DNA of 64,000 nucleotides, taken from an uncultured Gemmatimonadales bacterium (GTDB lineage: Bacteria; Gemmatimonadota; Gemmatimonadetes; Gemmatimonadales; GWC2-71-9). The first letter of the stretch is position 1. Each line of letters starts with the position of its first letter. The translations under genes were made by a program, and so were the position numbers. Where the stretch lies: NCBI GenBank assembly GCA_963695555.1, contig CAVOGR010000001.1:352001-416000 (forward strand), read 5' to 3'. Below are positions 1-64,000 of this stretch, piece by piece. The notes beneath the pieces are model-generated. The model saw only the letters and a program-made list of their open reading frames with translations, did not search any database and was not told the origin of the DNA.

Positions 1-2
1 AG

Positions 3-494
3 GGCACCTACCCGCTCCCTGAGGCCGAGCTCGATCGCTTCCTCGTGAAGGTCGTGCTGGACTATCCCGCAGAGGCGGTCGAGCAGGGGATTCTCTCCCG
101 CGTCCTGGAGGGCTTCGAGTCCGACGACCCGAACAGTTTCGGGATCGACTCGGGACTCGATGCCCGTGGACTCGAAGCACTGAGGCGGGCCGCGCGCGCG
201 GTGCGAGTCGAACCAAGCCTCGTTGCGTATGTGACCCGGATCGTGCGCGCCACGCGGACGGCACCGGCCCTGACACTGGGCGCCTCACCGCGGGCCAGTG
301 TTGGACTCCTCAAGCTGTCCCAAGCAGTGGCACTCATGAGTGGCCGGGCCTACGCGGTACCCGATGACGTCAAGCGGTCCGCCAACGCGGTGCTGCGGCA
401 TCGGGTAGTCATGGCCCCCGAGCTGGAACTGGAGGGAGCCTCACCGGACACGGTTCTGGACTCGATTCTGGAAAAGGTGCCAGCTCCGGAATGA
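3..494 (+). CDS. MoxR family AAA+ ATPase, C-terminal part (5' truncated by window edge)
   Basis: Frame from nt 3 reads GTYPLPEAELDRFL...GASPRAS...PDDVK...VLRHR, typical MoxR motifs; followed by a DUF58 gene. Confidence 0.9.
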   Translation, partial: GTYPLPEAELDRFLVKVVLDYPAEAVEQGILSRVLEGFESDDPNSFGIDSGLDARGLEALRRAARAVRVEPSLVAYVTRIVRATRTAPALTLGASPRASVGLLKLSQAVALMSGRAYAVPDDVKRSANAVLRHRVVMAPELELEGASPDTVLDSILEKVPAPE

Positions 495-1810
495 GGTTCG
501 TGCCGTCGCGCCGCTGGCTCATTGTCGCGGCCGGGCTGGCCCTGGTCGCGCCGCTCGGCGTGGTCTGGCCCGCGGCCTTGGCGGCGCTCGTCGTATGCGA
601 CATTGTGTGGCTCATGGCCCTGCTCCTCGATGCGTGGCTGGCCCCCGCCCCGGCACGACTCGACGTCGGCCGCGAAGCCCCACCGGCGTTCTCACTCGGG
701 CGGGTCCTGCCGGTCTGGTATTCATGGTCGCACCCTGGTCGCCGGCCCATCCGACTCCGCCTTCGCGAAGCGCTTCCTGGTCCATTGGCTCCCGCCGGGC
801 CGGGCACACGCGAACTTCGGATACCTCCGGGTACGACAGTGCGGGAGCGGCTGGATATCCGACCCCAACGCCGAGGAACAGGCTCGGGTGGGCGAATTGC
901 TGTGAGAAGTCTGGGTCCGTTGGGTCTCATGTGGCGCCAAGGAGTGCTCGACCGGCCGTGGACGGCGGTAGTGTTTCCGGCGTTGTCCGGCATCCGGCAG
1001 CGAGGACTCCCCGCCCAAGCCTCGCGTCGGCGCGAAGCGGGCCTTCGGAGCATCCGGCGCCCGGGCGAGGGACGACTGTTCGAGAGCCTCAAAGAGTGGG
1101 TCCCCGGCGACGACAGCAGGACCATCGACTGGAAGGCAACCGCACGGCGGCGCAAATTGATGGTGCGGCGATATGAAGATGAACGCCGGCAGCAGGTGCT
1201 ACTCGTGATCGATGCCGGTCGGCTCCTCACCGCCGAGGTCGATGGGGTGGCGCGTCTCGAGTATGCCATCCGCGCGGCACTCCAGTTGGCGCATGCCGCC
1301 GTGGAGCACGACGACAATGTCGGCCTGATGGTCTTTGCCCAGGATGTCGAGTCGTACCTGGCGCCCGCCCGCGGACGCCGGGCGCTGCGCGGTATTCTGA
1401 ACGCGCTTGCGCGCATCGAAGGGCGGCTCGTCGAGTCGGACTACCCGGCCGCCTTTCGGTATCTGGCCACCCGGAATCGTAAACGGGCCATGCCGGTGGT
1501 CTTCACGGATGTCATCGACCGGCACGCGAGCGAAGCCTTTGTGACGCACGTCGGCTCGCTCCGGCCACGGCACCTCCCGCTGGCGGTAATCCTGCGGGAC
1601 CCAGCACTCGAGGGTGTGGCCAGCCGTCGGCCCTCGGACACCCGGGCGGGATTCGAGCGGGCCGCCGCGGAGGAGCTGCTCATGGCGCGTGAAGTGGCCT
1701 TGGGTACGATGCGGGCGCGGGGCGTGCTCGTGCTCGATGTCCCGCCAGCGAGAGCCAGCGAGGCGGTGATCGAGCAGTATACCGAACTCAAGCGACGGGG
1801 CCTCTTGTGA
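491..1810 (+). CDS. DUF58 domain protein (MoxR-associated, vWA-like)
   Basis: FESLKEWVPGDDSRTIDWKATARR motif; 4-bp ATGA overlap with MoxR. Confidence 0.88.
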   Translation: MRFVPSRRWLIVAAGLALVAPLGVVWPAALAALVVCDIVWLMALLLDAWLAPAPARLDVGREAPPAFSLGRVLPVWYSWSHPGRRPIRLRLREALPGPLAPAGPGTRELRIPPGTTVRERLDIRPQRRGTGSGGRIAVRSLGPLGLMWRQGVLDRPWTAVVFPALSGIRQRGLPAQASRRREAGLRSIRRPGEGRLFESLKEWVPGDDSRTIDWKATARRRKLMVRRYEDERRQQVLLVIDAGRLLTAEVDGVARLEYAIRAALQLAHAAVEHDDNVGLMVFAQDVESYLAPARGRRALRGILNALARIEGRLVESDYPAAFRYLATRNRKRAMPVVFTDVIDRHASEAFVTHVGSLRPRHLPLAVILRDPALEGVASRRPSDTRAGFERAAAEELLMAREVALGTMRARGVLVLDVPPARASEAVIEQYTELKRRGLL

Positions 1811-2841
1811 CGGAACGGCGCAGCTTTGCGAGCGACAACAGTGCGGGCGTGCATCCCGCCGTGCTTCAAGCCATCATCGATGCCAATCAGGGGCACGTTC
1901 CCGCCTACGGAGACGATCCCTACACGGCCCAGGCCGTCGCCAGGTTCCAGAGCCTCTTGGGTGAGGGCATCGACGTCTTCTTCGTGTACGGCGGCACGGG
2001 AGCCAACGTCCTGGCGATTCGCGCCGTCACCGAATCGTATCACGCCGTGCTGTGCCCCGAGTCGGCCCACATCAACGTGGATGAGTGCGGAGCGCCCGAA
2101 AAGTTCACGGGGTGCAAGCTGCTCACCGTCCCCACCGATGATGGGAAACTGCGTCCCGACGACCTACTGCCGCACTTGCGCGGATTCGGCGTCGAACATC
2201 ACGCCCAGCCGCGGGTCGTGTCGATCACCCAAGCCACCGAGCTTGGCACCGTCTACCGCCCCACAGAAATCCGCGCCCTGGCGGATCTTGCCCATGCCCA
2301 CGGCATGGTCCTCCACATGGACGGCGCCCGGATCGCCAATGCCGCGGTAGCGCTGGGTTCGAGCCTCAAGGCTACGACGGTTGACGCGGGAGTCGATGTC
2401 CTGTCGTTCGGCGGAACCAAGAACGGCCTGATGGGCGGTGAGGCCCTGATCTTCTTTCGGCGCGAACACGCCGAGGATTTTCGCTTCCTGCGGAAGCAGA
2501 GCATGCAGCTGGCGTCGAAGATGCGTTTCATCGCCGTCCAGTTCGACGCCCTCCTGCGAGATGACCTCTGGCGGCAGAACGCGGAACATGCAAACCGTAT
2601 GGCCCGCCTGCTGCGGGATGCCATGGCCGGCGTGCCCAACGTGCGGATCACACAGCCGGTTGAGGCCAACGCGGTTTTCGCCACCATTCCGTCGCAGCAC
2701 ATCGCAGCGCTTCAGGCGGAGTCCTTGTTCTACGTGTGGAACGAGCAGACGTCCGAAGTGCGGTGGATGACGGCGTTCGACACAACCGAAGAGGACGTCC
2801 ACGCCTTCGCCGCGGCCGCCCGGCGGATTCTCGGGTCCTGA
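1807..2841 (+). CDS. ltaE: Low-specificity L-threonine aldolase (PLP-dependent)
   Basis: FASDN, GTGAN, HMDGAR, SFGGTKNG (PLP lysine) motifs. Confidence 0.88.
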   Translation: MTERRSFASDNSAGVHPAVLQAIIDANQGHVPAYGDDPYTAQAVARFQSLLGEGIDVFFVYGGTGANVLAIRAVTESYHAVLCPESAHINVDECGAPEKFTGCKLLTVPTDDGKLRPDDLLPHLRGFGVEHHAQPRVVSITQATELGTVYRPTEIRALADLAHAHGMVLHMDGARIANAAVALGSSLKATTVDAGVDVLSFGGTKNGLMGGEALIFFRREHAEDFRFLRKQSMQLASKMRFIAVQFDALLRDDLWRQNAEHANRMARLLRDAMAGVPNVRITQPVEANAVFATIPSQHIAALQAESLFYVWNEQTSEVRWMTAFDTTEEDVHAFAAAARRILGS

Positions 2842-3133
2842 TCCCCGCCGGGTCCTCCGGCTCTGGTGCCTAAACAAGCCTTCCGCCCGCCTTCCATACC
2901 TATTCATCCTTGCGGTCGTATGGTGTCCCAAGGTTGCTGCGATCGACGGTTCAGCCCGCACATTTCCAGGACACGGGGTGAGCGAGCCCGGGTCTCGGCC
3001 TCGGTGCCCCCTGTGGCCCAAACCGCCTCTTTCCACCGGCGCTCCTTGGTGGTTACGATTGATGACACAAGCTCGAGTATGGCTCCCTGTTGCCGGACCT
3101 CGATGGTCGAACTCCACCCGAATGGGAACCGCC

Positions 3134-3535
3134 ATGAAAGTCGCCGACCTGATGCACAGAGATCTCGTGACCGTGCCGATGACCGCCACGGTGGGAGAGG
3201 CGATCATTACCCTGGCGGACGCTCACGTGACCGGTCTCCCGGTCGTTGACCGCAAAGGTCTTTTGGTAGGAGTGCTCTCGACTACCGATCTCCTGACGTC
3301 ACTTGCCGAGCAAGGCCGCGAGGGAGACATCGTGCCACTGCTCGATGAGACGACCGTCAGCGAGATCATGACCCCGCGCCCCAAGACGGTTGCCCCCGAC
3401 GTCGACGTGCGCGAAGCCGCCCAGCAGATGCTCTATTTGGGTATCCACCGGCTCTTCGTCGAAAGCGGCGGGGAGCTTGCGGGCATCATCTCCCAGACCG
3501 ACATCGTCCAGGCCTACGCGACCGGGAGACTCTGA
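3134..3535 (+). CDS. CBS domain pair protein
   Basis: MKVADLM...GLPVVD...GVLSTTDL...VSEIMT...GIISQTDI; start taken at ATG 3134. Confidence 0.85.
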   Translation: MKVADLMHRDLVTVPMTATVGEAIITLADAHVTGLPVVDRKGLLVGVLSTTDLLTSLAEQGREGDIVPLLDETTVSEIMTPRPKTVAPDVDVREAAQQMLYLGIHRLFVESGGELAGIISQTDIVQAYATGRL

Positions 3536-3572
3536 GGGGTCGAACCGAGGTCTCAGCCGGGGGGCGCGCCGC

Positions 3573-4262
3573 CTACGGGGTCGCAGTCAAATCGAACACC
3601 GCCGGCGCGCCCTGAAGCACCACGCTTGCCGAGGCCATGACGGTAATCGGCCCCGGTGTCGCGCCGAGCTGCACTTGGGCTGCGGAAATTCCGTTCGCGT
3701 CGGTCTGCGGCGTGATGGAAGTGACGGTAGCCGCACCTGAGGTGACGCTCCAGGTGATGGTCACCCCCTCCAGTGGATTCCGGTACGCGTCTTCCACCGC
3801 GACCTGCAGGTTGGTGGGCAAGGTCGTGTTGACCGCCCCGGATTGCCCGTCGCCCTCGCCCTTCGTCATGGCTGCGGGGGGGCCGGGCAGTGCCGTGGCC
3901 GAGAAGGTCACGGGCGAATTGCTCGCCTCGGTGGCCGACGCCTGGACAGTATACGTCCCGGCAACCGACGGCAGGTCCCACGTGGTCGAGGCAATGCCGC
4001 CGTTCGCGGTTACGGTCGACGTAGGGTTCAACGTGCCGCCCGCCGCGGACCATGTCACGACCACGTCCTCCTCCGGGTTGCCCAACCGCGTGGCGATGAT
4101 TCTGATGGGCGCGAGCCGGGTCGTGACCTGTTCCATCTGATTGTTGCCGGTGAACACGGCAATGGTAATGGGGGGTGGGGGCGCAGACGGGGTGTCCGTG
4201 CCGCACGCCACGAGAACGAGGACGGCGCAAAGACCGGACACGCGAGCGGTATGGCCATTCAT
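3573..4262 (-). CDS. Lipoprotein with tandem bacterial Ig-like (Big_1-type) domains
   Basis: Lipobox LVAC; repeated GNNQ/GDGQ...V(T)WS...TDANG...A modules. Confidence 0.75.
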   Translation of the reverse strand: MNGHTARVSGLCAVLVLVACGTDTPSAPPPPITIAVFTGNNQMEQVTTRLAPIRIIATRLGNPEEDVVVTWSAAGGTLNPTSTVTANGGIASTTWDLPSVAGTYTVQASATEASNSPVTFSATALPGPPAAMTKGEGDGQSGAVNTTLPTNLQVAVEDAYRNPLEGVTITWSVTSGAATVTSITPQTDANGISAAQVQLGATPGPITVMASASVVLQGAPAVFDLTATP

Positions 4263-4670
4263 GGCAATCTCGACGGAGTAGGGAGCATCAGAGGCACGCT
4301 ACCAGCAAACATCGTCCAACAATTCTCAATCAGCAACCCCAGTCGGCGTTGCCTGATTCGATTCTTCGGGCCCCGCCTCCGACGGCGATCCAGGACCGGG
4401 AAACGAAATCCCGATCCGCCGCGTAGGAGTTGTCTACCCGTCCACCGCGAACCGGGGAACCGTAACGAGGCGGCTGTCATTCAGAATGGACGAATCACCG
4501 CGGTCGACCTGCACGTCGGCGGATCAGCCGGGCGCTGGCCCGAAGGAATGCCCCTGTCGGGGAAAGCACGCGGGCCCTTGCCTCTGCTGGATCGGTTGAT
4601 GGAACTTCATGCTGACACGCGGCGGGATACCGGACCGGCCCGCTGCTCCCATTGATAGAGGACAGCGACC

Positions 4671-5078
4671 ATGTCAGACAAGACCGGCAAATCCGATGCA
4701 GAGTGGGCCGAACAACTCACCCCCGAGCAGTATCGGATCACACGGCGGAAAGGTACGGAAGCACCGTTTACCGGTGTCTATTGGAATGCGAAGGAGCACG
4801 GAATCTATCGCTGCGTCTGTTGTGGCAATCCGCTCTTCGCCTCGGACACCAAGTACGACTCGGGGACCGGCTGGCCCAGTTTTTCTGCTCCCGTCAGCCC
4901 GGATGGGTTGTTGACCGAGTCCGATACGAGTCACGCCATGAGACGAACCGAGGTCCTGTGCAGCCGCTGTAACGCGCACTTGGGCCACGTCTTCGAGGAC
5001 GGACCGGCCCCGACGGGCATGCGCTATTGCATCAACTCGGCATCCCTCGAGCTGGACCCGGAACCCGAAGGCACCTAA
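4671..5078 (+). CDS. msrB: Peptide methionine (R)-sulfoxide reductase
   Basis: GTEAPFTG, two CxxC, GWPSF, HLGHVF, RYCINS motifs. Confidence 0.95.
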
Positions 5079-5088
5079 TCGCCCGGCG

Positions 5089-6447
5089 CTAGGCCCGACC
5101 GCCCTGCCGCATCACGCTGCCATACGGGTGAAAGCCGGCCCGGCGGATCACGATCCATCCGACGACAACGCCCGCGCCTTGGATGAGGAAGTCGGTGATG
5201 TCCATGTGCCGGCCGGCGATGAACAACTGGCTCAGCTCGGTGAAGGTTGCTAGGTAGATACCCGGAAGGAAGGTTCTGAAAGCGCCCCTCGTCGCGATCG
5301 GCCAGACCGCAAGCAGCGCGCCCAGCGGCAGGTAGAGAAAGAACCCGACCGCAACGTCCACCACGCTAAACACGTCCATCCGCTGCCCGAGCGAGGCCAG
5401 GGGAACCCACCATCGCTCGAACAGGCTCCCGCTAATGATGTGCGGATCGAGTTCGGGTACGAACGGTCGCCATGCCCAAAGGCAGAGGATAAGCCCATGG
5501 ACAATGAGCAGGCCCAGGGGCCGGTGGGCACCCCTGAGCTCCCGCGTCAAACCCGGTAGCCACAGCACGGCCGCCCAGGCCCCCAGCGCCGTACCGAGCC
5601 CGTGCGCCACCAAGGGTCCGACCTGAATCGGTTGCCCGAGAAAGCCGTGGCCCACTTCGGCAAGGAGGAACAAGGCCAGCCCGGCCAGGGACACGCGTCG
5701 GCCGGCCTTGGCGTATGACAGCCCCGTTTCCACCAGGGCTGCAACGGCATAGGCACCCACCGGCAGGAAGAGGACGACGTCGCCCATCGGGATCGGAAGG
5801 ATCGAGCCCGGATCGAAGAGCTCGAGCGCGACGCGGAACCGCCCGAGCGGTCCGCCGTACACATTGGGAAACGCGGTTTGCCGGAACAGCGGAACGAACG
5901 CCTCAGCGAATGCTGCGGCGGCATATGACGCGGCGAAGATGAGTGCCGGAATCCCCACAAATGATTGCGTTCTGCGCCGGGAGCGGATGACGAGCACCAG
6001 GCTGAGCAATACCAGGGCACCGACTGCGCTGCCGGCTGTGTTGGTGACGACGTCGATGACGCTGGCGCGTCGGAGCACCGACCAGAGCTGAAGGCTCTCG
6101 ACGGTAAGGCTGATCCCCGCGCCGGTCATGATGGCGGTGCGGAACGACGCCCACACGTTCGTGGCGGGAGCGGTGACCATCCACACCATGCCCCATCCGG
6201 CAAACAGGGCCACGTTGCGAACGGCGTCCACCGCATCGCTCGGGACGAGGGTGGGATGCAGAGCCCGGGCCAGCCGCGCCGCCACATCGCCCCACGCCGC
6301 ATCGAAGCCAAACGGCGTGAGCGTCGCGAGCAGGAGGACGCCCACGTATGCCAGTCGGGTCGACACCCTCCAGCGACGATGCTGCCCAGCAAGATCGTGC
6401 ACGCAGTCCTCTACTGAGTGACGCGGGTGAACCGCTGAAACTGCCAC
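5089..6447 (-). CDS. Multi-pass membrane protein with VanZ-like domains (start uncertain)
   Basis: NVALF...ESLQLW...RRASVIDVVTNTAG and ELSQLFIAGRHMDITD VanZ-like repeats; many TM helices. Confidence 0.7.
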   Translation of the reverse strand: MAVSAVHPRHSVEDCVHDLAGQHRRWRVSTRLAYVGVLLLATLTPFGFDAAWGDVAARLARALHPTLVPSDAVDAVRNVALFAGWGMVWMVTAPATNVWASFRTAIMTGAGISLTVESLQLWSVLRRASVIDVVTNTAGSAVGALVLLSLVLVIRSRRRTQSFVGIPALIFAASYAAAAFAEAFVPLFRQTAFPNVYGGPLGRFRVALELFDPGSILPIPMGDVVLFLPVGAYAVAALVETGLSYAKAGRRVSLAGLALFLLAEVGHGFLGQPIQVGPLVAHGLGTALGAWAAVLWLPGLTRELRGAHRPLGLLIVHGLILCLWAWRPFVPELDPHIISGSLFERWWVPLASLGQRMDVFSVVDVAVGFFLYLPLGALLAVWPIATRGAFRTFLPGIYLATFTELSQLFIAGRHMDITDFLIQGAGVVVGWIVIRRAGFHPYGSVMRQGGRA

Positions 6448-7211
6448 GGTCCGCTCGGCTCATTCACCTCGAACGGGGTTGCACGCCTCGGAAATACGGC
6501 GTCGAGCGAGGCCGCATCTAAGAACGCCGGGCCCAGAACGCTCGTGGCCACGGCCGGGCCCAAATAGGTGGAGAGCCAGAGCTCGTCGACCAGTGCCGGT
6601 GACCGGTAGAGCGGGAGCGCCGTGGTGGGGCCGGCCTCGATGGATAGGGCTCGAGCTCCCAGCGTCTCGCCTACATAGCGAAGCGCCTGCTCCGCCGACG
6701 GCTTAGCCATCGCGACCACCTGAACATCGGCGGCGGCGGCCCATGCGCCGAGCCGTCGTGCACCCTCACACGAGGTGACGATCATCGGTCTGTTCGTACC
6801 ACGGAAGAGCGGATGCGACCGTGGGAGCCGCTCGCCTGATGTCAGAATGACGCTTCGGGCCGATTCAGTCTTGCCGAGTGATCGCGTGCGCCACTCAGCC
6901 AGGGCATGGCGGAGGGTGGACGGTCCGAGATAGTCATGGGTGAGGCCTCGCTCGCTCCGCAGGATCTTACCCGTGGTCAAAATTGCGTCTGCCCGTGCGC
7001 GGGAGAGGCCGAGCACAAATCGATCGTACATACTCCTGGGAGTGTCCGCGGTGAGCCGTAAAATGCGGTGGCCGCCGAGTGGGTCTCGCCAGACGGCGGC
7101 AATGTGACCCACGCCGGCATGGCTGGAGACGTTCGCGCCGTAGATATGCTCCGAAAGGGTCGAGACGTCCTGCCAATCCCGAACGGTATCCGGTGTTAGC
7201 TGGGGGAGCAC
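6411..7211 (-). CDS. RibD C-terminal / dihydrofolate reductase-like protein
   Basis: DRFVLGLSRARADAILTTGKILRSE, IEAGP, VDELWLS motifs; GTG start at 7211 just after the upstream ATPase stop. Confidence 0.65.
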   Translation of the reverse strand: MLPQLTPDTVRDWQDVSTLSEHIYGANVSSHAGVGHIAAVWRDPLGGHRILRLTADTPRSMYDRFVLGLSRARADAILTTGKILRSERGLTHDYLGPSTLRHALAEWRTRSLGKTESARSVILTSGERLPRSHPLFRGTNRPMIVTSCEGARRLGAWAAAADVQVVAMAKPSAEQALRYVGETLGARALSIEAGPTTALPLYRSPALVDELWLSTYLGPAVATSVLGPAFLDAASLDAVFPRRATPFEVNEPSGPWQFQRFTRVTQ

Positions 7212-7215
7212 GGCG

Positions 7216-9663
7216 TCAGCGGTAAGCAGGCTCGGCGATCCCGCGCTCGTCCACCCGCCACGGGGTCCAGGCCAGGGCGACCTTCCCGATCGCGATGTCC
7301 GCTTTCCGAGGAGTGATCGTCTTCTCGGACACGTCGCTGATTCCCTCTTCCATGGAGGCGCGCACGGCCTCGAGCTCCTGCTCGAGTTCAGCTCCAAGCG
7401 CGTCGAGTTGGGCCTGGAGTTCCTCGACCTCCTGCTGTGCGCGCTCGATATCGCCCTTTTCACGCGCAGCCCGACCGACCCCCCGCGCGGCCGTGCTCGC
7501 CCGTCCAATGGTGCCGATGCTGGCCGCCTTGCGCCCGAAGAGTGCCCCCAACACCGTGGCGCCAACCGAGATGGCCGTCTGGGCCTTGGCCTGTTGGTAC
7601 TGCGCCTCCTGAACCCGGACCTTCCGGTCCGCGGTCTGCCTCCGGGCCTCGATCCGCTCCAACTTGGACGCGTACTGCTTGCGCAGCTTCTCGATCGCTT
7701 CGTCTCGTTTCTCCCTCGATGCCTCCCGGACTTGGATGCCGAAGTCGGCCTCGCTCTCGCCCGGTTGTGACACCAGCTTGAACGGTCGGCATTGGAACAG
7801 CGTGAGTGGGAGGGTCTGATAGAGGTGCGTCTTGTATTTCTTGGCCCAGGACTCGTAGCGCTTGCCTTTGGTTGCCTCGGAGGGCAGGGACGAGAACTCG
7901 ACTTCGTTCTCGGGGTCGGAGAGCAGTTCCGGAGCCCCATTGGGCAGCAGCGCGGCCTGGTCCCACGTATCACTCGGCACCTGGTCTGCCAGTGGGGCGA
8001 GGTGGGCGACGGTCTGCCATTGATCCAGCCCGAGTTTGGCATCGACATAATGGAGGTCGGCCGTACCCAGCAGGGCAGGGCGGTACACCAGTCGGGCACC
8101 GGCGGCCGGGATGGCGACGGGCAAGAAGTACTCGGGGACATCCGGGGCCAGCACGGGCCGGGCCCCGACGGTGCGTGCGATCACGTCCGGTTGCGCTGGC
8201 GTCGCAGCAGGTGCAGTCGCCTTGGCCGCCTGAGCCTCTTTCCGGGGCGCCATGAGGGTCTGGATCTGCGCCCGGGTCAACGGCCCGCGGAGATACGACA
8301 ACGCCCAGCGGGTCTGGAACACGACCGGCACATCCTCATGGACGTTGTTCATGAGGAAGACCCGGCTCTTCAGCCCGGCCAGGACTTCTCCCATGCGCTG
8401 ACGGTCGAACCTGGCTCCGGCCGCGGCGGAGGCGCCTTCCAAACCTTCCAGCACTCGTTCCTTATCGCGCTCGGTTTGCAGCCGGCCGAGGAACCACGTG
8501 CCGGCGTTGGACAGCCCCTTGTAGTCGAGGTCGACGGGATTCTGCGTTGCCAGGACCACGCCGACTCCATAGGCCCGGGCCTGTTTGAGCAGCGTCAGCA
8601 TGGGCGTCTTGCTGGGTGGGTTGGCGGTTGGCGGGAAGAAGCCGAAGACCTCGTCCATGTAGAGCAGGGCGCGGAGGCTCGCGGTTCCTGATTGCGCCCG
8701 CATCCACGCAATGACCTCATTGAGCAGCAGGGTAACGAAGAACATGCGCTCCGGGTCGGACAGGTGGGCAATCGACAGGATGGCAATTCGGGGTTTCCCG
8801 TCCGCCGTCCACAACAGCCGCTTGACGTCCAGCGGTTCGCCCTCGAGCCACCCGGCGAAATCGGGCGAGGCGAGCAAGCTGTTCAGCCTGAGCGAGAGCG
8901 CCATCCGATCCTTGGGCGGGAAGAACGTGTCGACGTCCATGACGCCGATGGTGGTGACCGGCGGCGTCTGGATCTCCCGGATCAGCCGCCCGAGGTCGAG
9001 GTCTCGTCCCTGCCGCCAGGCGGCGTCGAACAGGGTGGACAGGAGGATATGTTCGCGGCTGGTGATGGGGTCTGCATCGATCTTGACTAGAGCGAGGATG
9101 CCGGAGACGGCGGAGGAGATACGATCGCGGAAGGCATCCGCGTCATTCACCAGATCCGGGGCGGGCGCGGCGAAGGACCGCAAGATGTTGAGTGGCAGAC
9201 CGGCGCTGCTGCCCGGGGTGTAGATGGCGAGATCCACCGCGTCTCGAAAGCGCCGCACCCGGGCACCGTCTTGTCCCCATTGGGCCAGGCCCTCCCGCCA
9301 TTGGTCGGCGACCGTGGCGGCGTACGCATCCGGGGAAACTCCCTTGCGTTCCGCCTCACGCTCATCGATCCATGGTCGGAAATCCGCAGGGCGAAGGTCG
9401 GGAAAGCTCAGGAGCAGGTTACCGATGTCGCCTTTCGGGTCGATCGCGATGGCCGGGATGCCATCGATGGCCGCCTCCTCCAACAGGCTCAGACAGAGAC
9501 CGGTCTTGCCGCTCCCGGTCATGCCCACGCAGACTGCGTGCGTGGTCAAATCCTTCGCATCATACAGCACGAGGTCAGGCTTGGTCTCACCGGAAGCCGC
9601 ATCGAACAGTCGACCCAGGTAGAACGAGCCCAGTTTCTCGAAGACACTGGTTTGGTCGGTCAT
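7216..9663 (-). CDS. HerA/FtsK-like P-loop ATPase (DUF87/DUF853 type) with C-terminal coiled coil
   Basis: Walker A GMTGSGKT, IDPKGD, Walker B LYMDE, KQARAYGVG, LATQNP. Confidence 0.85.
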   Translation of the reverse strand: MTDQTSVFEKLGSFYLGRLFDAASGETKPDLVLYDAKDLTTHAVCVGMTGSGKTGLCLSLLEEAAIDGIPAIAIDPKGDIGNLLLSFPDLRPADFRPWIDEREAERKGVSPDAYAATVADQWREGLAQWGQDGARVRRFRDAVDLAIYTPGSSAGLPLNILRSFAAPAPDLVNDADAFRDRISSAVSGILALVKIDADPITSREHILLSTLFDAAWRQGRDLDLGRLIREIQTPPVTTIGVMDVDTFFPPKDRMALSLRLNSLLASPDFAGWLEGEPLDVKRLLWTADGKPRIAILSIAHLSDPERMFFVTLLLNEVIAWMRAQSGTASLRALLYMDEVFGFFPPTANPPSKTPMLTLLKQARAYGVGVVLATQNPVDLDYKGLSNAGTWFLGRLQTERDKERVLEGLEGASAAAGARFDRQRMGEVLAGLKSRVFLMNNVHEDVPVVFQTRWALSYLRGPLTRAQIQTLMAPRKEAQAAKATAPAATPAQPDVIARTVGARPVLAPDVPEYFLPVAIPAAGARLVYRPALLGTADLHYVDAKLGLDQWQTVAHLAPLADQVPSDTWDQAALLPNGAPELLSDPENEVEFSSLPSEATKGKRYESWAKKYKTHLYQTLPLTLFQCRPFKLVSQPGESEADFGIQVREASREKRDEAIEKLRKQYASKLERIEARRQTADRKVRVQEAQYQQAKAQTAISVGATVLGALFGRKAASIGTIGRASTAARGVGRAAREKGDIERAQQEVEELQAQLDALGAELEQELEAVRASMEEGISDVSEKTITPRKADIAIGKVALAWTPWRVDERGIAEPAYR

Positions 9664-10037
9664 GGTAGTTCCCACGAACTCCGCTGGAGTGGTGTTTCGG
9701 TCTGCACGGAACAGGTCTGAGGCTAGTCGAAGATGCGATGCCTGGCCAGTCCCGAGAGCTATGCCCTGACGAAGTGACATCGCGGAGCGGCCTGCCGGGC
9801 CGGTCGAGACCCGGCCGACTGGTCCAACTGTATTATTTCATTACGAATTCTCTTAGGATTCTCTCCGGTACCAGCCTTCTAAGCTATTGTCAGATAGCAT
9901 TTTATAGAGCAACCCACCACAAGACCAACGGTAATGTGTCAAAAAACTCAGAGTTGCCACAAGGGCCTGCATTCGCCAAGTTGCCGGTCCTTCCTCCTTG
10001 TCTCAAGGGGAATAGCCAAATCCGGAAGGAGTCATCG

Positions 10038-10313
10038 GTGAGAACTGCTGGGCTGCGGAATGAGCGCGGAGTGGCCTTAGCCATCGCCGTCGTCAGCCTG
10101 GTCCTCATCGGAGCCTTACTCACCACCACGATCTGGGTCGGTCGGCAACGGCAAACATCCGCCGTTGCCCCGGCTCGGGTCCTCGATATCGGGATCGAAG
10201 CACTCGCCCCCGTTCCCCAGGCCCGCTCGGGTCAGCTCGACAGCCTCACCGTCGGGGGAACGGTGGAACCGCTCACCGATTCAGCGCGGCCAGCGTCTCC
10301 TCGAGATCAGTGA
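10038..10313 (+). pseudogene. Short PilX/PilK N-terminal-like gene, probably a truncated remnant
   Basis: AAGGAG RBS then GTG; LRNERG-VALAIAVVSLVLIGALL prepilin-like N-terminus; only 91 aa and overlaps the convergent FprA gene by 41 bp. Confidence 0.45.
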
Positions 10314-11667
10314 ACTTGATCCGGGGACGTCCAACCGACTGTCCTCGCGCCTGTTCCAGTTCATCCAAGCGACACCAGTCTCCGTACGACACAATGCGCC
10401 CGTTCTTGGATCGCAGGAGCTGCTCGATGGCGGCTCCATCTGCCGCGGACGCTTCGAGGGTGACACCCTTCGCCATATCCTCGACCATGCAGGCCACGGT
10501 CTCCTTGGCATCGGGCTTGTTGGTGCCGATAACACCGCTCGGGCCCCGTTTGATCCACCCGCTGACATAGAGGCCGGCGCTCGGCTTCTCGTTATCCAGC
10601 ACGCGGCCAGCCTGGTTGGGAACGATCCCGGCTCTTGCGTCGAAGGGTAGGTCGGCCAGCGCCACGCCGTGGTAGCCCACCGACCGGAACACCATGCCGA
10701 CGGGCAGGGTCTCGAACTCTTCGGTGGCGACGGGACGGAGGCGCCCGTCCGACTCGCGCCGCAGCAGGTTCCGCACCAGACGCATGCCGGCCACCTCGCC
10801 GGCGTCATTGCCGATCAGCTCGACCGGCGACACGAGGAAGCGCAAGGTGAGCGTTCGCGGCTTGCCCGTTGGCTCGCGGCCTGCGAGCTCCTGGATGATA
10901 TCGAGCTTCTTCTGGAGGTCGCGGTCGTCGCTCTGTGCCGCGTCCGCGGCACTGACCGGGTCGAGTGCGGCTTCCTCGGGCGGGATGACGAGGTCCGCGC
11001 CCGCCAGGTTGCCGAGCTCGCGAATCTCCGGATTCGTGAAGGCCGCCTGGGCCGGACCGCGTCTCCCGACAACGACCACCTCCCGCACCTGGCTGTGCTC
11101 GAGGGCCTCGAGCGCGTAGTCGGCAATGTCCGTCGTCTTCAACTCGTCGACCGTGCGGCACAGAATGCGGGCGACGTCGACCGCGACATTACCCACGCCC
11201 ACGACGGCGACACGTTCCACCGACAGGTCGAACGTCTTGTCCCGAAAATCGGGGTGACCGTTGTACCACGCGACGAACTCGGTGGCCGGATGGCTCCGGG
11301 CCAGGTCTTCACCGGGAATGCCGAGCCGACGGTCCGTCTGGGCTCCGGTGGCGAAGCAAATCTGATGGTAATGGCGGCGGAGCGTCGCGAGGTCGACGTC
11401 GGAGCCGACGTCGACGTTCCCGAAGAAGCGGAACCCAGGGTTGGACGCCGCCTTTTCGAAGACGCGGGTGACTTGCTTGATCTTCTGGTGGTCGGGCGCG
11501 ACCCCGAACCGCACCAAGCCGAACGGCATGGGCAACCGTTCGAACATGTCGACCTGGACCCCACGGTCCAGCCGCTTGAAGAGGTCTTCAGTGACGTAAA
11601 AGGCTGCCGGACCCGACCCGACTACGGCAACCCGTAATGGATTGGTCTCGCTCCCGAGCGCACTCAC
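10273..11667 (-). CDS. Ferredoxin-NADP+ reductase, adrenodoxin reductase/FprA type
   Basis: VAVVGSGPA, FGLVRFGVAPDH, GVGNVAVD, GRRGP, GWIKRGPSGVIGTN. Confidence 0.92.
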   Translation of the reverse strand: MSALGSETNPLRVAVVGSGPAAFYVTEDLFKRLDRGVQVDMFERLPMPFGLVRFGVAPDHQKIKQVTRVFEKAASNPGFRFFGNVDVGSDVDLATLRRHYHQICFATGAQTDRRLGIPGEDLARSHPATEFVAWYNGHPDFRDKTFDLSVERVAVVGVGNVAVDVARILCRTVDELKTTDIADYALEALEHSQVREVVVVGRRGPAQAAFTNPEIRELGNLAGADLVIPPEEAALDPVSAADAAQSDDRDLQKKLDIIQELAGREPTGKPRTLTLRFLVSPVELIGNDAGEVAGMRLVRNLLRRESDGRLRPVATEEFETLPVGMVFRSVGYHGVALADLPFDARAGIVPNQAGRVLDNEKPSAGLYVSGWIKRGPSGVIGTNKPDAKETVACMVEDMAKGVTLEASAADGAAIEQLLRSKNGRIVSYGDWCRLDELEQARGQSVGRPRIKFTDLEETLAALNR

Positions 11668-11689
11668 GAGTGACCTCCGTTATCAGGAG

Positions 11690-12028
11690 TTAGCGACGTG
11701 TGGTCGCGCTCGCGAGCTCCTCCACGATTCCCTTGAAGTCCACGAATTCCGGCGAGGCCCCATTCACGTTGCCTGCCCTGATATCCGCCAGGATCTGTTG
11801 GCAGATGTCGGTTCCGCGCCTCAGTCGAAACGCGCCGATGAATGCCTCATAATCGTCTGCCTGGGCGCTGCTCAGGATCGCCCACAAGCTCAGCCGCACG
11901 TTGTCGACCACGGCCTTCAGGTCCTCCAGCCCCTCGGGCGGGGTCTTGCCACCCTTGACCTCCGTCTCGATCGACGTCAGAGCGTTCTTCAGGTCCTGGA
12001 CGCGCTGGGCGAGCTCGTGCTGGGCCAT
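11690..12028 (-). CDS. Hypothetical helical protein
   Basis: GAGGA RBS before ATG 12028; GC3-rich codon usage; no recognisable motif. Confidence 0.6.
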   Translation of the reverse strand: MAQHELAQRVQDLKNALTSIETEVKGGKTPPEGLEDLKAVVDNVRLSLWAILSSAQADDYEAFIGAFRLRRGTDICQQILADIRAGNVNGASPEFVDFKGIVEELASATTRR

Positions 12029-12217
12029 GTGGGATCCTCGTGCTCGGCTTTCGTGGGAGTGATGGAGGCTGCTGCGCAACCAACCCAATTTAGCATCCTC
12101 GGTGCCCCAGACGAAGGCGGCTGAGCAACCGCGTTACCGCCCCCTCCAGGATTGGTCCGCGCGGTGATGGGCGTCTCCCAGAGCACGCAGCTCGCCCGCT
12201 GCGTCTCGATACCCTCC

Positions 12218-14416
12218 CTAGAAGCTCGAGTCGAGGGTGATGAGCAGGTGCCGGCCCGGTTCCGGGCGGAAGAAGCTGGCATTGGCGGATTCGGCGTAGA
12301 GCGTGTTGGTGAAGTTCGCGAGCGTCACCGCAACCCGCTGCGTGAACCGGCCCTGCCGAAACAGCGTGGCCCCCGCCCGGGCGGAGTGAACGGTAAACGC
12401 CGGCACCACGTCGCCGATCGGGTTGGTGCCCAGCGCAACGTCCTTGCGATCACCATTGTAGCGGATCTCGTATTCGGCCCAGAATCGGTTGTCGGATTCC
12501 GTGTAGCGAATTCGGCCGGCGAGATTGTTGGAGAACGTCTCACCGACCGGATTGAGTGGGTTCAAGACGTCCTTGGAAGACAGGTGCGTGTACGCTCCAT
12601 GCACGGACAGACCAGCCGGTAACTGGGTGCTGGCGGACAACTCCACGCCCGTGAAGCGGAGCTTGTCGACGTTCACGTTCTGAAAGACTGGCAGCGTGTT
12701 TACGGTATCGGTCGTCGGGGCGATTCGAATGCCGTTCCGGATCTCGTTCCGGAAGACAAAGCCCTCGAGGCTGAACCGACGATCCTGATATCGAAGCCCG
12801 ACGTCGATGTTGAGGCTCGTCTCCGCCTTGAGGTCCGGATTACGCGCTTGGAACGCAGCACCCTCCGGGGTGGGCCCGCTGAAGAATCGTTCCACCAGGT
12901 TGGGTGAGCGGAATGCCCGTCCAACCGCCCCGATCACGTTGAGGTTGTCCGTCAGGCCGTAGATGACATTGGCCGCTCCGACGACGGTTTGACTGCTCTT
13001 CGAGACCAGCGCGTCATTCACGTCCTGGGTCGGTCGTGTCGAAGCGCGTGTATCCTGAAACCGCGCCCCGAGGATGACCGAGAGCCGCTCCGCCACATGG
13101 AAGTCGCCTTGGGCAAAGATGCCGAGGCTGCGAAAGGTGGCGTTCGGCACCTGCGGCGTGCTGTCGATCTCCGGCACGGGCGGGCCGAAGCCGATCACGG
13201 CGGTTTCGGTGCGATCGGTGTTCTCTGACTTGTCACGGAACATGTCGACGCCATACTTCACAATGTGATCCCTGGCTACCAGCTTGGTGGCCTCGAGCCG
13301 GAACCCGTACGTCGCCAAGTCGGTGAAGTTCTTGTTCTGGATGACCACGCCCGCGCCCGGTGGCGCACCGCCGCCGAAGGGCACGAAGATGCCCAGGTCC
13401 AGATCTCGCTCGTTGTCCTGGTAGTATCCCAACACCTCGAGCTTGTCGGCCAGAGGCATGTGCAAATCGGAGGCGTGGTAGCCGGCGCTCACCTTGTCGA
13501 ACCGCTGTGCCGGGTAGGTGATCTGGATCAGCGGCAGAGTCGGCGCGTAGGCGGCGGGGTCGACATACCCAAAGCCCGTGGTATCGGCACGGTAGCGTTG
13601 GTACTTCACGAACACTTCGTGCCCGGGTTTTAGGTCGTAGCTCAGCAGCGCCTGGACGCTCTCATCCTGGACGCCGGTGTCATTGACCCGCACGTCGTTG
13701 CCAAGGGAGATGTTGCCGAACGATCCCGAAGGCGCGTCATAGGAGCCGGCATCGCGGTAGGTCCCGCTCAGCAAGAATCCGATCCGTCCGGTGCGGCCCA
13801 TCAGCGAGGCGACGCCTTTGTGTTGCTCATTGTAGGTGCTGTAGCGATACCCCAGATTCCCATGCACGCCCTCCTGCGTCGGAGTGCGCGAAATCAGGTT
13901 CACCACGCCCCCGATCGCGTCCGTTCCGTAGAGCACCGATGCCGGTCCCCGAACCACCTCGACGCGGTCAATCGTCGCGACATCCACGAGAGAGGGCACC
14001 TCGCCGAAATCCTGCTGCCTCCTCGAGTTGTTGAGCCGCAGCCCGTCTTCGAGCAACAGGATACGCTGCCCCCGCTGGCCGCGAATCGTGGGACGAACCT
14101 GCGCCGCCCCGACACCACTCACGCCGAGCCCGGGTTGTACGCGGAACAAGTCGGACACCGTGTTGGGGGCTTGCTCGCGAATCGCCGCCGACCCGAATAC
14201 GAGCGTCGGGGTGGGCACCGAGAACACGTTGGTCGGCGTGCGTGTCGCGGTCACCACGAGTTCTTCCACTTCGATGGGTGGCCGGGTTGCCCGAGCCGAG
14301 TCCTGGCTTTGCTGAAGAGTGGCGGCATGCGCGGGGTTTCGGACGCTCATGCCGAGGGTGAGGCCCGAGCACAGGATCAACGACGTTACAGCGAACGAAG
14401 GACGGAGCATGGTCAC
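12218..14416 (-). CDS. TonB-dependent outer membrane receptor (heme/siderophore-like)
   Basis: Signal peptide, EELVVTATR TonB box region, plug motif RVEVVRGPASVLYG, NPDLKAE, C-terminal F. Confidence 0.92.
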   Translation of the reverse strand: MTMLRPSFAVTSLILCSGLTLGMSVRNPAHAATLQQSQDSARATRPPIEVEELVVTATRTPTNVFSVPTPTLVFGSAAIREQAPNTVSDLFRVQPGLGVSGVGAAQVRPTIRGQRGQRILLLEDGLRLNNSRRQQDFGEVPSLVDVATIDRVEVVRGPASVLYGTDAIGGVVNLISRTPTQEGVHGNLGYRYSTYNEQHKGVASLMGRTGRIGFLLSGTYRDAGSYDAPSGSFGNISLGNDVRVNDTGVQDESVQALLSYDLKPGHEVFVKYQRYRADTTGFGYVDPAAYAPTLPLIQITYPAQRFDKVSAGYHASDLHMPLADKLEVLGYYQDNERDLDLGIFVPFGGGAPPGAGVVIQNKNFTDLATYGFRLEATKLVARDHIVKYGVDMFRDKSENTDRTETAVIGFGPPVPEIDSTPQVPNATFRSLGIFAQGDFHVAERLSVILGARFQDTRASTRPTQDVNDALVSKSSQTVVGAANVIYGLTDNLNVIGAVGRAFRSPNLVERFFSGPTPEGAAFQARNPDLKAETSLNIDVGLRYQDRRFSLEGFVFRNEIRNGIRIAPTTDTVNTLPVFQNVNVDKLRFTGVELSASTQLPAGLSVHGAYTHLSSKDVLNPLNPVGETFSNNLAGRIRYTESDNRFWAEYEIRYNGDRKDVALGTNPIGDVVPAFTVHSARAGATLFRQGRFTQRVAVTLANFTNTLYAESANASFFRPEPGRHLLITLDSSF

Positions 14417-14522
14417 ACCGGGAATAGGAGGGCGAGATGTGTGTCACACGGTGGAACGCCGCCCAGAGCGGCATTCCGGCAGTGGTGACAATCAAGCTAG
14501 GAGAAGAATCCCGAGCGGGGTA

Positions 14523-14562
14523 TTCGGAAAAACACCCACCGGAGGGTCGGGAAAACTACGGA
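14523..14562 (-). promoter_or_regulatory. Two tandem candidate NarL/LuxR-type operator boxes upstream of the TonB receptor
   Basis: Minus strand TCCGTAGTTTTCCCGA and TGGGTGTTTTTCCGAA, 24 bp apart, between the LuxR regulator and the receptor. Confidence 0.4.
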
Positions 14563-14581
14563 GTCGATCGGTGCTGCGGGG

Positions 14582-15238
14582 TCAGGTATTCCTGAGGTCG
14601 GATTCGAGGGCAAACCGAATGAGACCCGCCATGTTCCGAATGTCGAGCTTTCGCATGAGGCTCTCGCGATGGGTCTCGACGGTGCGCGGGCTGATACCGA
14701 GCTCGGCTGCGATCTCCTTGCTGGTGAGTCCGTTCGAGACCCGGACAAGAACCTCGCGTTCGCGCGCCGTCAGCCGTTCGAACGCGTTCTGTCGCTGTTG
14801 GTCTTCGAGTTCGCCTCTCAAGGCCGCGCTGAGCTTGTCAGCCACCGGGGGGCTGTAGAACGTCCGGCCACCGTGGACCGCGCGGACTGCCTCGCGAAGC
14901 TCGGCGGGCTGCCCGTCCTTGAGGACGTAGCCGTGGGCGCCGGCTCGCACGGCCTGGAGCAGATATTGGGCGTGATGGTGCATGCTGAGGATGAGGACCC
15001 GAACGTTCGGCAGCGTCTGTCTAAGCTGCGCGGCCGCGTCCAGGCCGGACCCTCCTTCCATCGTGATGTCGAGGACGGCCACATCGGGCTCGTGCTGCTG
15101 GGCCAATGCGAGGGCCTGATCGCCTCGCCCGGCCTCGGCCACGACGTGGAATCCCTCGCTCTCCGCCAACACCTGACGGATGCCTTCACGAACCAGGGCG
15201 TGGTCGTCGGCGATGAGCACGCGAATCGGCCCGCTCAA
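14582..15238 (-). CDS. NarL/FixJ family response regulator (REC + LuxR HTH)
   Basis: IADDH...LDITM...GYVLK; LTAREREVL...TVETHR. Confidence 0.95.
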   Translation of the reverse strand: MSGPIRVLIADDHALVREGIRQVLAESEGFHVVAEAGRGDQALALAQQHEPDVAVLDITMEGGSGLDAAAQLRQTLPNVRVLILSMHHHAQYLLQAVRAGAHGYVLKDGQPAELREAVRAVHGGRTFYSPPVADKLSAALRGELEDQQRQNAFERLTAREREVLVRVSNGLTSKEIAAELGISPRTVETHRESLMRKLDIRNMAGLIRFALESDLRNT

Positions 15239-17013
15239 GAACCGGCCCCGTCGCGTGGGAGCCGGACCTCGAGCATCGCCCCCGCTCCGGGCTCGCCCGA
15301 TATCGAGACCGACCCGCCGAGCGCGAGAATCCGCTCGCGCATTCCCGTGAGTCCCATGTGTCCTCTGCGTTCCAATGAGTCGAGTGTGTGATCCGGTGGG
15401 ATGCCCCGTCCGTCATCCCGGATCGAGAGATATATCCCTCCCGGGTCCTCGGTGAGCGTCACAACCGCCGACTTGGCCTGGGCATGGCGTGCCACATTGG
15501 CGAGCCCCTCTTGGACCGCTCGGAAGATGGCCAACTCCGCCTCCTCGCCCAATGCCGACAGCCGGGCTGGGCAGCGAAGCTGGATGTCCAGGCCACTCTG
15601 CTTGCCGAAGTCCTCGGTGATCGCCCGAAGGGTGGGACCCAGGCCGAGTTCGTCCAGCAGCGGTGGGCGCAGCACATCGGTAACGCTGCGAATGCTCCGA
15701 ATGCCGGTGTCGACCAGTTCGAGGACCCGGTCGATGCGGGGGACCTCATCGGGAACCGCCATCTCCCTGAGCAGGCCAAGCTGGAGCTTGACGGCCGATA
15801 ACACCTGGGCCGTTTCGTCATGCAGTTCTCGGGAGAGCCGCCGCCGCTCGGCCTCGTACTGGTCGAGCATTCGAGTCGTGAGCGCCTCGAGTTCCGCCGT
15901 TCGGACGGCCAAGCGTCGATAGAGATCGGCGTTCTCGAGGGCCGCTCCCACCTGCTGGCCGAGCGCGGTGAGGAAGTCGGTGTCCAGGGCGGCAAACGGA
16001 TCCCTGGCGTCGCCCACGATGACCATCGATCCGATGACAGTCTCCCCGTGCACCACCGGCAACGAGGCAAAATAGCTGTAGCCCCACTCCGAGCCGGGTC
16101 CATCGAGCCCGTGCACGCTCTCGGGCTGCCCCGTTTCCAGGCTGCGATTGATTGCTGCTTCCGCTCGCGGAGTGGGCTCCGTTCCCAGCCACGTACGGCA
16201 CACACCGGCGCCTCCGACATAGCGCCCGGGAGCGGGAGACCGTGCGTAGAGTGCGCTGCCCCGCACCCCGGGGAGTGTCAGAGGACGCTCGAGCAGCGCT
16301 GCCAGGACGCCGGCCTGGTCGATTGGCTCGTCGCCTCGTTGAAGGTCGCCGGATAGCGTTGACAAGGTCCGAATGCCGCCACGCAGGTCTTCGAGCACCA
16401 GCAGGAGTATTCCCGCGCCCACGGCCAACTCGAAGACGATGTCCAGGTAGTAGCCCCACGGATTCCATGCGCCGCGCGCCCGGAAGAATGGGTAATCCAG
16501 GTGATGCAGGCTCCAGAGCAGCATGGTTGCCGCGAGAACCGCTGCCGCCCAAGAGCCGACCTGTCGGTGGTGTTGCAGGAACACCCATCCGGTCCACAGG
16601 GTGGCCGCGCTCAGGAAGACAACGGCCGGAACAGCGGCGAGGTAGAAATTGTCCAACTGATAAATGGCGGCATACGCCCAGATCGGAGGGAACAGAACCA
16701 GCAGCAGATAGCGCCGCCTGAACTCGAGCTGCCGGGAGAAGATGAGCGCGGCCCACAAGATTGCGAGAGCGGTCCACCCCGTCACCACCTGATGCCAGTA
16801 CAGCCAGATACGGTCGCCGCTCGCCATGAACGTGATGATGGCCGTGAGCCGGAGGGCGTACATGGCCCACGCCAGGGCCCAGTAGAGGAAGTAGCGTTTG
16901 CGGTATTGCTGATAGAGGAAGACGCAGAGTCCGGCGAGTCCGAGCGTGACCGCGGCCTGGAGGAATGGTGCGGCGAAATCGGTGACAGCCGATTGGGGTA
17001 GTTCGAAATCCAT
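15235..17013 (-). CDS. Membrane sensor histidine kinase (multi-TM + GAF + HisKA_3)
   Basis: Several N-terminal TM helices, GAF ALENA, ERRRLSRELHD, QEGLANVARHA, DDGRG, GLTGMRER. Confidence 0.92.
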   Translation of the reverse strand: MDFELPQSAVTDFAAPFLQAAVTLGLAGLCVFLYQQYRKRYFLYWALAWAMYALRLTAIITFMASGDRIWLYWHQVVTGWTALAILWAALIFSRQLEFRRRYLLLVLFPPIWAYAAIYQLDNFYLAAVPAVVFLSAATLWTGWVFLQHHRQVGSWAAAVLAATMLLWSLHHLDYPFFRARGAWNPWGYYLDIVFELAVGAGILLLVLEDLRGGIRTLSTLSGDLQRGDEPIDQAGVLAALLERPLTLPGVRGSALYARSPAPGRYVGGAGVCRTWLGTEPTPRAEAAINRSLETGQPESVHGLDGPGSEWGYSYFASLPVVHGETVIGSMVIVGDARDPFAALDTDFLTALGQQVGAALENADLYRRLAVRTAELEALTTRMLDQYEAERRRLSRELHDETAQVLSAVKLQLGLLREMAVPDEVPRIDRVLELVDTGIRSIRSVTDVLRPPLLDELGLGPTLRAITEDFGKQSGLDIQLRCPARLSALGEEAELAIFRAVQEGLANVARHAQAKSAVVTLTEDPGGIYLSIRDDGRGIPPDHTLDSLERRGHMGLTGMRERILALGGSVSISGEPGAGAMLEVRLPRDGAGS

Positions 17014-17226
17014 CGGTCAAACAAAGGACGATGAGGTGTCGGAGCGCAATAGGCCGTAGCGCGTGCCGGGAGCCTCCTCATGCGCAGGTTGGTCCGGCAC
17101 TGGAGCAGGATTGAGGCGACGGGCAAGATCCGTCAGCGTCGAGGCTCGCATCCGAACCTCCGTGTACCCATCTTTCTCCGAGCGATTCTCTCATTCACGT
17201 GCTCTGCCACTCCAGGGATCTGACGT

Positions 17227-18906
17227 ATGCTACCGATTCGACTTCCACGACAATATCTGCGACTTCCTTTCCTGAGCCTCGCGCTCGCAAGCGCCGGGGT
17301 TGGCTGCCGGAGCGGTGACGGCGTGCCGGATCGGGCCCTCGATGCCGTGACGGTGGATGGACTCACGGCCCACATCGAGGTGCTGGCCTCGGACGACTTC
17401 GAAGGTCGGGCCCCGGCCTCGGTGGGAGAGCAGAAGACCATCGACTACCTGACCGCCGAGTTCAGGCGGCTGGGTCTCGAGCCGGGCAATGCCGGGAGCT
17501 ATGTGCAGCAGTTTCCTGTGGTCTCCATTACGTCGGTGCCTACGGCGCTGCGCGTAAGGGGAACAAAGGGCGGCAAGGCCTACAACTTCGGCAACGAGTT
17601 CGTGGCCTGGACCAGGCGGGTCGTGCCCGCGTCGGCCATCTCCAATTCCGACATGGTGTTCGTCGGATATGGCACGGTGGCGCCGGAGTATGAGTGGAAC
17701 GACTACGCCGGGCTGGACGTACGCGGCAAGACGGTCGTGATGCTGGTGAACGATCCGGGCTTCGCGACCAAGGACCCGGCACTCTTCAACGGCAACGCCA
17801 TGACGTACTATGGTCGCTGGACCTACAAGTTCGAGGAAGCGGCACGGCAGGGGGCGTCCGGAGTGTTCATCGTGCACGAGACGGAACCGGCGGCCTATCC
17901 GTGGGCGGTGGTGGAGAACGGCTTCACCGGCGCGCAATTCGGACTCGTGGCCGACGACAACAACATGTCGCGGGCGGCGGTCGAGGGCTGGGTCACCGTC
18001 GAGACGGCACGCCGCATCTTCGGGCAAGCGGGGATGAGTTACGATTCGCTCAAGACGCAAGCGAGTCAGCGGGGATTCAAGGCCGTTCCGCTCGGTCTCG
18101 AGGCGTCGGTCGGCCTCACCAATGCCATCGCACAATCCAGCACCAGCAACGTCCTCGCCGTGCTGCCGGGAAGCAGCCGGCCGGACGAATTCGTCGTGTA
18201 CATGGCGCACTGGGACCACTTTGGACGCGATACCACGCTCGAGGGAGACCAGATCTACAACGGGGCCCGCGACAACGCCACGGGGACGGCGGGCCTGCTC
18301 GAACTGGCCAAGGCCTTCGCGACGCTCGAACCACGGCCCGCCCGCTCCATGCTCTTCCTGGCAGTCGGCGCCGAGGAGCAGGGGCTGCTCGGCTCGGCAT
18401 ACTACGCCGCGAACCCGGTCTACCCGCCGACCAAGACCGTCGCCGCGCTCAACATCGATGCCATGAACATCTGGGGGCCAACCCACGACATCATGGTGGT
18501 CGGCTACGGCAACTCGGAGCTGGATGACGTCGCCGAGGAGGCGGCCCACGCCGACGGGCGCGTTCTCCGGCCCGACCCCGAAGTCGAGAAGGGCTACTTC
18601 TATCGCTCGGACCACTTCAGCTTCGCGAAGATCGGCGTCCCGGCGTTCTATGCCGACCCGGGCATCGACAACATCGAGCATGGCGAAGCCTGGGGTCTCG
18701 AACAGCGCGAGAAGTACACGGCCGAGCGCTACCACAAGGTGACGGATGAAATCGGGCCCGACTGGGATCTCAGAGGAGCGGTGGCCGACCTCCGGTTCGC
18801 CTTCCGAATGGGCTACCGGCTGGCCAACGAAGCGACCTTTCCCAATTGGCGGGAGGGCACCGAGTTCCGCGCCCTGCGCGATTCAACCATGGCGGCCACC
18901 CAGTAG
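17227..18906 (+). CDS. M28 family metallopeptidase with PA domain (lipoprotein)
   Basis: LASDDFEGR, AHWDH, GARDNATG, AEEQGLLGS, RSDHFSF, YHKVTDE. Confidence 0.92.
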   Translation: MLPIRLPRQYLRLPFLSLALASAGVGCRSGDGVPDRALDAVTVDGLTAHIEVLASDDFEGRAPASVGEQKTIDYLTAEFRRLGLEPGNAGSYVQQFPVVSITSVPTALRVRGTKGGKAYNFGNEFVAWTRRVVPASAISNSDMVFVGYGTVAPEYEWNDYAGLDVRGKTVVMLVNDPGFATKDPALFNGNAMTYYGRWTYKFEEAARQGASGVFIVHETEPAAYPWAVVENGFTGAQFGLVADDNNMSRAAVEGWVTVETARRIFGQAGMSYDSLKTQASQRGFKAVPLGLEASVGLTNAIAQSSTSNVLAVLPGSSRPDEFVVYMAHWDHFGRDTTLEGDQIYNGARDNATGTAGLLELAKAFATLEPRPARSMLFLAVGAEEQGLLGSAYYAANPVYPPTKTVAALNIDAMNIWGPTHDIMVVGYGNSELDDVAEEAAHADGRVLRPDPEVEKGYFYRSDHFSFAKIGVPAFYADPGIDNIEHGEAWGLEQREKYTAERYHKVTDEIGPDWDLRGAVADLRFAFRMGYRLANEATFPNWREGTEFRALRDSTMAATQ

Positions 18907-19050
18907 AGCGCACGCAGCCGGTCCTTCCTGCTCCGGCCACCCGCACGCGTAGCGCGGAGCCGGTTCCACCGGTACCTTGGGCCATTCCCGGCCCGGCCGG
19001 GGGAGTACCAGGCCATTGCTCCAAGCGCCGCGCCCTGACCGAGGCTTGCC

Positions 19051-20076
19051 ATGTCTCCCGTCGTTGTCGTGCCGACGGAAATTCTCGTGGTCCGGCTCAG
19101 CTCGATCGGCGGTGTTCTCCTGACGACACCGTTGCTCAGGGCCCTGCGCCATCGCCATCCGGAAGCGCGGCTGACCGTGCTGACCGACGAGCGTTACGCT
19201 CCGCTCCTCAAGCACAACCCCAACGTCGACCAAGTCGCGGGGGTTGGCCCGAATGCCTCACTCTGGGCGTGGGCGCGGAGTCTGAGGCAGCACGAGTTCG
19301 GCTGCCTGCTCGATCTCGAAGGCAACGTGCAGAGCCGATTCCTCCGACGCCTCGTGCCAGGGCGCTGGCGTCGTTCCGAGCGGCGCTGGCTGGCCGAACG
19401 TGTACTGATTCACACCAAACGAAACCTCTTTCGTGAGGCGCTATCGGACGCCGAACGATACTTCACGGCGGCCAAAGACTTGGATGTGGTTCCCGATGGT
19501 CAGCCGGTCGAATTTTGCCTGAGCGAGGCAGCGGACGTCGAGGCGACAAGATGGCTGGATCAGGCCGGGATGCTGAGCGATAGGCCGCTGGTAGCCTTTG
19601 CGCCCGGGGCCAGGGCGGCCACCCTGCGTTGGCCGGCAGATTCTTGGGTGGAGCTCATTACCCGGGTGACGGACACCGGGGCCGATGCCGTGGTGGTTGG
19701 CGGGCACGCAGACGCCACCCTCGCGACCGACATCGCGGTCAGGAGCGGCGCCCGTGCCGCGAGTTCGGCGGGTCTATTGAGCCTTCAGGGGATGGGGGCC
19801 ATCTTGAAGCGAGCGCAGGCCGTGTTGACGGGAGACAGCGGTGCCCTCCACATGGCGACCGGCGTCGGGACGCCGGTGGTGGCGTTATTTGGCCCGACCG
19901 CAAGGGAATTCGGCCGGTTCCCCTACCAGGCCCACGCTACGGTTATCGAGCGAGACCTCCCGTGCCGACCATGCAGCACGCGGGGGGGCCATACGTGCCC
20001 GCTCCAGCATCATGAGTGCCTGCGCTCCATCGAGCCGCAGGGTGTGCTCCACGTGCTGGCGCGGCTGCTCGCCTAA
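19051..20076 (+). CDS. Glycosyltransferase family 9 (LPS heptosyltransferase-like)
   Basis: RLSSIGGVLL, GDSGALHMA, LFGPT, CRPCS...C..H.C motifs. Confidence 0.85.
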   Translation: MSPVVVVPTEILVVRLSSIGGVLLTTPLLRALRHRHPEARLTVLTDERYAPLLKHNPNVDQVAGVGPNASLWAWARSLRQHEFGCLLDLEGNVQSRFLRRLVPGRWRRSERRWLAERVLIHTKRNLFREALSDAERYFTAAKDLDVVPDGQPVEFCLSEAADVEATRWLDQAGMLSDRPLVAFAPGARAATLRWPADSWVELITRVTDTGADAVVVGGHADATLATDIAVRSGARAASSAGLLSLQGMGAILKRAQAVLTGDSGALHMATGVGTPVVALFGPTAREFGRFPYQAHATVIERDLPCRPCSTRGGHTCPLQHHECLRSIEPQGVLHVLARLLA

Positions 20077-20131
20077 AGGCCCGCGCTCGGCGGTGCAGGC
20101 TTCCGGTTTTCATTCCTCACGAGGGGGAGCT

Positions 20132-20542
20132 ATGACGACGGATCTCAATTACCTGGCGATCCTGGTAGCAGCGCTGGTGTTCTTCGTGGTCGGCGGCGTA
20201 TGGTATGCGGCCGTCTTCGGCAAGGCCTGGCAGAACGCGCTGAATCTCAACCCGGAAGAAACGGCGCGGGCGCAGCAGGACTTCCCCAAGGCGCTCGCCG
20301 TATGGTTTCTGAGCGGTCTCCTCGTCAGCTTCGTCCTCGCGAATCTGGTGCGCGTCTTGGGTGCCACGACCTTCGGCGCCGGGGTCATGGTCGGCTTTTG
20401 GGCCTGGCTCGGCTTTGCTTTGCCCTTGAACCTGAATAGCCTGGCGTTCGAGAAGCGATCGCCTCACGTCTTCCTGATCAATGCCGGTTTCTACTGGGTA
20501 GCCTTTGCGTTGGTGGGGGGCATTCTGGCGGTGTGGCATTGA
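20132..20542 (+). CDS. DUF1761 family membrane protein
   Basis: NYLAILVAALVFFVVGGVWY...FGKAW; LINAGF; GGGGAG RBS. Confidence 0.82.
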   Translation: MTTDLNYLAILVAALVFFVVGGVWYAAVFGKAWQNALNLNPEETARAQQDFPKALAVWFLSGLLVSFVLANLVRVLGATTFGAGVMVGFWAWLGFALPLNLNSLAFEKRSPHVFLINAGFYWVAFALVGGILAVWH

Positions 20543-20615
20543 CGAAGCTCCTCGTGTCCTTGCCTCACGACCCGGGATCGGTGATTCTTCGGGGTCTCCT
20601 TCCAGGGGGGCGCCG

Positions 20616-21587
20616 TTGAGTCCCGATTCCCGGAGTTGTCCCAGGTGCAGCGTCACGCTGTTGGCCGACGCGCGATACTGCTATGCGTGTGGCATCGGCA
20701 TCGCCGCGGCCGCCTCAGGCGAGTATGCTTTACTCGATCTCGAACGCTTTTTCGACTACGCGCTGGACATGCTGTGCATTGCCGGCGTCGATGGATATTT
20801 CAAGCGGGTGAACCTGGCATTTGAACGTGTCCTCGGATTCACCGCCGAAGAAATGTTGTCGAAGCCGTTCGTTGAATTCATCCATCCCGAAGACCGATCC
20901 GAGACGACGGCGGAAGTGGGCAAGCTGGCCAGCGGGGCGCCGACGCTTTCCTTCGAGAACCGGTATCTGTGCAAGGATGGCAGTTACAAAGACCTGAGCT
21001 GGACGTCCTACCCCGAGCCCGGAACCGGTCTCTTGTACGCCGTGGCACGCGACATCTCGGACGCCAAGCGGCGGAACGATCTGGTCGATGGGTTGACCGG
21101 GCTCGCGAGTCGGAGAGCCTTTGATGAGGCCCTGGAGAAGGAGTGGAAGCGCGCGGTCCGGCTTCGGGTGCCGTTTGCGGTGGCGTTCTTCGACATCGAT
21201 CACTTTCGGAACTACAACAAGCACTTGGGACACAAGGCGGGCGATGACTGTCTGCGCCAGTTGAGTCAGGTCCTGCGCAGCCACTCGCGGCGTGCCGGGG
21301 ACTTGGTGGCGCGCTCCGACGGTGGGGAGTTCGGCTTCTTGATGGAAGGTGGGCTCACACCGGAAAAGACCATCGCCCTGTGCGAGATCATCCGTGCCGG
21401 CATCGAGGCGCTGGACCTGCCGCATCCCGGAGCCGATTCCCCGGGCTGTGTCACCGTGAGCGTCGGCGTGGCGGCAGGCGTGCCGGCTCCGGCGGAGACC
21501 CCGGAGCGCATCGCGAAGCTGGCCAGGGAGGCCCTGACCGACGCCAAGCGACAAGGCCGCAATTGCGTGGTGTGCGCGGCCTCTTGA
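20616..21587 (+). CDS. Zinc-ribbon + PAS + degenerate GGDEF domain protein (start uncertain)
   Basis: CPRC...CYAC ribbon, PAS (VNLAF...IHPEDR), DGLTGLASRR, DIDHFRNYN, active site reads DGGEF. Confidence 0.8.
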   Translation: MSPDSRSCPRCSVTLLADARYCYACGIGIAAAASGEYALLDLERFFDYALDMLCIAGVDGYFKRVNLAFERVLGFTAEEMLSKPFVEFIHPEDRSETTAEVGKLASGAPTLSFENRYLCKDGSYKDLSWTSYPEPGTGLLYAVARDISDAKRRNDLVDGLTGLASRRAFDEALEKEWKRAVRLRVPFAVAFFDIDHFRNYNKHLGHKAGDDCLRQLSQVLRSHSRRAGDLVARSDGGEFGFLMEGGLTPEKTIALCEIIRAGIEALDLPHPGADSPGCVTVSVGVAAGVPAPAETPERIAKLAREALTDAKRQGRNCVVCAAS

Positions 21588-21662
21588 TCGAACGTGTGAG
21601 CAACTGCGCTTCAGCTCGGGGTCCCGTCGCATTTCTGCTGCGGGACCCTGCCGGTTGAGGGT

Positions 21663-23132
21663 GTGTCCCCTGTTCGCTATGTACCACTTCCATCGGTGCT
21701 GCACATGCGCCGCGTAAGGCGCAAGTCCGCAGCCATCGCCGCCGTCTTCTTGGCGGCACTCTGGACCACCATGTGTATCCGCGGTGTGACGCGGCCGCTT
21801 CCGGCCGGCCTCTCGTTTGCCGGCGTGGAGCATCGCGGCGTTCCCGTCGAGTTTCTGGCCGATCTCACCTATCAGCGCGACAGCGGGCAGGTGGTCGAAC
21901 AGGTCATCTTCGACCGGGTGTTCCAGCTGATCGATCGCGCCGAGCGGTTCATCCTGATCGACATGTTCCTCTTCAACGGAGAGCACGGCGGCGATCGCGA
22001 GTATCTGCCGCTGGCTGAGCGTCTCTCCGAACGGTTGATCGCGAAGAAGCGGGCCTCGCCCGACGTTCAGATCACGTTCATCACAGACGAGATCAACACC
22101 TTCTACGGGGCATACACCAGTCCGGAAATCCTGAGCCTCCGCGCCAATGGCATCACGGTCGTGGTGACCGATCCAACCAAGCTGCGCGATTCGAATCCGG
22201 GGTATTCCGCCCTGTGGCGCCCATTGCTTCAATGGCTTGGCACGGGTGGCCCGGGGTTCCTGCCCCACCCGCTCACCAGCTCGGGCCAGAAGGTGACGCT
22301 CCGGTCGTATCTCAGGCTGCTCAACTTCAAGGCCAACCATCGAAAAGTGATCGTCACGGAGCAGGAGTGCCTTGTTGCCTCGGCGAATCCGCATGACGCC
22401 TCGAGCTTCCACTCGAACATCGCGTTCGCCATGCGGGGAGGGCCCTGCCAGGACGCGCTCCGGGCCGAGGGCGCAGTCCTCGCGTTTTCGGGCGGTGGAC
22501 CACTCACCGACAGTGTCAATCAGGCCGACGCCGGGGATTCGCGAACGACGGCGCAATACCTGACCGAGGGACAGATCAAACGGGGGGTACTCGAAGAAAT
22601 CGGGGCCCTCCAGGGTGGTGATCGGCTGGATATCGCCATGTTCTACCTGTCAGATCGCTCGATCATCCGGGCGCTCCTGGACGCAGCCCGGCGGGGCGTC
22701 GGCATCCGGCTGATTCTCGATCCCAATAAAGATGCCTTTGGGCGCCAGAAGGGCGGGATCCCCAATCGACAGGTGGCGCACGAGCTCGTCACCCAGTCCG
22801 GCGGGCGCATCGCCCTGCGCTGGTACGACACCCATGGGGAGCAGTTCCATACGAAACTGGTGATCGGGCGGCACGAGGGTCATGTCGTCGCGATTGGCGG
22901 ATCCGCCAATCTGACTCGGCGCAATCTGGACGATTTCAATCTCGAGGCGGACGTGAAGGTGACAGCCCCCCTCGATTCCCGTCTGGCGGAGGACGTTGGC
23001 CGCTACTACGAACGGTTGTGGACCAACGCGGGCGGCCACTACATCCTTGGCTACGAGGCGTACGAGGACCGGTCTCGGCTCAAGCGGGTGATCTACCGGA
23101 TTCAGGAATGGAGCGGGTTCAGCTCATATTGA
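21663..23132 (+). CDS. Phospholipase D superfamily protein (start uncertain)
   Basis: Two HxK motifs (NHRKVIV...SANPHD; FHTKLVI...GSANLT); N-terminal TM. Confidence 0.85.
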   Translation: MSPVRYVPLPSVLHMRRVRRKSAAIAAVFLAALWTTMCIRGVTRPLPAGLSFAGVEHRGVPVEFLADLTYQRDSGQVVEQVIFDRVFQLIDRAERFILIDMFLFNGEHGGDREYLPLAERLSERLIAKKRASPDVQITFITDEINTFYGAYTSPEILSLRANGITVVVTDPTKLRDSNPGYSALWRPLLQWLGTGGPGFLPHPLTSSGQKVTLRSYLRLLNFKANHRKVIVTEQECLVASANPHDASSFHSNIAFAMRGGPCQDALRAEGAVLAFSGGGPLTDSVNQADAGDSRTTAQYLTEGQIKRGVLEEIGALQGGDRLDIAMFYLSDRSIIRALLDAARRGVGIRLILDPNKDAFGRQKGGIPNRQVAHELVTQSGGRIALRWYDTHGEQFHTKLVIGRHEGHVVAIGGSANLTRRNLDDFNLEADVKVTAPLDSRLAEDVGRYYERLWTNAGGHYILGYEAYEDRSRLKRVIYRIQEWSGFSSY

Positions 23133-23166
23133 TCGGATGTCACCAATATCCAATGAGAGGATAACC

Positions 23167-23766
23167 ATGAGGCTCGCGTCGCGGTCTACCGTCGTCCTAT
23201 TCACCAGCAGCCTAGTGCTCGCGGTGAGTGGGTGCACCACGATTCGGGGCGTTGCGGCGCTTCGGCACGTGGATTTTTCGCTCGACCGGGTCGACGACAT
23301 GCGTCTGGCCGGCGTAGCCATGAGCCGGATCCGATCCTATCAAGATCTGAGTGTCGGCGAGATCGCTCAACTCGGGTTGGCCGTCGCCCGGAAGGACTTG
23401 CCGCTCGACTTCATTCTGCACGTCCAGGCAGAGAATCCGTCGGACAACACCGTAACGGCCGAGCTCGTGCGTCTCGATTGGACGCTCTTGCTGCAGAATC
23501 GGGAGACCATCAGCGGGAGCGTAGACACGAGCTACGCCCTCCGGCCCGGCGTGGCGCAAGACGTTCCCATCGCCATGCATCTCGACCTGACCGACTTCTT
23601 CGAGGGCAGCGCCAAGGACCTGGTGGAACTGGCGCTGAACCTGGCGGGGCAGGGAGGCGAGCCCAAGGAGATCACGTTGCGAGGCGTCCCGTCCGTCGAT
23701 ACGCCGCTGGGCCCCATTCGCTATCCCCAGCCCATCACCATCGCCAGCCGGCGGATCGGGTCCTGA
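23167..23766 (+). CDS. LEA_2-like lipoprotein
   Basis: Lipobox VSGC; AENP...LDWTLLL beta-rich LEA14-like pattern. Confidence 0.6.
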   Translation: MRLASRSTVVLFTSSLVLAVSGCTTIRGVAALRHVDFSLDRVDDMRLAGVAMSRIRSYQDLSVGEIAQLGLAVARKDLPLDFILHVQAENPSDNTVTAELVRLDWTLLLQNRETISGSVDTSYALRPGVAQDVPIAMHLDLTDFFEGSAKDLVELALNLAGQGGEPKEITLRGVPSVDTPLGPIRYPQPITIASRRIGS

Positions 23767-23769
23767 TGG

Positions 23770-24180
23770 TCAGGGGCGGTCGGGGGTCCCGGAGGGTCGC
23801 GGAGCAAGCTTCCGATTTTCGAGGGCAGTACCCAGCTCCCACCCAATGACTTTCGCCGTGGGCCCGTCACGCCGGGCAATGCTCAAGACGAGGCGGTCTT
23901 CCGAACTGCCCGGCATGCCATCGAATACGGCCAGGCTTCTGGCTTGCAGGATCAATTTGGCGCTGAAGATTCCCCGTCGGTAATCGACCCGCGTAAGCTG
24001 GTCGAGCGCGATCGATCGCAGCTTGATCTCGGATTGCTCCAGGCTCGCGAGCGACGTGCGATACTCGAGTACAATGCCTCCGGGTTCCACGCGGAGGACC
24101 CCGCCAATGAAGATCCAGCCCTTGCGGATGTCCGCGAGCTCGGGGTCGATGGTGAACGGGACGCTCTGGATCTTAGCCAT
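23770..24180 (-). CDS. Hypothetical protein
   Basis: Fills the gap downstream of the DUF2339 gene; GC3-rich; no known motif. Confidence 0.6.
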   Translation of the reverse strand: MAKIQSVPFTIDPELADIRKGWIFIGGVLRVEPGGIVLEYRTSLASLEQSEIKLRSIALDQLTRVDYRRGIFSAKLILQARSLAVFDGMPGSSEDRLVLSIARRDGPTAKVIGWELGTALENRKLAPRPSGTPDRP

Positions 24181-24236
24181 CGGTCTTCATCAGCTGCCTC
24201 GTGTGGCGCCTCATCCACCGAATCGCCCACTCCGCC

Positions 24237-26012
24237 CTAGAGCCGGTCCGCATTCCCTTCTGGTGAGGCAGGGTGGGATGGGGATTCGTCCACTCGCGGG
24301 TTCCAGCCGCTCCGAAAGTGATAGCTGAGCGCTAGGAACACGGCACCGAAGCTCAAGAACAGGAGAATTCGCCAGATCGGCTCGACTTGACTCAGGTCGA
24401 AGAGGACCAGCTTGCCGGCGGTGGCGAACAGTGTCGCGAGGCCGATGGTTCGAGTCCGAGGCATGAGGAACAAGAGTCCCAGGCTGTAAATGCCCCACGA
24501 GCCGGTCACGATGCCGTCGCCGACGGGGAGTACACTCAGCTCGCGCCAGAGCCAGGCGAGGATGGCGAGGTGCGCCGCGAACCAATACATCGGTGCCGCA
24601 CGCCGATCGAGCCACCGTGTGGCAATTACCAATGACGCGATCACACCGGCATCCGCAAAGGCGCGCCAATTCCAAATCGCCACCTCAGGTGGTGGCTCCG
24701 CCGTCAGTCGCTGGGCCAGCCAGAGCGCGATCAGTCCGAAGAGGAGGTGCCCGGCCGTGCCGACGGACCGGTCGCCGAGCCATCTCGCCAGTAGGAGCAG
24801 TACCAGCGCCTCAGCTGCATAGAGTGCCAGCTCGACGTGACCCTGGAATAACAACGACACCCCGACCGCGACCAGGACGGCACCGGTAAGGATGTGCGCT
24901 GCTCTCAAGGCTGGGACCCCGTCGGGTCGGCTCAGGTACCATGCGGCGAGGCCGTAGAGCGCTGCGGCGGCCAGGGCGATCACTCCCCACACGGTGTCGT
25001 CAGTCGGCCGCCACGCAACGTGTGAGGCATAGAGCGTGGCAGCTGCAGTCGCGATCAGCAGCACCGCGAGCTGGCGGTGTCGCACCCCCACTTCCCGCGC
25101 CTTGGGTACCCCGGATTCCGGATAAGGCCACCGGTTCGGCTGGCGACGAGCAAGCACCTCGCGGCTAACCGGTACAAGCCAGAACAAGAGCCAGATCACG
25201 GTCACGCCGGATTGAAGCGCCACCGAGTTGGTGTCGGCACTTCCCTGGAACGCCAGCGCCAGCACCAACCAGCCGCCCAATGCCGTGATCCAGAGCAGTG
25301 ATTGCCACCCCCTGAATAGATAGATCGCGCTCGTACCTGCGAGCAGGATCGAGGTATACGCGATCAGGCTCGGGACCGAGCCGGTCTCGGTATAGAGCAG
25401 AAACGGTGTGCCGAGTCCGCCGACGGCACCGAGTACGGCAAGGATGGCCTCGCTCTGGCGTACGCTCACCCAGAAGAGAAACACCGTCACCAGCACCATG
25501 AAGGCGAACGCGACGGGATGGCTGACGAGTTGAAAGAGCTGAAACGCGGCGAACCCTGTGATGTACCAGGTGGCCGCCGCACCTCCGAGCACGATCTGGC
25601 TGAACCAGCGCTGGGCGTGGTGCACCCGGAAACCGATCGTGGCAAGCACTACCCCGAGAACCAGCCCAAAGGCGACCCGGATTTCCGGCGTAAGCCAGCC
25701 CCGGTCGACCGCGTACTTAAAGAGGAAGGCAACCCCGAGGAGAAGAAGGCCGATTCCAACTCGGCTGATCCAGAACTGAGGTCCGCGGGAGAGGAGCCCG
25801 GCGAACGGTGTGGCGATGGCGCGCCGTGGGGTGCGCACCGCGCGAGTGAACGGAGGTGGAGTGGCAACGCCGGCATCGGTCTGCTGACCCGACGCGGTCC
25901 CGCGCCGTGCGATGGCCTCGATCAAGCCCGCGACCGTGTGCTGGAGGTTTTCAACTGCGGCCTCGAGGTGTTGAAGCCGCTCTTCGGCCGAGCGCTCGTC
26001 TAGCTCTGGCAT
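24237..26012 (-). CDS. DUF2339 family membrane protein
   Basis: N-terminal coiled coil, RVGIGLLLLGVAFLFKYA...WLTPEIRV, C-terminal KLVLFDLS..EPIWRILLF. Confidence 0.85.
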   Translation of the reverse strand: MPELDERSAEERLQHLEAAVENLQHTVAGLIEAIARRGTASGQQTDAGVATPPPFTRAVRTPRRAIATPFAGLLSRGPQFWISRVGIGLLLLGVAFLFKYAVDRGWLTPEIRVAFGLVLGVVLATIGFRVHHAQRWFSQIVLGGAAATWYITGFAAFQLFQLVSHPVAFAFMVLVTVFLFWVSVRQSEAILAVLGAVGGLGTPFLLYTETGSVPSLIAYTSILLAGTSAIYLFRGWQSLLWITALGGWLVLALAFQGSADTNSVALQSGVTVIWLLFWLVPVSREVLARRQPNRWPYPESGVPKAREVGVRHRQLAVLLIATAAATLYASHVAWRPTDDTVWGVIALAAAALYGLAAWYLSRPDGVPALRAAHILTGAVLVAVGVSLLFQGHVELALYAAEALVLLLLARWLGDRSVGTAGHLLFGLIALWLAQRLTAEPPPEVAIWNWRAFADAGVIASLVIATRWLDRRAAPMYWFAAHLAILAWLWRELSVLPVGDGIVTGSWGIYSLGLLFLMPRTRTIGLATLFATAGKLVLFDLSQVEPIWRILLFLSFGAVFLALSYHFRSGWNPRVDESPSHPASPEGNADRL

Positions 26013-26217
26013 GACGCTAAGATACCAGCCGTGCGGAGCCCGGCAAGGGAATGCACCCCGTGCCTGGCGAACCCGTTCCTTGGGCTCTATGCTATGCGAC
26101 GAGGTTCGTTCGGGAGCGTTGGTAGGACGCGGACAGAATCTCGAGGTGTTCACGGCCTCGCTCCTCGCACTTGCAGGCGAGCTCGGTTAAGGGGCACTGA
26201 TCTTGGAGGAACCGTCG

Positions 26218-27197
26218 ATGGCCCCCAATCTGGATCTCAGGTCTCATCATTTCCGTGACGTCACCCGGCGCACCTTTCTCGAGTCGAGCCTCGCGGCCTC
26301 GGCGTGTTTGGCGCTGCCCGAGATCTTCCGGCGCAGCAGGCCGGGGCGGTTCGCCGTGCCGGGTCCGTTCGAGTTGGAAGAGGCTACCATCGCGATGCTG
26401 CAGGAGGGCATGCGGAGCGGGAAGTATACGTCGCAGCGGCTCTGCCGATTGTACCTCGCGCGAATCGACGACCTCGACCGGCACGGGCCAACGCTCCGGT
26501 CGGTGATCGAGGTCAACCCCGACGCGCTGCAGATTGCGCGGGAACTCGATGCCGAGCGAAAAGCCGGCCGGATTCGCGGACCGATGCACGGCATTCCCGT
26601 CCTCATCAAGGACAACCTCGCCACCGCCGACCGCATGGAGACCACCGCGGGGTCACTGGCGATGCTCGGGGCCAAGCCGCCGCGCGACTCCTTCGTCGCC
26701 GCACGGCTTCGGCAAGCAGGTGCCGTGATCCTCGGCAAGACCAACCTGAGCGAATGGGCCAATTTCCGTTCCACCAATTCAGTGAGTGGCTGGAGCGGCC
26801 GCGGCGGGCTCTGTCTGAGCCCATATGCCCTCGACCGGAACCCGTGCGGCTCGAGCTCGGGTACCGGCGGCTCTCGCGCACCGAGGGATTTGATGTGGTG
26901 ATGGCAGAACATCGATTGGATGCTCTCGTGGCGCCGACCGGGGGCCCGGCATGGACCACCGATCTGGTGAACGGCGATCATTTCCTGGGTTCGAGTTCGT
27001 CGCCGGCCGCCGTGTCGGGCTATCCGAACATCACGGTACCCGTGGGATACGTGTTTGGCTTGCCGGTTGGCATGAGCATGATGGGGAAGCCGTTCGACGA
27101 GCCAACACTGATCAAGCTGGCCTACGCATATGAGCAGGCCACGCGAATACGGAAGCCACCTCCCTTCTTGCCGACGGCCGATCTTACGCGGCCCTGA
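26218..27197 (+). pseudogene. Tat-exported amidase (amidase signature family) with large internal deletion and frameshift near 26865
   Basis: RRTFL Tat motif, IKDN, GKTNLSEWAN, GSSSGTG; then jumps to another frame carrying only the C-terminus (LDALVAPT...AAVSGYPNITVP...AYAYEQAT). Confidence 0.85.
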
Positions 27198-27198
27198 C

Positions 27199-27250
27199 CG
27201 CGGCGGTTCGGCGGTTGGGCGGATCGATCCGCCCAACCGCCCGTCCGCAG
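27199..27250. repeat. Hairpin built from 8-bp GGCGGTT(G/C) units between convergent genes
   Basis: GGCGGTTCGGCGGTTGGGCGGATCGATCCGCCCAACCGCC; same unit at 35573 and 46822. Confidence 0.6.
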
Positions 27251-27265
27251 AAACAGCGTTTCCCT

Positions 27266-28048
27266 TCAGTCCACCCGCTGGATAGTGACCCGCGCCACCG
27301 GCTCCTGCCATCCATGCTGCGCGGGGTCGAGGTCCGCGCCGCCCTGAATGCCGGCATGCGGGGCAATTGCGTCGGTCGTCGGGGTGCGCGCACCGCCGCC
27401 GGCCGGTCCGGTCACCGGACCGATGCCGAAACACGGCGGCACGATGCTCCCGCTCGTTTCATCGTTCCGCTCGGTGCCTGCATCGTAGGCGATCGCATAG
27501 TAGGTCGCCGGCGTGAAGCCCCCGGGGAGCTTGACGCCGTCGAGCCCGGTGAAGCCGTCGTTGGTGCAGATGAGCATCACGGCGAAGGAAAACCGATTCG
27601 CGTTGGCGCGGGCCGCGATCTGAAGGGTGAGGCTATTCGGGCCCGGCCCACCGATGCGATGAATCGGCGCGCCGATGGACTGGACGTCGACGATGCCGGG
27701 CTGGCCCGTCACCGCGCCCACGGCCATCGACGGATCGCCGTTTTCGGCGATGAACCGGATTCCTTCCGAGGCTGCCGCGCCAACCGAGAACAGGCTCTGC
27801 TGCTTGGTGTGGGTCACGAACACCCCGGGCGACATGGGTTGCCCGGTGGTGAGGTTGGTGACCGTGATTTCGTAGGTGTGCGTGGCCGCATCGTTGGCGT
27901 TGGCCGCGCCGAGCTCGGGCTCGGACGCGGCGACGCTGCCTCGGGCGGCTGTGGGATCGGTCATGCCCGAATCTTCCATACAGGCAGCGGTAAAGAGCGC
28001 GCTTACCGCGATGAGGACGGCCGAGGTCGATCGCAACTGTACATCCAT
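27266..28048 (-). CDS. Spondin_N domain lipoprotein
   Basis: Lipobox TAAC; YEITVTNLT.GQPMSP, AENGD, MLICTNDGFTG, YDAGTE motifs. Confidence 0.85.
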   Translation of the reverse strand: MDVQLRSTSAVLIAVSALFTAACMEDSGMTDPTAARGSVAASEPELGAANANDAATHTYEITVTNLTTGQPMSPGVFVTHTKQQSLFSVGAAASEGIRFIAENGDPSMAVGAVTGQPGIVDVQSIGAPIHRIGGPGPNSLTLQIAARANANRFSFAVMLICTNDGFTGLDGVKLPGGFTPATYYAIAYDAGTERNDETSGSIVPPCFGIGPVTGPAGGGARTPTTDAIAPHAGIQGGADLDPAQHGWQEPVARVTIQRVD

Positions 28049-28130
28049 GACGAGCCTCCTTGTGACGTTGATGTTCGACGACACGACTAAGCTCGTGGTG
28101 GGACTATCTCATGTGAAGGGCAAAAAGGCC

Positions 28131-28158
28131 GAATGAGAGGATTCTAACGGCCTTCTAA
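28131..28158 (-). promoter_or_regulatory. Candidate OmpR-family binding site (11-bp period direct repeats) upstream of the spondin gene
   Basis: Minus strand TTAGAA-N5-TTAGAA-N5-TCATTC; 14/15 identical to 30293-30307. Confidence 0.55.
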
Positions 28159-29571
28159 TGCAGCAGCGGGGAGCCAGAGCGCAAACGTGCTCCCCCGTCC
28201 GGGTTCGCTCGTGACATCGATGTGGCCGTCTTGGAGTTTCGCCAACAACTGCGCGATGGTGAGGCCCAACCCGGCTCCGCCATGCGCCCGACTTCGCGAC
28301 GACTCGACCCGGTAGAATCGATCGAAGATGTGCTCACACTGCTCGGCGGTAATGCCCACTCCAGTGTCCGAGACGCGCACGCCGCCCATGGCTCCGTCAC
28401 GGACGAGCGCAAACGTGATGCGGCCTTCCTTGGTATAGCGAACGGCATTCGCCGCCAGGTTGAGCAGGATCTGGCGGACCCGGGCCGGGTCGCCGAGCAC
28501 CTGAACGGGCTCGTCGAGCTCTGCCCGGACGGAGATGTCGGAGCCAGCCGCCATGTCGGCCGTAATCTCCACCACTTCCCGCACCACCTCCGCCAAGGCG
28601 AACTGCCGTCGCTCGATTGCGAGCTGCCGGTTCTCTCCTCGCGCGATGAGCAGCAAGTCCTCGACCATGCGGTTCATGCGGTCCACTTCCCGGCTCGTCG
28701 CGGCGAGTGCCTCTGCGACGTCCTCCGCCGACCGACCCTCGGCGAGTGCCCACTGCACCTGCGCGCGCAGGTGCGTGAGCGGGGTCCGGAGTTCGTGGCT
28801 TGCGTCGGCGGTGAACGCCTCGAGTGCTTGGTGGGAACTGTCGACCCGATCGATCATCATGTTGATCGCGTCGGCCAAGCCAGTCACCTCGGCCAACCCT
28901 GTGGGGATCCCAACCCGTCGGCTGAGGTCGCGGGGCCCGATGTCCTGGGTCTCCGCGACCACCCGCCCAAGCGGGGTCAGGGCTCGCGCGACGGTACGGT
29001 TCGCCCCCCGGCGCGCGGCCAGCGCCGCGACCGGCAGGAGGACGAGCGCGCCCAAGGACAATGCCAGCAGGGCGAAGAGATACGGCCGCCTGCTCCCGGC
29101 CACGTAGATGTCGAACTCCCCGGCGCGGCGGTGGAGCACATGAAATCGCCAGCGCCCACGCTCCGCAATCGATTGAAGCAGGGTACGTCGCACGTCATCG
29201 GGTGTGCTGCCGATCTCGCCGCCCGTCTCGATCCGCTTCGCGGGCATCGTCGGTGAGAGGAAGTACACCGACGGACCGCCGGCAGCGTCACCGGTGGGAA
29301 CGGTGCGCGTGATCATAAACCGATCGCCCATGCCCAGCAGCTGATCGGCCAGCATGGCCGGCGCGACGGTTGAGGGCGCCGCCCCGGGTTCGACGTAAAG
29401 GCCCAGCAGCGACTCGATCCCATCGGCTGATTGCTCGAGGGAGCGCCGAAGGCCGATTTCGCTTACCAGCGCGAAGGCAAGAACAACCAGGACCGCGTAG
29501 GCAGCAAGCGTACTCCAGACCAATCGGTCGAACCGGCGGGTGAGGACGCTTGCGAGGTGTGGCTCCCTCAC
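28144..29571 (-). CDS. Sensor histidine kinase (TM-HAMP-HisKA-HATPase)
   Basis: FTADASHELRTPL, NLAANAVRYT, DTGVGI, GAGLGL; GTGA overlap with the response regulator. Confidence 0.92.
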   Translation of the reverse strand: MREPHLASVLTRRFDRLVWSTLAAYAVLVVLAFALVSEIGLRRSLEQSADGIESLLGLYVEPGAAPSTVAPAMLADQLLGMGDRFMITRTVPTGDAAGGPSVYFLSPTMPAKRIETGGEIGSTPDDVRRTLLQSIAERGRWRFHVLHRRAGEFDIYVAGSRRPYLFALLALSLGALVLLPVAALAARRGANRTVARALTPLGRVVAETQDIGPRDLSRRVGIPTGLAEVTGLADAINMMIDRVDSSHQALEAFTADASHELRTPLTHLRAQVQWALAEGRSAEDVAEALAATSREVDRMNRMVEDLLLIARGENRQLAIERRQFALAEVVREVVEITADMAAGSDISVRAELDEPVQVLGDPARVRQILLNLAANAVRYTKEGRITFALVRDGAMGGVRVSDTGVGITAEQCEHIFDRFYRVESSRSRAHGGAGLGLTIAQLLAKLQDGHIDVTSEPGRGSTFALWLPAAALEGR

Positions 29572-30242
29572 GTGGCCTCCAGTCGGTAGCCAACGCCTCT
29601 GACCGTTCGTATCGTGGCGCCGCTCGACTCGAACGCCACTTTCTTCCGGAGGTAGTTCACGTATACGTCGACCACATTGGTCTCGGGGTCGAACTGGTAA
29701 CTCCATACGGCTTCGGCGATACGGGAGCGGGAAAGCGTGCGCCCCGCGTTCCGCATCAGGAATTCCAATAGGGCAAACTCCCTGGGCGTCAGGTCGAGGA
29801 TGCGGTCACCGTTCATGGCTTGGTGCTTCAGCGGGTCGAGCGTAACCTGGCCCACCGTGAGCGTGGTGTCTTCGTGCCGCAGCTGCGCGCGCCGGATGAG
29901 TGCCACGATCCGCGCGAGGAGTTCGGGCAGATCGAACGGCTTGGTAACGTAGTCGTCGGCGCCGCCCTCGAGTCCGCGAACGCGGTCATCCAATTCATGC
30001 TTGGCCGTGAGGAGCAGAATAGGAGTCGTGACGCCATGGGTGCGGAGGTGGGTCGTGACCTCGAAGCCGTCCCGCCCGGGGAGCATCACGTCCAACACAA
30101 TGCACTCGTAGCTGGATGCGAGGGCCTGGTCCAGGGCCTCGTCCCCCGAGGCGGCCTCGTCGATGGTGTACCCCTCCTCATGGAGGGCCTTTGTGAGGAA
30201 GCGCCGCAACTCGCGGTCGTCCTCGACCAGGAGAATCCGCAT
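29568..30242 (-). CDS. OmpR/PhoB family response regulator (CusR/CopR-like)
   Basis: ILLVEDD, LDVMLP, GADDYVTKPF, NVVDVYVNYLRKK, TVRGVGY. Confidence 0.95.
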   Translation of the reverse strand: MRILLVEDDRELRRFLTKALHEEGYTIDEAASGDEALDQALASSYECIVLDVMLPGRDGFEVTTHLRTHGVTTPILLLTAKHELDDRVRGLEGGADDYVTKPFDLPELLARIVALIRRAQLRHEDTTLTVGQVTLDPLKHQAMNGDRILDLTPREFALLEFLMRNAGRTLSRSRIAEAVWSYQFDPETNVVDVYVNYLRKKVAFESSGATIRTVRGVGYRLEAT

Positions 30243-30285
30243 GGCCGGAAGGTAGGTCGCGTTGCCGGGGACGGGCAACGCGGCA

Positions 30286-30307
30286 GTGGATTATGAGTGG
30301 ATTCTAA
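30286..30307 (-). promoter_or_regulatory. Candidate OmpR-family autoregulatory site
   Basis: Minus strand TTAGAATCCAC-TCATAATCCAC tandem 11-mer about 45 bp upstream of the regulator start. Confidence 0.55.
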
Positions 30308-30380
30308 TGAGCAATTGAACCTTGCGGTGGTGGCCAGGCATGAGAGGATTGCACCAGCAGAATGTGGCAAGGATGAGGAC

Positions 30381-30404
30381 GCCCCACCGGAAAGCCGGCG
30401 GGGC
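30381..30404 (-). terminator. GC-rich hairpin after the cupredoxin gene
   Basis: GCCCCACCGG-AAAG-CCGGCGGGGC (G-U pair on the minus strand). Confidence 0.4.
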
Positions 30405-30431
30405 GGAGCCCTCAGAAGGAGGTAGATCGCG

Positions 30432-31298
30432 TCAGCTGACCGTGATTTGCTTGGCCATCCCGTGCGCGAAGTGCGGCTTCCCGTCCGCGTTGTCCGGCGC
30501 GTAGCAGATGAGCACATACTCGCCGGGGGTCACGTTGACGGTGACGAGGTTTTCGAGCCCAGGGGCGAGCGGCGCAACACCGCTGAAGGTGGCTCCCGGC
30601 GCCGGTCCCTCTAGCGTCTCGCTCCAGGCGAGGAAGTCGGCGAGTGTCTTGCCGGGCTCGAGCTTAGCCATGTAGACCTCGTGGATCTGCGGGCCGTCGT
30701 TACGGACCAGGATGCGGTGCGGGCCCGCCGTGAGCGGCTGGGAGAAGGTGAAGTCGTAGTCCGTGAGGGACATCACGATGTCGGCCTCCGGCAGCTCCAT
30801 CGGGGCGCCCGGATCGGGCACCACCGTGAACGCCTTGACCATGCCCTTGGCGAAGTGGGGCATGCCATCGGATGACGGGATGAGGCAGACGATGGCGTAC
30901 GTGCCGGGAGTGAATACCGTCATGACGGTCGCCTCGCCGCCCGGCGCGGGTGCGCTCGACCCACCCACCAAGACGGCCCAGCTTGGCATCGGTCCGTGCG
31001 CCGCCATTGCCGCGCTCAGGTCTGCGATGGTCTTCCCTTCATCCAAGCGCACCAGGGTCGCATGGTGATACTCGGTACCCTGATTGGAGAGGGTGAGCGA
31101 GGTGAGACCCGCGGGGACGGTGTCCGGCGCCTCGAACGCGAAATTCCGTCCCACGACGGTCATCTGGTGCGGTGCCGCGGCGGCACCGGTCGTTACCGCA
31201 TCGCGGGCGGCCGGCGCCTCGGCGCGGCAGCCCGCCAGTAGGACGATGCCGATGAGACAGGTGGGCAAAGCCCACCCGTGGTGTGAGGAATGGAGCAT
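30432..31298 (-). CDS. Lipoprotein with two cupredoxin (type-1 copper) domains
   Basis: Lipobox LAGC; repeat 1 H...CLIPSSDGMPHFAKGM, repeat 2 H...CYAPDNADGKPHFAHGM. Confidence 0.8.
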   Translation of the reverse strand: MLHSSHHGWALPTCLIGIVLLAGCRAEAPAARDAVTTGAAAAPHQMTVVGRNFAFEAPDTVPAGLTSLTLSNQGTEYHHATLVRLDEGKTIADLSAAMAAHGPMPSWAVLVGGSSAPAPGGEATVMTVFTPGTYAIVCLIPSSDGMPHFAKGMVKAFTVVPDPGAPMELPEADIVMSLTDYDFTFSQPLTAGPHRILVRNDGPQIHEVYMAKLEPGKTLADFLAWSETLEGPAPGATFSGVAPLAPGLENLVTVNVTPGEYVLICYAPDNADGKPHFAHGMAKQITVS

Positions 31299-31342
31299 GG
31301 CTACCTCTCGTGAGGGGGAACGAGGTTCTGCCTGCCAACCAA

Positions 31343-31768
31343 TCAGAGGGGCCAGTCCCGGAGAATGCGCTCGGTCTCCTCGGAGTGGCCGCTCTCGTCA
31401 CGAATCATGTCTTCTAACTGCACGGCCAAACCCTTGTCGCCGAAAGCCTCCGCCTGTTTGGCCCGCTCGGTGTAGCCCGCCATGGCTTTCCGCTCGGCGA
31501 CGAGGATCGCCTTCAACATGCTGCGATTGGTCTTTGCCTTGGGCACCAAACTCGGCTCGGTCGTTGGCTCACCCCCAAGGGCCACGATCTTGTTGGCCAG
31601 AAACTGGGCGTGCGCCTGCTCGTCGGCTACTTCGGCAAGAAAAAACTGGACTAGCTGGGGACGATAGGGGCCGGTGGCCTTGGCCGCATAGGTGATGTAT
31701 TGAATGATCGCGCTCAGTTCGCTGGCGAGATCCTCATTCAGGGCTTGGATCAATTCCTTCTTTGTCAT
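31343..31768 (-). CDS. Ferritin-like / bacterioferritin-like diiron protein
   Basis: LNEDLASELSAIIQY, DEQAHA, E..A...Y, DESGH ferroxidase pattern. Confidence 0.85.
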   Translation of the reverse strand: MTKKELIQALNEDLASELSAIIQYITYAAKATGPYRPQLVQFFLAEVADEQAHAQFLANKIVALGGEPTTEPSLVPKAKTNRSMLKAILVAERKAMAGYTERAKQAEAFGDKGLAVQLEDMIRDESGHSEETERILRDWPL

Positions 31769-31892
31769 CGGAACAAGGGTCCTTTCGGCAATGGCAGAGG
31801 TTCGTCTTGCCGACCACGCGTCGGGGCCGGTTCGAGTGGGCTGAGTATATCCGTTGCGGGCCTGCCAACACAAGGTGATGTCCCGCGCCCTG

Positions 31893-31924
31893 AAAAAGCC
31901 CCGCCGGGAAACCCGACGGGGCTT
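31893..31924 (-). terminator. Rho-independent terminator
   Basis: Minus strand AAGCCCCGTCGGG-TTT-CCCGGCGGGGCTT followed by TTT. Confidence 0.7.
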
Positions 31925-31978
31925 GACTATGTGGCAACCTACCGACTTTCCAACTTACCCACTGACCGACTTCTTGCC

Positions 31979-32095
31979 TCACGGCTTCGCGATCAGGATG
32001 TCCCACATGGAGTCCTGGTGCGAGCTGCAGACCTCGCCGAACCGGCGGCTGGTCTCCGGCTGGGTTGCCTGCATTTCCTGGATGATCTGGCCGAG
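31979..32095 (-). pseudogene. Orphan 3' gene fragment (38 codons)
   Basis: LGQIIQEMQATQPETSRRFGEVCSSHQDSMWDILIAKP* with host-like GC3 codons, followed by a terminator; no start codon between the upstream in-frame stop and the fragment (only internal Met codons). Confidence 0.4.
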
Positions 32096-32259
32096 CCCGT
32101 GAGGGAAGGCAGGTGATTGCCCTCCGGTACCGTGGTGCCCAAGAGATAGTCTAAAGGATTCTTCCTCGGCTGTTCACGATCACGTCATGCACCCAGCCTC
32201 AATCTTTGCGGGACAAGGGAGCCGTCTGCACTCCCTCGCGCCCAAAGGAGTCGACGCAC

Positions 32260-32679
32260 ATGGCGCTCAGTGCATTGGATGATCGATCGATAGCGCCCGA
32301 GGCCCGGCTGCTGGCCCGGGTCCTCGGGCGCTCGAGCGGCCACTGGGTCACGCTGACCGGCAACCTCAGGTCGCGATACGATCCGCTGGTCGAGAAGTGG
32401 AGCTTCTCCGGTGCCAAGTACGGCTGGTCGCTCGGCCTCAAGCACAAGAAGCGGACCATCCTGTACCTGATCCCGCAGCGCGGGTACTTCTTGGTGGCAT
32501 TCGTGTTGGGGAAGAAGGCGATTGCCGCCGCCCACGACAGCGACCTGCCGGGCGCCGTGATCGAGGCGATCAACGGCGGGAAACAGTACCCGGAAGGGAG
32601 GGGCGTGCGGCTAGAGGTCCGGAACAGGAAGGACCTCGCCGCCGTGGAGGGGCTCGCCGCGATCAAGATGGCGAACTAG
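32260..32679 (+). CDS. DUF3788 family protein
   Basis: AAAGGAG RBS; W...GAKYGWS...KKRTILYLIP...YPEGRG. Confidence 0.8.
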   Translation: MALSALDDRSIAPEARLLARVLGRSSGHWVTLTGNLRSRYDPLVEKWSFSGAKYGWSLGLKHKKRTILYLIPQRGYFLVAFVLGKKAIAAAHDSDLPGAVIEAINGGKQYPEGRGVRLEVRNRKDLAAVEGLAAIKMAN

Positions 32680-32762
32680 GGAGGGTAGGCGGGTAGGTGC
32701 GTAGGTACTCCCTGACCGTATTGTCTTCCGGGGTTCCAGGTATGGTGTAGGTTTGCTGCTCG

Positions 32763-33485
32763 ATGAATGCGAATGCGATGGGACCCCACGGGGCCGCGCT
32801 GCTCGCCTATTTCCGGGGCGACACGCAGGCCGAGCTGGTCATCCGTCGTGATGACGGTCTCGAAGACCGGCTGTCGGTGAGCCACTTCTTCCGCCAGCCC
32901 GAGCAATTCTTCCCCATCGAGGTCACGGCCCTCGACTGCTGCCGGGGCCACGTGCTCGACATCGGCGCCGGCACCGGGCTCCATGGTCTGGTGCTCCAAT
33001 CGCGCGGGCACGCCGTCACCGCCATCGACGTGAGTTCCCAGGCGGTCAGCGTCATGAAGGAAACGCGGCGTTCGAGACGCCGGTGTGCCGACATCTTCGA
33101 GTTTGAGGCGGCCCCTTCGACACCCTGCTCATGCTGGGCCACGGCATCGGCATGGCCGAAGACCTGGCCGGGCTGGATCGGTTCCTGATCCATGCGCGGA
33201 ACCTGGCACCAGGCGACGGACAGATGCTGGTGCACTCGCACGACGTGCGAAAGACAGAGGACGCGCGTCACCTCGACTATCACGACGCCAACCGACGCGC
33301 CGGCCGCTACATCGGCGAGATCCGGATCCGGTTCGTGTTTCGGCAAGAGACCGGGCCCGGCGTGCGGGTGGCTGCATGTCGACCCGGACACGTTAGACCC
33401 GCCACGCCGAGCGGGCCCGGTGGGCTGTGAGACAATGGTGGAGGAGGAGAGCGGCGACTTTCTGGCTCGGCTCACGCTCCGGTGA
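32763..33485 (+). pseudogene. Class I SAM-dependent methyltransferase, multiply frameshifted (pseudogene or sequencing error)
   Basis: VLDIGAGTG motif I, then FDTLLMLGHGIG and YIGEIR...WLHVD in successive frames. Confidence 0.75.
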
Positions 33486-33544
33486 TCCTGGTGCTCTGGA
33501 TCCGGCTCCTGTGGTGGTCGGTCACCTGAAGACGCACAAAGAAT

Positions 33545-33577
33545 GAGCCCCGCTCGTCATCGGTGACGGCGGGGCTC
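33545..33577. repeat. REP-like hairpin GCCCCGCTCGTC-N-GACGGCGGGGC (likely terminator)
   Basis: Same stem as the hairpins at 43826, 46695 and 39964. Confidence 0.6.
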
Positions 33578-33611
33578 GCAACCGAGAGTCACCCTTCGGA
33601 AGCCGCGCGTC

Positions 33612-34136
33612 TTACATCGTTGCCGGCGGCACCATGGTGTAGCCCAGCTGGGTCATCCAATCGCCGCCATCGAAGTACACATGCTCCTCGGTGACTTTCC
33701 CATCCGCGAAGCGGAGCAGCGTCATTCCCGAGATGCTGACGCTATTGCCGGTGGGCGGGATATCGCCCGGGCCGGTGTTGGTGCCGGTGAAGGTCCAGCG
33801 CACCACGGCAGCATTCGGGAGGTGGATGGTCTCGTCAGCAACCACCATGGCATCGGGGTAGGTGGTGCGGAGCTGGGCCATCACCGCCAGTTGTTCCTCG
33901 CGGGTGTTAGCGTCCATCCCCGCGCCCGAGGAGCGCCGCATCATGGTGGGTGCGAGCACGGCATCCATTCCGTCCATGTTGCCGGTGTTCCAGCCGGTGA
34001 GGAAGGCGTCGAGGACCGGCTGCTGGATCGCAGCATAGTCCGGGGTAGCGGGAGCCGCCGGCTGGCATGCCGACGCGACGAATAGGGTCAGTCCCAGGGC
34101 CAGGTACCACACGCCTCGAGTCCGATGTACTGACAT
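33612..34136 (-). CDS. SnoaL-like ester cyclase / NTF2-fold lipoprotein (paralog 1)
   Basis: Lipobox ASAC; YPD...RWTFTGTNTG...PPTG...RFADGKVTEE. Confidence 0.82.
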   Translation of the reverse strand: MSVHRTRGVWYLALGLTLFVASACQPAAPATPDYAAIQQPVLDAFLTGWNTGNMDGMDAVLAPTMMRRSSGAGMDANTREEQLAVMAQLRTTYPDAMVVADETIHLPNAAVVRWTFTGTNTGPGDIPPTGNSVSISGMTLLRFADGKVTEEHVYFDGGDWMTQLGYTMVPPATM

Positions 34137-34268
34137 TCCACTCTCCTGTCATGTTGGGTGTAGGTTGTTGTCCACGGCCCTCGCCGCAGGTTGCACCGAC
34201 GCTAGTATAAGGGCGATCCAGTATAAGGGAAGGGCGGCGTTCTTACTGGTCAAGCACGGGGCGAACCG

Positions 34269-34739
34269 ATGAACGACACGACCTTGCGGGAGCACCTCGC
34301 CGGAATCCTCGCGGGTAAGGGCGCCCATCTCGATCTCCAAGCCGCCCTGTCCGAGTACCCGGGCTCCATTGCCGGCTCGAGAGTCCCCGGGGTGTCCCAC
34401 ACGCCTTGGCGGCTGCTCGAGCACATGCGTATCGCCCAGTGGGACATCCTGGAGTTCTCCCGCAGCATCGACCACGTGTCTCCGTCGTTTCCTGACGGCT
34501 ATTGGCCCGAGGCGGAGAGCCCTCCTACGGCGTCGGCGTGGGCGCAGTCGGTGAAGTCGTTCCTGAGCGATCTCCAGGAGATGCAGGCGCTGGTACTGGA
34601 CGCTGCGACGGATCTTTATACCCGGATTCCGTGGGGCGACGGCCAGACGGTGCTGCGGGAGGCGCTGGTGCTGGCCGATCACAACTCCTACCACCTGGGC
34701 CAGCTCATCCTGCTCGGGAAGGCGCTGGGGCGGCTCTAG
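34269..34739 (+). CDS. DinB family protein
   Basis: GAH, HTPWRLLEHMRIAQWDI, LREALVLADHNSYHLGQ. Confidence 0.85.
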   Translation: MNDTTLREHLAGILAGKGAHLDLQAALSEYPGSIAGSRVPGVSHTPWRLLEHMRIAQWDILEFSRSIDHVSPSFPDGYWPEAESPPTASAWAQSVKSFLSDLQEMQALVLDAATDLYTRIPWGDGQTVLREALVLADHNSYHLGQLILLGKALGRL

Positions 34740-34746
34740 CGGCAGC

Positions 34747-35445
34747 CTACGAAAGCGCCACGATGCCGGGCACGACGTCCCGGGGTGCGCTCCCCGATTG
34801 GAAAACGATGGCGGGACGGTCGCCCAGGAGCGTCGTGCGGTCGTCTTCCACGCGAAGCGTCGAGCCTTCCCGAAGCCCGATCACCGGCGTGGCCGGATTG
34901 GCCGCCACGAACTCGAGCAGCCGTTCCGATCGGGTCTCCCCGCCATGGTTGGGGATGCTCGCGTCGGTGAAGTGTGGGTTGATTTGGAACGGCACCAAGC
35001 CTAATGCCAGGAAGCTCGGGGGCTCGACGATCGGCATGTCGTTGGTGGTCTTGATGGTGGGGCAGGCAACGTTCGATCCGGCGCTCCACCCCACGAAAGG
35101 AACTCCGTCGCCCACCCGTTCGCGGATCGGACCGAGCAGGCGGTCCTGGTATATCCTTGCCAGGAGCTGGAACGTGTTGCCCCCGCCGACCACCACGGCC
35201 TCGGCCGCTTCGACCGCGGCACGTGGGTCGGCGGCCTGGTGAATGGAATCGACCTCGTAGCCCAACGGGCCGAACCGCTCCGCGACCTTGGCGGCGAAGT
35301 CATCGAACGAGAACCGCACGGCAGCGTAGGGTACGAAGAGGACACGCCTGATGTCCGTTCCCAGGAACGCGGAGAGCATGTCCTCCGCGTGGCCGAGGAA
35401 GGTGCCGCCGTAGTTGGTCGAGTTGCTGAGCAGCAGGAGCCGCAT
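34747..35445 (-). CDS. pepE: Dipeptidase E (peptidase S51)
   Basis: LLLLSNS, GGGNTF, GWSAG, TIKTTNDMPI, QINPH, GETR. Confidence 0.93.
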   Translation of the reverse strand: MRLLLLSNSTNYGGTFLGHAEDMLSAFLGTDIRRVLFVPYAAVRFSFDDFAAKVAERFGPLGYEVDSIHQAADPRAAVEAAEAVVVGGGNTFQLLARIYQDRLLGPIRERVGDGVPFVGWSAGSNVACPTIKTTNDMPIVEPPSFLALGLVPFQINPHFTDASIPNHGGETRSERLLEFVAANPATPVIGLREGSTLRVEDDRTTLLGDRPAIVFQSGSAPRDVVPGIVALS

Positions 35446-35603
35446 GATTCATCTCCGGTTCGAGCAGCGTCGCCCAACTATGCCCCCGTTCGACGCCCGC
35501 CGCAACGCGCTTCCCAAACCCCGACCCCCACTCCTCCACCCTCCCCCCCGCTATCGGCTATCGGTCTGTACGGCGGTTGGGCGGATCGGCGGATCGAAAC
35601 CAC

Positions 35604-35686
35604 TACCCCCTACTCCCTGCTCCCTACTCCCCTCTCCCTACTCCTCGCTCCCTACTCCCTACTTCCTACCTTCCTACTCCCTACGT
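35604..35686 (+). repeat. Degenerate heptamer tandem repeat (CTACTCC)n
   Basis: About 11 imperfect units, strongly pyrimidine-biased on the + strand. Confidence 0.75.
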
Positions 35687-35694
35687 CACATACC

Positions 35695-35731
35695 AACGGC
35701 CCCGCCAGCGTTACCCGATGGCGGGGCCGTT
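35695..35731 (-). terminator. Hairpin downstream of SnoaL paralog 2
   Basis: AACGGCCCCGCCA...TGGCGGGGCCGTT 13-bp inverted repeat. Confidence 0.6.
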
Positions 35732-35760
35732 CATGTCTGGAGTGTCGGAGCGGGTTGTTG

Positions 35761-36282
35761 CTACATGCCCGCCGGTGGTGTGATGCTATACCCCAACTGC
35801 ATGTACCAATCCGCCGCATCGAAGGCCACGTGCTCCTCGGTGATCTTGCCGTCCGCAAATCGCAGCAGCGTCAACCCCGAGAGTTTCACGCTCTTGCCGG
35901 TGGGCGGGGCATCGCCCGGGCCGGTATTGGTGCCGGTGAAGGTCCAGCGAAGTACCGCCGCGTTCGGCATGTGAATGATCTCGTCCGATACCACCTTGGC
36001 GTCGGGGTAGGCGGTGCGCAGCGTGGTCATCGCCGCCTTCAGGTCGTCCAGGTTGTCGGCGTTCATTTCCGCGCTCGAGCGCCGCATGACGTTGGCCGCC
36101 ATCGCGGCATCCAGTCCCTCCAGGTTACCGGTGCTCCACCCGGCGAGGTAGGCATCGGCCGCGGGTTGCTGGATCGCGGCGTAGTCGGGGGCTGGTGGGG
36201 CCGCGGGCTGGCAGGCCGCGACGGCCAGGGCGCCAAGCCCGAGGGCCAGCGTCCAGGTGGTGCGGGTACTGGTGATACGCAT
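35761..36282 (-). CDS. SnoaL-like ester cyclase / NTF2-fold lipoprotein (paralog 2)
   Basis: Lipobox VAAC; near-identical blocks to 33612-34136 (CQPAAP..PDYAAIQQP; RWTFTGTNTGPGD.PPTG). Confidence 0.82.
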   Translation of the reverse strand: MRITSTRTTWTLALGLGALAVAACQPAAPPAPDYAAIQQPAADAYLAGWSTGNLEGLDAAMAANVMRRSSAEMNADNLDDLKAAMTTLRTAYPDAKVVSDEIIHMPNAAVLRWTFTGTNTGPGDAPPTGKSVKLSGLTLLRFADGKITEEHVAFDAADWYMQLGYSITPPAGM

Positions 36283-36603
36283 GCGTAGTCTCCCCTCTGT
36301 TGCATTTTGGTCGATTCAATGGTGGGCATGCCGCCGGGCATGCCGGCCGGGAGCCAACATAGGCCGTGGTCACGTCGAAGGGAAGGGGGCCGTGTGGCAA
36401 CCGCCCTCGCGTCCACCTCGTGGCCTTCGTGTGTCGATGGTTACGGGACGAGCTCCGGCATCGCAACCTGGCTGTGTTCAGCACCGATCTTCTTGTGAAC
36501 CTTGCGGGCCCTTCGAGAGTGAGCGCATTGTAATCCTGGCCTGGTGGTATTGGGGCCCTCGATCGTCGTGCTGAGTAGTCGAAGACCGGAGAAAGGGGCA
36601 GGG

Positions 36604-38271
36604 ATGTCTAAACGCGGCAGTCTTCCCATCGTCGGCCGTGCCGAGACCCGGCAAACGCGAACGCAGTCTGAACGCAATCCGCCGAGCATCTTCAATGACG
36701 TGATCGGTCCGGTGATGCGTGGGCCGTCGAGTTCGCATTGTGCGGCCTCGGTCCGGATCGGCCGGTTGGCGCGGGACCTGATGGACGGCCGGATTGAGCG
36801 GGTCCTGGTCGAGTTCGATCCCAACGGCTCGCTGGCCACGACCCACACGAGCCAGGGCTCGGACATGGGCTTGTTCGGCGGGTTCCTGGGCTGGGAGGCC
36901 GATGATGACCGGATGGTCGATTCCGGCCGCGCGGTACGCGAGGCGGGCATCGACGTGGAATTTGCCATTCGGAAGATTGGTGCCACCCATCCCAACACCT
37001 ACAAGCTCACGCTCTCAGGCGCCGGCGTGCGGCATACCATGACCGCCATCTCGACCGGTGGGGGTATGATCGAGGTGGGGGAGATCGATGGTATCGAGAT
37101 GTCTCTGGGGGGCGACTTCTACTACGTGCTGGTGCACACCGGCTCCGACGATGTCGCGCCGCTCATGGCCCACGTGCACGAGCGGATCACCGCGGAGCAG
37201 GTGATCCTGCACGAGGGGCCGGGCACTCGGCTGATCGAGATCCGGGCGCAGCGCTTTCCCGATGCATCTGTGCTCGACGAGTTACGCGCGCGCTTTCCCG
37301 TGACGGGTATCAACCGATTGGCCCCGGTCCTGCCGGTCCTGTCTCGTGCCGACCTCCAGGTCCCCTACCTAACCAGCGACGCGATGCTGCACTTCAACGT
37401 CGGGAAGGACCTCACCTTATGGGAACTCGGCGTTGAATACGAAATGGCCCGAGGCAATCTGGCTCGTCAGGATGTGGTGGACCGCATGCTGCACATCGTA
37501 CGGGTCCTTCGCAACTCGATCCGACAAGGGATCGAAGGTACCGAGTTTGCCGACCGGATCCTCGGGCCTCAGAGCGGGGCCTTCAAGCGGACCATGGAGG
37601 CGGGGGGATTACTCGACGGCGGGATGCTGAACCGCATGATCCTCTACGTATCGGCCATGATGGAGGTCAAGAGTGCCATGGGCGTCATCGTCGCGGCTCC
37701 GACTGCAGGGGCATGCGCGACGCTTCCAGGGGCCGTGATCGCGGCAGCCGAGGTCATGGGTCGCACCGAGGAGGACATGGCCAAAGCCATGCTCGCGGCC
37801 GGCATGATCGGCGTCTTCATCGCCGGGCACTCGAGCTTTGCGGCGGAGGTGGGCGGGTGCCAGGCGGAGACCGGGTCGGGTGCGTCGATGGCTGCGGCAG
37901 CGTTGGTCACTATGGCCGGCGGGACTGCGGAGCAAGCGGTCGGCGCCGCGTCGGTCGCGCTCCAGAACTCGCTCGGTATGATCTGCGATCCGGTGGCCAA
38001 CCGGGTGGAGGTCCCCTGTCTGGGCAAGAACGTCATGGGTGCGGCGAACGCGCTGTGTTGTGCCAACATGCTCTTGGCCGGCTACGATCCGGTGATTCCA
38101 CTCGATGAGGTCATCGACACCCACCACACCGTGGGCAACAACATTCCCTGCGAGCTGCGCTGTACCGCGCAGGGCGGCCTGTCGGTCACCCCGACGTCCA
38201 AGCGGTTGGAGGAGCGGTTGGCGGCTGGAGGCGAGGGTTCAACGATTCTTCCGCTTACGACCAAGAATTGA
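36604..38271 (+). CDS. Fe-S L-serine dehydratase, fused beta + ACT-like + alpha
   Basis: SIFNDVIGPVMRGPSSSH (beta), HPNT, STGGG; IVAAPTAGAC, GGCQAE, GMICDPV, VEVPC (alpha). Confidence 0.9.
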   Translation: MSKRGSLPIVGRAETRQTRTQSERNPPSIFNDVIGPVMRGPSSSHCAASVRIGRLARDLMDGRIERVLVEFDPNGSLATTHTSQGSDMGLFGGFLGWEADDDRMVDSGRAVREAGIDVEFAIRKIGATHPNTYKLTLSGAGVRHTMTAISTGGGMIEVGEIDGIEMSLGGDFYYVLVHTGSDDVAPLMAHVHERITAEQVILHEGPGTRLIEIRAQRFPDASVLDELRARFPVTGINRLAPVLPVLSRADLQVPYLTSDAMLHFNVGKDLTLWELGVEYEMARGNLARQDVVDRMLHIVRVLRNSIRQGIEGTEFADRILGPQSGAFKRTMEAGGLLDGGMLNRMILYVSAMMEVKSAMGVIVAAPTAGACATLPGAVIAAAEVMGRTEEDMAKAMLAAGMIGVFIAGHSSFAAEVGGCQAETGSGASMAAAALVTMAGGTAEQAVGAASVALQNSLGMICDPVANRVEVPCLGKNVMGAANALCCANMLLAGYDPVIPLDEVIDTHHTVGNNIPCELRCTAQGGLSVTPTSKRLEERLAAGGEGSTILPLTTKN

Positions 38272-38284
38272 GTGGAGATGTGAG

Positions 38285-38707
38285 ATGACTCGTTCGCTTC
38301 ATGGTCCTGCGATCCTCCTCGTGTGTCTCACGGTAATGGTTGCGTGCGGAGATAGCACCGACCCCGACCCGACGAATGGGATCGTCGGCAGCTATGTCGC
38401 CACGACTTTCACGTTGGATCAAGGCGGTCCGCTGATCGACCTCCTGAGTGCCGGCAGCTCGCTGACCCTCACCCTCACGGGTGGCGGAACCACAACCGGT
38501 ACTCTCTTCGTGCCTGCCAGCGTAGCGGGTGGAACCGACTTCCAGGCGGACATGGCCGGCGCGTATCAGGTCGTCGGGAATACGGTCACCTTTCAGCAGA
38601 ACGCGGACACGTTTGTCCGCGACGCGACCTGGTCCATCGTCGGTACCACACTCACCACCGTGTTTACGTCGGGAGAGACGATTTCAGTCATCTTGACCAA
38701 GCAGTGA
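38285..38707 (+). CDS. Small beta-rich lipoprotein
   Basis: Lipobox MVAC; GSYVATTF...LTLT..GTTTG. Confidence 0.7.
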   Translation: MTRSLHGPAILLVCLTVMVACGDSTDPDPTNGIVGSYVATTFTLDQGGPLIDLLSAGSSLTLTLTGGGTTTGTLFVPASVAGGTDFQADMAGAYQVVGNTVTFQQNADTFVRDATWSIVGTTLTTVFTSGETISVILTKQ

Positions 38708-38767
38708 TCCCAATCTGAGGCATGCCGAGGCGTCCAGCGTCAGCGCTTGAGCGAACGAGAGGGCCCG

Positions 38768-39892
38768 CTACCGATTCTCTGGCTGGCCGGGCCGGCCTGC
38801 CGTCCCATTTCCGACTCGTTGGATCACCCAGTCAACCACGAATGACGGGTATCCCGGCGCGGCACTCCAACCACCCTCAGCATCCCTCACTGCGACACCA
38901 TGGTTGGCACCGGGGAACACCCTGATGGTCAGTAGTTCCGGGTTGCCGCTCCTCGCGAATGCCTCACGCATGGCGGTCACGCTCGCTTCCACCGGAACGA
39001 TACGGTCGGCGCCGCCGAACACGGCCAACATGGGCACGCGGAGCCGCTCGAGCACCGGCACGGGTTCGTAGGCGTTGTGCGCCGCGAACGAGAGGAGCCG
39101 CGGATGCTGCAGCAACTCATCGCGGTTACCCATCGGCGCGCCCCGATAGTAATCCGTGAACCACGGCTGGTCCTGGACCGCGTCCCAGGCTTCCTGGGCC
39201 GCCGCCCGGTCAGCACCCGTTGCGAGATAAGTCCAGACCAGTCGAATGACCCGGTTGAATTGCTGCACCTGGGCGGCCGGGGCTCCGGTGGCCTCGAACT
39301 GATTGGTCTTGTCGTAGATGTTCTGCTCCAGTGGCGACACGCCAGGGCCCGAGATGGCCACCACGAAGCCCACCTTGGTCGACTTGCTGGCGGCGAGCGG
39401 GCCGATCCACCCGCCCTGACTCCAGCCCAGTACACCGACATGGTCGCCTTGGATATCGTCTCGCTGGCCGAGCAGCTCGACCCAGGCGACGAGATCGGCT
39501 GCCGGGACCTCGAGATCGGGCGCCTCCACGTACTGGCCCCCCGACTCTCCCACGCCGCGCTTATCAAAAATCAATGCTGCCACCCCGCGCGAACGGAACT
39601 GCTCCGCCCAGCTCCGGTACCCGCGGTGGCTCCGCTCGCCGGGCTCGGAGCCATGGGTGAACACGACCGCCGGAAACGGCCCCGTGCCCTCGGGTAGAAA
39701 CAGCTCGCCGACCAGGGTGACTCCATCGACCGACGTCACCCGGAGCGTTTCGTTCCGGTCGTTGGGCGCGGCCTGCGTATGCACGTCGAGCCCGGCTGTA
39801 CCGAGTATGCCGGCAAGGACCATTGCAGCGGGGATTCGGATCACGACGAGATTCTCACGATTGATGGGGGGATGCAGATCCGGGAACGGCAC
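38768..39892 (-). CDS. Secreted alpha/beta hydrolase (S9/S15-like; start uncertain)
   Basis: HGSEP, DKRGVGES, GWSQGG nucleophile elbow, GGADRIVP, GANH. Confidence 0.85.
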   Translation of the reverse strand: MPFPDLHPPINRENLVVIRIPAAMVLAGILGTAGLDVHTQAAPNDRNETLRVTSVDGVTLVGELFLPEGTGPFPAVVFTHGSEPGERSHRGYRSWAEQFRSRGVAALIFDKRGVGESGGQYVEAPDLEVPAADLVAWVELLGQRDDIQGDHVGVLGWSQGGWIGPLAASKSTKVGFVVAISGPGVSPLEQNIYDKTNQFEATGAPAAQVQQFNRVIRLVWTYLATGADRAAAQEAWDAVQDQPWFTDYYRGAPMGNRDELLQHPRLLSFAAHNAYEPVPVLERLRVPMLAVFGGADRIVPVEASVTAMREAFARSGNPELLTIRVFPGANHGVAVRDAEGGWSAAPGYPSFVVDWVIQRVGNGTAGRPGQPENR

Positions 39893-39963
39893 ATCGAAGA
39901 CTTAGATGGATGGGAGACCCGTAAGGTTGGAAGGCAGATCGGCTGGTGGGAGAGCACACAACA

Positions 39964-40026
39964 ATCCCCCCCACGTCGTGACCGACGGGGGGGCTTTGGG
40001 CTCCAGCAACAGGCCCGGCGCGACTC
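39964..40026 (-). repeat. att-like copy 2: hairpin + 3' end of tRNA-Arg(CCG)
   Basis: TCCAGCAACAGGCCCGGCGCGACTC (40002-40026) matches 46734-46758 with one mismatch; preceded by a homologous hairpin. Confidence 0.75.
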
Positions 40027-40043
40027 TCATTCGCGAGTGCTGG

Positions 40044-42689
40044 CTAGAATGTCGCTGTCACGCGACTCACCACCATGCGGCCGATCGCCGGCGCGCCGAG
40101 GAACTCCACATGCCGGTTGTCAAACAGATTGTACCCGGCAAGATCGAGGACCAGATCTTGGATCCACGGTAATCGATAGCGGATGCTCGCGTCCATGACC
40201 TGGTATGCGTCAACGGTGCCCTGGTACACGCCCGACACAACGGGGAACGACGACACCGCTCGGGCCTGGATACCGAGACTCAGTCCTGCCTGTTTGTGGG
40301 TGTACTGAACCTCGACCGCTCCCTTGGTGGTGGGCCCGTTCAGCAAGTAGTCCGTGAACCGGTTCACCCTGGGGATGGAGTCGTCGCTCACCAGCGACAC
40401 GAAGGCACGTAGCCGAAGGGCGTCGGTGACCCACGACTCCACTGAGAGGTCGGCGCCGTAGAGGGTGGCACTCCCTCCCTGTCGATTGAAGATCAGGATA
40501 TCCGTTGGGTCGGTCGCCTCAACGGGGGAGATCACGCCGGCAGGAATACTGGCGAGCGTCCGCGCCAACGCATCAGCCTGCTCCGAGGACAGGCCCAGGG
40601 AGGCAAGGTAGCGCGCCACGTCGGCACCATCCAAGAATGCGTTTGGGGTTTGCACCCTCGGCGAGCTCACCAAGTTCGAGATGTGTGTTGCGTACAGGTC
40701 GACGGAGATTCGCGTGTGACCGCCGAGCACGCCGGTGTAGCCCAGCTCGACGGTATTGTTGAGTTCCCGCTCGTTGCGTCCGATGTTCTCGGGGGCCTCG
40801 GTCAGCGGATCGAACTGCTCAGTATCGACATTGAGCACGGCGAGTACGGTGCCCACCTGACCGGCGGTCGGGGCCGGCAGGTCCGGAATGCTCGGGTCCT
40901 GGGACTGGACCATGTCGAGCAGTTGATCCCATTGGCGCGTCGCGTCGGCCGGGATGAAGGCTCCTGGTCCTCCCTCTGCCGGAGGCGTGAACGGTGACCG
41001 CATGCATAAGCCGCCGGCGCAGTCTCGCGGGAAGGTGAAGCCGCGGGGACGGCCGACGGCGCGGATGTTGTACGGCAGGGCACCCAACCGACCGGCGAGG
41101 ATGTCCTGAAAGAGATCGCTCGGGTCCGGGGGACTGAACGCCCGGTTGTAGGAGAGCCTGAGCGTGTGCATGGGAGTAGGCGCAAACAGCACCGAGATCC
41201 GGGGAGAGAGCGCGACGTCGTCCAAGAAACTGTGATAGTCGACCCGGCCGGCGGTGACCGCGGTCCATTGGGTGGATAGGCGGGTCGTGGCGTGGACGTA
41301 GGTCCCGACCTCGTTCAGGTTGTCGTTCGATTCGTTGCGCCCGTGAATCGTCCCCGCGGTCCTCGGAATGGTTCGTTGAAAATCGACGCCGTATTGGATC
41401 GTGGTACGGTCGGCAACCTCGCTGGCGTACTTCACTTGTCCGGCGAACGCGCGCGAGTGATCGACGAGGCGGTTCCCGGTTCGGAGCTGGTACGTGTCGC
41501 CCGCCTCGCTCATGTTGAGAAACAGGTTCACGGACAATGGGGCGCGCTCCACGCGGCCTTGCAGGAAGGAATAGGTCCACCCTTTGACTTGCACTGCTCC
41601 AACTTCGCTGGTCAAGTCGATGACATTGACGGCGCGGGCGAGGCCCCCGGTGAGATTCACGGAGGTCGCGAGATCGGGACGCCACTCGAGTCGCGTCTCG
41701 CCGGAGAACCGTGCCACGTAGAAGTCCCGAGCCCCGATCAACAGGGTGTCGGCAGCCGCGCCGGCGTCGAGGGCGTGTTGCCGGTTGGCCTGTTCTACCG
41801 GGTCGCGATACTCCCAATCGTTTCCCCGCGTGTAGTCTGCCGACACCTTGATCCCGACACGCTGGGAGAGCAGGCGGCTGTGTCGGAACGTCCCCTGGAA
41901 CACTGAGCGTTCCCCGGCCGCGGCCGAGAGGCTGGTGCCCTGTGATTCGAAGGGAGACCGGGTCACGATGTGCAGTACCCCGCGGTCTGCGTCGGTCCGT
42001 ACAGCGCCGATCCGGGGCCGCGCATGAGCTCGATCCGCTCGATGTCATTGCTGGTGGTCGCAATGAGGTAGGGAACGTTGAAGCCGAGCGACGGGATCGA
42101 CGCGAACCGGTAGTCCGTGACGGTTCGGAGGGCCTGGGTGTTGGCGCTCCGCGCCCCCGTACCCCGTAGGTGGCCTGAATGATTCCCTTGGAGGAGATGT
42201 CGACGCCCGGGAGCTCCTTCATGTGGTCGGTGGTGGTGAACGTGACCTTTCGTTCGATGTCCTTGCGATCCACGGTGCTGATGGAGGCTTCGGCGGTGAG
42301 CAGCGTGCCCTCGGTCCGAGAATCGGACACCACGAGCGGGTCGAGCGGAGCGCGATTCGCGCCATCACGACGCGTAGCGGGGCTGTAGCCGACCCTACCT
42401 CGACGCCCTCGATCCGTACCGGCCGGTACCCAACGCGGATGACCGCGACCGTCACGGAGCCGTCGGACACGCCGGCAATGCGGAACTCTCCGCGGTGGTT
42501 CGACACCCAGCCAGTGATCCGCGCGGTGTCGCGGAATATCTGAATGGTGGCGCCGGGTAGTGGTTCGCCGGTCAGGGAATCGACGACCTGGCCTCGGAGG
42601 ATGTGGCCTTGAGCCGCCATCGGTCGCGGGACTGACAACACCAGGGTTGTGAGGAACCCCGCCACGAAGCGGGACCGGAGGGGAGCCAT
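40044..42689 (-). CDS. TonB-dependent receptor with carboxypeptidase-regulatory-like N-domain; three 1-bp frameshifts (about 42347, 42152, 41993)
   Basis: GQVVDSLTGEPLPGA; plug DIERIELMRGPGSALYG; barrel ending NLFDN...RVTATF; pieces join across three frames. Confidence 0.85.
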
Positions 42690-42833
42690 TTCATTCCTCC
42701 GAGAGCGGTGTCGCCCCGGGGAATCGCCCGAGTTAGCGGCGGACGATGAGTGCTGCGATCCTGGTCCTGTTTACCAACGCGATACCATGAGAAGCGTGAG
42801 ATTGGTGGGAAACCTTCTTCACAGACTCCGGCG

Positions 42834-42856
42834 CTAGGGATTTCCCTAATCCCTAG
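42834..42856. promoter_or_regulatory. Palindromic candidate operator upstream of the TonB receptor
   Basis: TAGGGA-TT-TCCCTA (42835-42848), extended CTAGGGA...TCCCTAG. Confidence 0.45.
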
Positions 42857-43096
42857 CAGAATTGTTCCGTAGGAATAGGCTGTGTGTTCTGCGATCTCGA
42901 CGACTATGCCTTCGGCCTCATCAACACTTGGAACGGTACTGTCAACCGTACACTGCTTGCTCGTGGGGAGAACGTCGAGCACAGATTCACACGGCCCGAA
43001 ATCCGAGGTGTTCCGACTTCATGGATCGCGCTTTCCGGTCGAGACCGCACACAAGTGAGGATATTTCCTTCAGCTATTGAACTGAAACAGCCGGAG

Positions 43097-43528
43097 TTAG
43101 TCGACTTCATATTGGACACTGCTGACATCATCCATCGAATCTATTGTTAGCGTCATGAACTCCACCCATTTCCGGTAGTGCTTCTTGGAAAGTTCGAATG
43201 GGTGATAGGCCACATGCGATGTCGTAACCCAAACTGGTATCTGCCCTTTCTCATCCGGATACCATACCCATACAAAGGTGCCTGTTGCCTGTACTAGCCA
43301 GGATGAGTCCTCAAAGAAACACGAGCTGTAAATATCATCATGCCCATAGTCTGACTTGCACTCAAATCCCTCATTTGACAAAGCCGTGACGATGCGGTCA
43401 GAGATCAATTCAAGGGCACCATCATTGCCCTTCTCTCCACGGTAGGTCAGCGAGAAAACCTGCCGATCACCGCTGTTACAACTCATAAGCAGGAGAAGGA
43501 GCATCATGGAGCATATGCTTCGCATGAA
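43097..43528 (-). CDS. Low-GC orphan lipoprotein (start uncertain)
   Basis: MRSICSMMLLLLLMSC lipobox; line 43321-43380 is 25/60 G+C versus 39/60 at line 47521-47580. Confidence 0.65.
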   Translation of the reverse strand, partial: FMRSICSMMLLLLLMSCNSGDRQVFSLTYRGEKGNDGALELISDRIVTALSNEGFECKSDYGHDDIYSSCFFEDSSWLVQATGTFVWVWYPDEKGQIPVWVTTSHVAYHPFELSKKHYRKWVEFMTLTIDSMDDVSSVQYEVD

Positions 43529-43625
43529 CATCAGCCATCCTGCGTTCGGCCAATAACATTGCATGGCTATCCTGGCCTGGCCCTCAGAACATTCGGATCT
43601 CCACATAACACCTTACCCTGTGGTA

Positions 43626-43802
43626 GCGAGAACGCTGGGCCAGTCTCATGGGGAACTAACGCTTCTAATGGGCCACGGCAAGGCAGCAGGAGTTTGCGGG
43701 CTGTGAGACGCTTTTGCCGAAATGATCCTGCTGGCTAACGTCAAGCGGCTCGTCCGAAGAGTGGCTGTTGGGAAACGGGCGAGCCGACAGTTGCGACAAT
43801 GA
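43626..43802 (+). pseudogene. Possible IS1182-family transposase C-terminal remnant
   Basis: Frame reads SHGELTLLMGHGKAAGVCGL*DAFAEMILLANVKRLVRR, resembling the GE.K...G...A...GL...N.KRL tail; in-frame stop. Confidence 0.4.
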
Positions 43803-43825
43803 GCGTTGTGGTTGCCCAGAACCCA

Positions 43826-43943
43826 AAGCCCCGCTCGTCGTGACCGACGGCGGGGCTTCTGAGTCGAGTAACGGGCCCGGCGCGACTCGAGCCGAAGGCG
43901 AGCGAGCGGCTTGCGCGCAGCTCAACGCGCGACCTCTTGCTCC
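43826..43943 (-). repeat. att-like copy 1: hairpin + 3' half of tRNA-Arg(CCG) interrupted by a 34-bp insert
   Basis: 43872-43890 = 46742-46760 and 43925-43943 = 46761-46779 exactly; identity stops in the anticodon. Confidence 0.85.
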
Positions 43944-43968
43944 TGAAGGCGAAGACTGACAGCCTCCA

Positions 43969-44169
43969 CTACCCGCAGGGGTGGGTCGGAATCTCGCAGC
44001 AATAGCATCCGTCATCACAAGTGCCCCCGCAGGTGTACGACCCATCGGAATTGCATGCAATGCCCTTGTAAACGGGGTTGGCATCCGCCGCTTGAGATGG
44101 AGACGTGAAGAGCATAGCACCGAAGGCAAGCACCATTGTTGACAATGTCGTCTTGATCCACTTTGACAT
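43969..44169 (-). CDS. Secreted Cys-rich peptide B (66 aa, 7 Cys)
   Basis: AGGAAAGGGTGA RBS region; signal peptide ending SQA; mature ADANPVYKGIACNSDGSYTCGGTCDDGCYCCEIPTHPCG. Confidence 0.8.
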   Translation of the reverse strand: MSKWIKTTLSTMVLAFGAMLFTSPSQAADANPVYKGIACNSDGSYTCGGTCDDGCYCCEIPTHPCG

Positions 44170-44251
44170 GTTGTCTCACCCTTTCCTATAGCTAGTACAT
44201 GGTCTTCGAGAGCGGCTCACCGGTTCCTTCATTGGCACCGTTAGCCGTGTC

Positions 44252-44428
44252 TCAGCAGCATGGCTCGAAGTTGCCGCACCACTTTGTGCAGTTTACTGTG
44301 CCATCAGGATTGCCGTCTCTGAGGTGGAGATCTCTAGCCGTCTCTGCGGAACTGGGAAGGGCCCTGGCACCGACTCCTGCCACGCCAACCACCAACGCTA
44401 TCACTAACCACTTGAGTTTGTTCGGCAT
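44252..44428 (-). CDS. Secreted Cys-rich peptide A (58 aa, 4 Cys; not in the ORF track)
   Basis: GGAGGT RBS then ATG; MPNKLKWLVIALVVGVAGVGARALPSSA-ETARDLHLRDGNPDGTVNCTKWCGNFEPCC*. Confidence 0.8.
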   Translation of the reverse strand: MPNKLKWLVIALVVGVAGVGARALPSSAETARDLHLRDGNPDGTVNCTKWCGNFEPCC

Positions 44429-44524
44429 TCCGCACCTCCATCGAAGATTGGGAACTCTCCAGTTCTTTCACCGAACCGGGGGATGTCGGACCCATGGACC
44501 TAGTTAGCGCGTATGACCGTAACC

Positions 44525-45091
44525 CTACTCGGCCTCGGAGTCCGGTGCTTGCCGTGCTCTGATGTGCTCAATGACTTCCGTCCCGTCCTGCGCGATGACC
44601 GAGTCGACGACTGTGCCCGCCGAATCCAACCCGAAGTACACAAGCAAAGATGGTCGTGCCACATCCGGGAAGGCATTCTCTCCAAGCGCGATAGTCGGTA
44701 GTAGCAGTTTTTCTTCTCGCAAGAATTGGCAGACAGCCGTGGTGTCGGCTGCGGGCACAACCAGTCTTGGGTGGCGTGATCTGATCGAATCATTACCTGC
44801 CATGGTCCGTAGAAGAAATCCGACGTTCTTGCAGCTCAGACAGAGTCTTGTGGTAAGGATGATGACTTCCCTTGCGCTGTCGCTGGATATGTGGTTGGTG
44901 CAAGCTGGCGCCCCTCGTGATTCACGTACTGCGCCTGCCACGAGAGGTATGGCCTCGGCCGATTGCTGCCACTTCTCAACAAAGGACGGCCGGTTCAGGT
45001 CTGCTCGACCCCAACACCCCACTAGCAGCGCCAAGAGAGACATGGCAGGGCATTGCGTCGTCAGGGACGCTCTCAGTTGGTAGGAAGCCAC
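44525..45091 (-). CDS. Lipoprotein with CxxC, putative thioredoxin-like fold (start uncertain)
   Basis: Lipobox LVGC; beta-strand VIILT then CLSC; later RPSLLVYFGLDSAGTVV. Confidence 0.6.
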   Translation of the reverse strand: MASYQLRASLTTQCPAMSLLALLVGCWGRADLNRPSFVEKWQQSAEAIPLVAGAVRESRGAPACTNHISSDSAREVIILTTRLCLSCKNVGFLLRTMAGNDSIRSRHPRLVVPAADTTAVCQFLREEKLLLPTIALGENAFPDVARPSLLVYFGLDSAGTVVDSVIAQDGTEVIEHIRARQAPDSEAE

Positions 45092-46165
45092 TTAGCCCGG
45101 CCGAGTGGATAGGGTTCTTCTAGGCTGTGTTCAGGATCCACCAAGGCAAACAGGACGCCGTCTCGGGCTCTGAGAATGGGGGGCGCACCCTCCAGGACGA
45201 GTTCAGCTTCTCTAGGACGCACCACGACAAGAATCATTGGATCCCCATAGTTGAGTATGCCTTTGACAAAGGGGATGATGACATTCCCGCCGTCAACACT
45301 GATGTTGGCGGCAATGTGGAACGTCTTACTCCATTCGCGGAGCCCTTCCAAACCACGGGGAGGAGTTTCCGGCACCCGAGGGGCTTCGTAGCCCGGGATC
45401 CTCAGATGCACTGAGCGAACACGACCGGTCGCAATGTCTACCATCCAGAGAGAGTCGGAGATGGTCTGGACCACATACGCGGTCTGTCCTTCTGCTCCAA
45501 GCCAGTAGCTCGTCATCGATCGCCATGTGGGATGCTGCGGCTGTTCCGGTGGCTTCATCTGCTCGCGGTCCAGGTAGCCTTCAAGAAGGGCTCCCTGTGC
45601 GTCGAAATGGTAAAGCACATCGTTTCCTCGACCAGACCCCGTGACCAGGTACGTGGCATCATCGAGGACGGCAAACCCCATGATTGGGGAGAAACCATCA
45701 AGGGCTACAGTCCTGAGGTGTCCTCCTAATGTGTCAAAGACTGAAATCCTACTTATCATCGCATCGGCAACGTGCAGGGTCCGATCAGGGCCGAAACGCG
45801 GATACCTCGGTTGGTTGAATTCCCCAGGACCGGCACCCTTTCGTCCTATTACCTTGAGCAATCTGCCATCTGAGGCGTATAGCTTGACGTTACCCTCCGA
45901 CACGTCACCTATCGCAACTCGTCCCTCTGAATCGACATCCATGCCGGACACACGAATGATTGGTGCAGATGGCGGTTGCTCCAGCCTCATCGTATCTACT
46001 GAGTTCGAAATAGTCTGTGAAGGTGCCTGTCTGAGGAACCGATCGTGCGGCCGCCTCCGGTCGCGCACCTTCCGCTTGACATGCAGAGCCAGCCATGATG
46101 GCGAGGCAGCAAGACACAATCACCTGTGTTCTCAAGCAAGACGGTGTGTTCAGACGGGCCCCCAT
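45073..46165 (-). CDS. 6-bladed beta-propeller (NHL/TolB-like) lipoprotein, 1-bp frameshift at about 46000
   Basis: IGRKGAGPGEFNQP, LHVAD...RISVFD.LG blades; N-terminal IVSCCLAIMAGSAC signal in the adjacent frame joins at FEL/VDT. Confidence 0.78.
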
Positions 46166-46694
46166 GGACGACCTCCGAGACCAAACAAGTAAGCCAACGA
46201 TCACACGGCTAAGTGGCGGCAAACAGGATGCGTTCCGCCCATTGAAAGATTAATGAAGTGCTGAGAAGGAATCAGCCTAGGCAGCGGCTCCTGACGATTC
46301 AGCGTGCTTGTTGGTGTGCCCCCGCTCATAGTGAACGGCCCGCAGCATCGTCCATGGTATCGAGGAACGTGGCGTCAGAAGTTGCCCACCAGCAGCAACG
46401 AAGCCACCATGCGTTGCCTTCCTGCCAGCAGAAGCGTCTGGCGGCATCATAGCGCCGGGGGATCAACCGACCCTCAACTAACGCTCAACTAGCCCTCGAT
46501 TCCCTGACCTGCGCCGGAACGAATGACGCAGAGCTGTTCCCAAGGCGCTGAGCGTAATACACCAGCTGCATAGATCCCCGCTTCGTATCGTGGTTGGGGA
46601 GCGGGAAGGTGTGAAGCACTCGAAGGTCGAATCAAGAAGGCCCGGCTTATGACCATAATTGTGACCGCGTAGAATCCGATGCCGCAAAAGGCCG

Positions 46695-46727
46695 AAGCCC
46701 CACACGTCGTAACCGACGGCGGGGCTT
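46695..46727 (-). terminator. Hairpin downstream of tRNA-Arg(CCG)
   Basis: AAGCCCCACACGTC-GTAACC-GACGGCGGGGCTT. Confidence 0.6.
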
Positions 46728-46741
46728 CTAGCTTCCAGCAA

Positions 46742-46815
46742 CGGGCCCGGCGCGACTCGAACGCGCGACCTCTTGCTCCGGAGGCAAGCGCTCTATCCAA
46801 CTGAGCTACGGGCCC
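46742..46815 (-). tRNA. tRNA-Arg(CCG)
   Basis: Cloverleaf GGGCCCG...CTTGC-CTCCGGA-GCAAG...GTTCGAGTC...CGGGCCCG; no encoded CCA. Confidence 0.95.
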
Positions 46816-46821
46816 AAACAT

Positions 46822-46891
46822 CGGCGGTTGGGCGGTTGGGCGGTTCGGCCGCTCCGCTCACTTGCGAACCGCCGAACCCTCGAACCGCCGA
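46822..46891. repeat. Octamer-unit inverted repeat (GGCGGTTG)n / (AACCGCCG)n between tRNAs
   Basis: GGCGGTTGGGCGGTTGGGCGGTTCGG...GAACCGCCGAACCCTCGAACCGCCG. Confidence 0.6.
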
Positions 46892-46930
46892 GTCGCTACT
46901 TCTAATCTCTCCTTGCTTCCTGTCTCACAG

Positions 46931-47004
46931 TCGGGGCGCCGGGATTTGAACCCGGGACCTCCTGCTCCCGAAGCAGGCGCGCTACCGGGCTGCGCTACGC
47001 CCCG
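46931..47004 (-). tRNA. tRNA-Pro(CGG)
   Basis: CGGGGCG...CCTGC-TTCGGGA-GCAGG...GTTCAAATC...CGCCCCGA. Confidence 0.95.
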
Positions 47005-47032
47005 GAAACAATCGACTATCGGCGAAGGCCGA

Positions 47033-47160
47033 GGCTATCGGCTAACGGCTATCAGCTGACTGTCAGTCGGTTTGGCTATTAGCCGCTCCTACCCACTACG
47101 TCCCACATCCTACATCCTACCACCTCACTCCTCACTCCTAAACCACTCACCGCTATGCCT
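47033..47160. repeat. Degenerate heptamer repeats (GGCTATC)n and (CCTACAT/CCTCACT)n
   Basis: GGCTATCGGCTAACGGCTATCAGCT...CCCACATCCTACATCCTACCACCTCACTCCTCACTCCTA. Confidence 0.5.
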
Positions 47161-47174
47161 CTCAGCACATCTCA

Positions 47175-47248
47175 CGCGCCCTGGAGGATTCGAACCCCCA
47201 GCCTCCTGATCCGTAGTCAGACGCTCTATCCAGTTGAGCTAAGGGCGC
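47175..47248 (-). tRNA. tRNA-Arg(ACG)
   Basis: GCGCCCT...TCTGA-CTACGGA-TCAGG...GTTCGAATC...AGGGCGCG. Confidence 0.95.
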
Positions 47249-47353
47249 TTACCTGAAACATACGCCGAGCGCGGTCCGGATGCTGGCCCGGCTCCCGGCT
47301 CAGGGGAGGGGAAATATACTGGACGGACGGGGCGGGGGAACCCCGCACCACAG

Positions 47354-49993
47354 CTAGAAATAGTGGCGGACGATGCGGCCCAGGAGACGATGGAGCGGGG
47401 TCGGGCGAACGCCGGCCCGGCGGTTTGCCGCCGCAATCCGGAAGATGATCCGCCACTGCTCGAACAGGGTGCCGTAGGCGCTCCAGAAGCTGTTCTTCGG
47501 ATCGTAGATGTTGGTGGCCTCGGAGGTGACGCCGTTCAGCTCGATGATCTTCAGGTTCCGGCCCGCCTGGAAGTCCTCGGCCGAGGGCACCCGGACGTCG
47601 TAGCGGCCCACGTAGAATCCCTGGTACCCGCGGCTCACCCTATCGATCACGTCGAGAAGCTCCGGTGTGGCGAGCGCCGTGCCGTCCGAGAACCGCGCTC
47701 CCTGGCAGTGATTGCCCAGGTCGCCAAGGGGTATCTCTTGGCCGGCCGCCGGGATGTCATCCAGCCGCGCCTCGTGGCGCCTGAGGAAGAGACTGGCCTG
47801 ACACACGGCCTGGTCGTCGTCCAGGATCAGCTCCTCGAGAGTGCGCACTCCGTCTCCCGCGACGGACTGCAGCCGCTTCCCAGTAATGGCAAAGATCTGC
47901 CCGCGCTCCTGACCAGGCTCGCGATAATAGAAGACCCCGTACTCCTCGCCCGTTACATACTCTTGCAGCAAGACGTCCCGCTTGGCTCCTGCCAGATATT
48001 CCTCGAGCTCGGCGTCGCTTCGAATCACCTCGACCCCGTCACCCCGCTCCCCCACGTCGGGCTTCAAGAGCACCGGGTACGGCAGACCCTCACGGCGCAG
48101 GAACTCGCGCGCCGTCGCCAGCCGCTCACCCAGCGACTGGGCAATCGGGAGGAACTCGGTCTTGGGCAACATGTGCTCGGCATGCGCCAACCCCCGTTGA
48201 ATGCCGATCTTGGATTCGCCCACCACACCGCCGTCGGGTAGCGCCGGGTTGGCTGCGGTGAACAGCGTGAGCGAGCGATGCCGGATGCCGAGCCAGATGA
48301 CGTAGGCCAGAGCGGGCAGGTAGAACAGCCAGGGCGGCCAGAATTCCCATCGAGCGATCCGGCGCCATGTGCCCACCAGCCGCCGCCGACCGTGATGGGT
48401 GAGGAGTCGGAGACCGACGCGGATGGCGACGAACAAGAGGATGGCGAATCCCAAGACCCAGGGCCAGGTCGGTCCGGGGAGGGGCTCGAGGATCTTGGTG
48501 GCTTCGATACCGAAGACGGCACTGGCGCCGACTAAGAGCGGCACCCACAGCGCGACAGCCAAGAGCAGCCAGGCGGCGAACACGAGGAACCGCATCCGGA
48601 GCACGCCGGCCGCGATGTAGGTGACCACCCGGGTTCCCGGAGTGAACCGGCTCAGGAAAATGATGGCTGCCCCGCGGCGCTCGAACCACCGGCGGCTCCG
48701 CTCGATGGTTGTCGGCTTGACGACCCACTTGAGCGGCGCGTGGCCCAGCGCCGGTCGGCCCAGGAACCGGCCGGCAAAATAGATCCCGAGATCTCCGACG
48801 AAGATGCCCGCCATCACGGCCAGAGTGGCCGGCAGGAACGTGATGCTTCCCCGCGCTACCAGGAGCCCCGCCCCGATTCCGGTGAGGTCCTCACTGGCCA
48901 TTGTCGCGCAGGCCAAGAGAAACAGCACGACCAGGAGCGAGAACCCCTGCGCCCCTGGTACGGATCGCGGGTTGAACGGTCTGGCTGCCTCGTGGATTCG
49001 GTCGGGGTTGGCCGTGGCACGTGCGGTGGCCGTTCCGTTGTCCACGCTGGCCACGAATTCCAGGATTGGACCCGCCACCACCTCCGGCTGCATGAAGGTC
49101 ATGAAATGATCACTCCGGATCATGGCGAGTTGGGACTGCGGTACGATGCGATGGTGTTCGCGCGCCGCGGCAGGCGGCACCAATATGTCGTTGTCCCCGT
49201 GAATGATCAGCACCGGTTCCTGCAGTTGCTCGAGGATCTGGCGCAGGGGGCGCTGGTCGGTGTCGTAGAAGTTGCGCGCGTAGGCAGTGTTCAGCCCCAT
49301 CCGGTCGAGCCGTCCGAAGTGCGGAATCCCCTCTTGCACCAAGCTGATGACCCCGAGCTGGAGCGCGTGCACGGCGTGGTTCAGGGTGTAGTCGCCGAGG
49401 AGTTCGAGCTCTTGGACACCGATCGACGACAAGAGCGTGAGCGAGCGCACTCGGTCGGGCGCGAGGCGGCTCAACTCGAGTCCCACGCCGCCCCCCATGC
49501 TGAACCCGACGACATGTACCTGGCCCACGCCGAGCGAGTCGAGGAACTGGAGCACGTAGCGGGCATGCGCCAGAATCGAATAGTCGGGAATCCAGAGATT
49601 CGATCCGCCAAAGCCCGGAAGGTCTGGAGCGAGGACTCGGTGGTCGGCGGCGAGCACATCGCCGAGCCGGCGTACCGAGCGACTGTCGCCCGGACTGCCG
49701 TGCAACAGCAGGATCGGTGGCAACGGTTTAGAGTCGTCCCGCGCGCGTGTGTCGCGGTAGGCCATGCGGACCGGACGTGGCAGAGTCTGCTCGCCATCGA
49801 CGGTGTTGACGTACAGATACGGCAGACCCTGCCACGGGACTTCATCGACGGGATACGCCAATCGCACGGCATGAGAGGCCACCAGGAGCAGGACGTATGC
49901 TCCAAGGAGCCAGGCACCCCAGCGAAGGCGCCGGGGATTCCCGTGCCCCGCGGCCGCCGCCGTGGAGCCAGCGCTGGTCGTCGTCGTGCTCAC
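47354..49993 (-). CDS. Fusion protein: alpha/beta hydrolase + DedA/VTT membrane domain + ATP-grasp ligase
   Basis: HGSPG, GFSMGG, GDND, DH; SEDL...GD...SRFTPGTR; KPDVGERG, LLQEYV, GNHCQG, GRYD, IELNG. Confidence 0.85.
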   Translation of the reverse strand: MSTTTTSAGSTAAAAGHGNPRRLRWGAWLLGAYVLLLVASHAVRLAYPVDEVPWQGLPYLYVNTVDGEQTLPRPVRMAYRDTRARDDSKPLPPILLLHGSPGDSRSVRRLGDVLAADHRVLAPDLPGFGGSNLWIPDYSILAHARYVLQFLDSLGVGQVHVVGFSMGGGVGLELSRLAPDRVRSLTLLSSIGVQELELLGDYTLNHAVHALQLGVISLVQEGIPHFGRLDRMGLNTAYARNFYDTDQRPLRQILEQLQEPVLIIHGDNDILVPPAAAREHHRIVPQSQLAMIRSDHFMTFMQPEVVAGPILEFVASVDNGTATARATANPDRIHEAARPFNPRSVPGAQGFSLLVVLFLLACATMASEDLTGIGAGLLVARGSITFLPATLAVMAGIFVGDLGIYFAGRFLGRPALGHAPLKWVVKPTTIERSRRWFERRGAAIIFLSRFTPGTRVVTYIAAGVLRMRFLVFAAWLLLAVALWVPLLVGASAVFGIEATKILEPLPGPTWPWVLGFAILLFVAIRVGLRLLTHHGRRRLVGTWRRIARWEFWPPWLFYLPALAYVIWLGIRHRSLTLFTAANPALPDGGVVGESKIGIQRGLAHAEHMLPKTEFLPIAQSLGERLATAREFLRREGLPYPVLLKPDVGERGDGVEVIRSDAELEEYLAGAKRDVLLQEYVTGEEYGVFYYREPGQERGQIFAITGKRLQSVAGDGVRTLEELILDDDQAVCQASLFLRRHEARLDDIPAAGQEIPLGDLGNHCQGARFSDGTALATPELLDVIDRVSRGYQGFYVGRYDVRVPSAEDFQAGRNLKIIELNGVTSEATNIYDPKNSFWSAYGTLFEQWRIIFRIAAANRRAGVRPTPLHRLLGRIVRHYF

Positions 49994-50000
49994 CGGTCGG

Positions 50001-50741
50001 CTAGGATGTCGGGGAAGGAGCGACCCGGCCCAAGGTCACAGGATGCTCGGCCGGCGCCGTGCAGGGCGGTCCGGGTGTGTAGCGGAAGCGGATCGTATCA
50101 GGACCGACCTCGATCCGGCTCAGGCTCTGCGTCGCGGCGTCGGGGCGGTGCATGCAGATCGAGACACTCGACCGTTCGGGCTCGTGGCTCGAATGCAAGC
50201 GCTCGAGGAGTGCGGCGCTCAGCGGTTCCTCGGCCAGGGCCCGTGCCTCAACGGCCAACCGCGATGCAACCACACGTTCCTGATCCACGGCCGAGCTGGT
50301 CAGGAGCAGTCCCGCCTTTGGTGAAGACGCGCAGGTGAGGCTCTCACGGTCCCACGCCAGCATGAGCGGTGCCGATTCGGGTTCGAAGATCCCGAGAGTG
50401 AATGGTTCGTAGCGCTCGAGGGCGAGGCGTTCCACCGCCGTGTCGACGGCTTGCTGGGTCGGTAGGTCGAGCAGCGATAGCACCAACAATCCGCGGCTCA
50501 CCCGGTCCGATGGTGGTGGCGTAGGCGTCGAGCCGTAACGGTTGGCCAGGCACGCCGTGATGCCGAACGCGTTGACGCCGATCCAGGTGCCGCCGGCCTC
50601 GCCATCCGTCGGCGCCACAAACCGCACGCCGGAGCGCTCATGCCGCCGGGGCGAGAGTGCCGGCTTTCGCGTGACGCGCTCGTCCCGGTTGAACCAGACG
50701 GAGTAGCCCGCCTCCTGAGGGAGCCACGACAGCGTGCACAC
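50001..50741 (-). CDS. NRDE/TANGO2 family protein (Ntn-hydrolase-like, N-terminal Cys)
   Basis: (M)CTL...FNRDE...GGTWIGVN...SRG; GTG start overlaps the DinB stop. Confidence 0.88.
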   Translation of the reverse strand: MCTLSWLPQEAGYSVWFNRDERVTRKPALSPRRHERSGVRFVAPTDGEAGGTWIGVNAFGITACLANRYGSTPTPPPSDRVSRGLLVLSLLDLPTQQAVDTAVERLALERYEPFTLGIFEPESAPLMLAWDRESLTCASSPKAGLLLTSSAVDQERVVASRLAVEARALAEEPLSAALLERLHSSHEPERSSVSICMHRPDAATQSLSRIEVGPDTIRFRYTPGPPCTAPAEHPVTLGRVAPSPTS

Positions 50742-51265
50742 TATGTGGTGAGCTGACGGTGGACCAGGGTGGATGGGGCGACACCGAAGCTCGCGTGCAA
50801 TTCGATCCCGCCCGCCCGGGCCAGCAGGTTGATTAGCGCGTAATGATGCACCGTGTGGCTCAGCAGGAAGGCCAATTCCCGCCGGACGGTGCAGGGCGCC
50901 CATTCCGGCGGTTGGTGAACCTGGCTCGTGGTGCGGGTGTTGACCGCGATCGTCCGATCCAGCCGGTCGGGAGAAATCTCTGTCAGTTCCCGAACCGTCG
51001 CCTCCGCCCGAGCTCGCGCCGTCGCGATGTTCGTTTCGGTCGCAGGGTCACGTTCCCGGGCGTCGTAGTCGACCCGGCCCGACTCGAGTCCGGAAAAGAA
51101 CGCCTGGTAATGATCCAGGATGTGGCGGTAGTGCGAGCCGATCGATCCGGTCCCGTCCGGGAAGGCGGGCCGTGCGTACAACTCGGCGCCCAGCCGCCCC
51201 AACGCGGCGATGCCCTGCCGCACGATCTCGACGTTGTCGTGGATGGGTGCTATGCGTGCTGCCAT
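50741..51265 (-). CDS. DinB family protein
   Basis: SIGSHYRHILDH, VDYDARERD, RELAFLLSHTVHH. Confidence 0.85.
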   Translation of the reverse strand: MAARIAPIHDNVEIVRQGIAALGRLGAELYARPAFPDGTGSIGSHYRHILDHYQAFFSGLESGRVDYDARERDPATETNIATARARAEATVRELTEISPDRLDRTIAVNTRTTSQVHQPPEWAPCTVRRELAFLLSHTVHHYALINLLARAGGIELHASFGVAPSTLVHRQLTT

Positions 51266-52083
51266 TGCGACTCCTCGCTCACCGCGGGCGTGACGGGGTG
51301 TGTGAGCGCGCGGTGGAGCTTCTCGGCTAACGCCTTCCGATCCCGCTCCACGATCGGGTAGGCCCCGAAGGTAACCGTGGCCTGAAAACCGGGAAGCCGG
51401 CACAACTCCGCGAAGTGCGGTCCAAATTCCATGTCTCCCCACCAACACACGGCCAGGTGCGCGGGCGGCGCGTCCGAGGGCGTCCGGTACGACACGCGTG
51501 CGTGGTGCACCGGGTAGCCGTGGCGCGCAGCCACCTCCAAGAGGGCCGGCTTGAGGGGGCGCACCTGCCGGCCGTCCGTGCTGGTGCCCTCCGGGAACAG
51601 AATCACCCCGTCACCCCGCGCCAGCGCCTCCTGGATTTGATCCGATACCCGGAGCGCATCCCGACGGCGTTCGCGATCGACGAAGATGGTCCGCATGGCA
51701 CCAGCGAAGATGCCCCACATGGGCCACGAACGGACCTCGCGTTTGGCCACGAACACACCGGGAACGACGCTCGCCAGGAGGATAATGTCTACATACGATA
51801 CATGGTTGGTAACCAAAATGAATGGCGCATCGGCCGGAGGCGCCCCCTCGAGTACACAGCGCATTCCAAGCAGGTGCGCAACCCCGCCGGCCCACCGGCG
51901 AAACGAGGCCAGCCGCCAGCGCCTGCGCGCCTCCACCGCCGGCAACAGCACGAGCGTGCCCCCGCCCCACAGTATGAACGAGAACGCGGTCCATCCCGCG
52001 ATGCCTGCCAGGCGGGCCACCTGGCGAATCCGTCCCCCATGCACGGCCACGACACCCGCGCTGGTCTCACCCGAAGAAGACAC
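51250..52083 (-). CDS. Lysophospholipid / lyso-aminolipid O-acyltransferase (PlsC/OlsA-like)
   Basis: NHVSYVD, FVAKREV..WP, FVDR, FPEGTS, WWGDM. Confidence 0.88.
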   Translation of the reverse strand: MSSSGETSAGVVAVHGGRIRQVARLAGIAGWTAFSFILWGGGTLVLLPAVEARRRWRLASFRRWAGGVAHLLGMRCVLEGAPPADAPFILVTNHVSYVDIILLASVVPGVFVAKREVRSWPMWGIFAGAMRTIFVDRERRRDALRVSDQIQEALARGDGVILFPEGTSTDGRQVRPLKPALLEVAARHGYPVHHARVSYRTPSDAPPAHLAVCWWGDMEFGPHFAELCRLPGFQATVTFGAYPIVERDRKALAEKLHRALTHPVTPAVSEESQWQHA

Positions 52084-52915
52084 GGTAGATCCGCTCGTCG
52101 AGGGCCTGGATGTCCAGCAGCACCAGATAATCGATGGTCTGGAAGCGCCGGTCGATGGCCGGTGGCCCGCAGACGCGCGCGCCGAGGTTCAAGTAGCTCT
52201 GGAACAAGGCCGGGATATGCACCTCCGGCCGCGGACCATCGCGAGTGGGATCAGGCGGGCATTCGAGCCCGTCGAGCGGTGTCACGCGGCAATCGGCATC
52301 CGCGTGCCCTTCCGCGCGCAGGAACTGATAGACCCGGTGTCCGAGATCGAGATCTTGCGACGTGAGCGAGCAGCAGCCGAAGAGATACCGCTTGTGATTC
52401 CATGTGAGGTACTGCGCCAACCCTCGCCACAAGAGCTGGAGGACTCGGCCGTTGCGGTGCGCCTTGGCGACGCATGCGCGACCGATCTCGACGGCGTCTT
52501 CGAGGATGTCGGCGGGGATGCCGCCGAGGTCGAATTCTCCCGCCGAATAGAAGCCTCCCATGGCGGCAGCCATCTGCGCTGTCTGCATGCGGTAGGTACC
52601 TACGATCGCGCCGGTGGGCTTGTGGGTGATAGCCAGATGATGGAACCGTGCATCCAACTCGTCCTCGTCCCTGCCCGTGTGGTACGATTCGGCGAACCCT
52701 TCATCCAATTCGAGATTGAACACCTCGAACCGCAGTTTGAGTATGGCCTCCAGTTCCTCCGGCGATTGGGCAAACCGGAGGGTGTACCCGCCACTAGCGT
52801 GCTCCGAGGTCGGCAGCGCCTTCTGGGCGACCGGGTATCCGGCCACACCGATGTTCACTGCCGGATCCTGACGGCGGTGCGGACTGGATTGCACGGGGAT
52901 TCGCGGTTGGGTCAT
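52067..52915 (-). CDS. GNAT N-acyltransferase, OlsB-like (Acetyltransf_5)
   Basis: LRFEVFNLEL, DEDELD, VGTYR, FYSAGEF, EIGRACV..HR, FGCCS, YLNLGA, PAIDRRF..D. Confidence 0.88.
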   Translation of the reverse strand: MTQPRIPVQSSPHRRQDPAVNIGVAGYPVAQKALPTSEHASGGYTLRFAQSPEELEAILKLRFEVFNLELDEGFAESYHTGRDEDELDARFHHLAITHKPTGAIVGTYRMQTAQMAAAMGGFYSAGEFDLGGIPADILEDAVEIGRACVAKAHRNGRVLQLLWRGLAQYLTWNHKRYLFGCCSLTSQDLDLGHRVYQFLRAEGHADADCRVTPLDGLECPPDPTRDGPRPEVHIPALFQSYLNLGARVCGPPAIDRRFQTIDYLVLLDIQALDERIYRVFFG

Positions 52916-53673
52916 GAGATTCGCCGATAGGAGGAACGGTCGGCGAACAAGAAGAGCTGGCCGTCGTGACGTTCGAGCCGCCCGGTCACCTCTACCGGCT
53001 CGGCGATGAGGTCGAGCAATGCCTTTCCCGACGGCCGGCCCTGGGCGTCGGCCAGCAACAGGTAGGCAACGACCCCGGCGGAACCGCGCACCACCAACAT
53101 CGGCGGGACACCACCGCTGACACAGCGGACGGCACAGGCACGATGTGGCGTCCAGGTCGCCGGGTTCATGACGCCGAGGAAACACTTGCTGTCGACGATC
53201 TCACCCTGGAGGGTCACCGTGCCGAGGACCTCCGGCTCGGGCCGCGAACCAACGGGGCTATCCTCAGGCCTGCCGGGCGCGACCGACCCCGCGGCCACCT
53301 CGATCATGGTTTGATCGTCGCGATAGATGAGTGAGCCCGCGAGTTCGGCCGGCCGGCCGTCGAGGTCGTGGACGAGCGCGTCGGCGCCGTGCTTACCCGG
53401 CGCGACGAGGTGATAGCGGGATACCGATTTGCCGGGCCGTTCGACCAGGAGCGCGGGGTAGGGGCTCGTCGCGATCAGGCCCTGAAATGCACGCGTCTGA
53501 CCGAATTCGAACGTGGCAGCGTCGAAGCCCTGCTGGCTCCCCGCCACGAGCAATGCGGCGCAGGCCCCGATCACCGCCAGGAAAGCAGTCCACCGGCCGA
53601 CGAATCGAGCGATCCCGGCAGGTGCGCGATCCGCGTATCCGATATAGAACTCATTTTGCGGATGATGGCTCAT
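52912..53673 (-). CDS. Membrane-anchored hypothetical protein with C/H cluster
   Basis: EFYIGY, one TM, GEIVDSKCFLGVM...HRACAVRCVSGGVPP. Confidence 0.7.
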   Translation of the reverse strand: MSHHPQNEFYIGYADRAPAGIARFVGRWTAFLAVIGACAALLVAGSQQGFDAATFEFGQTRAFQGLIATSPYPALLVERPGKSVSRYHLVAPGKHGADALVHDLDGRPAELAGSLIYRDDQTMIEVAAGSVAPGRPEDSPVGSRPEPEVLGTVTLQGEIVDSKCFLGVMNPATWTPHRACAVRCVSGGVPPMLVVRGSAGVVAYLLLADAQGRPSGKALLDLIAEPVEVTGRLERHDGQLFLFADRSSYRRIS

Positions 53674-54710
53674 GACTTGGGGAACGTTGCCGGCACGACA
53701 GGAGTTCCGGGCGGATTGGGATGAGGGTCGACGAGCACGCGTTGGCCAATCACTCGCACGTTGAACGTGGGAATCCGCTCCGTGAAGGGCGGGGGCGACT
53801 GGCCCGACTCAGGATAGTACTGATACCCGTGCCAGGGGCAGGTGATGCAACCGTCGATGATTCTGCCCTCCCCGAGGGGCCCGTTCTGGTGCTGGCACAC
53901 GTTGGAGACACAGGAAATCTTACCGTCGGTGCGGAACACCGCTACCCGCTCTCCACCAATTGCGAACACCCGCGCCCGATTCTCCGGAATCTCGCCTGCC
54001 GCGCAGACATCGACATAGCCATCGGACGTTATTGACCTGATATCGCGATCGACCCGCCGCTCTCGGACTGCGGCGGCCAGGTGGAGCCCCACCACCCCAA
54101 CCATGCCGACTCCGAGGAGCAGCGCGAGCACGGGTTGGGCCTCGGCTTGCAGGGCTCCGAACGCCACGTGACCGACCACCAACGCGTACGCTACGTACAC
54201 CAGCATGTGCAGGGCTTTCCAGACCGGCGCCGTCAGGTTGGCCAGCCAAAAATCGTGACTCGTCGCCGCCAAGAGGAATAGGATGCCGAGCGCTGCCAAG
54301 CCGAGCGGTTGGAACGGGAAGCGGGTGAGTGCGGCGTACTCGCCGTCGCCGGTGAGGACGCTCACCAGTGGATGGACGTCGCCCAGGGCATGGAACTGGA
54401 TGATGGCGAACAGGCCGTGTGCGAGGGCAAACGAGAATGTCGTGACACCGAGATGGCGGCGGTTGTAGAGCAGCGGAAGAAACCGGGGGTCGAGCCGGCT
54501 GAGTGGCCCGATGACGACGATAACGTGCAGCAGCACGATGGCCACCAATCCGAGCCCGCGGATCAGGATGGTCTCTAGAGTGGCGTCCGGCTGGAACGCG
54601 ACGGTGGCCGCGGCAAAGGTGCCGAGCACGGTGACGGCGCCGGCGAGGACGATGGCGTCGTAGATCCGCTTTTGACGGGTCCACCCGACCGCCCGGTAGC
54701 GTTCACTCAT
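53670..54710 (-). CDS. Ferric reductase-like transmembrane domain fused to Rieske [2Fe-2S] domain
   Basis: RRHLG, WKALH..VY heme-ligand helices; CQHQ...CPWHG Rieske motif. Confidence 0.88.
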   Translation of the reverse strand: MSERYRAVGWTRQKRIYDAIVLAGAVTVLGTFAAATVAFQPDATLETILIRGLGLVAIVLLHVIVVIGPLSRLDPRFLPLLYNRRHLGVTTFSFALAHGLFAIIQFHALGDVHPLVSVLTGDGEYAALTRFPFQPLGLAALGILFLLAATSHDFWLANLTAPVWKALHMLVYVAYALVVGHVAFGALQAEAQPVLALLLGVGMVGVVGLHLAAAVRERRVDRDIRSITSDGYVDVCAAGEIPENRARVFAIGGERVAVFRTDGKISCVSNVCQHQNGPLGEGRIIDGCITCPWHGYQYYPESGQSPPPFTERIPTFNVRVIGQRVLVDPHPNPPGTPVVPATFPKS

Positions 54711-55209
54711 CGGATGGCCCCGGGCGGGGTTCAGAGACGGTCAACGCGCCGAGCACCGTGCCATGCGCCACACTATAAAGGACGAGACTGCCCTGGGTTG
54801 CCACCGCTTGGGACGGTAGCTCGAGGCGCTGGGCGCCAGCGTTCCCGATGGTGCCCAGGAAGACCGCATCCCGTGGCAGCGTTTCGGGTGCCGCACCGGT
54901 ACGGGCTGTCCAATAGACCGCGACATCCGGCTCGCGGAGTGCCTCGGTGAGTGTGAGCTCGACGCCGAGGCGCGACCGCAGCGAGTCGGACGTGAGCATG
55001 CGGAGGTGGATGTGCAGATCGACCAACTCCGCTTCGGTGCCCGCGATGGCGGTCCACGTGCTGAGGCTGGGTTGGTTGAGCACCCGAGGTACCCGATCGA
55101 CAATGGGGGCGCGCCGCTTGACGCCGATCGCCGCCACCAGCGCGAGGGGCAGGATCACGGCGAGCATCGCAAAGATCCAGAGATGGCGCCGCCGATGGGA
55201 TCGGATCAC
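54703..55209 (-). CDS. Membrane-anchored hypothetical protein
   Basis: GTG overlapping the upstream stop; HRRRHLWIF TM; PDVAVYW, LYSVAH. Confidence 0.65.
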   Translation of the reverse strand: MIRSHRRRHLWIFAMLAVILPLALVAAIGVKRRAPIVDRVPRVLNQPSLSTWTAIAGTEAELVDLHIHLRMLTSDSLRSRLGVELTLTEALREPDVAVYWTARTGAAPETLPRDAVFLGTIGNAGAQRLELPSQAVATQGSLVLYSVAHGTVLGALTVSEPRPGPSDE

Positions 55210-55484
55210 GGTGCGGTCTCGATCGAGTTGCCTGTCGTGGGGCGTTGATGGGCGGTGCGCTGGCTGGGTGGTTGCCTGCGGCCGCCGACCCACCGGCTGA
55301 GCAAGAGCGGCCAGAGCGCGATCGTGCCGGGGATGATCAGGATGCGGAATCCGATGGTGCCGGACCGGGCGACCGGATCGATGCGCCCGACCCCTCGGAT
55401 GACGAAGGGAATCGCGAAGATGACGCCCGCGATGGCGTAGAGGGACAGCGCCCAGACGAGTCCAGTGGCGATCGGTTGGGACAT
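55206..55484 (-). CDS. Small two-TM hypothetical protein
   Basis: YAIAGVIFAIPFV..GV.RIDP.A...GFRILIIPG..ALWP. Confidence 0.7.
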   Translation of the reverse strand: MSQPIATGLVWALSLYAIAGVIFAIPFVIRGVGRIDPVARSGTIGFRILIIPGTIALWPLLLSRWVGGRRQPPSQRTAHQRPTTGNSIETAP

Positions 55485-55570
55485 TCGCGGCCGGGGGCTG
55501 GGCGGAAAGCGAAAAGGACCGAGTTCGTGGCCCGGTCCTTCCCGTGCACGTGCGTGCCTTCCTTTCGCTA

Positions 55571-55644
<74 letters not shown>

Positions 55645-55651
55645 CAAAAAC

Positions 55652-55716
55652 ACGGTAGGACGATACGGTGGCAGGACGGCGCCTACTTACCGTCTTACCG
55701 CCCTACCGTCCTACCT
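55652..55716. repeat. Octamer-unit inverted repeat (ACGGTAGG)/(CCTACCGT) between tRNAs
   Basis: ACGGTAGGACG...TTACCGTCTTACCGCCCTACCGTCCTACC. Confidence 0.5.
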
Positions 55717-55721
55717 GTCAA

Positions 55722-55795
55722 TAGCGGGGGTGGGATTTGAACCCACGACCTCCGGGTTATGAGCCCGGCGAGCTACCAGACTGCTCCACCCCGCG
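55722..55795 (-). tRNA. Initiator tRNA-fMet(CAT)
   Basis: Unpaired C1, GGG/CCC in the anticodon stem, loop CTCATAA. Confidence 0.93.
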
Positions 55796-55811
55796 ATGAT
55801 TCCGATGCGAG

Positions 55812-55884
55812 AGCGGGAAACGGGACTCGAACCCGCGACCCCAACCTTGGCAAGGTTGTGCTCTACCAACTGAGCTATTCCCGC
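55812..55884 (-). tRNA. tRNA-Gly(GCC)
   Basis: GCGGGAA...CAACC-TTGCCAA-GGTTG...TTCCCGCT. Confidence 0.95.
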
Positions 55885-55971
55885 ATTATCGCGGCCTGGA
55901 TTCTAGCCCATTGCCCCAGGCCGGCGCAACCGCTGATCGTGGCCCGGGCACCCGGCTCCGGGCCGCTGGAG

Positions 55972-56044
55972 TGGAGGCGAGGGGGATCGAACCCCTGACC
56001 TCGTGAATGCCATTCACGCGCTCTCCCAACTGAGCTACGCCCCC
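55972..56044 (-). tRNA. tRNA-Ala(GGC)
   Basis: GGGGGCG...CGTGA-ATGGCAT-TCACG...CGCCTCCA with G3:U70. Confidence 0.95.
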
Positions 56045-56173
56045 CAGTATGTTGCCGCGCCACAATAAGTTGCGCCGCGGCAGACGGGGAAGCTAGCGGT
56101 GGCTTCCAAGAGTGTCAAGCAGACTTCCACCGCTCTCTTTACACCCTCTCGGGCGCGGTCTACCTTGCAAATC

Positions 56174-56935
56174 GTGCAACAGCTTCTGGCCGTCCGGGGC
56201 GCCGGGGTGGGTGGAGCAATCGAGCGAGTCGGCCGCGCCGCGATTGACTCCCTTCGGGCCCTGACCGATGTCCGAACGTGGGCCCCGCTGGTCGTCCCCC
56301 AGATGCGACGATTGGGGGTCGACTCGGTCCCCATCGCCATCTTCATTGCCGTCTTCACCGGCATCGTGTTGGCGCTGCTCTCCTCGTACACCTTCACGGG
56401 GGCAGTGCCGCTCTACTTCGTGGGTTCCCTGGTCGGCAAGACGATCATGATGGAGTTGGGACCCGTGCTCACGGGCATGGCGCTCGCCGGCCGGGTGGGG
56501 GCCAACATCGCTGCCGAAATCGGGACCATGCGGGTGACGGAGCAGGTCGATGCCCTGGAGACGCTCGCCTATGATACCAATGCGTTCCTCATCGTCCCGC
56601 GGGTCCTGGCCGGCGGCATCATGTTTCCCGTAGTCACGGCGTTCGCCGTGGCCATCGGCGTCACCTCGGGGTGGATCACCGCCGTCAATCTCCTCGACCT
56701 GTCGACACCGCAGTTCCTCAAGGGCCTGCGGCTCTTTTACGAGTTCAAAGACATCTGGTTCGGGCTGGTGAAGGCGGGAAGCTTCGGCCTGGCCGTGACA
56801 CTCATGGGCTGCCTGCAGGGATTGCGCGCCACCGGTGGAGCCCAGGGTGTGGGTCGCGCCGCTACTCGCGCCGTGGTCCTTGGCTGCGAGTCCATCCTGG
56901 TGCTCGACGCCTTCTGGGCGATCGTCCTGCTCTGA
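56174..56935 (+). CDS. mlaE: MlaE family ABC permease (start uncertain; ORF open from 56099)
   Basis: ELGPVLT...AGRVGA..AAEIGTMRVTEQVDAL; GGAQGVGRA. Confidence 0.9.
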   Translation: MQQLLAVRGAGVGGAIERVGRAAIDSLRALTDVRTWAPLVVPQMRRLGVDSVPIAIFIAVFTGIVLALLSSYTFTGAVPLYFVGSLVGKTIMMELGPVLTGMALAGRVGANIAAEIGTMRVTEQVDALETLAYDTNAFLIVPRVLAGGIMFPVVTAFAVAIGVTSGWITAVNLLDLSTPQFLKGLRLFYEFKDIWFGLVKAGSFGLAVTLMGCLQGLRATGGAQGVGRAATRAVVLGCESILVLDAFWAIVLL

Positions 56936-56945
56936 TGCGCCGGCC

Positions 56946-57716
56946 ATGATACTGTTCGACGGGGTGTCCAAGTCGTTCGGACCGCGCAAGGTGCTGGACG
57001 GGTTTTCGCTCGAGGTGCCCGACGGCCAGACCACGGTCATCGTGGGGTTCTCGGGGTCCGGCAAGAGCGTCGCGCTCAAGCATATCGTCGGGCTGTTGCG
57101 TCCGGATGAGGGGCGCGTGGTCGTCGACGGACAGGTCGTGCACGAGCTGGACCGGGATGGCCTCGCCGAGCTGCGGCGTTCGATCGGGTACGTGTTCCAG
57201 TTCGCCGCCTTATTCGACTCGATGACGGTCGAGGAGAATATCCTGCTCGGATTGGCCCGTCGCGGGCTGAGCCAGGAGGAAATCGAGGACCGGGTCACCC
57301 AGAGCCTCCGGTTGGTGGAGCTCGAGGACGCGCGCCTGCAGCTGCCCGCCGAGTTATCAGGCGGGATGCGCAAGCGGGCTGGCATTGCGCGTGCCATCGC
57401 ACTGGGGCCGCGGTACATGTTGTATGATGAGCCGACGACGGGACTCGATCCGGTCACGTCCGCCGTCATCGATCGGCTCATGATCCGCGTGCGCCAAGAA
57501 TCCGGGGCGACCGGCGTCGTGGTGACCCACGACATGCGCAGCGCCTATACCATTGGGGATCGCATTGCCATGCTCTATGAGGGCGCCATCCGACAAGTCG
57601 GCACGGTGGACGAGATCCGCGCGACCCGCGACCCTCTTGTCCGGCAGTTCATCGAGGGGCGACCCAACGCCCCGGCCGTCTCGGGGCCGGCCCCGAGAAC
57701 TGGAGTTGGGCCATGA
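56946..57716 (+). CDS. mlaF: MlaF family ABC ATP-binding protein
   Basis: GFSGSGKS, FQFAALFDS, LSGGMRKR, YDEPTTGLDP, THD. Confidence 0.92.
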   Translation: MILFDGVSKSFGPRKVLDGFSLEVPDGQTTVIVGFSGSGKSVALKHIVGLLRPDEGRVVVDGQVVHELDRDGLAELRRSIGYVFQFAALFDSMTVEENILLGLARRGLSQEEIEDRVTQSLRLVELEDARLQLPAELSGGMRKRAGIARAIALGPRYMLYDEPTTGLDPVTSAVIDRLMIRVRQESGATGVVVTHDMRSAYTIGDRIAMLYEGAIRQVGTVDEIRATRDPLVRQFIEGRPNAPAVSGPAPRTGVGP

Positions 57717-58720
57717 AGCGCACCAATGAGTTGGTGGTCGGGTCCGTGATCTTGGCCGGGCTCGTCGTGGTGATCGGCGGGGCGATCTGGCTCGGACAAC
57801 GCCGGCTCGCGGGGCAGGTGCAGATCCACACCGCCCGGTTCCGAACCGTCGGGGGACTCGGAGTCGGGGCACCGGTGACGCTTCGCGGCGTGCGGGTCGG
57901 GCGGGTCGAGGCCATTCGTCTCGGCCAAGACGAGTGGGTCGAGATGGACCTCCGGGTCGACCGCTCGGTCGATGTTCCGGCCAACCCTGGCGTCATTGCC
58001 GCTTCGGCCAGCCTGTTCGGCGAATGGGCGGCCACGATCATCACCCTCGACGCACCCCAGGAAGACCCCGCCATTCATACACTGCTCACCGAGGCCGCCG
58101 CGCCTGGCGGCGGAGTCTGGCCGGGCGCGACATTGCCGGATATCGGGAAGCTCACGGCGCAAGCCGGCCGGATCGCCAACGACATCGCGCTCCTCACCGG
58201 CAGGGTCGGCGCCATCTTCGATTCGAGTACCGTGAACGAATTGCGGAGCAGCATCCGGGACTTCGTCGATGTAGCCGACCAATTGCGCCGCTTCACACGA
58301 GGCAAGATGGCCTCGTTCGATACCATGGCACTCGACCTGAGCGGCGGATCGGCGGACTTTGCGGCGGCGGCACGCGGTGCCCGGCTCGCGGCCGAGCGGT
58401 TCGACTCGGCCACCGCGGACCGACAGCTCGCCGACATCATGAACTCGGCGCGGGGGTCGAGCGAGGACCTGCGGCGGGCGTCGGCGGATTTCCGCGCCCT
58501 CATGGAGGCGGCGCGCGCCCACGAAACCAGCCTGACGCGGGTCTTGATCGCGACCGACTCCATCATGTCCCGGCTCGAGAGCGGGTCAGGCACGCTCGGG
58601 CTCTTGGCGTCGGACTCGACGTTGTACGCGGAAGCCACGCTCACGGTGCGCACGCTCCGTGACCTGCTCGAGGACATCCAGGCCAATCCGCGGCGCTACT
58701 TCAAGTTCTCGGTATTCTAG
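57713..58720 (+). CDS. mlaD: MCE/MlaD family protein
   Basis: TM then GGL.VGAPV.LRGVRVGRV; helical tail, NPRRY. Confidence 0.88.
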   Translation: MKRTNELVVGSVILAGLVVVIGGAIWLGQRRLAGQVQIHTARFRTVGGLGVGAPVTLRGVRVGRVEAIRLGQDEWVEMDLRVDRSVDVPANPGVIAASASLFGEWAATIITLDAPQEDPAIHTLLTEAAAPGGGVWPGATLPDIGKLTAQAGRIANDIALLTGRVGAIFDSSTVNELRSSIRDFVDVADQLRRFTRGKMASFDTMALDLSGGSADFAAAARGARLAAERFDSATADRQLADIMNSARGSSEDLRRASADFRALMEAARAHETSLTRVLIATDSIMSRLESGSGTLGLLASDSTLYAEATLTVRTLRDLLEDIQANPRRYFKFSVF

Positions 58721-59200
58721 ATGGCGAAGCAGCACGTCGATCGGGAAGTCAGCGCCGGGGGCATCATCTTTCGGCGCAGTCCCGAGGAGCCTGCGCAGTT
58801 TCTGCTCATTCGGGATTCCTACCGCCACTGGGGCTTTCCCAAAGGGCATCTGGAGGACGGCGAGACGCCGGCCGAGGCGGCGCTGCGCGAGACCGCCGAA
58901 GAAACCGGACTGAACGACCTCGTCCTGCACGGCCCGATCAAGATCATCGACTGGCACTTCCGCTTTCGCGGCCGGCGGATTCACAAGTACTGTCACTTCT
59001 TCTTGTTCGAGAGCCCCGCAGCCGAATCCGACCCGCAGGTCGGCGAAGGCATCACCGCATGCCGCTGGTATCCCCTCGAGGAAGCGCTCCGCCACTTGAG
59101 CTACGACAATGCCCGGGGTGTGCTCAAGCGCGCCGGTGAAATGGCACGCACGCTCGTGGCCGTGGGTGCCGGCCGACCCAAGCGGGCTCCGACAGGCTGA
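58721..59200 (+). CDS. NUDIX hydrolase (Ap4A hydrolase-like)
   Basis: SAGG, WGFPKGHLEDGETPAEAALRETAEETG Nudix box. Confidence 0.9.
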   Translation: MAKQHVDREVSAGGIIFRRSPEEPAQFLLIRDSYRHWGFPKGHLEDGETPAEAALRETAEETGLNDLVLHGPIKIIDWHFRFRGRRIHKYCHFFLFESPAAESDPQVGEGITACRWYPLEEALRHLSYDNARGVLKRAGEMARTLVAVGAGRPKRAPTG

Positions 59201-59202
59201 GC

Positions 59203-59973
59203 ATGCCGACCATCGCCGGGCTGCTCGCGACCCGTCGGCAGGTCCAAGCGCTGCGCCGGAGCGTTCCAAAGGGCGGTCCCCAGGTTGTCTCCTGCCGCAG
59301 CTTTCGCGCGCTCCATCGGCTCATGGACCAGCGCCTGGTCGACGCCGTCACGCTCGCCCCCACGAGTGCGAGCCTCTCGGAAGTTGCGGGGTTTCGGGAG
59401 CGGTTCCCGACCATCCCAATGATTGCATATGCGGGGTTCCGGCCCGATGACGGCGCCCTGCTGTCCGCGTGCTACCGGGCGGGGATAGCCCGAGCCCTGG
59501 TCGAAGGAGTGGACGACGCCATCCTCGGTGAGACGCTCAGTCGAACCAGCCTAACGGCGGCGCGACGGAGCGGACTGGCCGCGGCCCCGAGGCTTCTGCG
59601 CCTGACCGAGCCGCTCCAGCGAACAGTCTGGGATGTGTTGATCGAAGATGTCGAGCGGCCCATGGGGACCGACGAATTAGCCCGCCGGTTCAAGGTGAGC
59701 AGGGAGCACCTCTCACGGCAGGTCGGCGCGGGCGGAGCGCCGAATCTCAAACGATTGATGGACCTCACCCGGACGGTTTGTGCCGCTCAGCTGCTGTGCA
59801 ATCCGGGTTACGCCATCCAAACGGTCGTCCGGCTGCTCGGCTTCACATCATCCAGCCATCTGAGCCGCACGGCGCGCCGGGTGGTTGGCGTCCCGGCTGC
59901 GAAGCTCGGCGAACTCACGCCGGAAGAACTCCTGCGGCGGTTCGTGCGCGGGAAGACCCGGAGCCGGATCTAG
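59203..59973 (+). CDS. AraC family HTH transcriptional regulator
   Basis: LARRFKVSREHLSR and LGFTSSSHLSR double HTH. Confidence 0.8.
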   Translation: MPTIAGLLATRRQVQALRRSVPKGGPQVVSCRSFRALHRLMDQRLVDAVTLAPTSASLSEVAGFRERFPTIPMIAYAGFRPDDGALLSACYRAGIARALVEGVDDAILGETLSRTSLTAARRSGLAAAPRLLRLTEPLQRTVWDVLIEDVERPMGTDELARRFKVSREHLSRQVGAGGAPNLKRLMDLTRTVCAAQLLCNPGYAIQTVVRLLGFTSSSHLSRTARRVVGVPAAKLGELTPEELLRRFVRGKTRSRI

Positions 59974-61742
59974 AGTTCTCCCACCTCGCGTTCGTACGCC
60001 GCGAAGATCTCTTCGCGGCCGATCACCCCGCGCAAATGATAGGGCCCGATCCGGTCGACCACCGGCAGCAATTGCGCGCCGCGCGCGCCCAGCCGTCGCA
60101 GTGCGGTGAGGAGATCGTCGTCGATCGTCACGCCTTCGCTGAACGGATGTGCCAGCTCGCGGATCGGGGTCGAGCCTGGAATGGTGCGGTCCGACAGGGC
60201 CCGCTTCAGGTCCTGGGACGTGAAAATCCCGACCACCCTGTTCTCGCGGTCCACCACGGGGAATTCGAGCTGTCGGCTCTGCCGCATCATGGGGATCGTC
60301 TTCTCGAGCGTTGCGTCGGCATAGATGATGGCCGGATCGGTCTTGTAGGCATCCGCCACCGTAAGCCGGCGTAACGCACCCTCGTCGGTGCCGTGACTGA
60401 ACCGTTCGCCACGCCGTGCGAGCCATTCGGTATAGATCGACTCGTGGTGGAGCGCCCGCGCTACCACGTAGGACAACGTGCCCCCGAGCATGAGGGGGAG
60501 AATCAGCCCGTAGTCGTTGGTCATCTCCATGACCATGAAGATGGCGGTGAGGGGCGCATGGGTTGCGCCGCTCACCACGGCGGTCATGCCCACCAGGCCG
60601 AACGCGATCGGCGGAATGCCGATGGCGGGAACGAGCTGCTGGAGCGCGATACCGACCGCCGCGCCAAACGTCCCGCCGATGACCAGGGCCGGTGTGAACA
60701 CGCCGCCGACTCCGCCACCAGCCAGGGTCAATCCGGTGGCGATGATCTTGGCGAAGGCCAAAACGAACAGCAGGGTCGCGGTCTGGCCCAAGGCCAGGCC
60801 GAGGTCGAGGGTCTGGTGGCCGCGGCCCCAGAGCGCGGGCTCGAATTGGCTCGACACGGTTCCGATGATCACCGCGGCCAGAACCAGCCGGGCCCATCGC
60901 GGCACCCGTTCCATCCAGTCGTGAATCCGCCACACCCCGCGGGCGTAGATCGTGGCCACGACGCCGCCCAGGATGCCGAGCAGGGCGTAGAGAAAGAGGT
61001 CGCGGGTCGGGCCGATGGAATATTCCCTGGGAATGCTGATGACCAGGTCTTCGCCGAGCCCGATGCGCGTTACCGCGGCCGCGGCCACGCTGGCTACCAC
61101 GAGCGGGGCCAGCGCCATGGTCCTGAACCCGCCGACCATTTCCTCGAGCGCAAAGAAGACGCCGGCAATCGGCGCGCCGAAGGCGCCCGAAATGCCCGCC
61201 GCCGCCCCGCAGCTGACCAGGAGCTTGAGCCGGTTGGGCCGGAACCTGAAGTAGCGCCCGATCCGGCTGCCCAGGGCGGAGCCGAGCACGGCGACCGGGC
61301 CCTCGGCACCGACCGATCCGCCGCTTCCCAGCGTGATCGCTGCGCCAACGGTCTTGATCACCACCGGTAGGGAGTGCACCACTCCGCCGCGGCGGGCCAC
61401 GGCGTGGATCACGTCGGGGATATTCTCGCCGGGTGAATCGCGGGTCCCGTAGCGGACCAGGAGGCGCACCAGCCAGAGACCGAACGCGAGGGTTGCGATG
61501 GCGCCCAGCGCAACCGGGACGCCCAGGAAACGCGGCACCTGTGCCACGCCCTGGGCCGCGAGATCAATGGTACGGTAAAAGATGAGGGTGCTGAAGCCGA
61601 CCGCGGTGCCGACCATCGCGGCGATGCCCAGCACAATGGGGCCCTCGCCGATTCCCGCCCGCAGCATCAACTGGATGACCCGGTCGCCCAGCGCACTGGT
61701 CTGGACGGCGAGGTACCGGGGGATGGGAGAGAACTCTTTCAT
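59970..61742 (-). CDS. ClC chloride channel/antiporter with CBS domains
   Basis: GGSVGAEGP, GAAAG..FGAP, GGVFTP, SIY; C-terminal CBS pair. Confidence 0.92.
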   Translation of the reverse strand: MKEFSPIPRYLAVQTSALGDRVIQLMLRAGIGEGPIVLGIAAMVGTAVGFSTLIFYRTIDLAAQGVAQVPRFLGVPVALGAIATLAFGLWLVRLLVRYGTRDSPGENIPDVIHAVARRGGVVHSLPVVIKTVGAAITLGSGGSVGAEGPVAVLGSALGSRIGRYFRFRPNRLKLLVSCGAAAGISGAFGAPIAGVFFALEEMVGGFRTMALAPLVVASVAAAAVTRIGLGEDLVISIPREYSIGPTRDLFLYALLGILGGVVATIYARGVWRIHDWMERVPRWARLVLAAVIIGTVSSQFEPALWGRGHQTLDLGLALGQTATLLFVLAFAKIIATGLTLAGGGVGGVFTPALVIGGTFGAAVGIALQQLVPAIGIPPIAFGLVGMTAVVSGATHAPLTAIFMVMEMTNDYGLILPLMLGGTLSYVVARALHHESIYTEWLARRGERFSHGTDEGALRRLTVADAYKTDPAIIYADATLEKTIPMMRQSRQLEFPVVDRENRVVGIFTSQDLKRALSDRTIPGSTPIRELAHPFSEGVTIDDDLLTALRRLGARGAQLLPVVDRIGPYHLRGVIGREEIFAAYEREVGEL

Positions 61743-61866
61743 TGGCAAGAAGATAACCGAGCCGGGCGCTACGGCAGGTCACCGCTCGTGGGTTGCTCGG
61801 CCAATCGCATTGTGATAATTTTCACAATCTAACCCTGAAACGCATACACCCTAGCTTCCAGAGCCT

Positions 61867-63442
<1,576 letters not shown>

Positions 63443-63450
<8 letters not shown>

Positions 63451-64000
63451 AGCCCGGCAGCTGAAGGGGCGGATCCGCTCCGTCCAGAACACGCGGAAGA
63501 TCACCCGGACGATGGAACTGGTGGCCACGTCCAAGCTCCGGCGCGCTCAGAGTCGCGTGGTCGCCGCGCGGCCGTACGCCGAGTCCCTAACCCAGGCCAT
63601 CGCCGACCTCGTGACCCCCGAGCTGGAGGAGCGCTTCCCGCTCCTGCGCCGGCCGCCCCCGCCGGATAAGGGTGGTCCGACCCGGGCTGCCGTCATTCTG
63701 CTGACCTCCAACCGGGGCCTGGCAGGCGGCTTCAATGCCAATCTGATCAGGGAAGCCCAGGCTCGGATGGAGGCGCTCGAACGGGTCCACTATACCGTCG
63801 ATCTTCACGCCATCGGCAAGAAGGGCATCGGCTATTTCAAGTACATCGGGCGGCCGCTGGCTTCCGCACGAATTGATATCGGGGACAAGCCGACGTCGGC
63901 CCACGCGGCCGAGGTGGCGGAGGGGCTGATCCGGGCGTACGCCGACGGCCAGCTTGCCCGCGTCGATTTGGTGTACGCTCACTTCGCGAGCGCTATTTCC
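63443..64000 (+). CDS. atpG: F1F0 ATP synthase subunit gamma (3' truncated by window edge)
   Basis: [31 protein letters not shown]...[13 protein letters not shown]. Confidence 0.95.

Follow-up and report, generated by a model that had tools for sequence, protein, structure and literature searches.

Organisation of the locus

The stretch of DNA analysed here (64,000 nucleotides from an uncultured Gemmatimonadales bacterium, referred to as the window) contains a cassette of four genes that lie on one strand and together span ~2.3 kb, with the gene for a propeller lipoprotein followed by that for a thioredoxin-fold lipoprotein and then by those for two small peptides, A and B (Table 1). Both peptide ORFs had been proposed earlier, and we confirmed their coordinates and sequences, including the GGAGGT ribosome binding site positioned 5 nt ahead of the ATG of peptide A. 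A direct repeat bounds the cassette, and the copy next to peptide B is split by a 34-nt insertion (joint 43889/43924). The second inserted segment encodes a TonB-dependent receptor and a 169-aa lipoprotein. The cassette had a GC content of 0.55-0.60, and the DNA immediately outside it one of 0.49, as against 0.62-0.67 in the surroundings. No integrase was found within the cassette, and a promoter and terminator scan of the coding strand revealed nothing that exceeded shuffled sequences.

Table 1. Positions of the cassette genes and of the repeat copies in the window.
Feature	Positions	Strand	Remarks
tRNA-Arg(CCG) with downstream hairpin	46692-46816	minus	one arm of the direct repeat bounding the cassette
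DUF5128/NHL six-bladed beta-propeller lipoprotein gene	45073-46222	minus	body ORF 45073-46119 (348 aa)
Signal and lipobox part of the propeller (...AIMAGSAC...)	ORF 45905-46222, other frame	minus	frameshift
Thioredoxin-fold lipoprotein, 188 aa	44525-45091	minus	lipobox LLVGC; active-site-like CLSC; fold predicted with AF2 and Foldseek
Peptide A (A-type, 58 aa)	44252-44428	minus	ORF and ribosome binding site; family n=37
Peptide B (B-type, 66 aa)	43969-44169	minus	ORF; family n=71
Partial 3' copy of tRNA-Arg with hairpin	43823-43946	minus	other repeat arm, right after peptide B
Third, shorter copy of the tRNA-Arg end and hairpin	39967-40026	minus	closes the second inserted segment

Contigs from two RNA libraries matched the peptide genes. 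The contig from library X13 covers positions 44226-44444, and thus all of A, with 5 differences, and that from library X20 covers positions 43962-44255, and thus all of B, with 14 differences and 1 gap. These contigs are a weak hint that A and B are expressed, and the libraries may contain carried-over DNA.

Peptides A and B share a cysteine framework

Peptide A terminates in ...NPDGTVNCTKWCGNFEPCC followed directly by the stop codon. Its core, RDLHLRDGNPDGTVNCTKWCGNFEPCC, contains four cysteines and ends in CC-stop. Peptide B includes NSDGSYTCGGTCDDGCYCC, and its core, YKGIACNSDGSYTCGGTCDDGCYCCEIPTHPCG, carries seven cysteines, the number given in the original prediction. The cores are preceded by Sec-like leaders (approximately residues 1-28 in A and 1-27 in B) with a basic n-region, a hydrophobic core and small residues ahead of the peptide core, as called by eye and with a hydrophobicity heuristic. 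Both peptides had been said to share an exact cysteine framework, and both do match N-x-D-G-[ST]-x2-C-x3-C-x5-C-C with identical spacing. When the whole genome (14 contigs, 3.57 Mb) was translated in six frames (7,147,722 residues) and scanned with this motif and with looser forms of it, A and B were the sole matches. BLASTP aligned the two with E = 5e-5 and 29% identity across 56 residues, signal regions included, and they are therefore adjacent paralogs rather than a chance match. The KW dipeptide that had been pointed out in their n-regions is present in both A and B but is not a family feature, other members being without it.

At E <= 0.01, neither peptide could be assigned to any Pfam family, not even to the light chain of methylamine dehydrogenase. 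A single-sequence search with B gave one match only, a protein of 98% identity, and the ESM Atlas yielded only unnamed clusters with scores of 0.77-0.78, too low to carry weight. PADLOC found no match for the cassette, and there was no match to bacteriocin families. The AF2 model of B was poor (pLDDT 59.8) and contained only a hairpin (strands 36-39 and 45-47) around N-S-D-G, and it thus shows no defined disulfide fold of B. A hairpin of the form 'hydrophobic strand, N-x-D-G-T, strand' was also observed as the repeat unit of long proteins matched by the A profile. Since it recurs in such proteins, N-x-D-G is a common hairpin turn and no special site.

Two peptide types with even and odd cysteine counts

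The original prediction had staked itself on the existence of further signal-bearing instances, and pattern and profile searches revealed more than 100 homologs of A and B with signal-like N-termini, in several Gemmatimonadota genomes and in metagenomes. A profile of the A-type, built from six peptides and scored against 1.84 billion representative proteins at a cut-off of E <= 1e-3, gave 37 matches, 31 of them with lengths of 56-94 aa. The B-type profile, built from fifteen peptides and scored against a collection of 5.8 billion proteins, gave 68 proteins, all unnamed or 'hypothetical' and none with a Pfam domain. The A-type core can be written approximately as R-[DL]-[LF]-Y-x-K-x-x-N-P-D-G-[ST]-x-x-C-x-x-W-C-x5-CC, with the stop codon right after CC in 31 of the 37 sequences, and the B-type core as [hydrophobic strand]-C-N-x-D-G-T-Y-T-C-x3/4-C-...-CC-x0-9. 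The B-type has a conserved Tyr (DG[ST]Y), and the Trp of the A-type (C-x-x-W-C) is conserved in most members and missing from several branches.

We then counted the cysteines downstream of the most hydrophobic 9-mer, which served as a heuristic for the signal. The count was even in all 37 A-type sequences (four cysteines in 34 and six in 3) and odd in 69 of the 71 B-type sequences (five in 58 and seven in 11), the two exceptions being one sequence with six cysteines and one that is truncated. Peptide B of the window belongs to the seven-cysteine branch, together with those of loci L088 and L101, and even the very divergent pair from genome G130 follows the rule of four and five cysteines. The odd count to which attention had been drawn in B is hence a conserved trait of its type. 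A free or intermolecular thiol in B, as originally suggested, is a reasonable idea because the odd count is a family trait.

A fixed scaffold with variable loops had been taken as typical of a diversifying family of toxins or ligands, with dN/dS proposed as a check. Across close pairs, dN/dS was below 1 for both genes. Compared with the congener G002, the values were 0.07 for A (4 synonymous and 1 non-synonymous) and 0.09 for B (6 and 2), and those for the locus pairs L091/L095 and L051/L096 were 0.40 and 0.13, and 0.23 and 0.29, respectively. Over the whole gene, the peptides thus lie at 0.07-0.40, not above the accessory genes. In 11 cassettes (55 pairs; G002 was excluded as near-identical), mean pairwise identity was 0.50 for the cores of A and 0.48 for those of B, as compared to 0.44 for the propeller and 0.27 for the thioredoxin-like protein. 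The corresponding means for the signal regions of A and B were 0.26 and 0.22. The loops do differ completely between A and B, but they do not between orthologs of the same type, whose cores are conserved, and the 'variable loops' therefore reflect an old difference between paralogs and no ongoing diversification. These values speak against a diversifying family, and A and B are, as judged from their sequences, two old, separately conserved peptide types under purifying selection.

The composition of the cores was also determined. They are near neutral and not cationic (K+R-D-E averages +0.27 in A and -0.57 in B), and both His (0.4-0.5%) and Met (0.8-1.9%) are rare.

Four genes form the conserved unit

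Within the genus, the cassette was present in two of the five genomes searched, and no peptide was found in the other three (89-94% complete). In the second of the two, G002, both peptides show 97-98% identity to those of the window, and the same block (93% identity) is flanked by the same repeat copies with different neighbours, an RND efflux operon and a gene for an S41-like peptidase. At the level of the phylum, we confirmed the cassette in 7 of 401 evenly sampled genomes (G000, G002, G175, G244, G299, G130 and G042, the last cut by the end of its contig). Four further candidates of the phylum scan (G062, G233, G059 and G346) were rejected by tblastn, which showed no cassette, as were the other weak matches of the first scan for relatives (E 0.001-0.8). 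Taken with the repeat copies, this distribution shows the pattern of an accessory module that, on sequence evidence, would be horizontally mobile and seated at a tRNA insertion hotspot.

A scan with the back-translated motif through the DNA of one genome per species (185,579 species) gave 57 matches. At five loci, the motif ended a small ORF behind a hydrophobic N-terminus, and these came from a Longimicrobium sp., a Gemmatimonadales bacterium, a Gemmatimonas sp., G002 (both peptides) and an Acidobacteriota MAG. Most of the 57 matches were discarded as they were out of frame, contained stops or lay inside long unrelated frames. A match in G057 ('NRDGSYGC...') was attributed to chance, as it lies in an Arg-rich open frame of 244 aa without a signal or start context. 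The Acidobacteriota locus L023 encodes a signal-bearing peptide that fits the motif, but has neither a propeller nor a thioredoxin-like gene.

The gene order of the window (propeller, 188-aa homolog, peptides) was found by tblastn and ORF inspection at every related locus, namely in three further Gemmatimonadota genomes, in G244 and G130, and in metagenomic loci that we located with a propeller profile. A near full-length propeller (37-48% identity) was seen at 15 metagenomic loci. A homolog of the 188-aa protein is encoded at 14 of these, and at the remaining one the contig ends first. Seven distant propeller homologs (L103, L104, L138 and L140-L143) have no adjoining thioredoxin-like or peptide genes. 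Both peptide types were present in 14 of the 15 distinct loci with enough DNA past the 188-aa homolog, the other being G299, which has B only. Peptide A precedes B in the window, G002, L088 and G244, and B precedes A in all others.

Analysis of 33 flanking ORFs at 10 loci revealed no common family. They include an FMN reductase, an AdoHcy hydrolase, a malic enzyme, a Rieske oxygenase, a LuxR protein, a rhomboid protein and SCO1. Since the flanks share no family, the four genes constitute the whole conserved unit. No exporter, protease or obvious immunity gene is present in the cassette, and there is no transporter among the flanking ORFs. Among the same ORFs, no gene for a metal transporter, oxidase, regulator or electron acceptor is conserved beside the cassette. 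The cassette itself is also devoid of enzymes that modify RiPPs (radical SAM, LanB/C/M, YcaO or similar), and among the flanks of the 10 loci a LanC-like ORF was seen only upstream in L097.

The two lipoproteins of the cassette

The 188-aa protein gave no match to Pfam, NCBIfam or PDB sequences, either alone or as a profile of 17 members. None of the 17 orthologs matched the thioredoxin-type Pfam models (Redoxin, AhpC-TSA and Thioredoxin_8) at E <= 1, and a profile search of the PDB with the family returned nothing under E = 0.1. A confident AF2 model was obtained from the alignment of the 17 orthologs (pLDDT 84.5, pTM 0.79). The top Foldseek match to this model was ResA (1su9_B, E = 2e-4, probability 1.00), and the 19 PDB matches with E <= 1e-3 were all thioredoxin-fold oxidoreductases or Sco proteins. 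The structural neighbours comprised ResA, StoA, Sco1, DsbE-like proteins, SdbA and peroxiredoxins, with TM scores of 0.40-0.56. The CLSC sequence occupies residues 69-72 of the model, with a strand at residues 60-63 and helices at residues 66-84, and lipoboxes are visible across the 17 orthologs. A CxxC of the form C-[LM]-[SGAT]-C, without Pro, is found in 14 of the 17. In the other three, the first Cys is replaced by Ala or Ser, and since these are A/S-x-x-C proteins, classical dithiol catalysis is not universal in the family. The second Cys is invariant, and two more cysteines, C49 and C106 in the numbering of the first row of the alignment, are invariant or nearly so.

On the structural model, the 188-aa protein has a thioredoxin fold and is a divergent representative of the extracytoplasmic ResA/TlpA type, with a putative oxidoreductase activity. 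It resembles ResA, StoA, TlpA, DsbE (CcmG) and SdbA in its fold, in its N-terminal membrane or lipid anchor and in its predicted extracytoplasmic location, and, for the 14 orthologs in which CxxC is complete, may resemble them also in the placement of this motif at the start of a helix that follows a strand. Unlike the members of this group, it has no sequence-profile match, no Pro in CxxC, only the second Cys invariant, and two further conserved cysteines. Its clients would also be different, being two dedicated peptides and not cytochromes or CuA proteins.

Analysis of the propeller gene showed that its signal and body lie in different frames owing to one extra base near position 46001 relative to G002. 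One contig from X1, which is 94%-like, is without this base. The frameshift could be an assembly error, or it could mean that the local propeller is impaired. Orthologs begin with a lipoprotein signal (for example ...LGLGC and ...AALSC). All 17 of them match DUF5128 of Pfam at E <= 0.01 (best E = 1.6e-10), and 5 match NHL. The ORF of the window scores 20.5 bits against DUF5128, below the cut-off of 22.9, and that of G002 scores 24.9, above it. Searched against the PDB, the propeller profile matched the NHL domains of Thin, TRIM2 and TRIM71 with E = 8e-32 to 1e-26. No invariant Cys or His was found in the alignment, and we infer that the propeller is a binding platform, with no obvious enzyme function.

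Similar combinations exist elsewhere. In animal NHLRC2 and in SOQ1 of the plant thylakoid lumen, a thioredoxin-like domain is likewise combined with a six-bladed NHL propeller, at a site that is luminal or outside the cytoplasm, and the two proteins are linked to human disease and plant photoprotection, respectively. The similarity of the propeller profile to them was marginal (6g7w, E = 0.068; 7djl, E = 0.2). The domains are fused in NHLRC2 and SOQ1, whereas the cassette has two separate lipoprotein genes that are followed by genes for Cys-rich peptides, and we know of no client peptides of either protein. The DUF5128 proteins of Bacteroidales ('6-bladed beta-propeller') share their Pfam family with the 17 cassette orthologs and are linked to NVEALA peptides. 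The window differs from these proteins and their small-peptide neighbours in that its propeller ORF falls below the Pfam cut-off and the peptides have no Pfam family. We found no paper that describes the four-gene module, and literature searches on DUF5128 and NVEALA were negative as well.

A model for the function of the cassette

How might the four proteins act together? We consider it slightly better than an even chance (a probability of about 0.55) that the four genes form a self-contained, mobile envelope cassette with A and B as its cargo peptides, whose cysteines are handled by the thioredoxin-like protein and which the propeller binds. All four products would leave the cytoplasm, the peptides by the Sec route and the two larger proteins as lipoproteins. 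Outside, the thioredoxin-like lipoprotein would form or reshuffle the disulfides of the peptides or, with lower probability, keep the peptides reduced. The folded peptides could then be bound by the propeller, and A and B may act as a pair. The extra Cys of B, which directly precedes N-x-D-G, would be left for an intermolecular bond or for a ligand. As for the role of the cassette, our leading guess is a two-peptide effector, either periplasmic or released. Its rarity, its patchy distribution and its location in a tRNA insertion hotspot speak against a housekeeping function. In a diderm bacterium, a peptide with no more than a Sec signal would stay in the periplasm. This, together with the purifying selection, the near-neutral cores and the lack of exporter, protease and obvious immunity genes, weakens the case for an effector or bacteriocin role.

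A more specific proposal is that A and B form a Sec-dependent, two-peptide bacteriocin-like toxin, with the released peptides killing competitors, the thioredoxin-like protein serving as a disulfide factor and the propeller conferring self-immunity. The pairing of two co-encoded peptides (14 of 15 loci) and the patchy, island-borne distribution are in keeping with this. There is also precedent in a class IIb two-peptide bacteriocin cluster that is reported to carry genes for thiol-disulfide oxidoreductases (PMC10059821), and in PedC, a putative thiol-disulfide oxidoreductase that is studied with pediocin (PMC4919988). At loci of this class such as the thermophilin 13 cluster, two adjacent small peptide genes likewise accompany a thiol-disulfide oxidoreductase gene (PMC10059821). 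The cassette differs in having leaders of the Sec type and not of the double-glycine type. It encodes neither an ABC transporter with a C39 peptidase nor a cationic amphipathic peptide, it is devoid of quorum-sensing genes, and its host is a diderm. Moreover, the cassette is without an outer-membrane route for export. The cores are near neutral or slightly acidic, and no PADLOC, bacteriocin or known immunity family was matched. Neither the dN/dS of 0.07-0.40 nor cores that are more conserved than the accessory proteins give any sign of diversification. On balance, we regard a toxin as unlikely.

A lower likelihood still attaches to a thiol-based redox or metal function, in which the cysteines would remain reduced through a ResA/TlpA-like reductase, and the C-terminal Cys-Cys of A and the odd Cys of B would act in the periplasm as ligands of a soft metal or as electron carriers. 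The structural neighbours of the 188-aa protein (ResA, StoA, TlpA/DsbE and Sco1) favour such a role, as this set includes reductases and a copper-handling protein. So does the strictly conserved CC with which 31 of the 37 A-type sequences end, along with the odd count in 69 of 71 B-type sequences, and in MerA and insect thioredoxin reductase a vicinal pair of cysteines at the C-terminus relays a metal or electrons. However, His and Met, at 0.4-0.5% and 0.8-1.9%, are scarce in the cores, and the flanking genes include no conserved metal transporter, oxidase or regulator. Additionally, we know of no characterised class that the dipeptide within CxxC (L-S, M-S or L-G) matches, which also counts against this function.

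A more speculative variant, which we rate as improbable, is that A and B are ribosomal 'prosthetic' mini-subunits docked on the propeller, and that the C-terminal Cys-Cys of A and the conserved unpaired Cys of B, perhaps with the Tyr of B or the Trp of A, form a redox-active, cofactor or metal centre assembled by the thioredoxin-fold protein. If so, the cassette would encode an enzyme or sensor of a novel kind, made of peptides and a propeller in the periplasm and spread by horizontal transfer.

We see still less reason to regard A and B as small, possibly cofactor-bearing subunits of a propeller enzyme with the thioredoxin-like protein as its assembly factor. The analogy here is methylamine dehydrogenase, with its heavy subunit, light subunit and MauD, and the likeness is one of architecture only. 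The gene set is fixed, with genes in equal numbers, the peptide cores are as conserved as the propeller, and the Tyr of the B-type (DG[ST]Y) and, in most A-type peptides, the Trp (C-x-x-W-C) are conserved, all of which would suit subunits. Against this, the propeller has no invariant Cys or His to suggest an active site, the Trp is missing from several A-type branches, neither peptide matches a Pfam family, the methylamine dehydrogenase light chain included, and no electron acceptor gene is conserved nearby.

Finally, that the two ORFs are unexpressed, chance open frames, as their shortness and the position of A under common ORF cut-offs might suggest, can be dismissed given the conservation of both with dN/dS well below 1, the more than 100 homologs in fixed synteny, a motif that is unique in the genome and the RNA-library contigs that cover both ORFs.

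Significance

The cassette is a real, conserved and undescribed envelope module in Gemmatimonadota. What the analysis adds is that A and B occur as a pair and that their types follow an even/odd cysteine rule. Exported small peptides rich in disulfides are familiar from animals, from plants and from the bacteriocins of Gram-positive bacteria, but have been little explored in diderm bacteria. The even/odd rule yields a concrete prediction that can be checked by mass spectrometry, and the system is compact, with four genes in ~2.3 kb and no further conserved partner. The cassette could help to assign functions to a DUF5128/NHL propeller and to a divergent thioredoxin-fold lipoprotein, each of which comes from a large group that is poor in known functions.

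Frame and surroundings of the cassette

Comparison with the propeller gene of G002, a genome of the same genus with the same cassette, showed one additional base near position 46001 (window 45990-46010, minus strand), which places the lipoprotein signal and the propeller body in different frames. This extra base was absent from one 94%-like environmental contig. The gene may truly be a pseudogene, or the base may be an indel introduced in assembly.

Three overlapping ORFs in differing frames (window 40044-42689), situated downstream of the cassette and sharing its strand, together constitute a TonB-dependent receptor. The split arose either from two frameshifts or from further assembly indels. 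When flanking ORFs were compared, no TonB-dependent receptor was found adjoining the cassette in 10 other loci. The 169-aa ORF lies within the most AT-rich stretch (GC 0.49), and had no match in Pfam, NCBIfam or PADLOC.

The 3' part of tRNA-Arg(CCG), along with a hairpin, recurs as two partial copies, one of which carries an internal 34-nt insertion. The presence of these copies suggests successive insertions.

Features in and around the cassette (window positions)
Feature	Position	Strand	Remark
TonB-dependent receptor, barrel part	40044-41966	minus	
TonB-dependent receptor, Plug part	40819-42333	minus	
TonB-dependent receptor, CarboxypepD_reg part	42219-42689	minus	
169-aa ORF	43097-43606	minus	lipobox-like LLLLMSC
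Propeller body (ORF)	45073-46119	minus	
Propeller lipoprotein signal (ORF)	45905-46222	minus	out of frame with propeller body
tRNA-Arg(CCG), tRNA-Pro(CGG), tRNA-Arg(ACG) cluster	46741-47248		
tRNA-Arg(CCG) partial copy	39967-40026		
tRNA-Arg(CCG) partial copy	43823-43946		34-nt insertion

Variant cassettes and the motif elsewhere

In the cassette at locus L135 of a sampled Gemmatimonadota genome (G299:C24:3309-7214), the propeller and thioredoxin-like genes are accompanied by a B-type peptide and no A-type peptide. This cassette is directly followed by an ORF that, judged by eye, is VIT-like. Only one metagenomic cassette has a LanC-like ORF upstream of it (L097:100-1572; match to Pfam LANC_like at E = 3.8e-56).

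An Acidobacteriota MAG encodes a signal-bearing peptide that fits the cysteine motif common to peptides A and B (L023:2992-3512; C-terminal end ...CCVTNDDGTMSCVPPCDQPAACCID), adjoined by a second Cys-rich signal peptide gene. Neither a propeller nor a thioredoxin-like gene was present near the motif-fitting peptide at this locus.

The sequence profile of A-type peptides also matched three long repeat proteins of 514-632 aa (P0030, P0033 and P0034), through a repeated unit of the form 'hydrophobic strand, N-x-D-G-T, strand'. Since these repeat units match the profile, the peptides' N-x-D-G turn represents a generic beta-hairpin motif, used in repeat proteins too.
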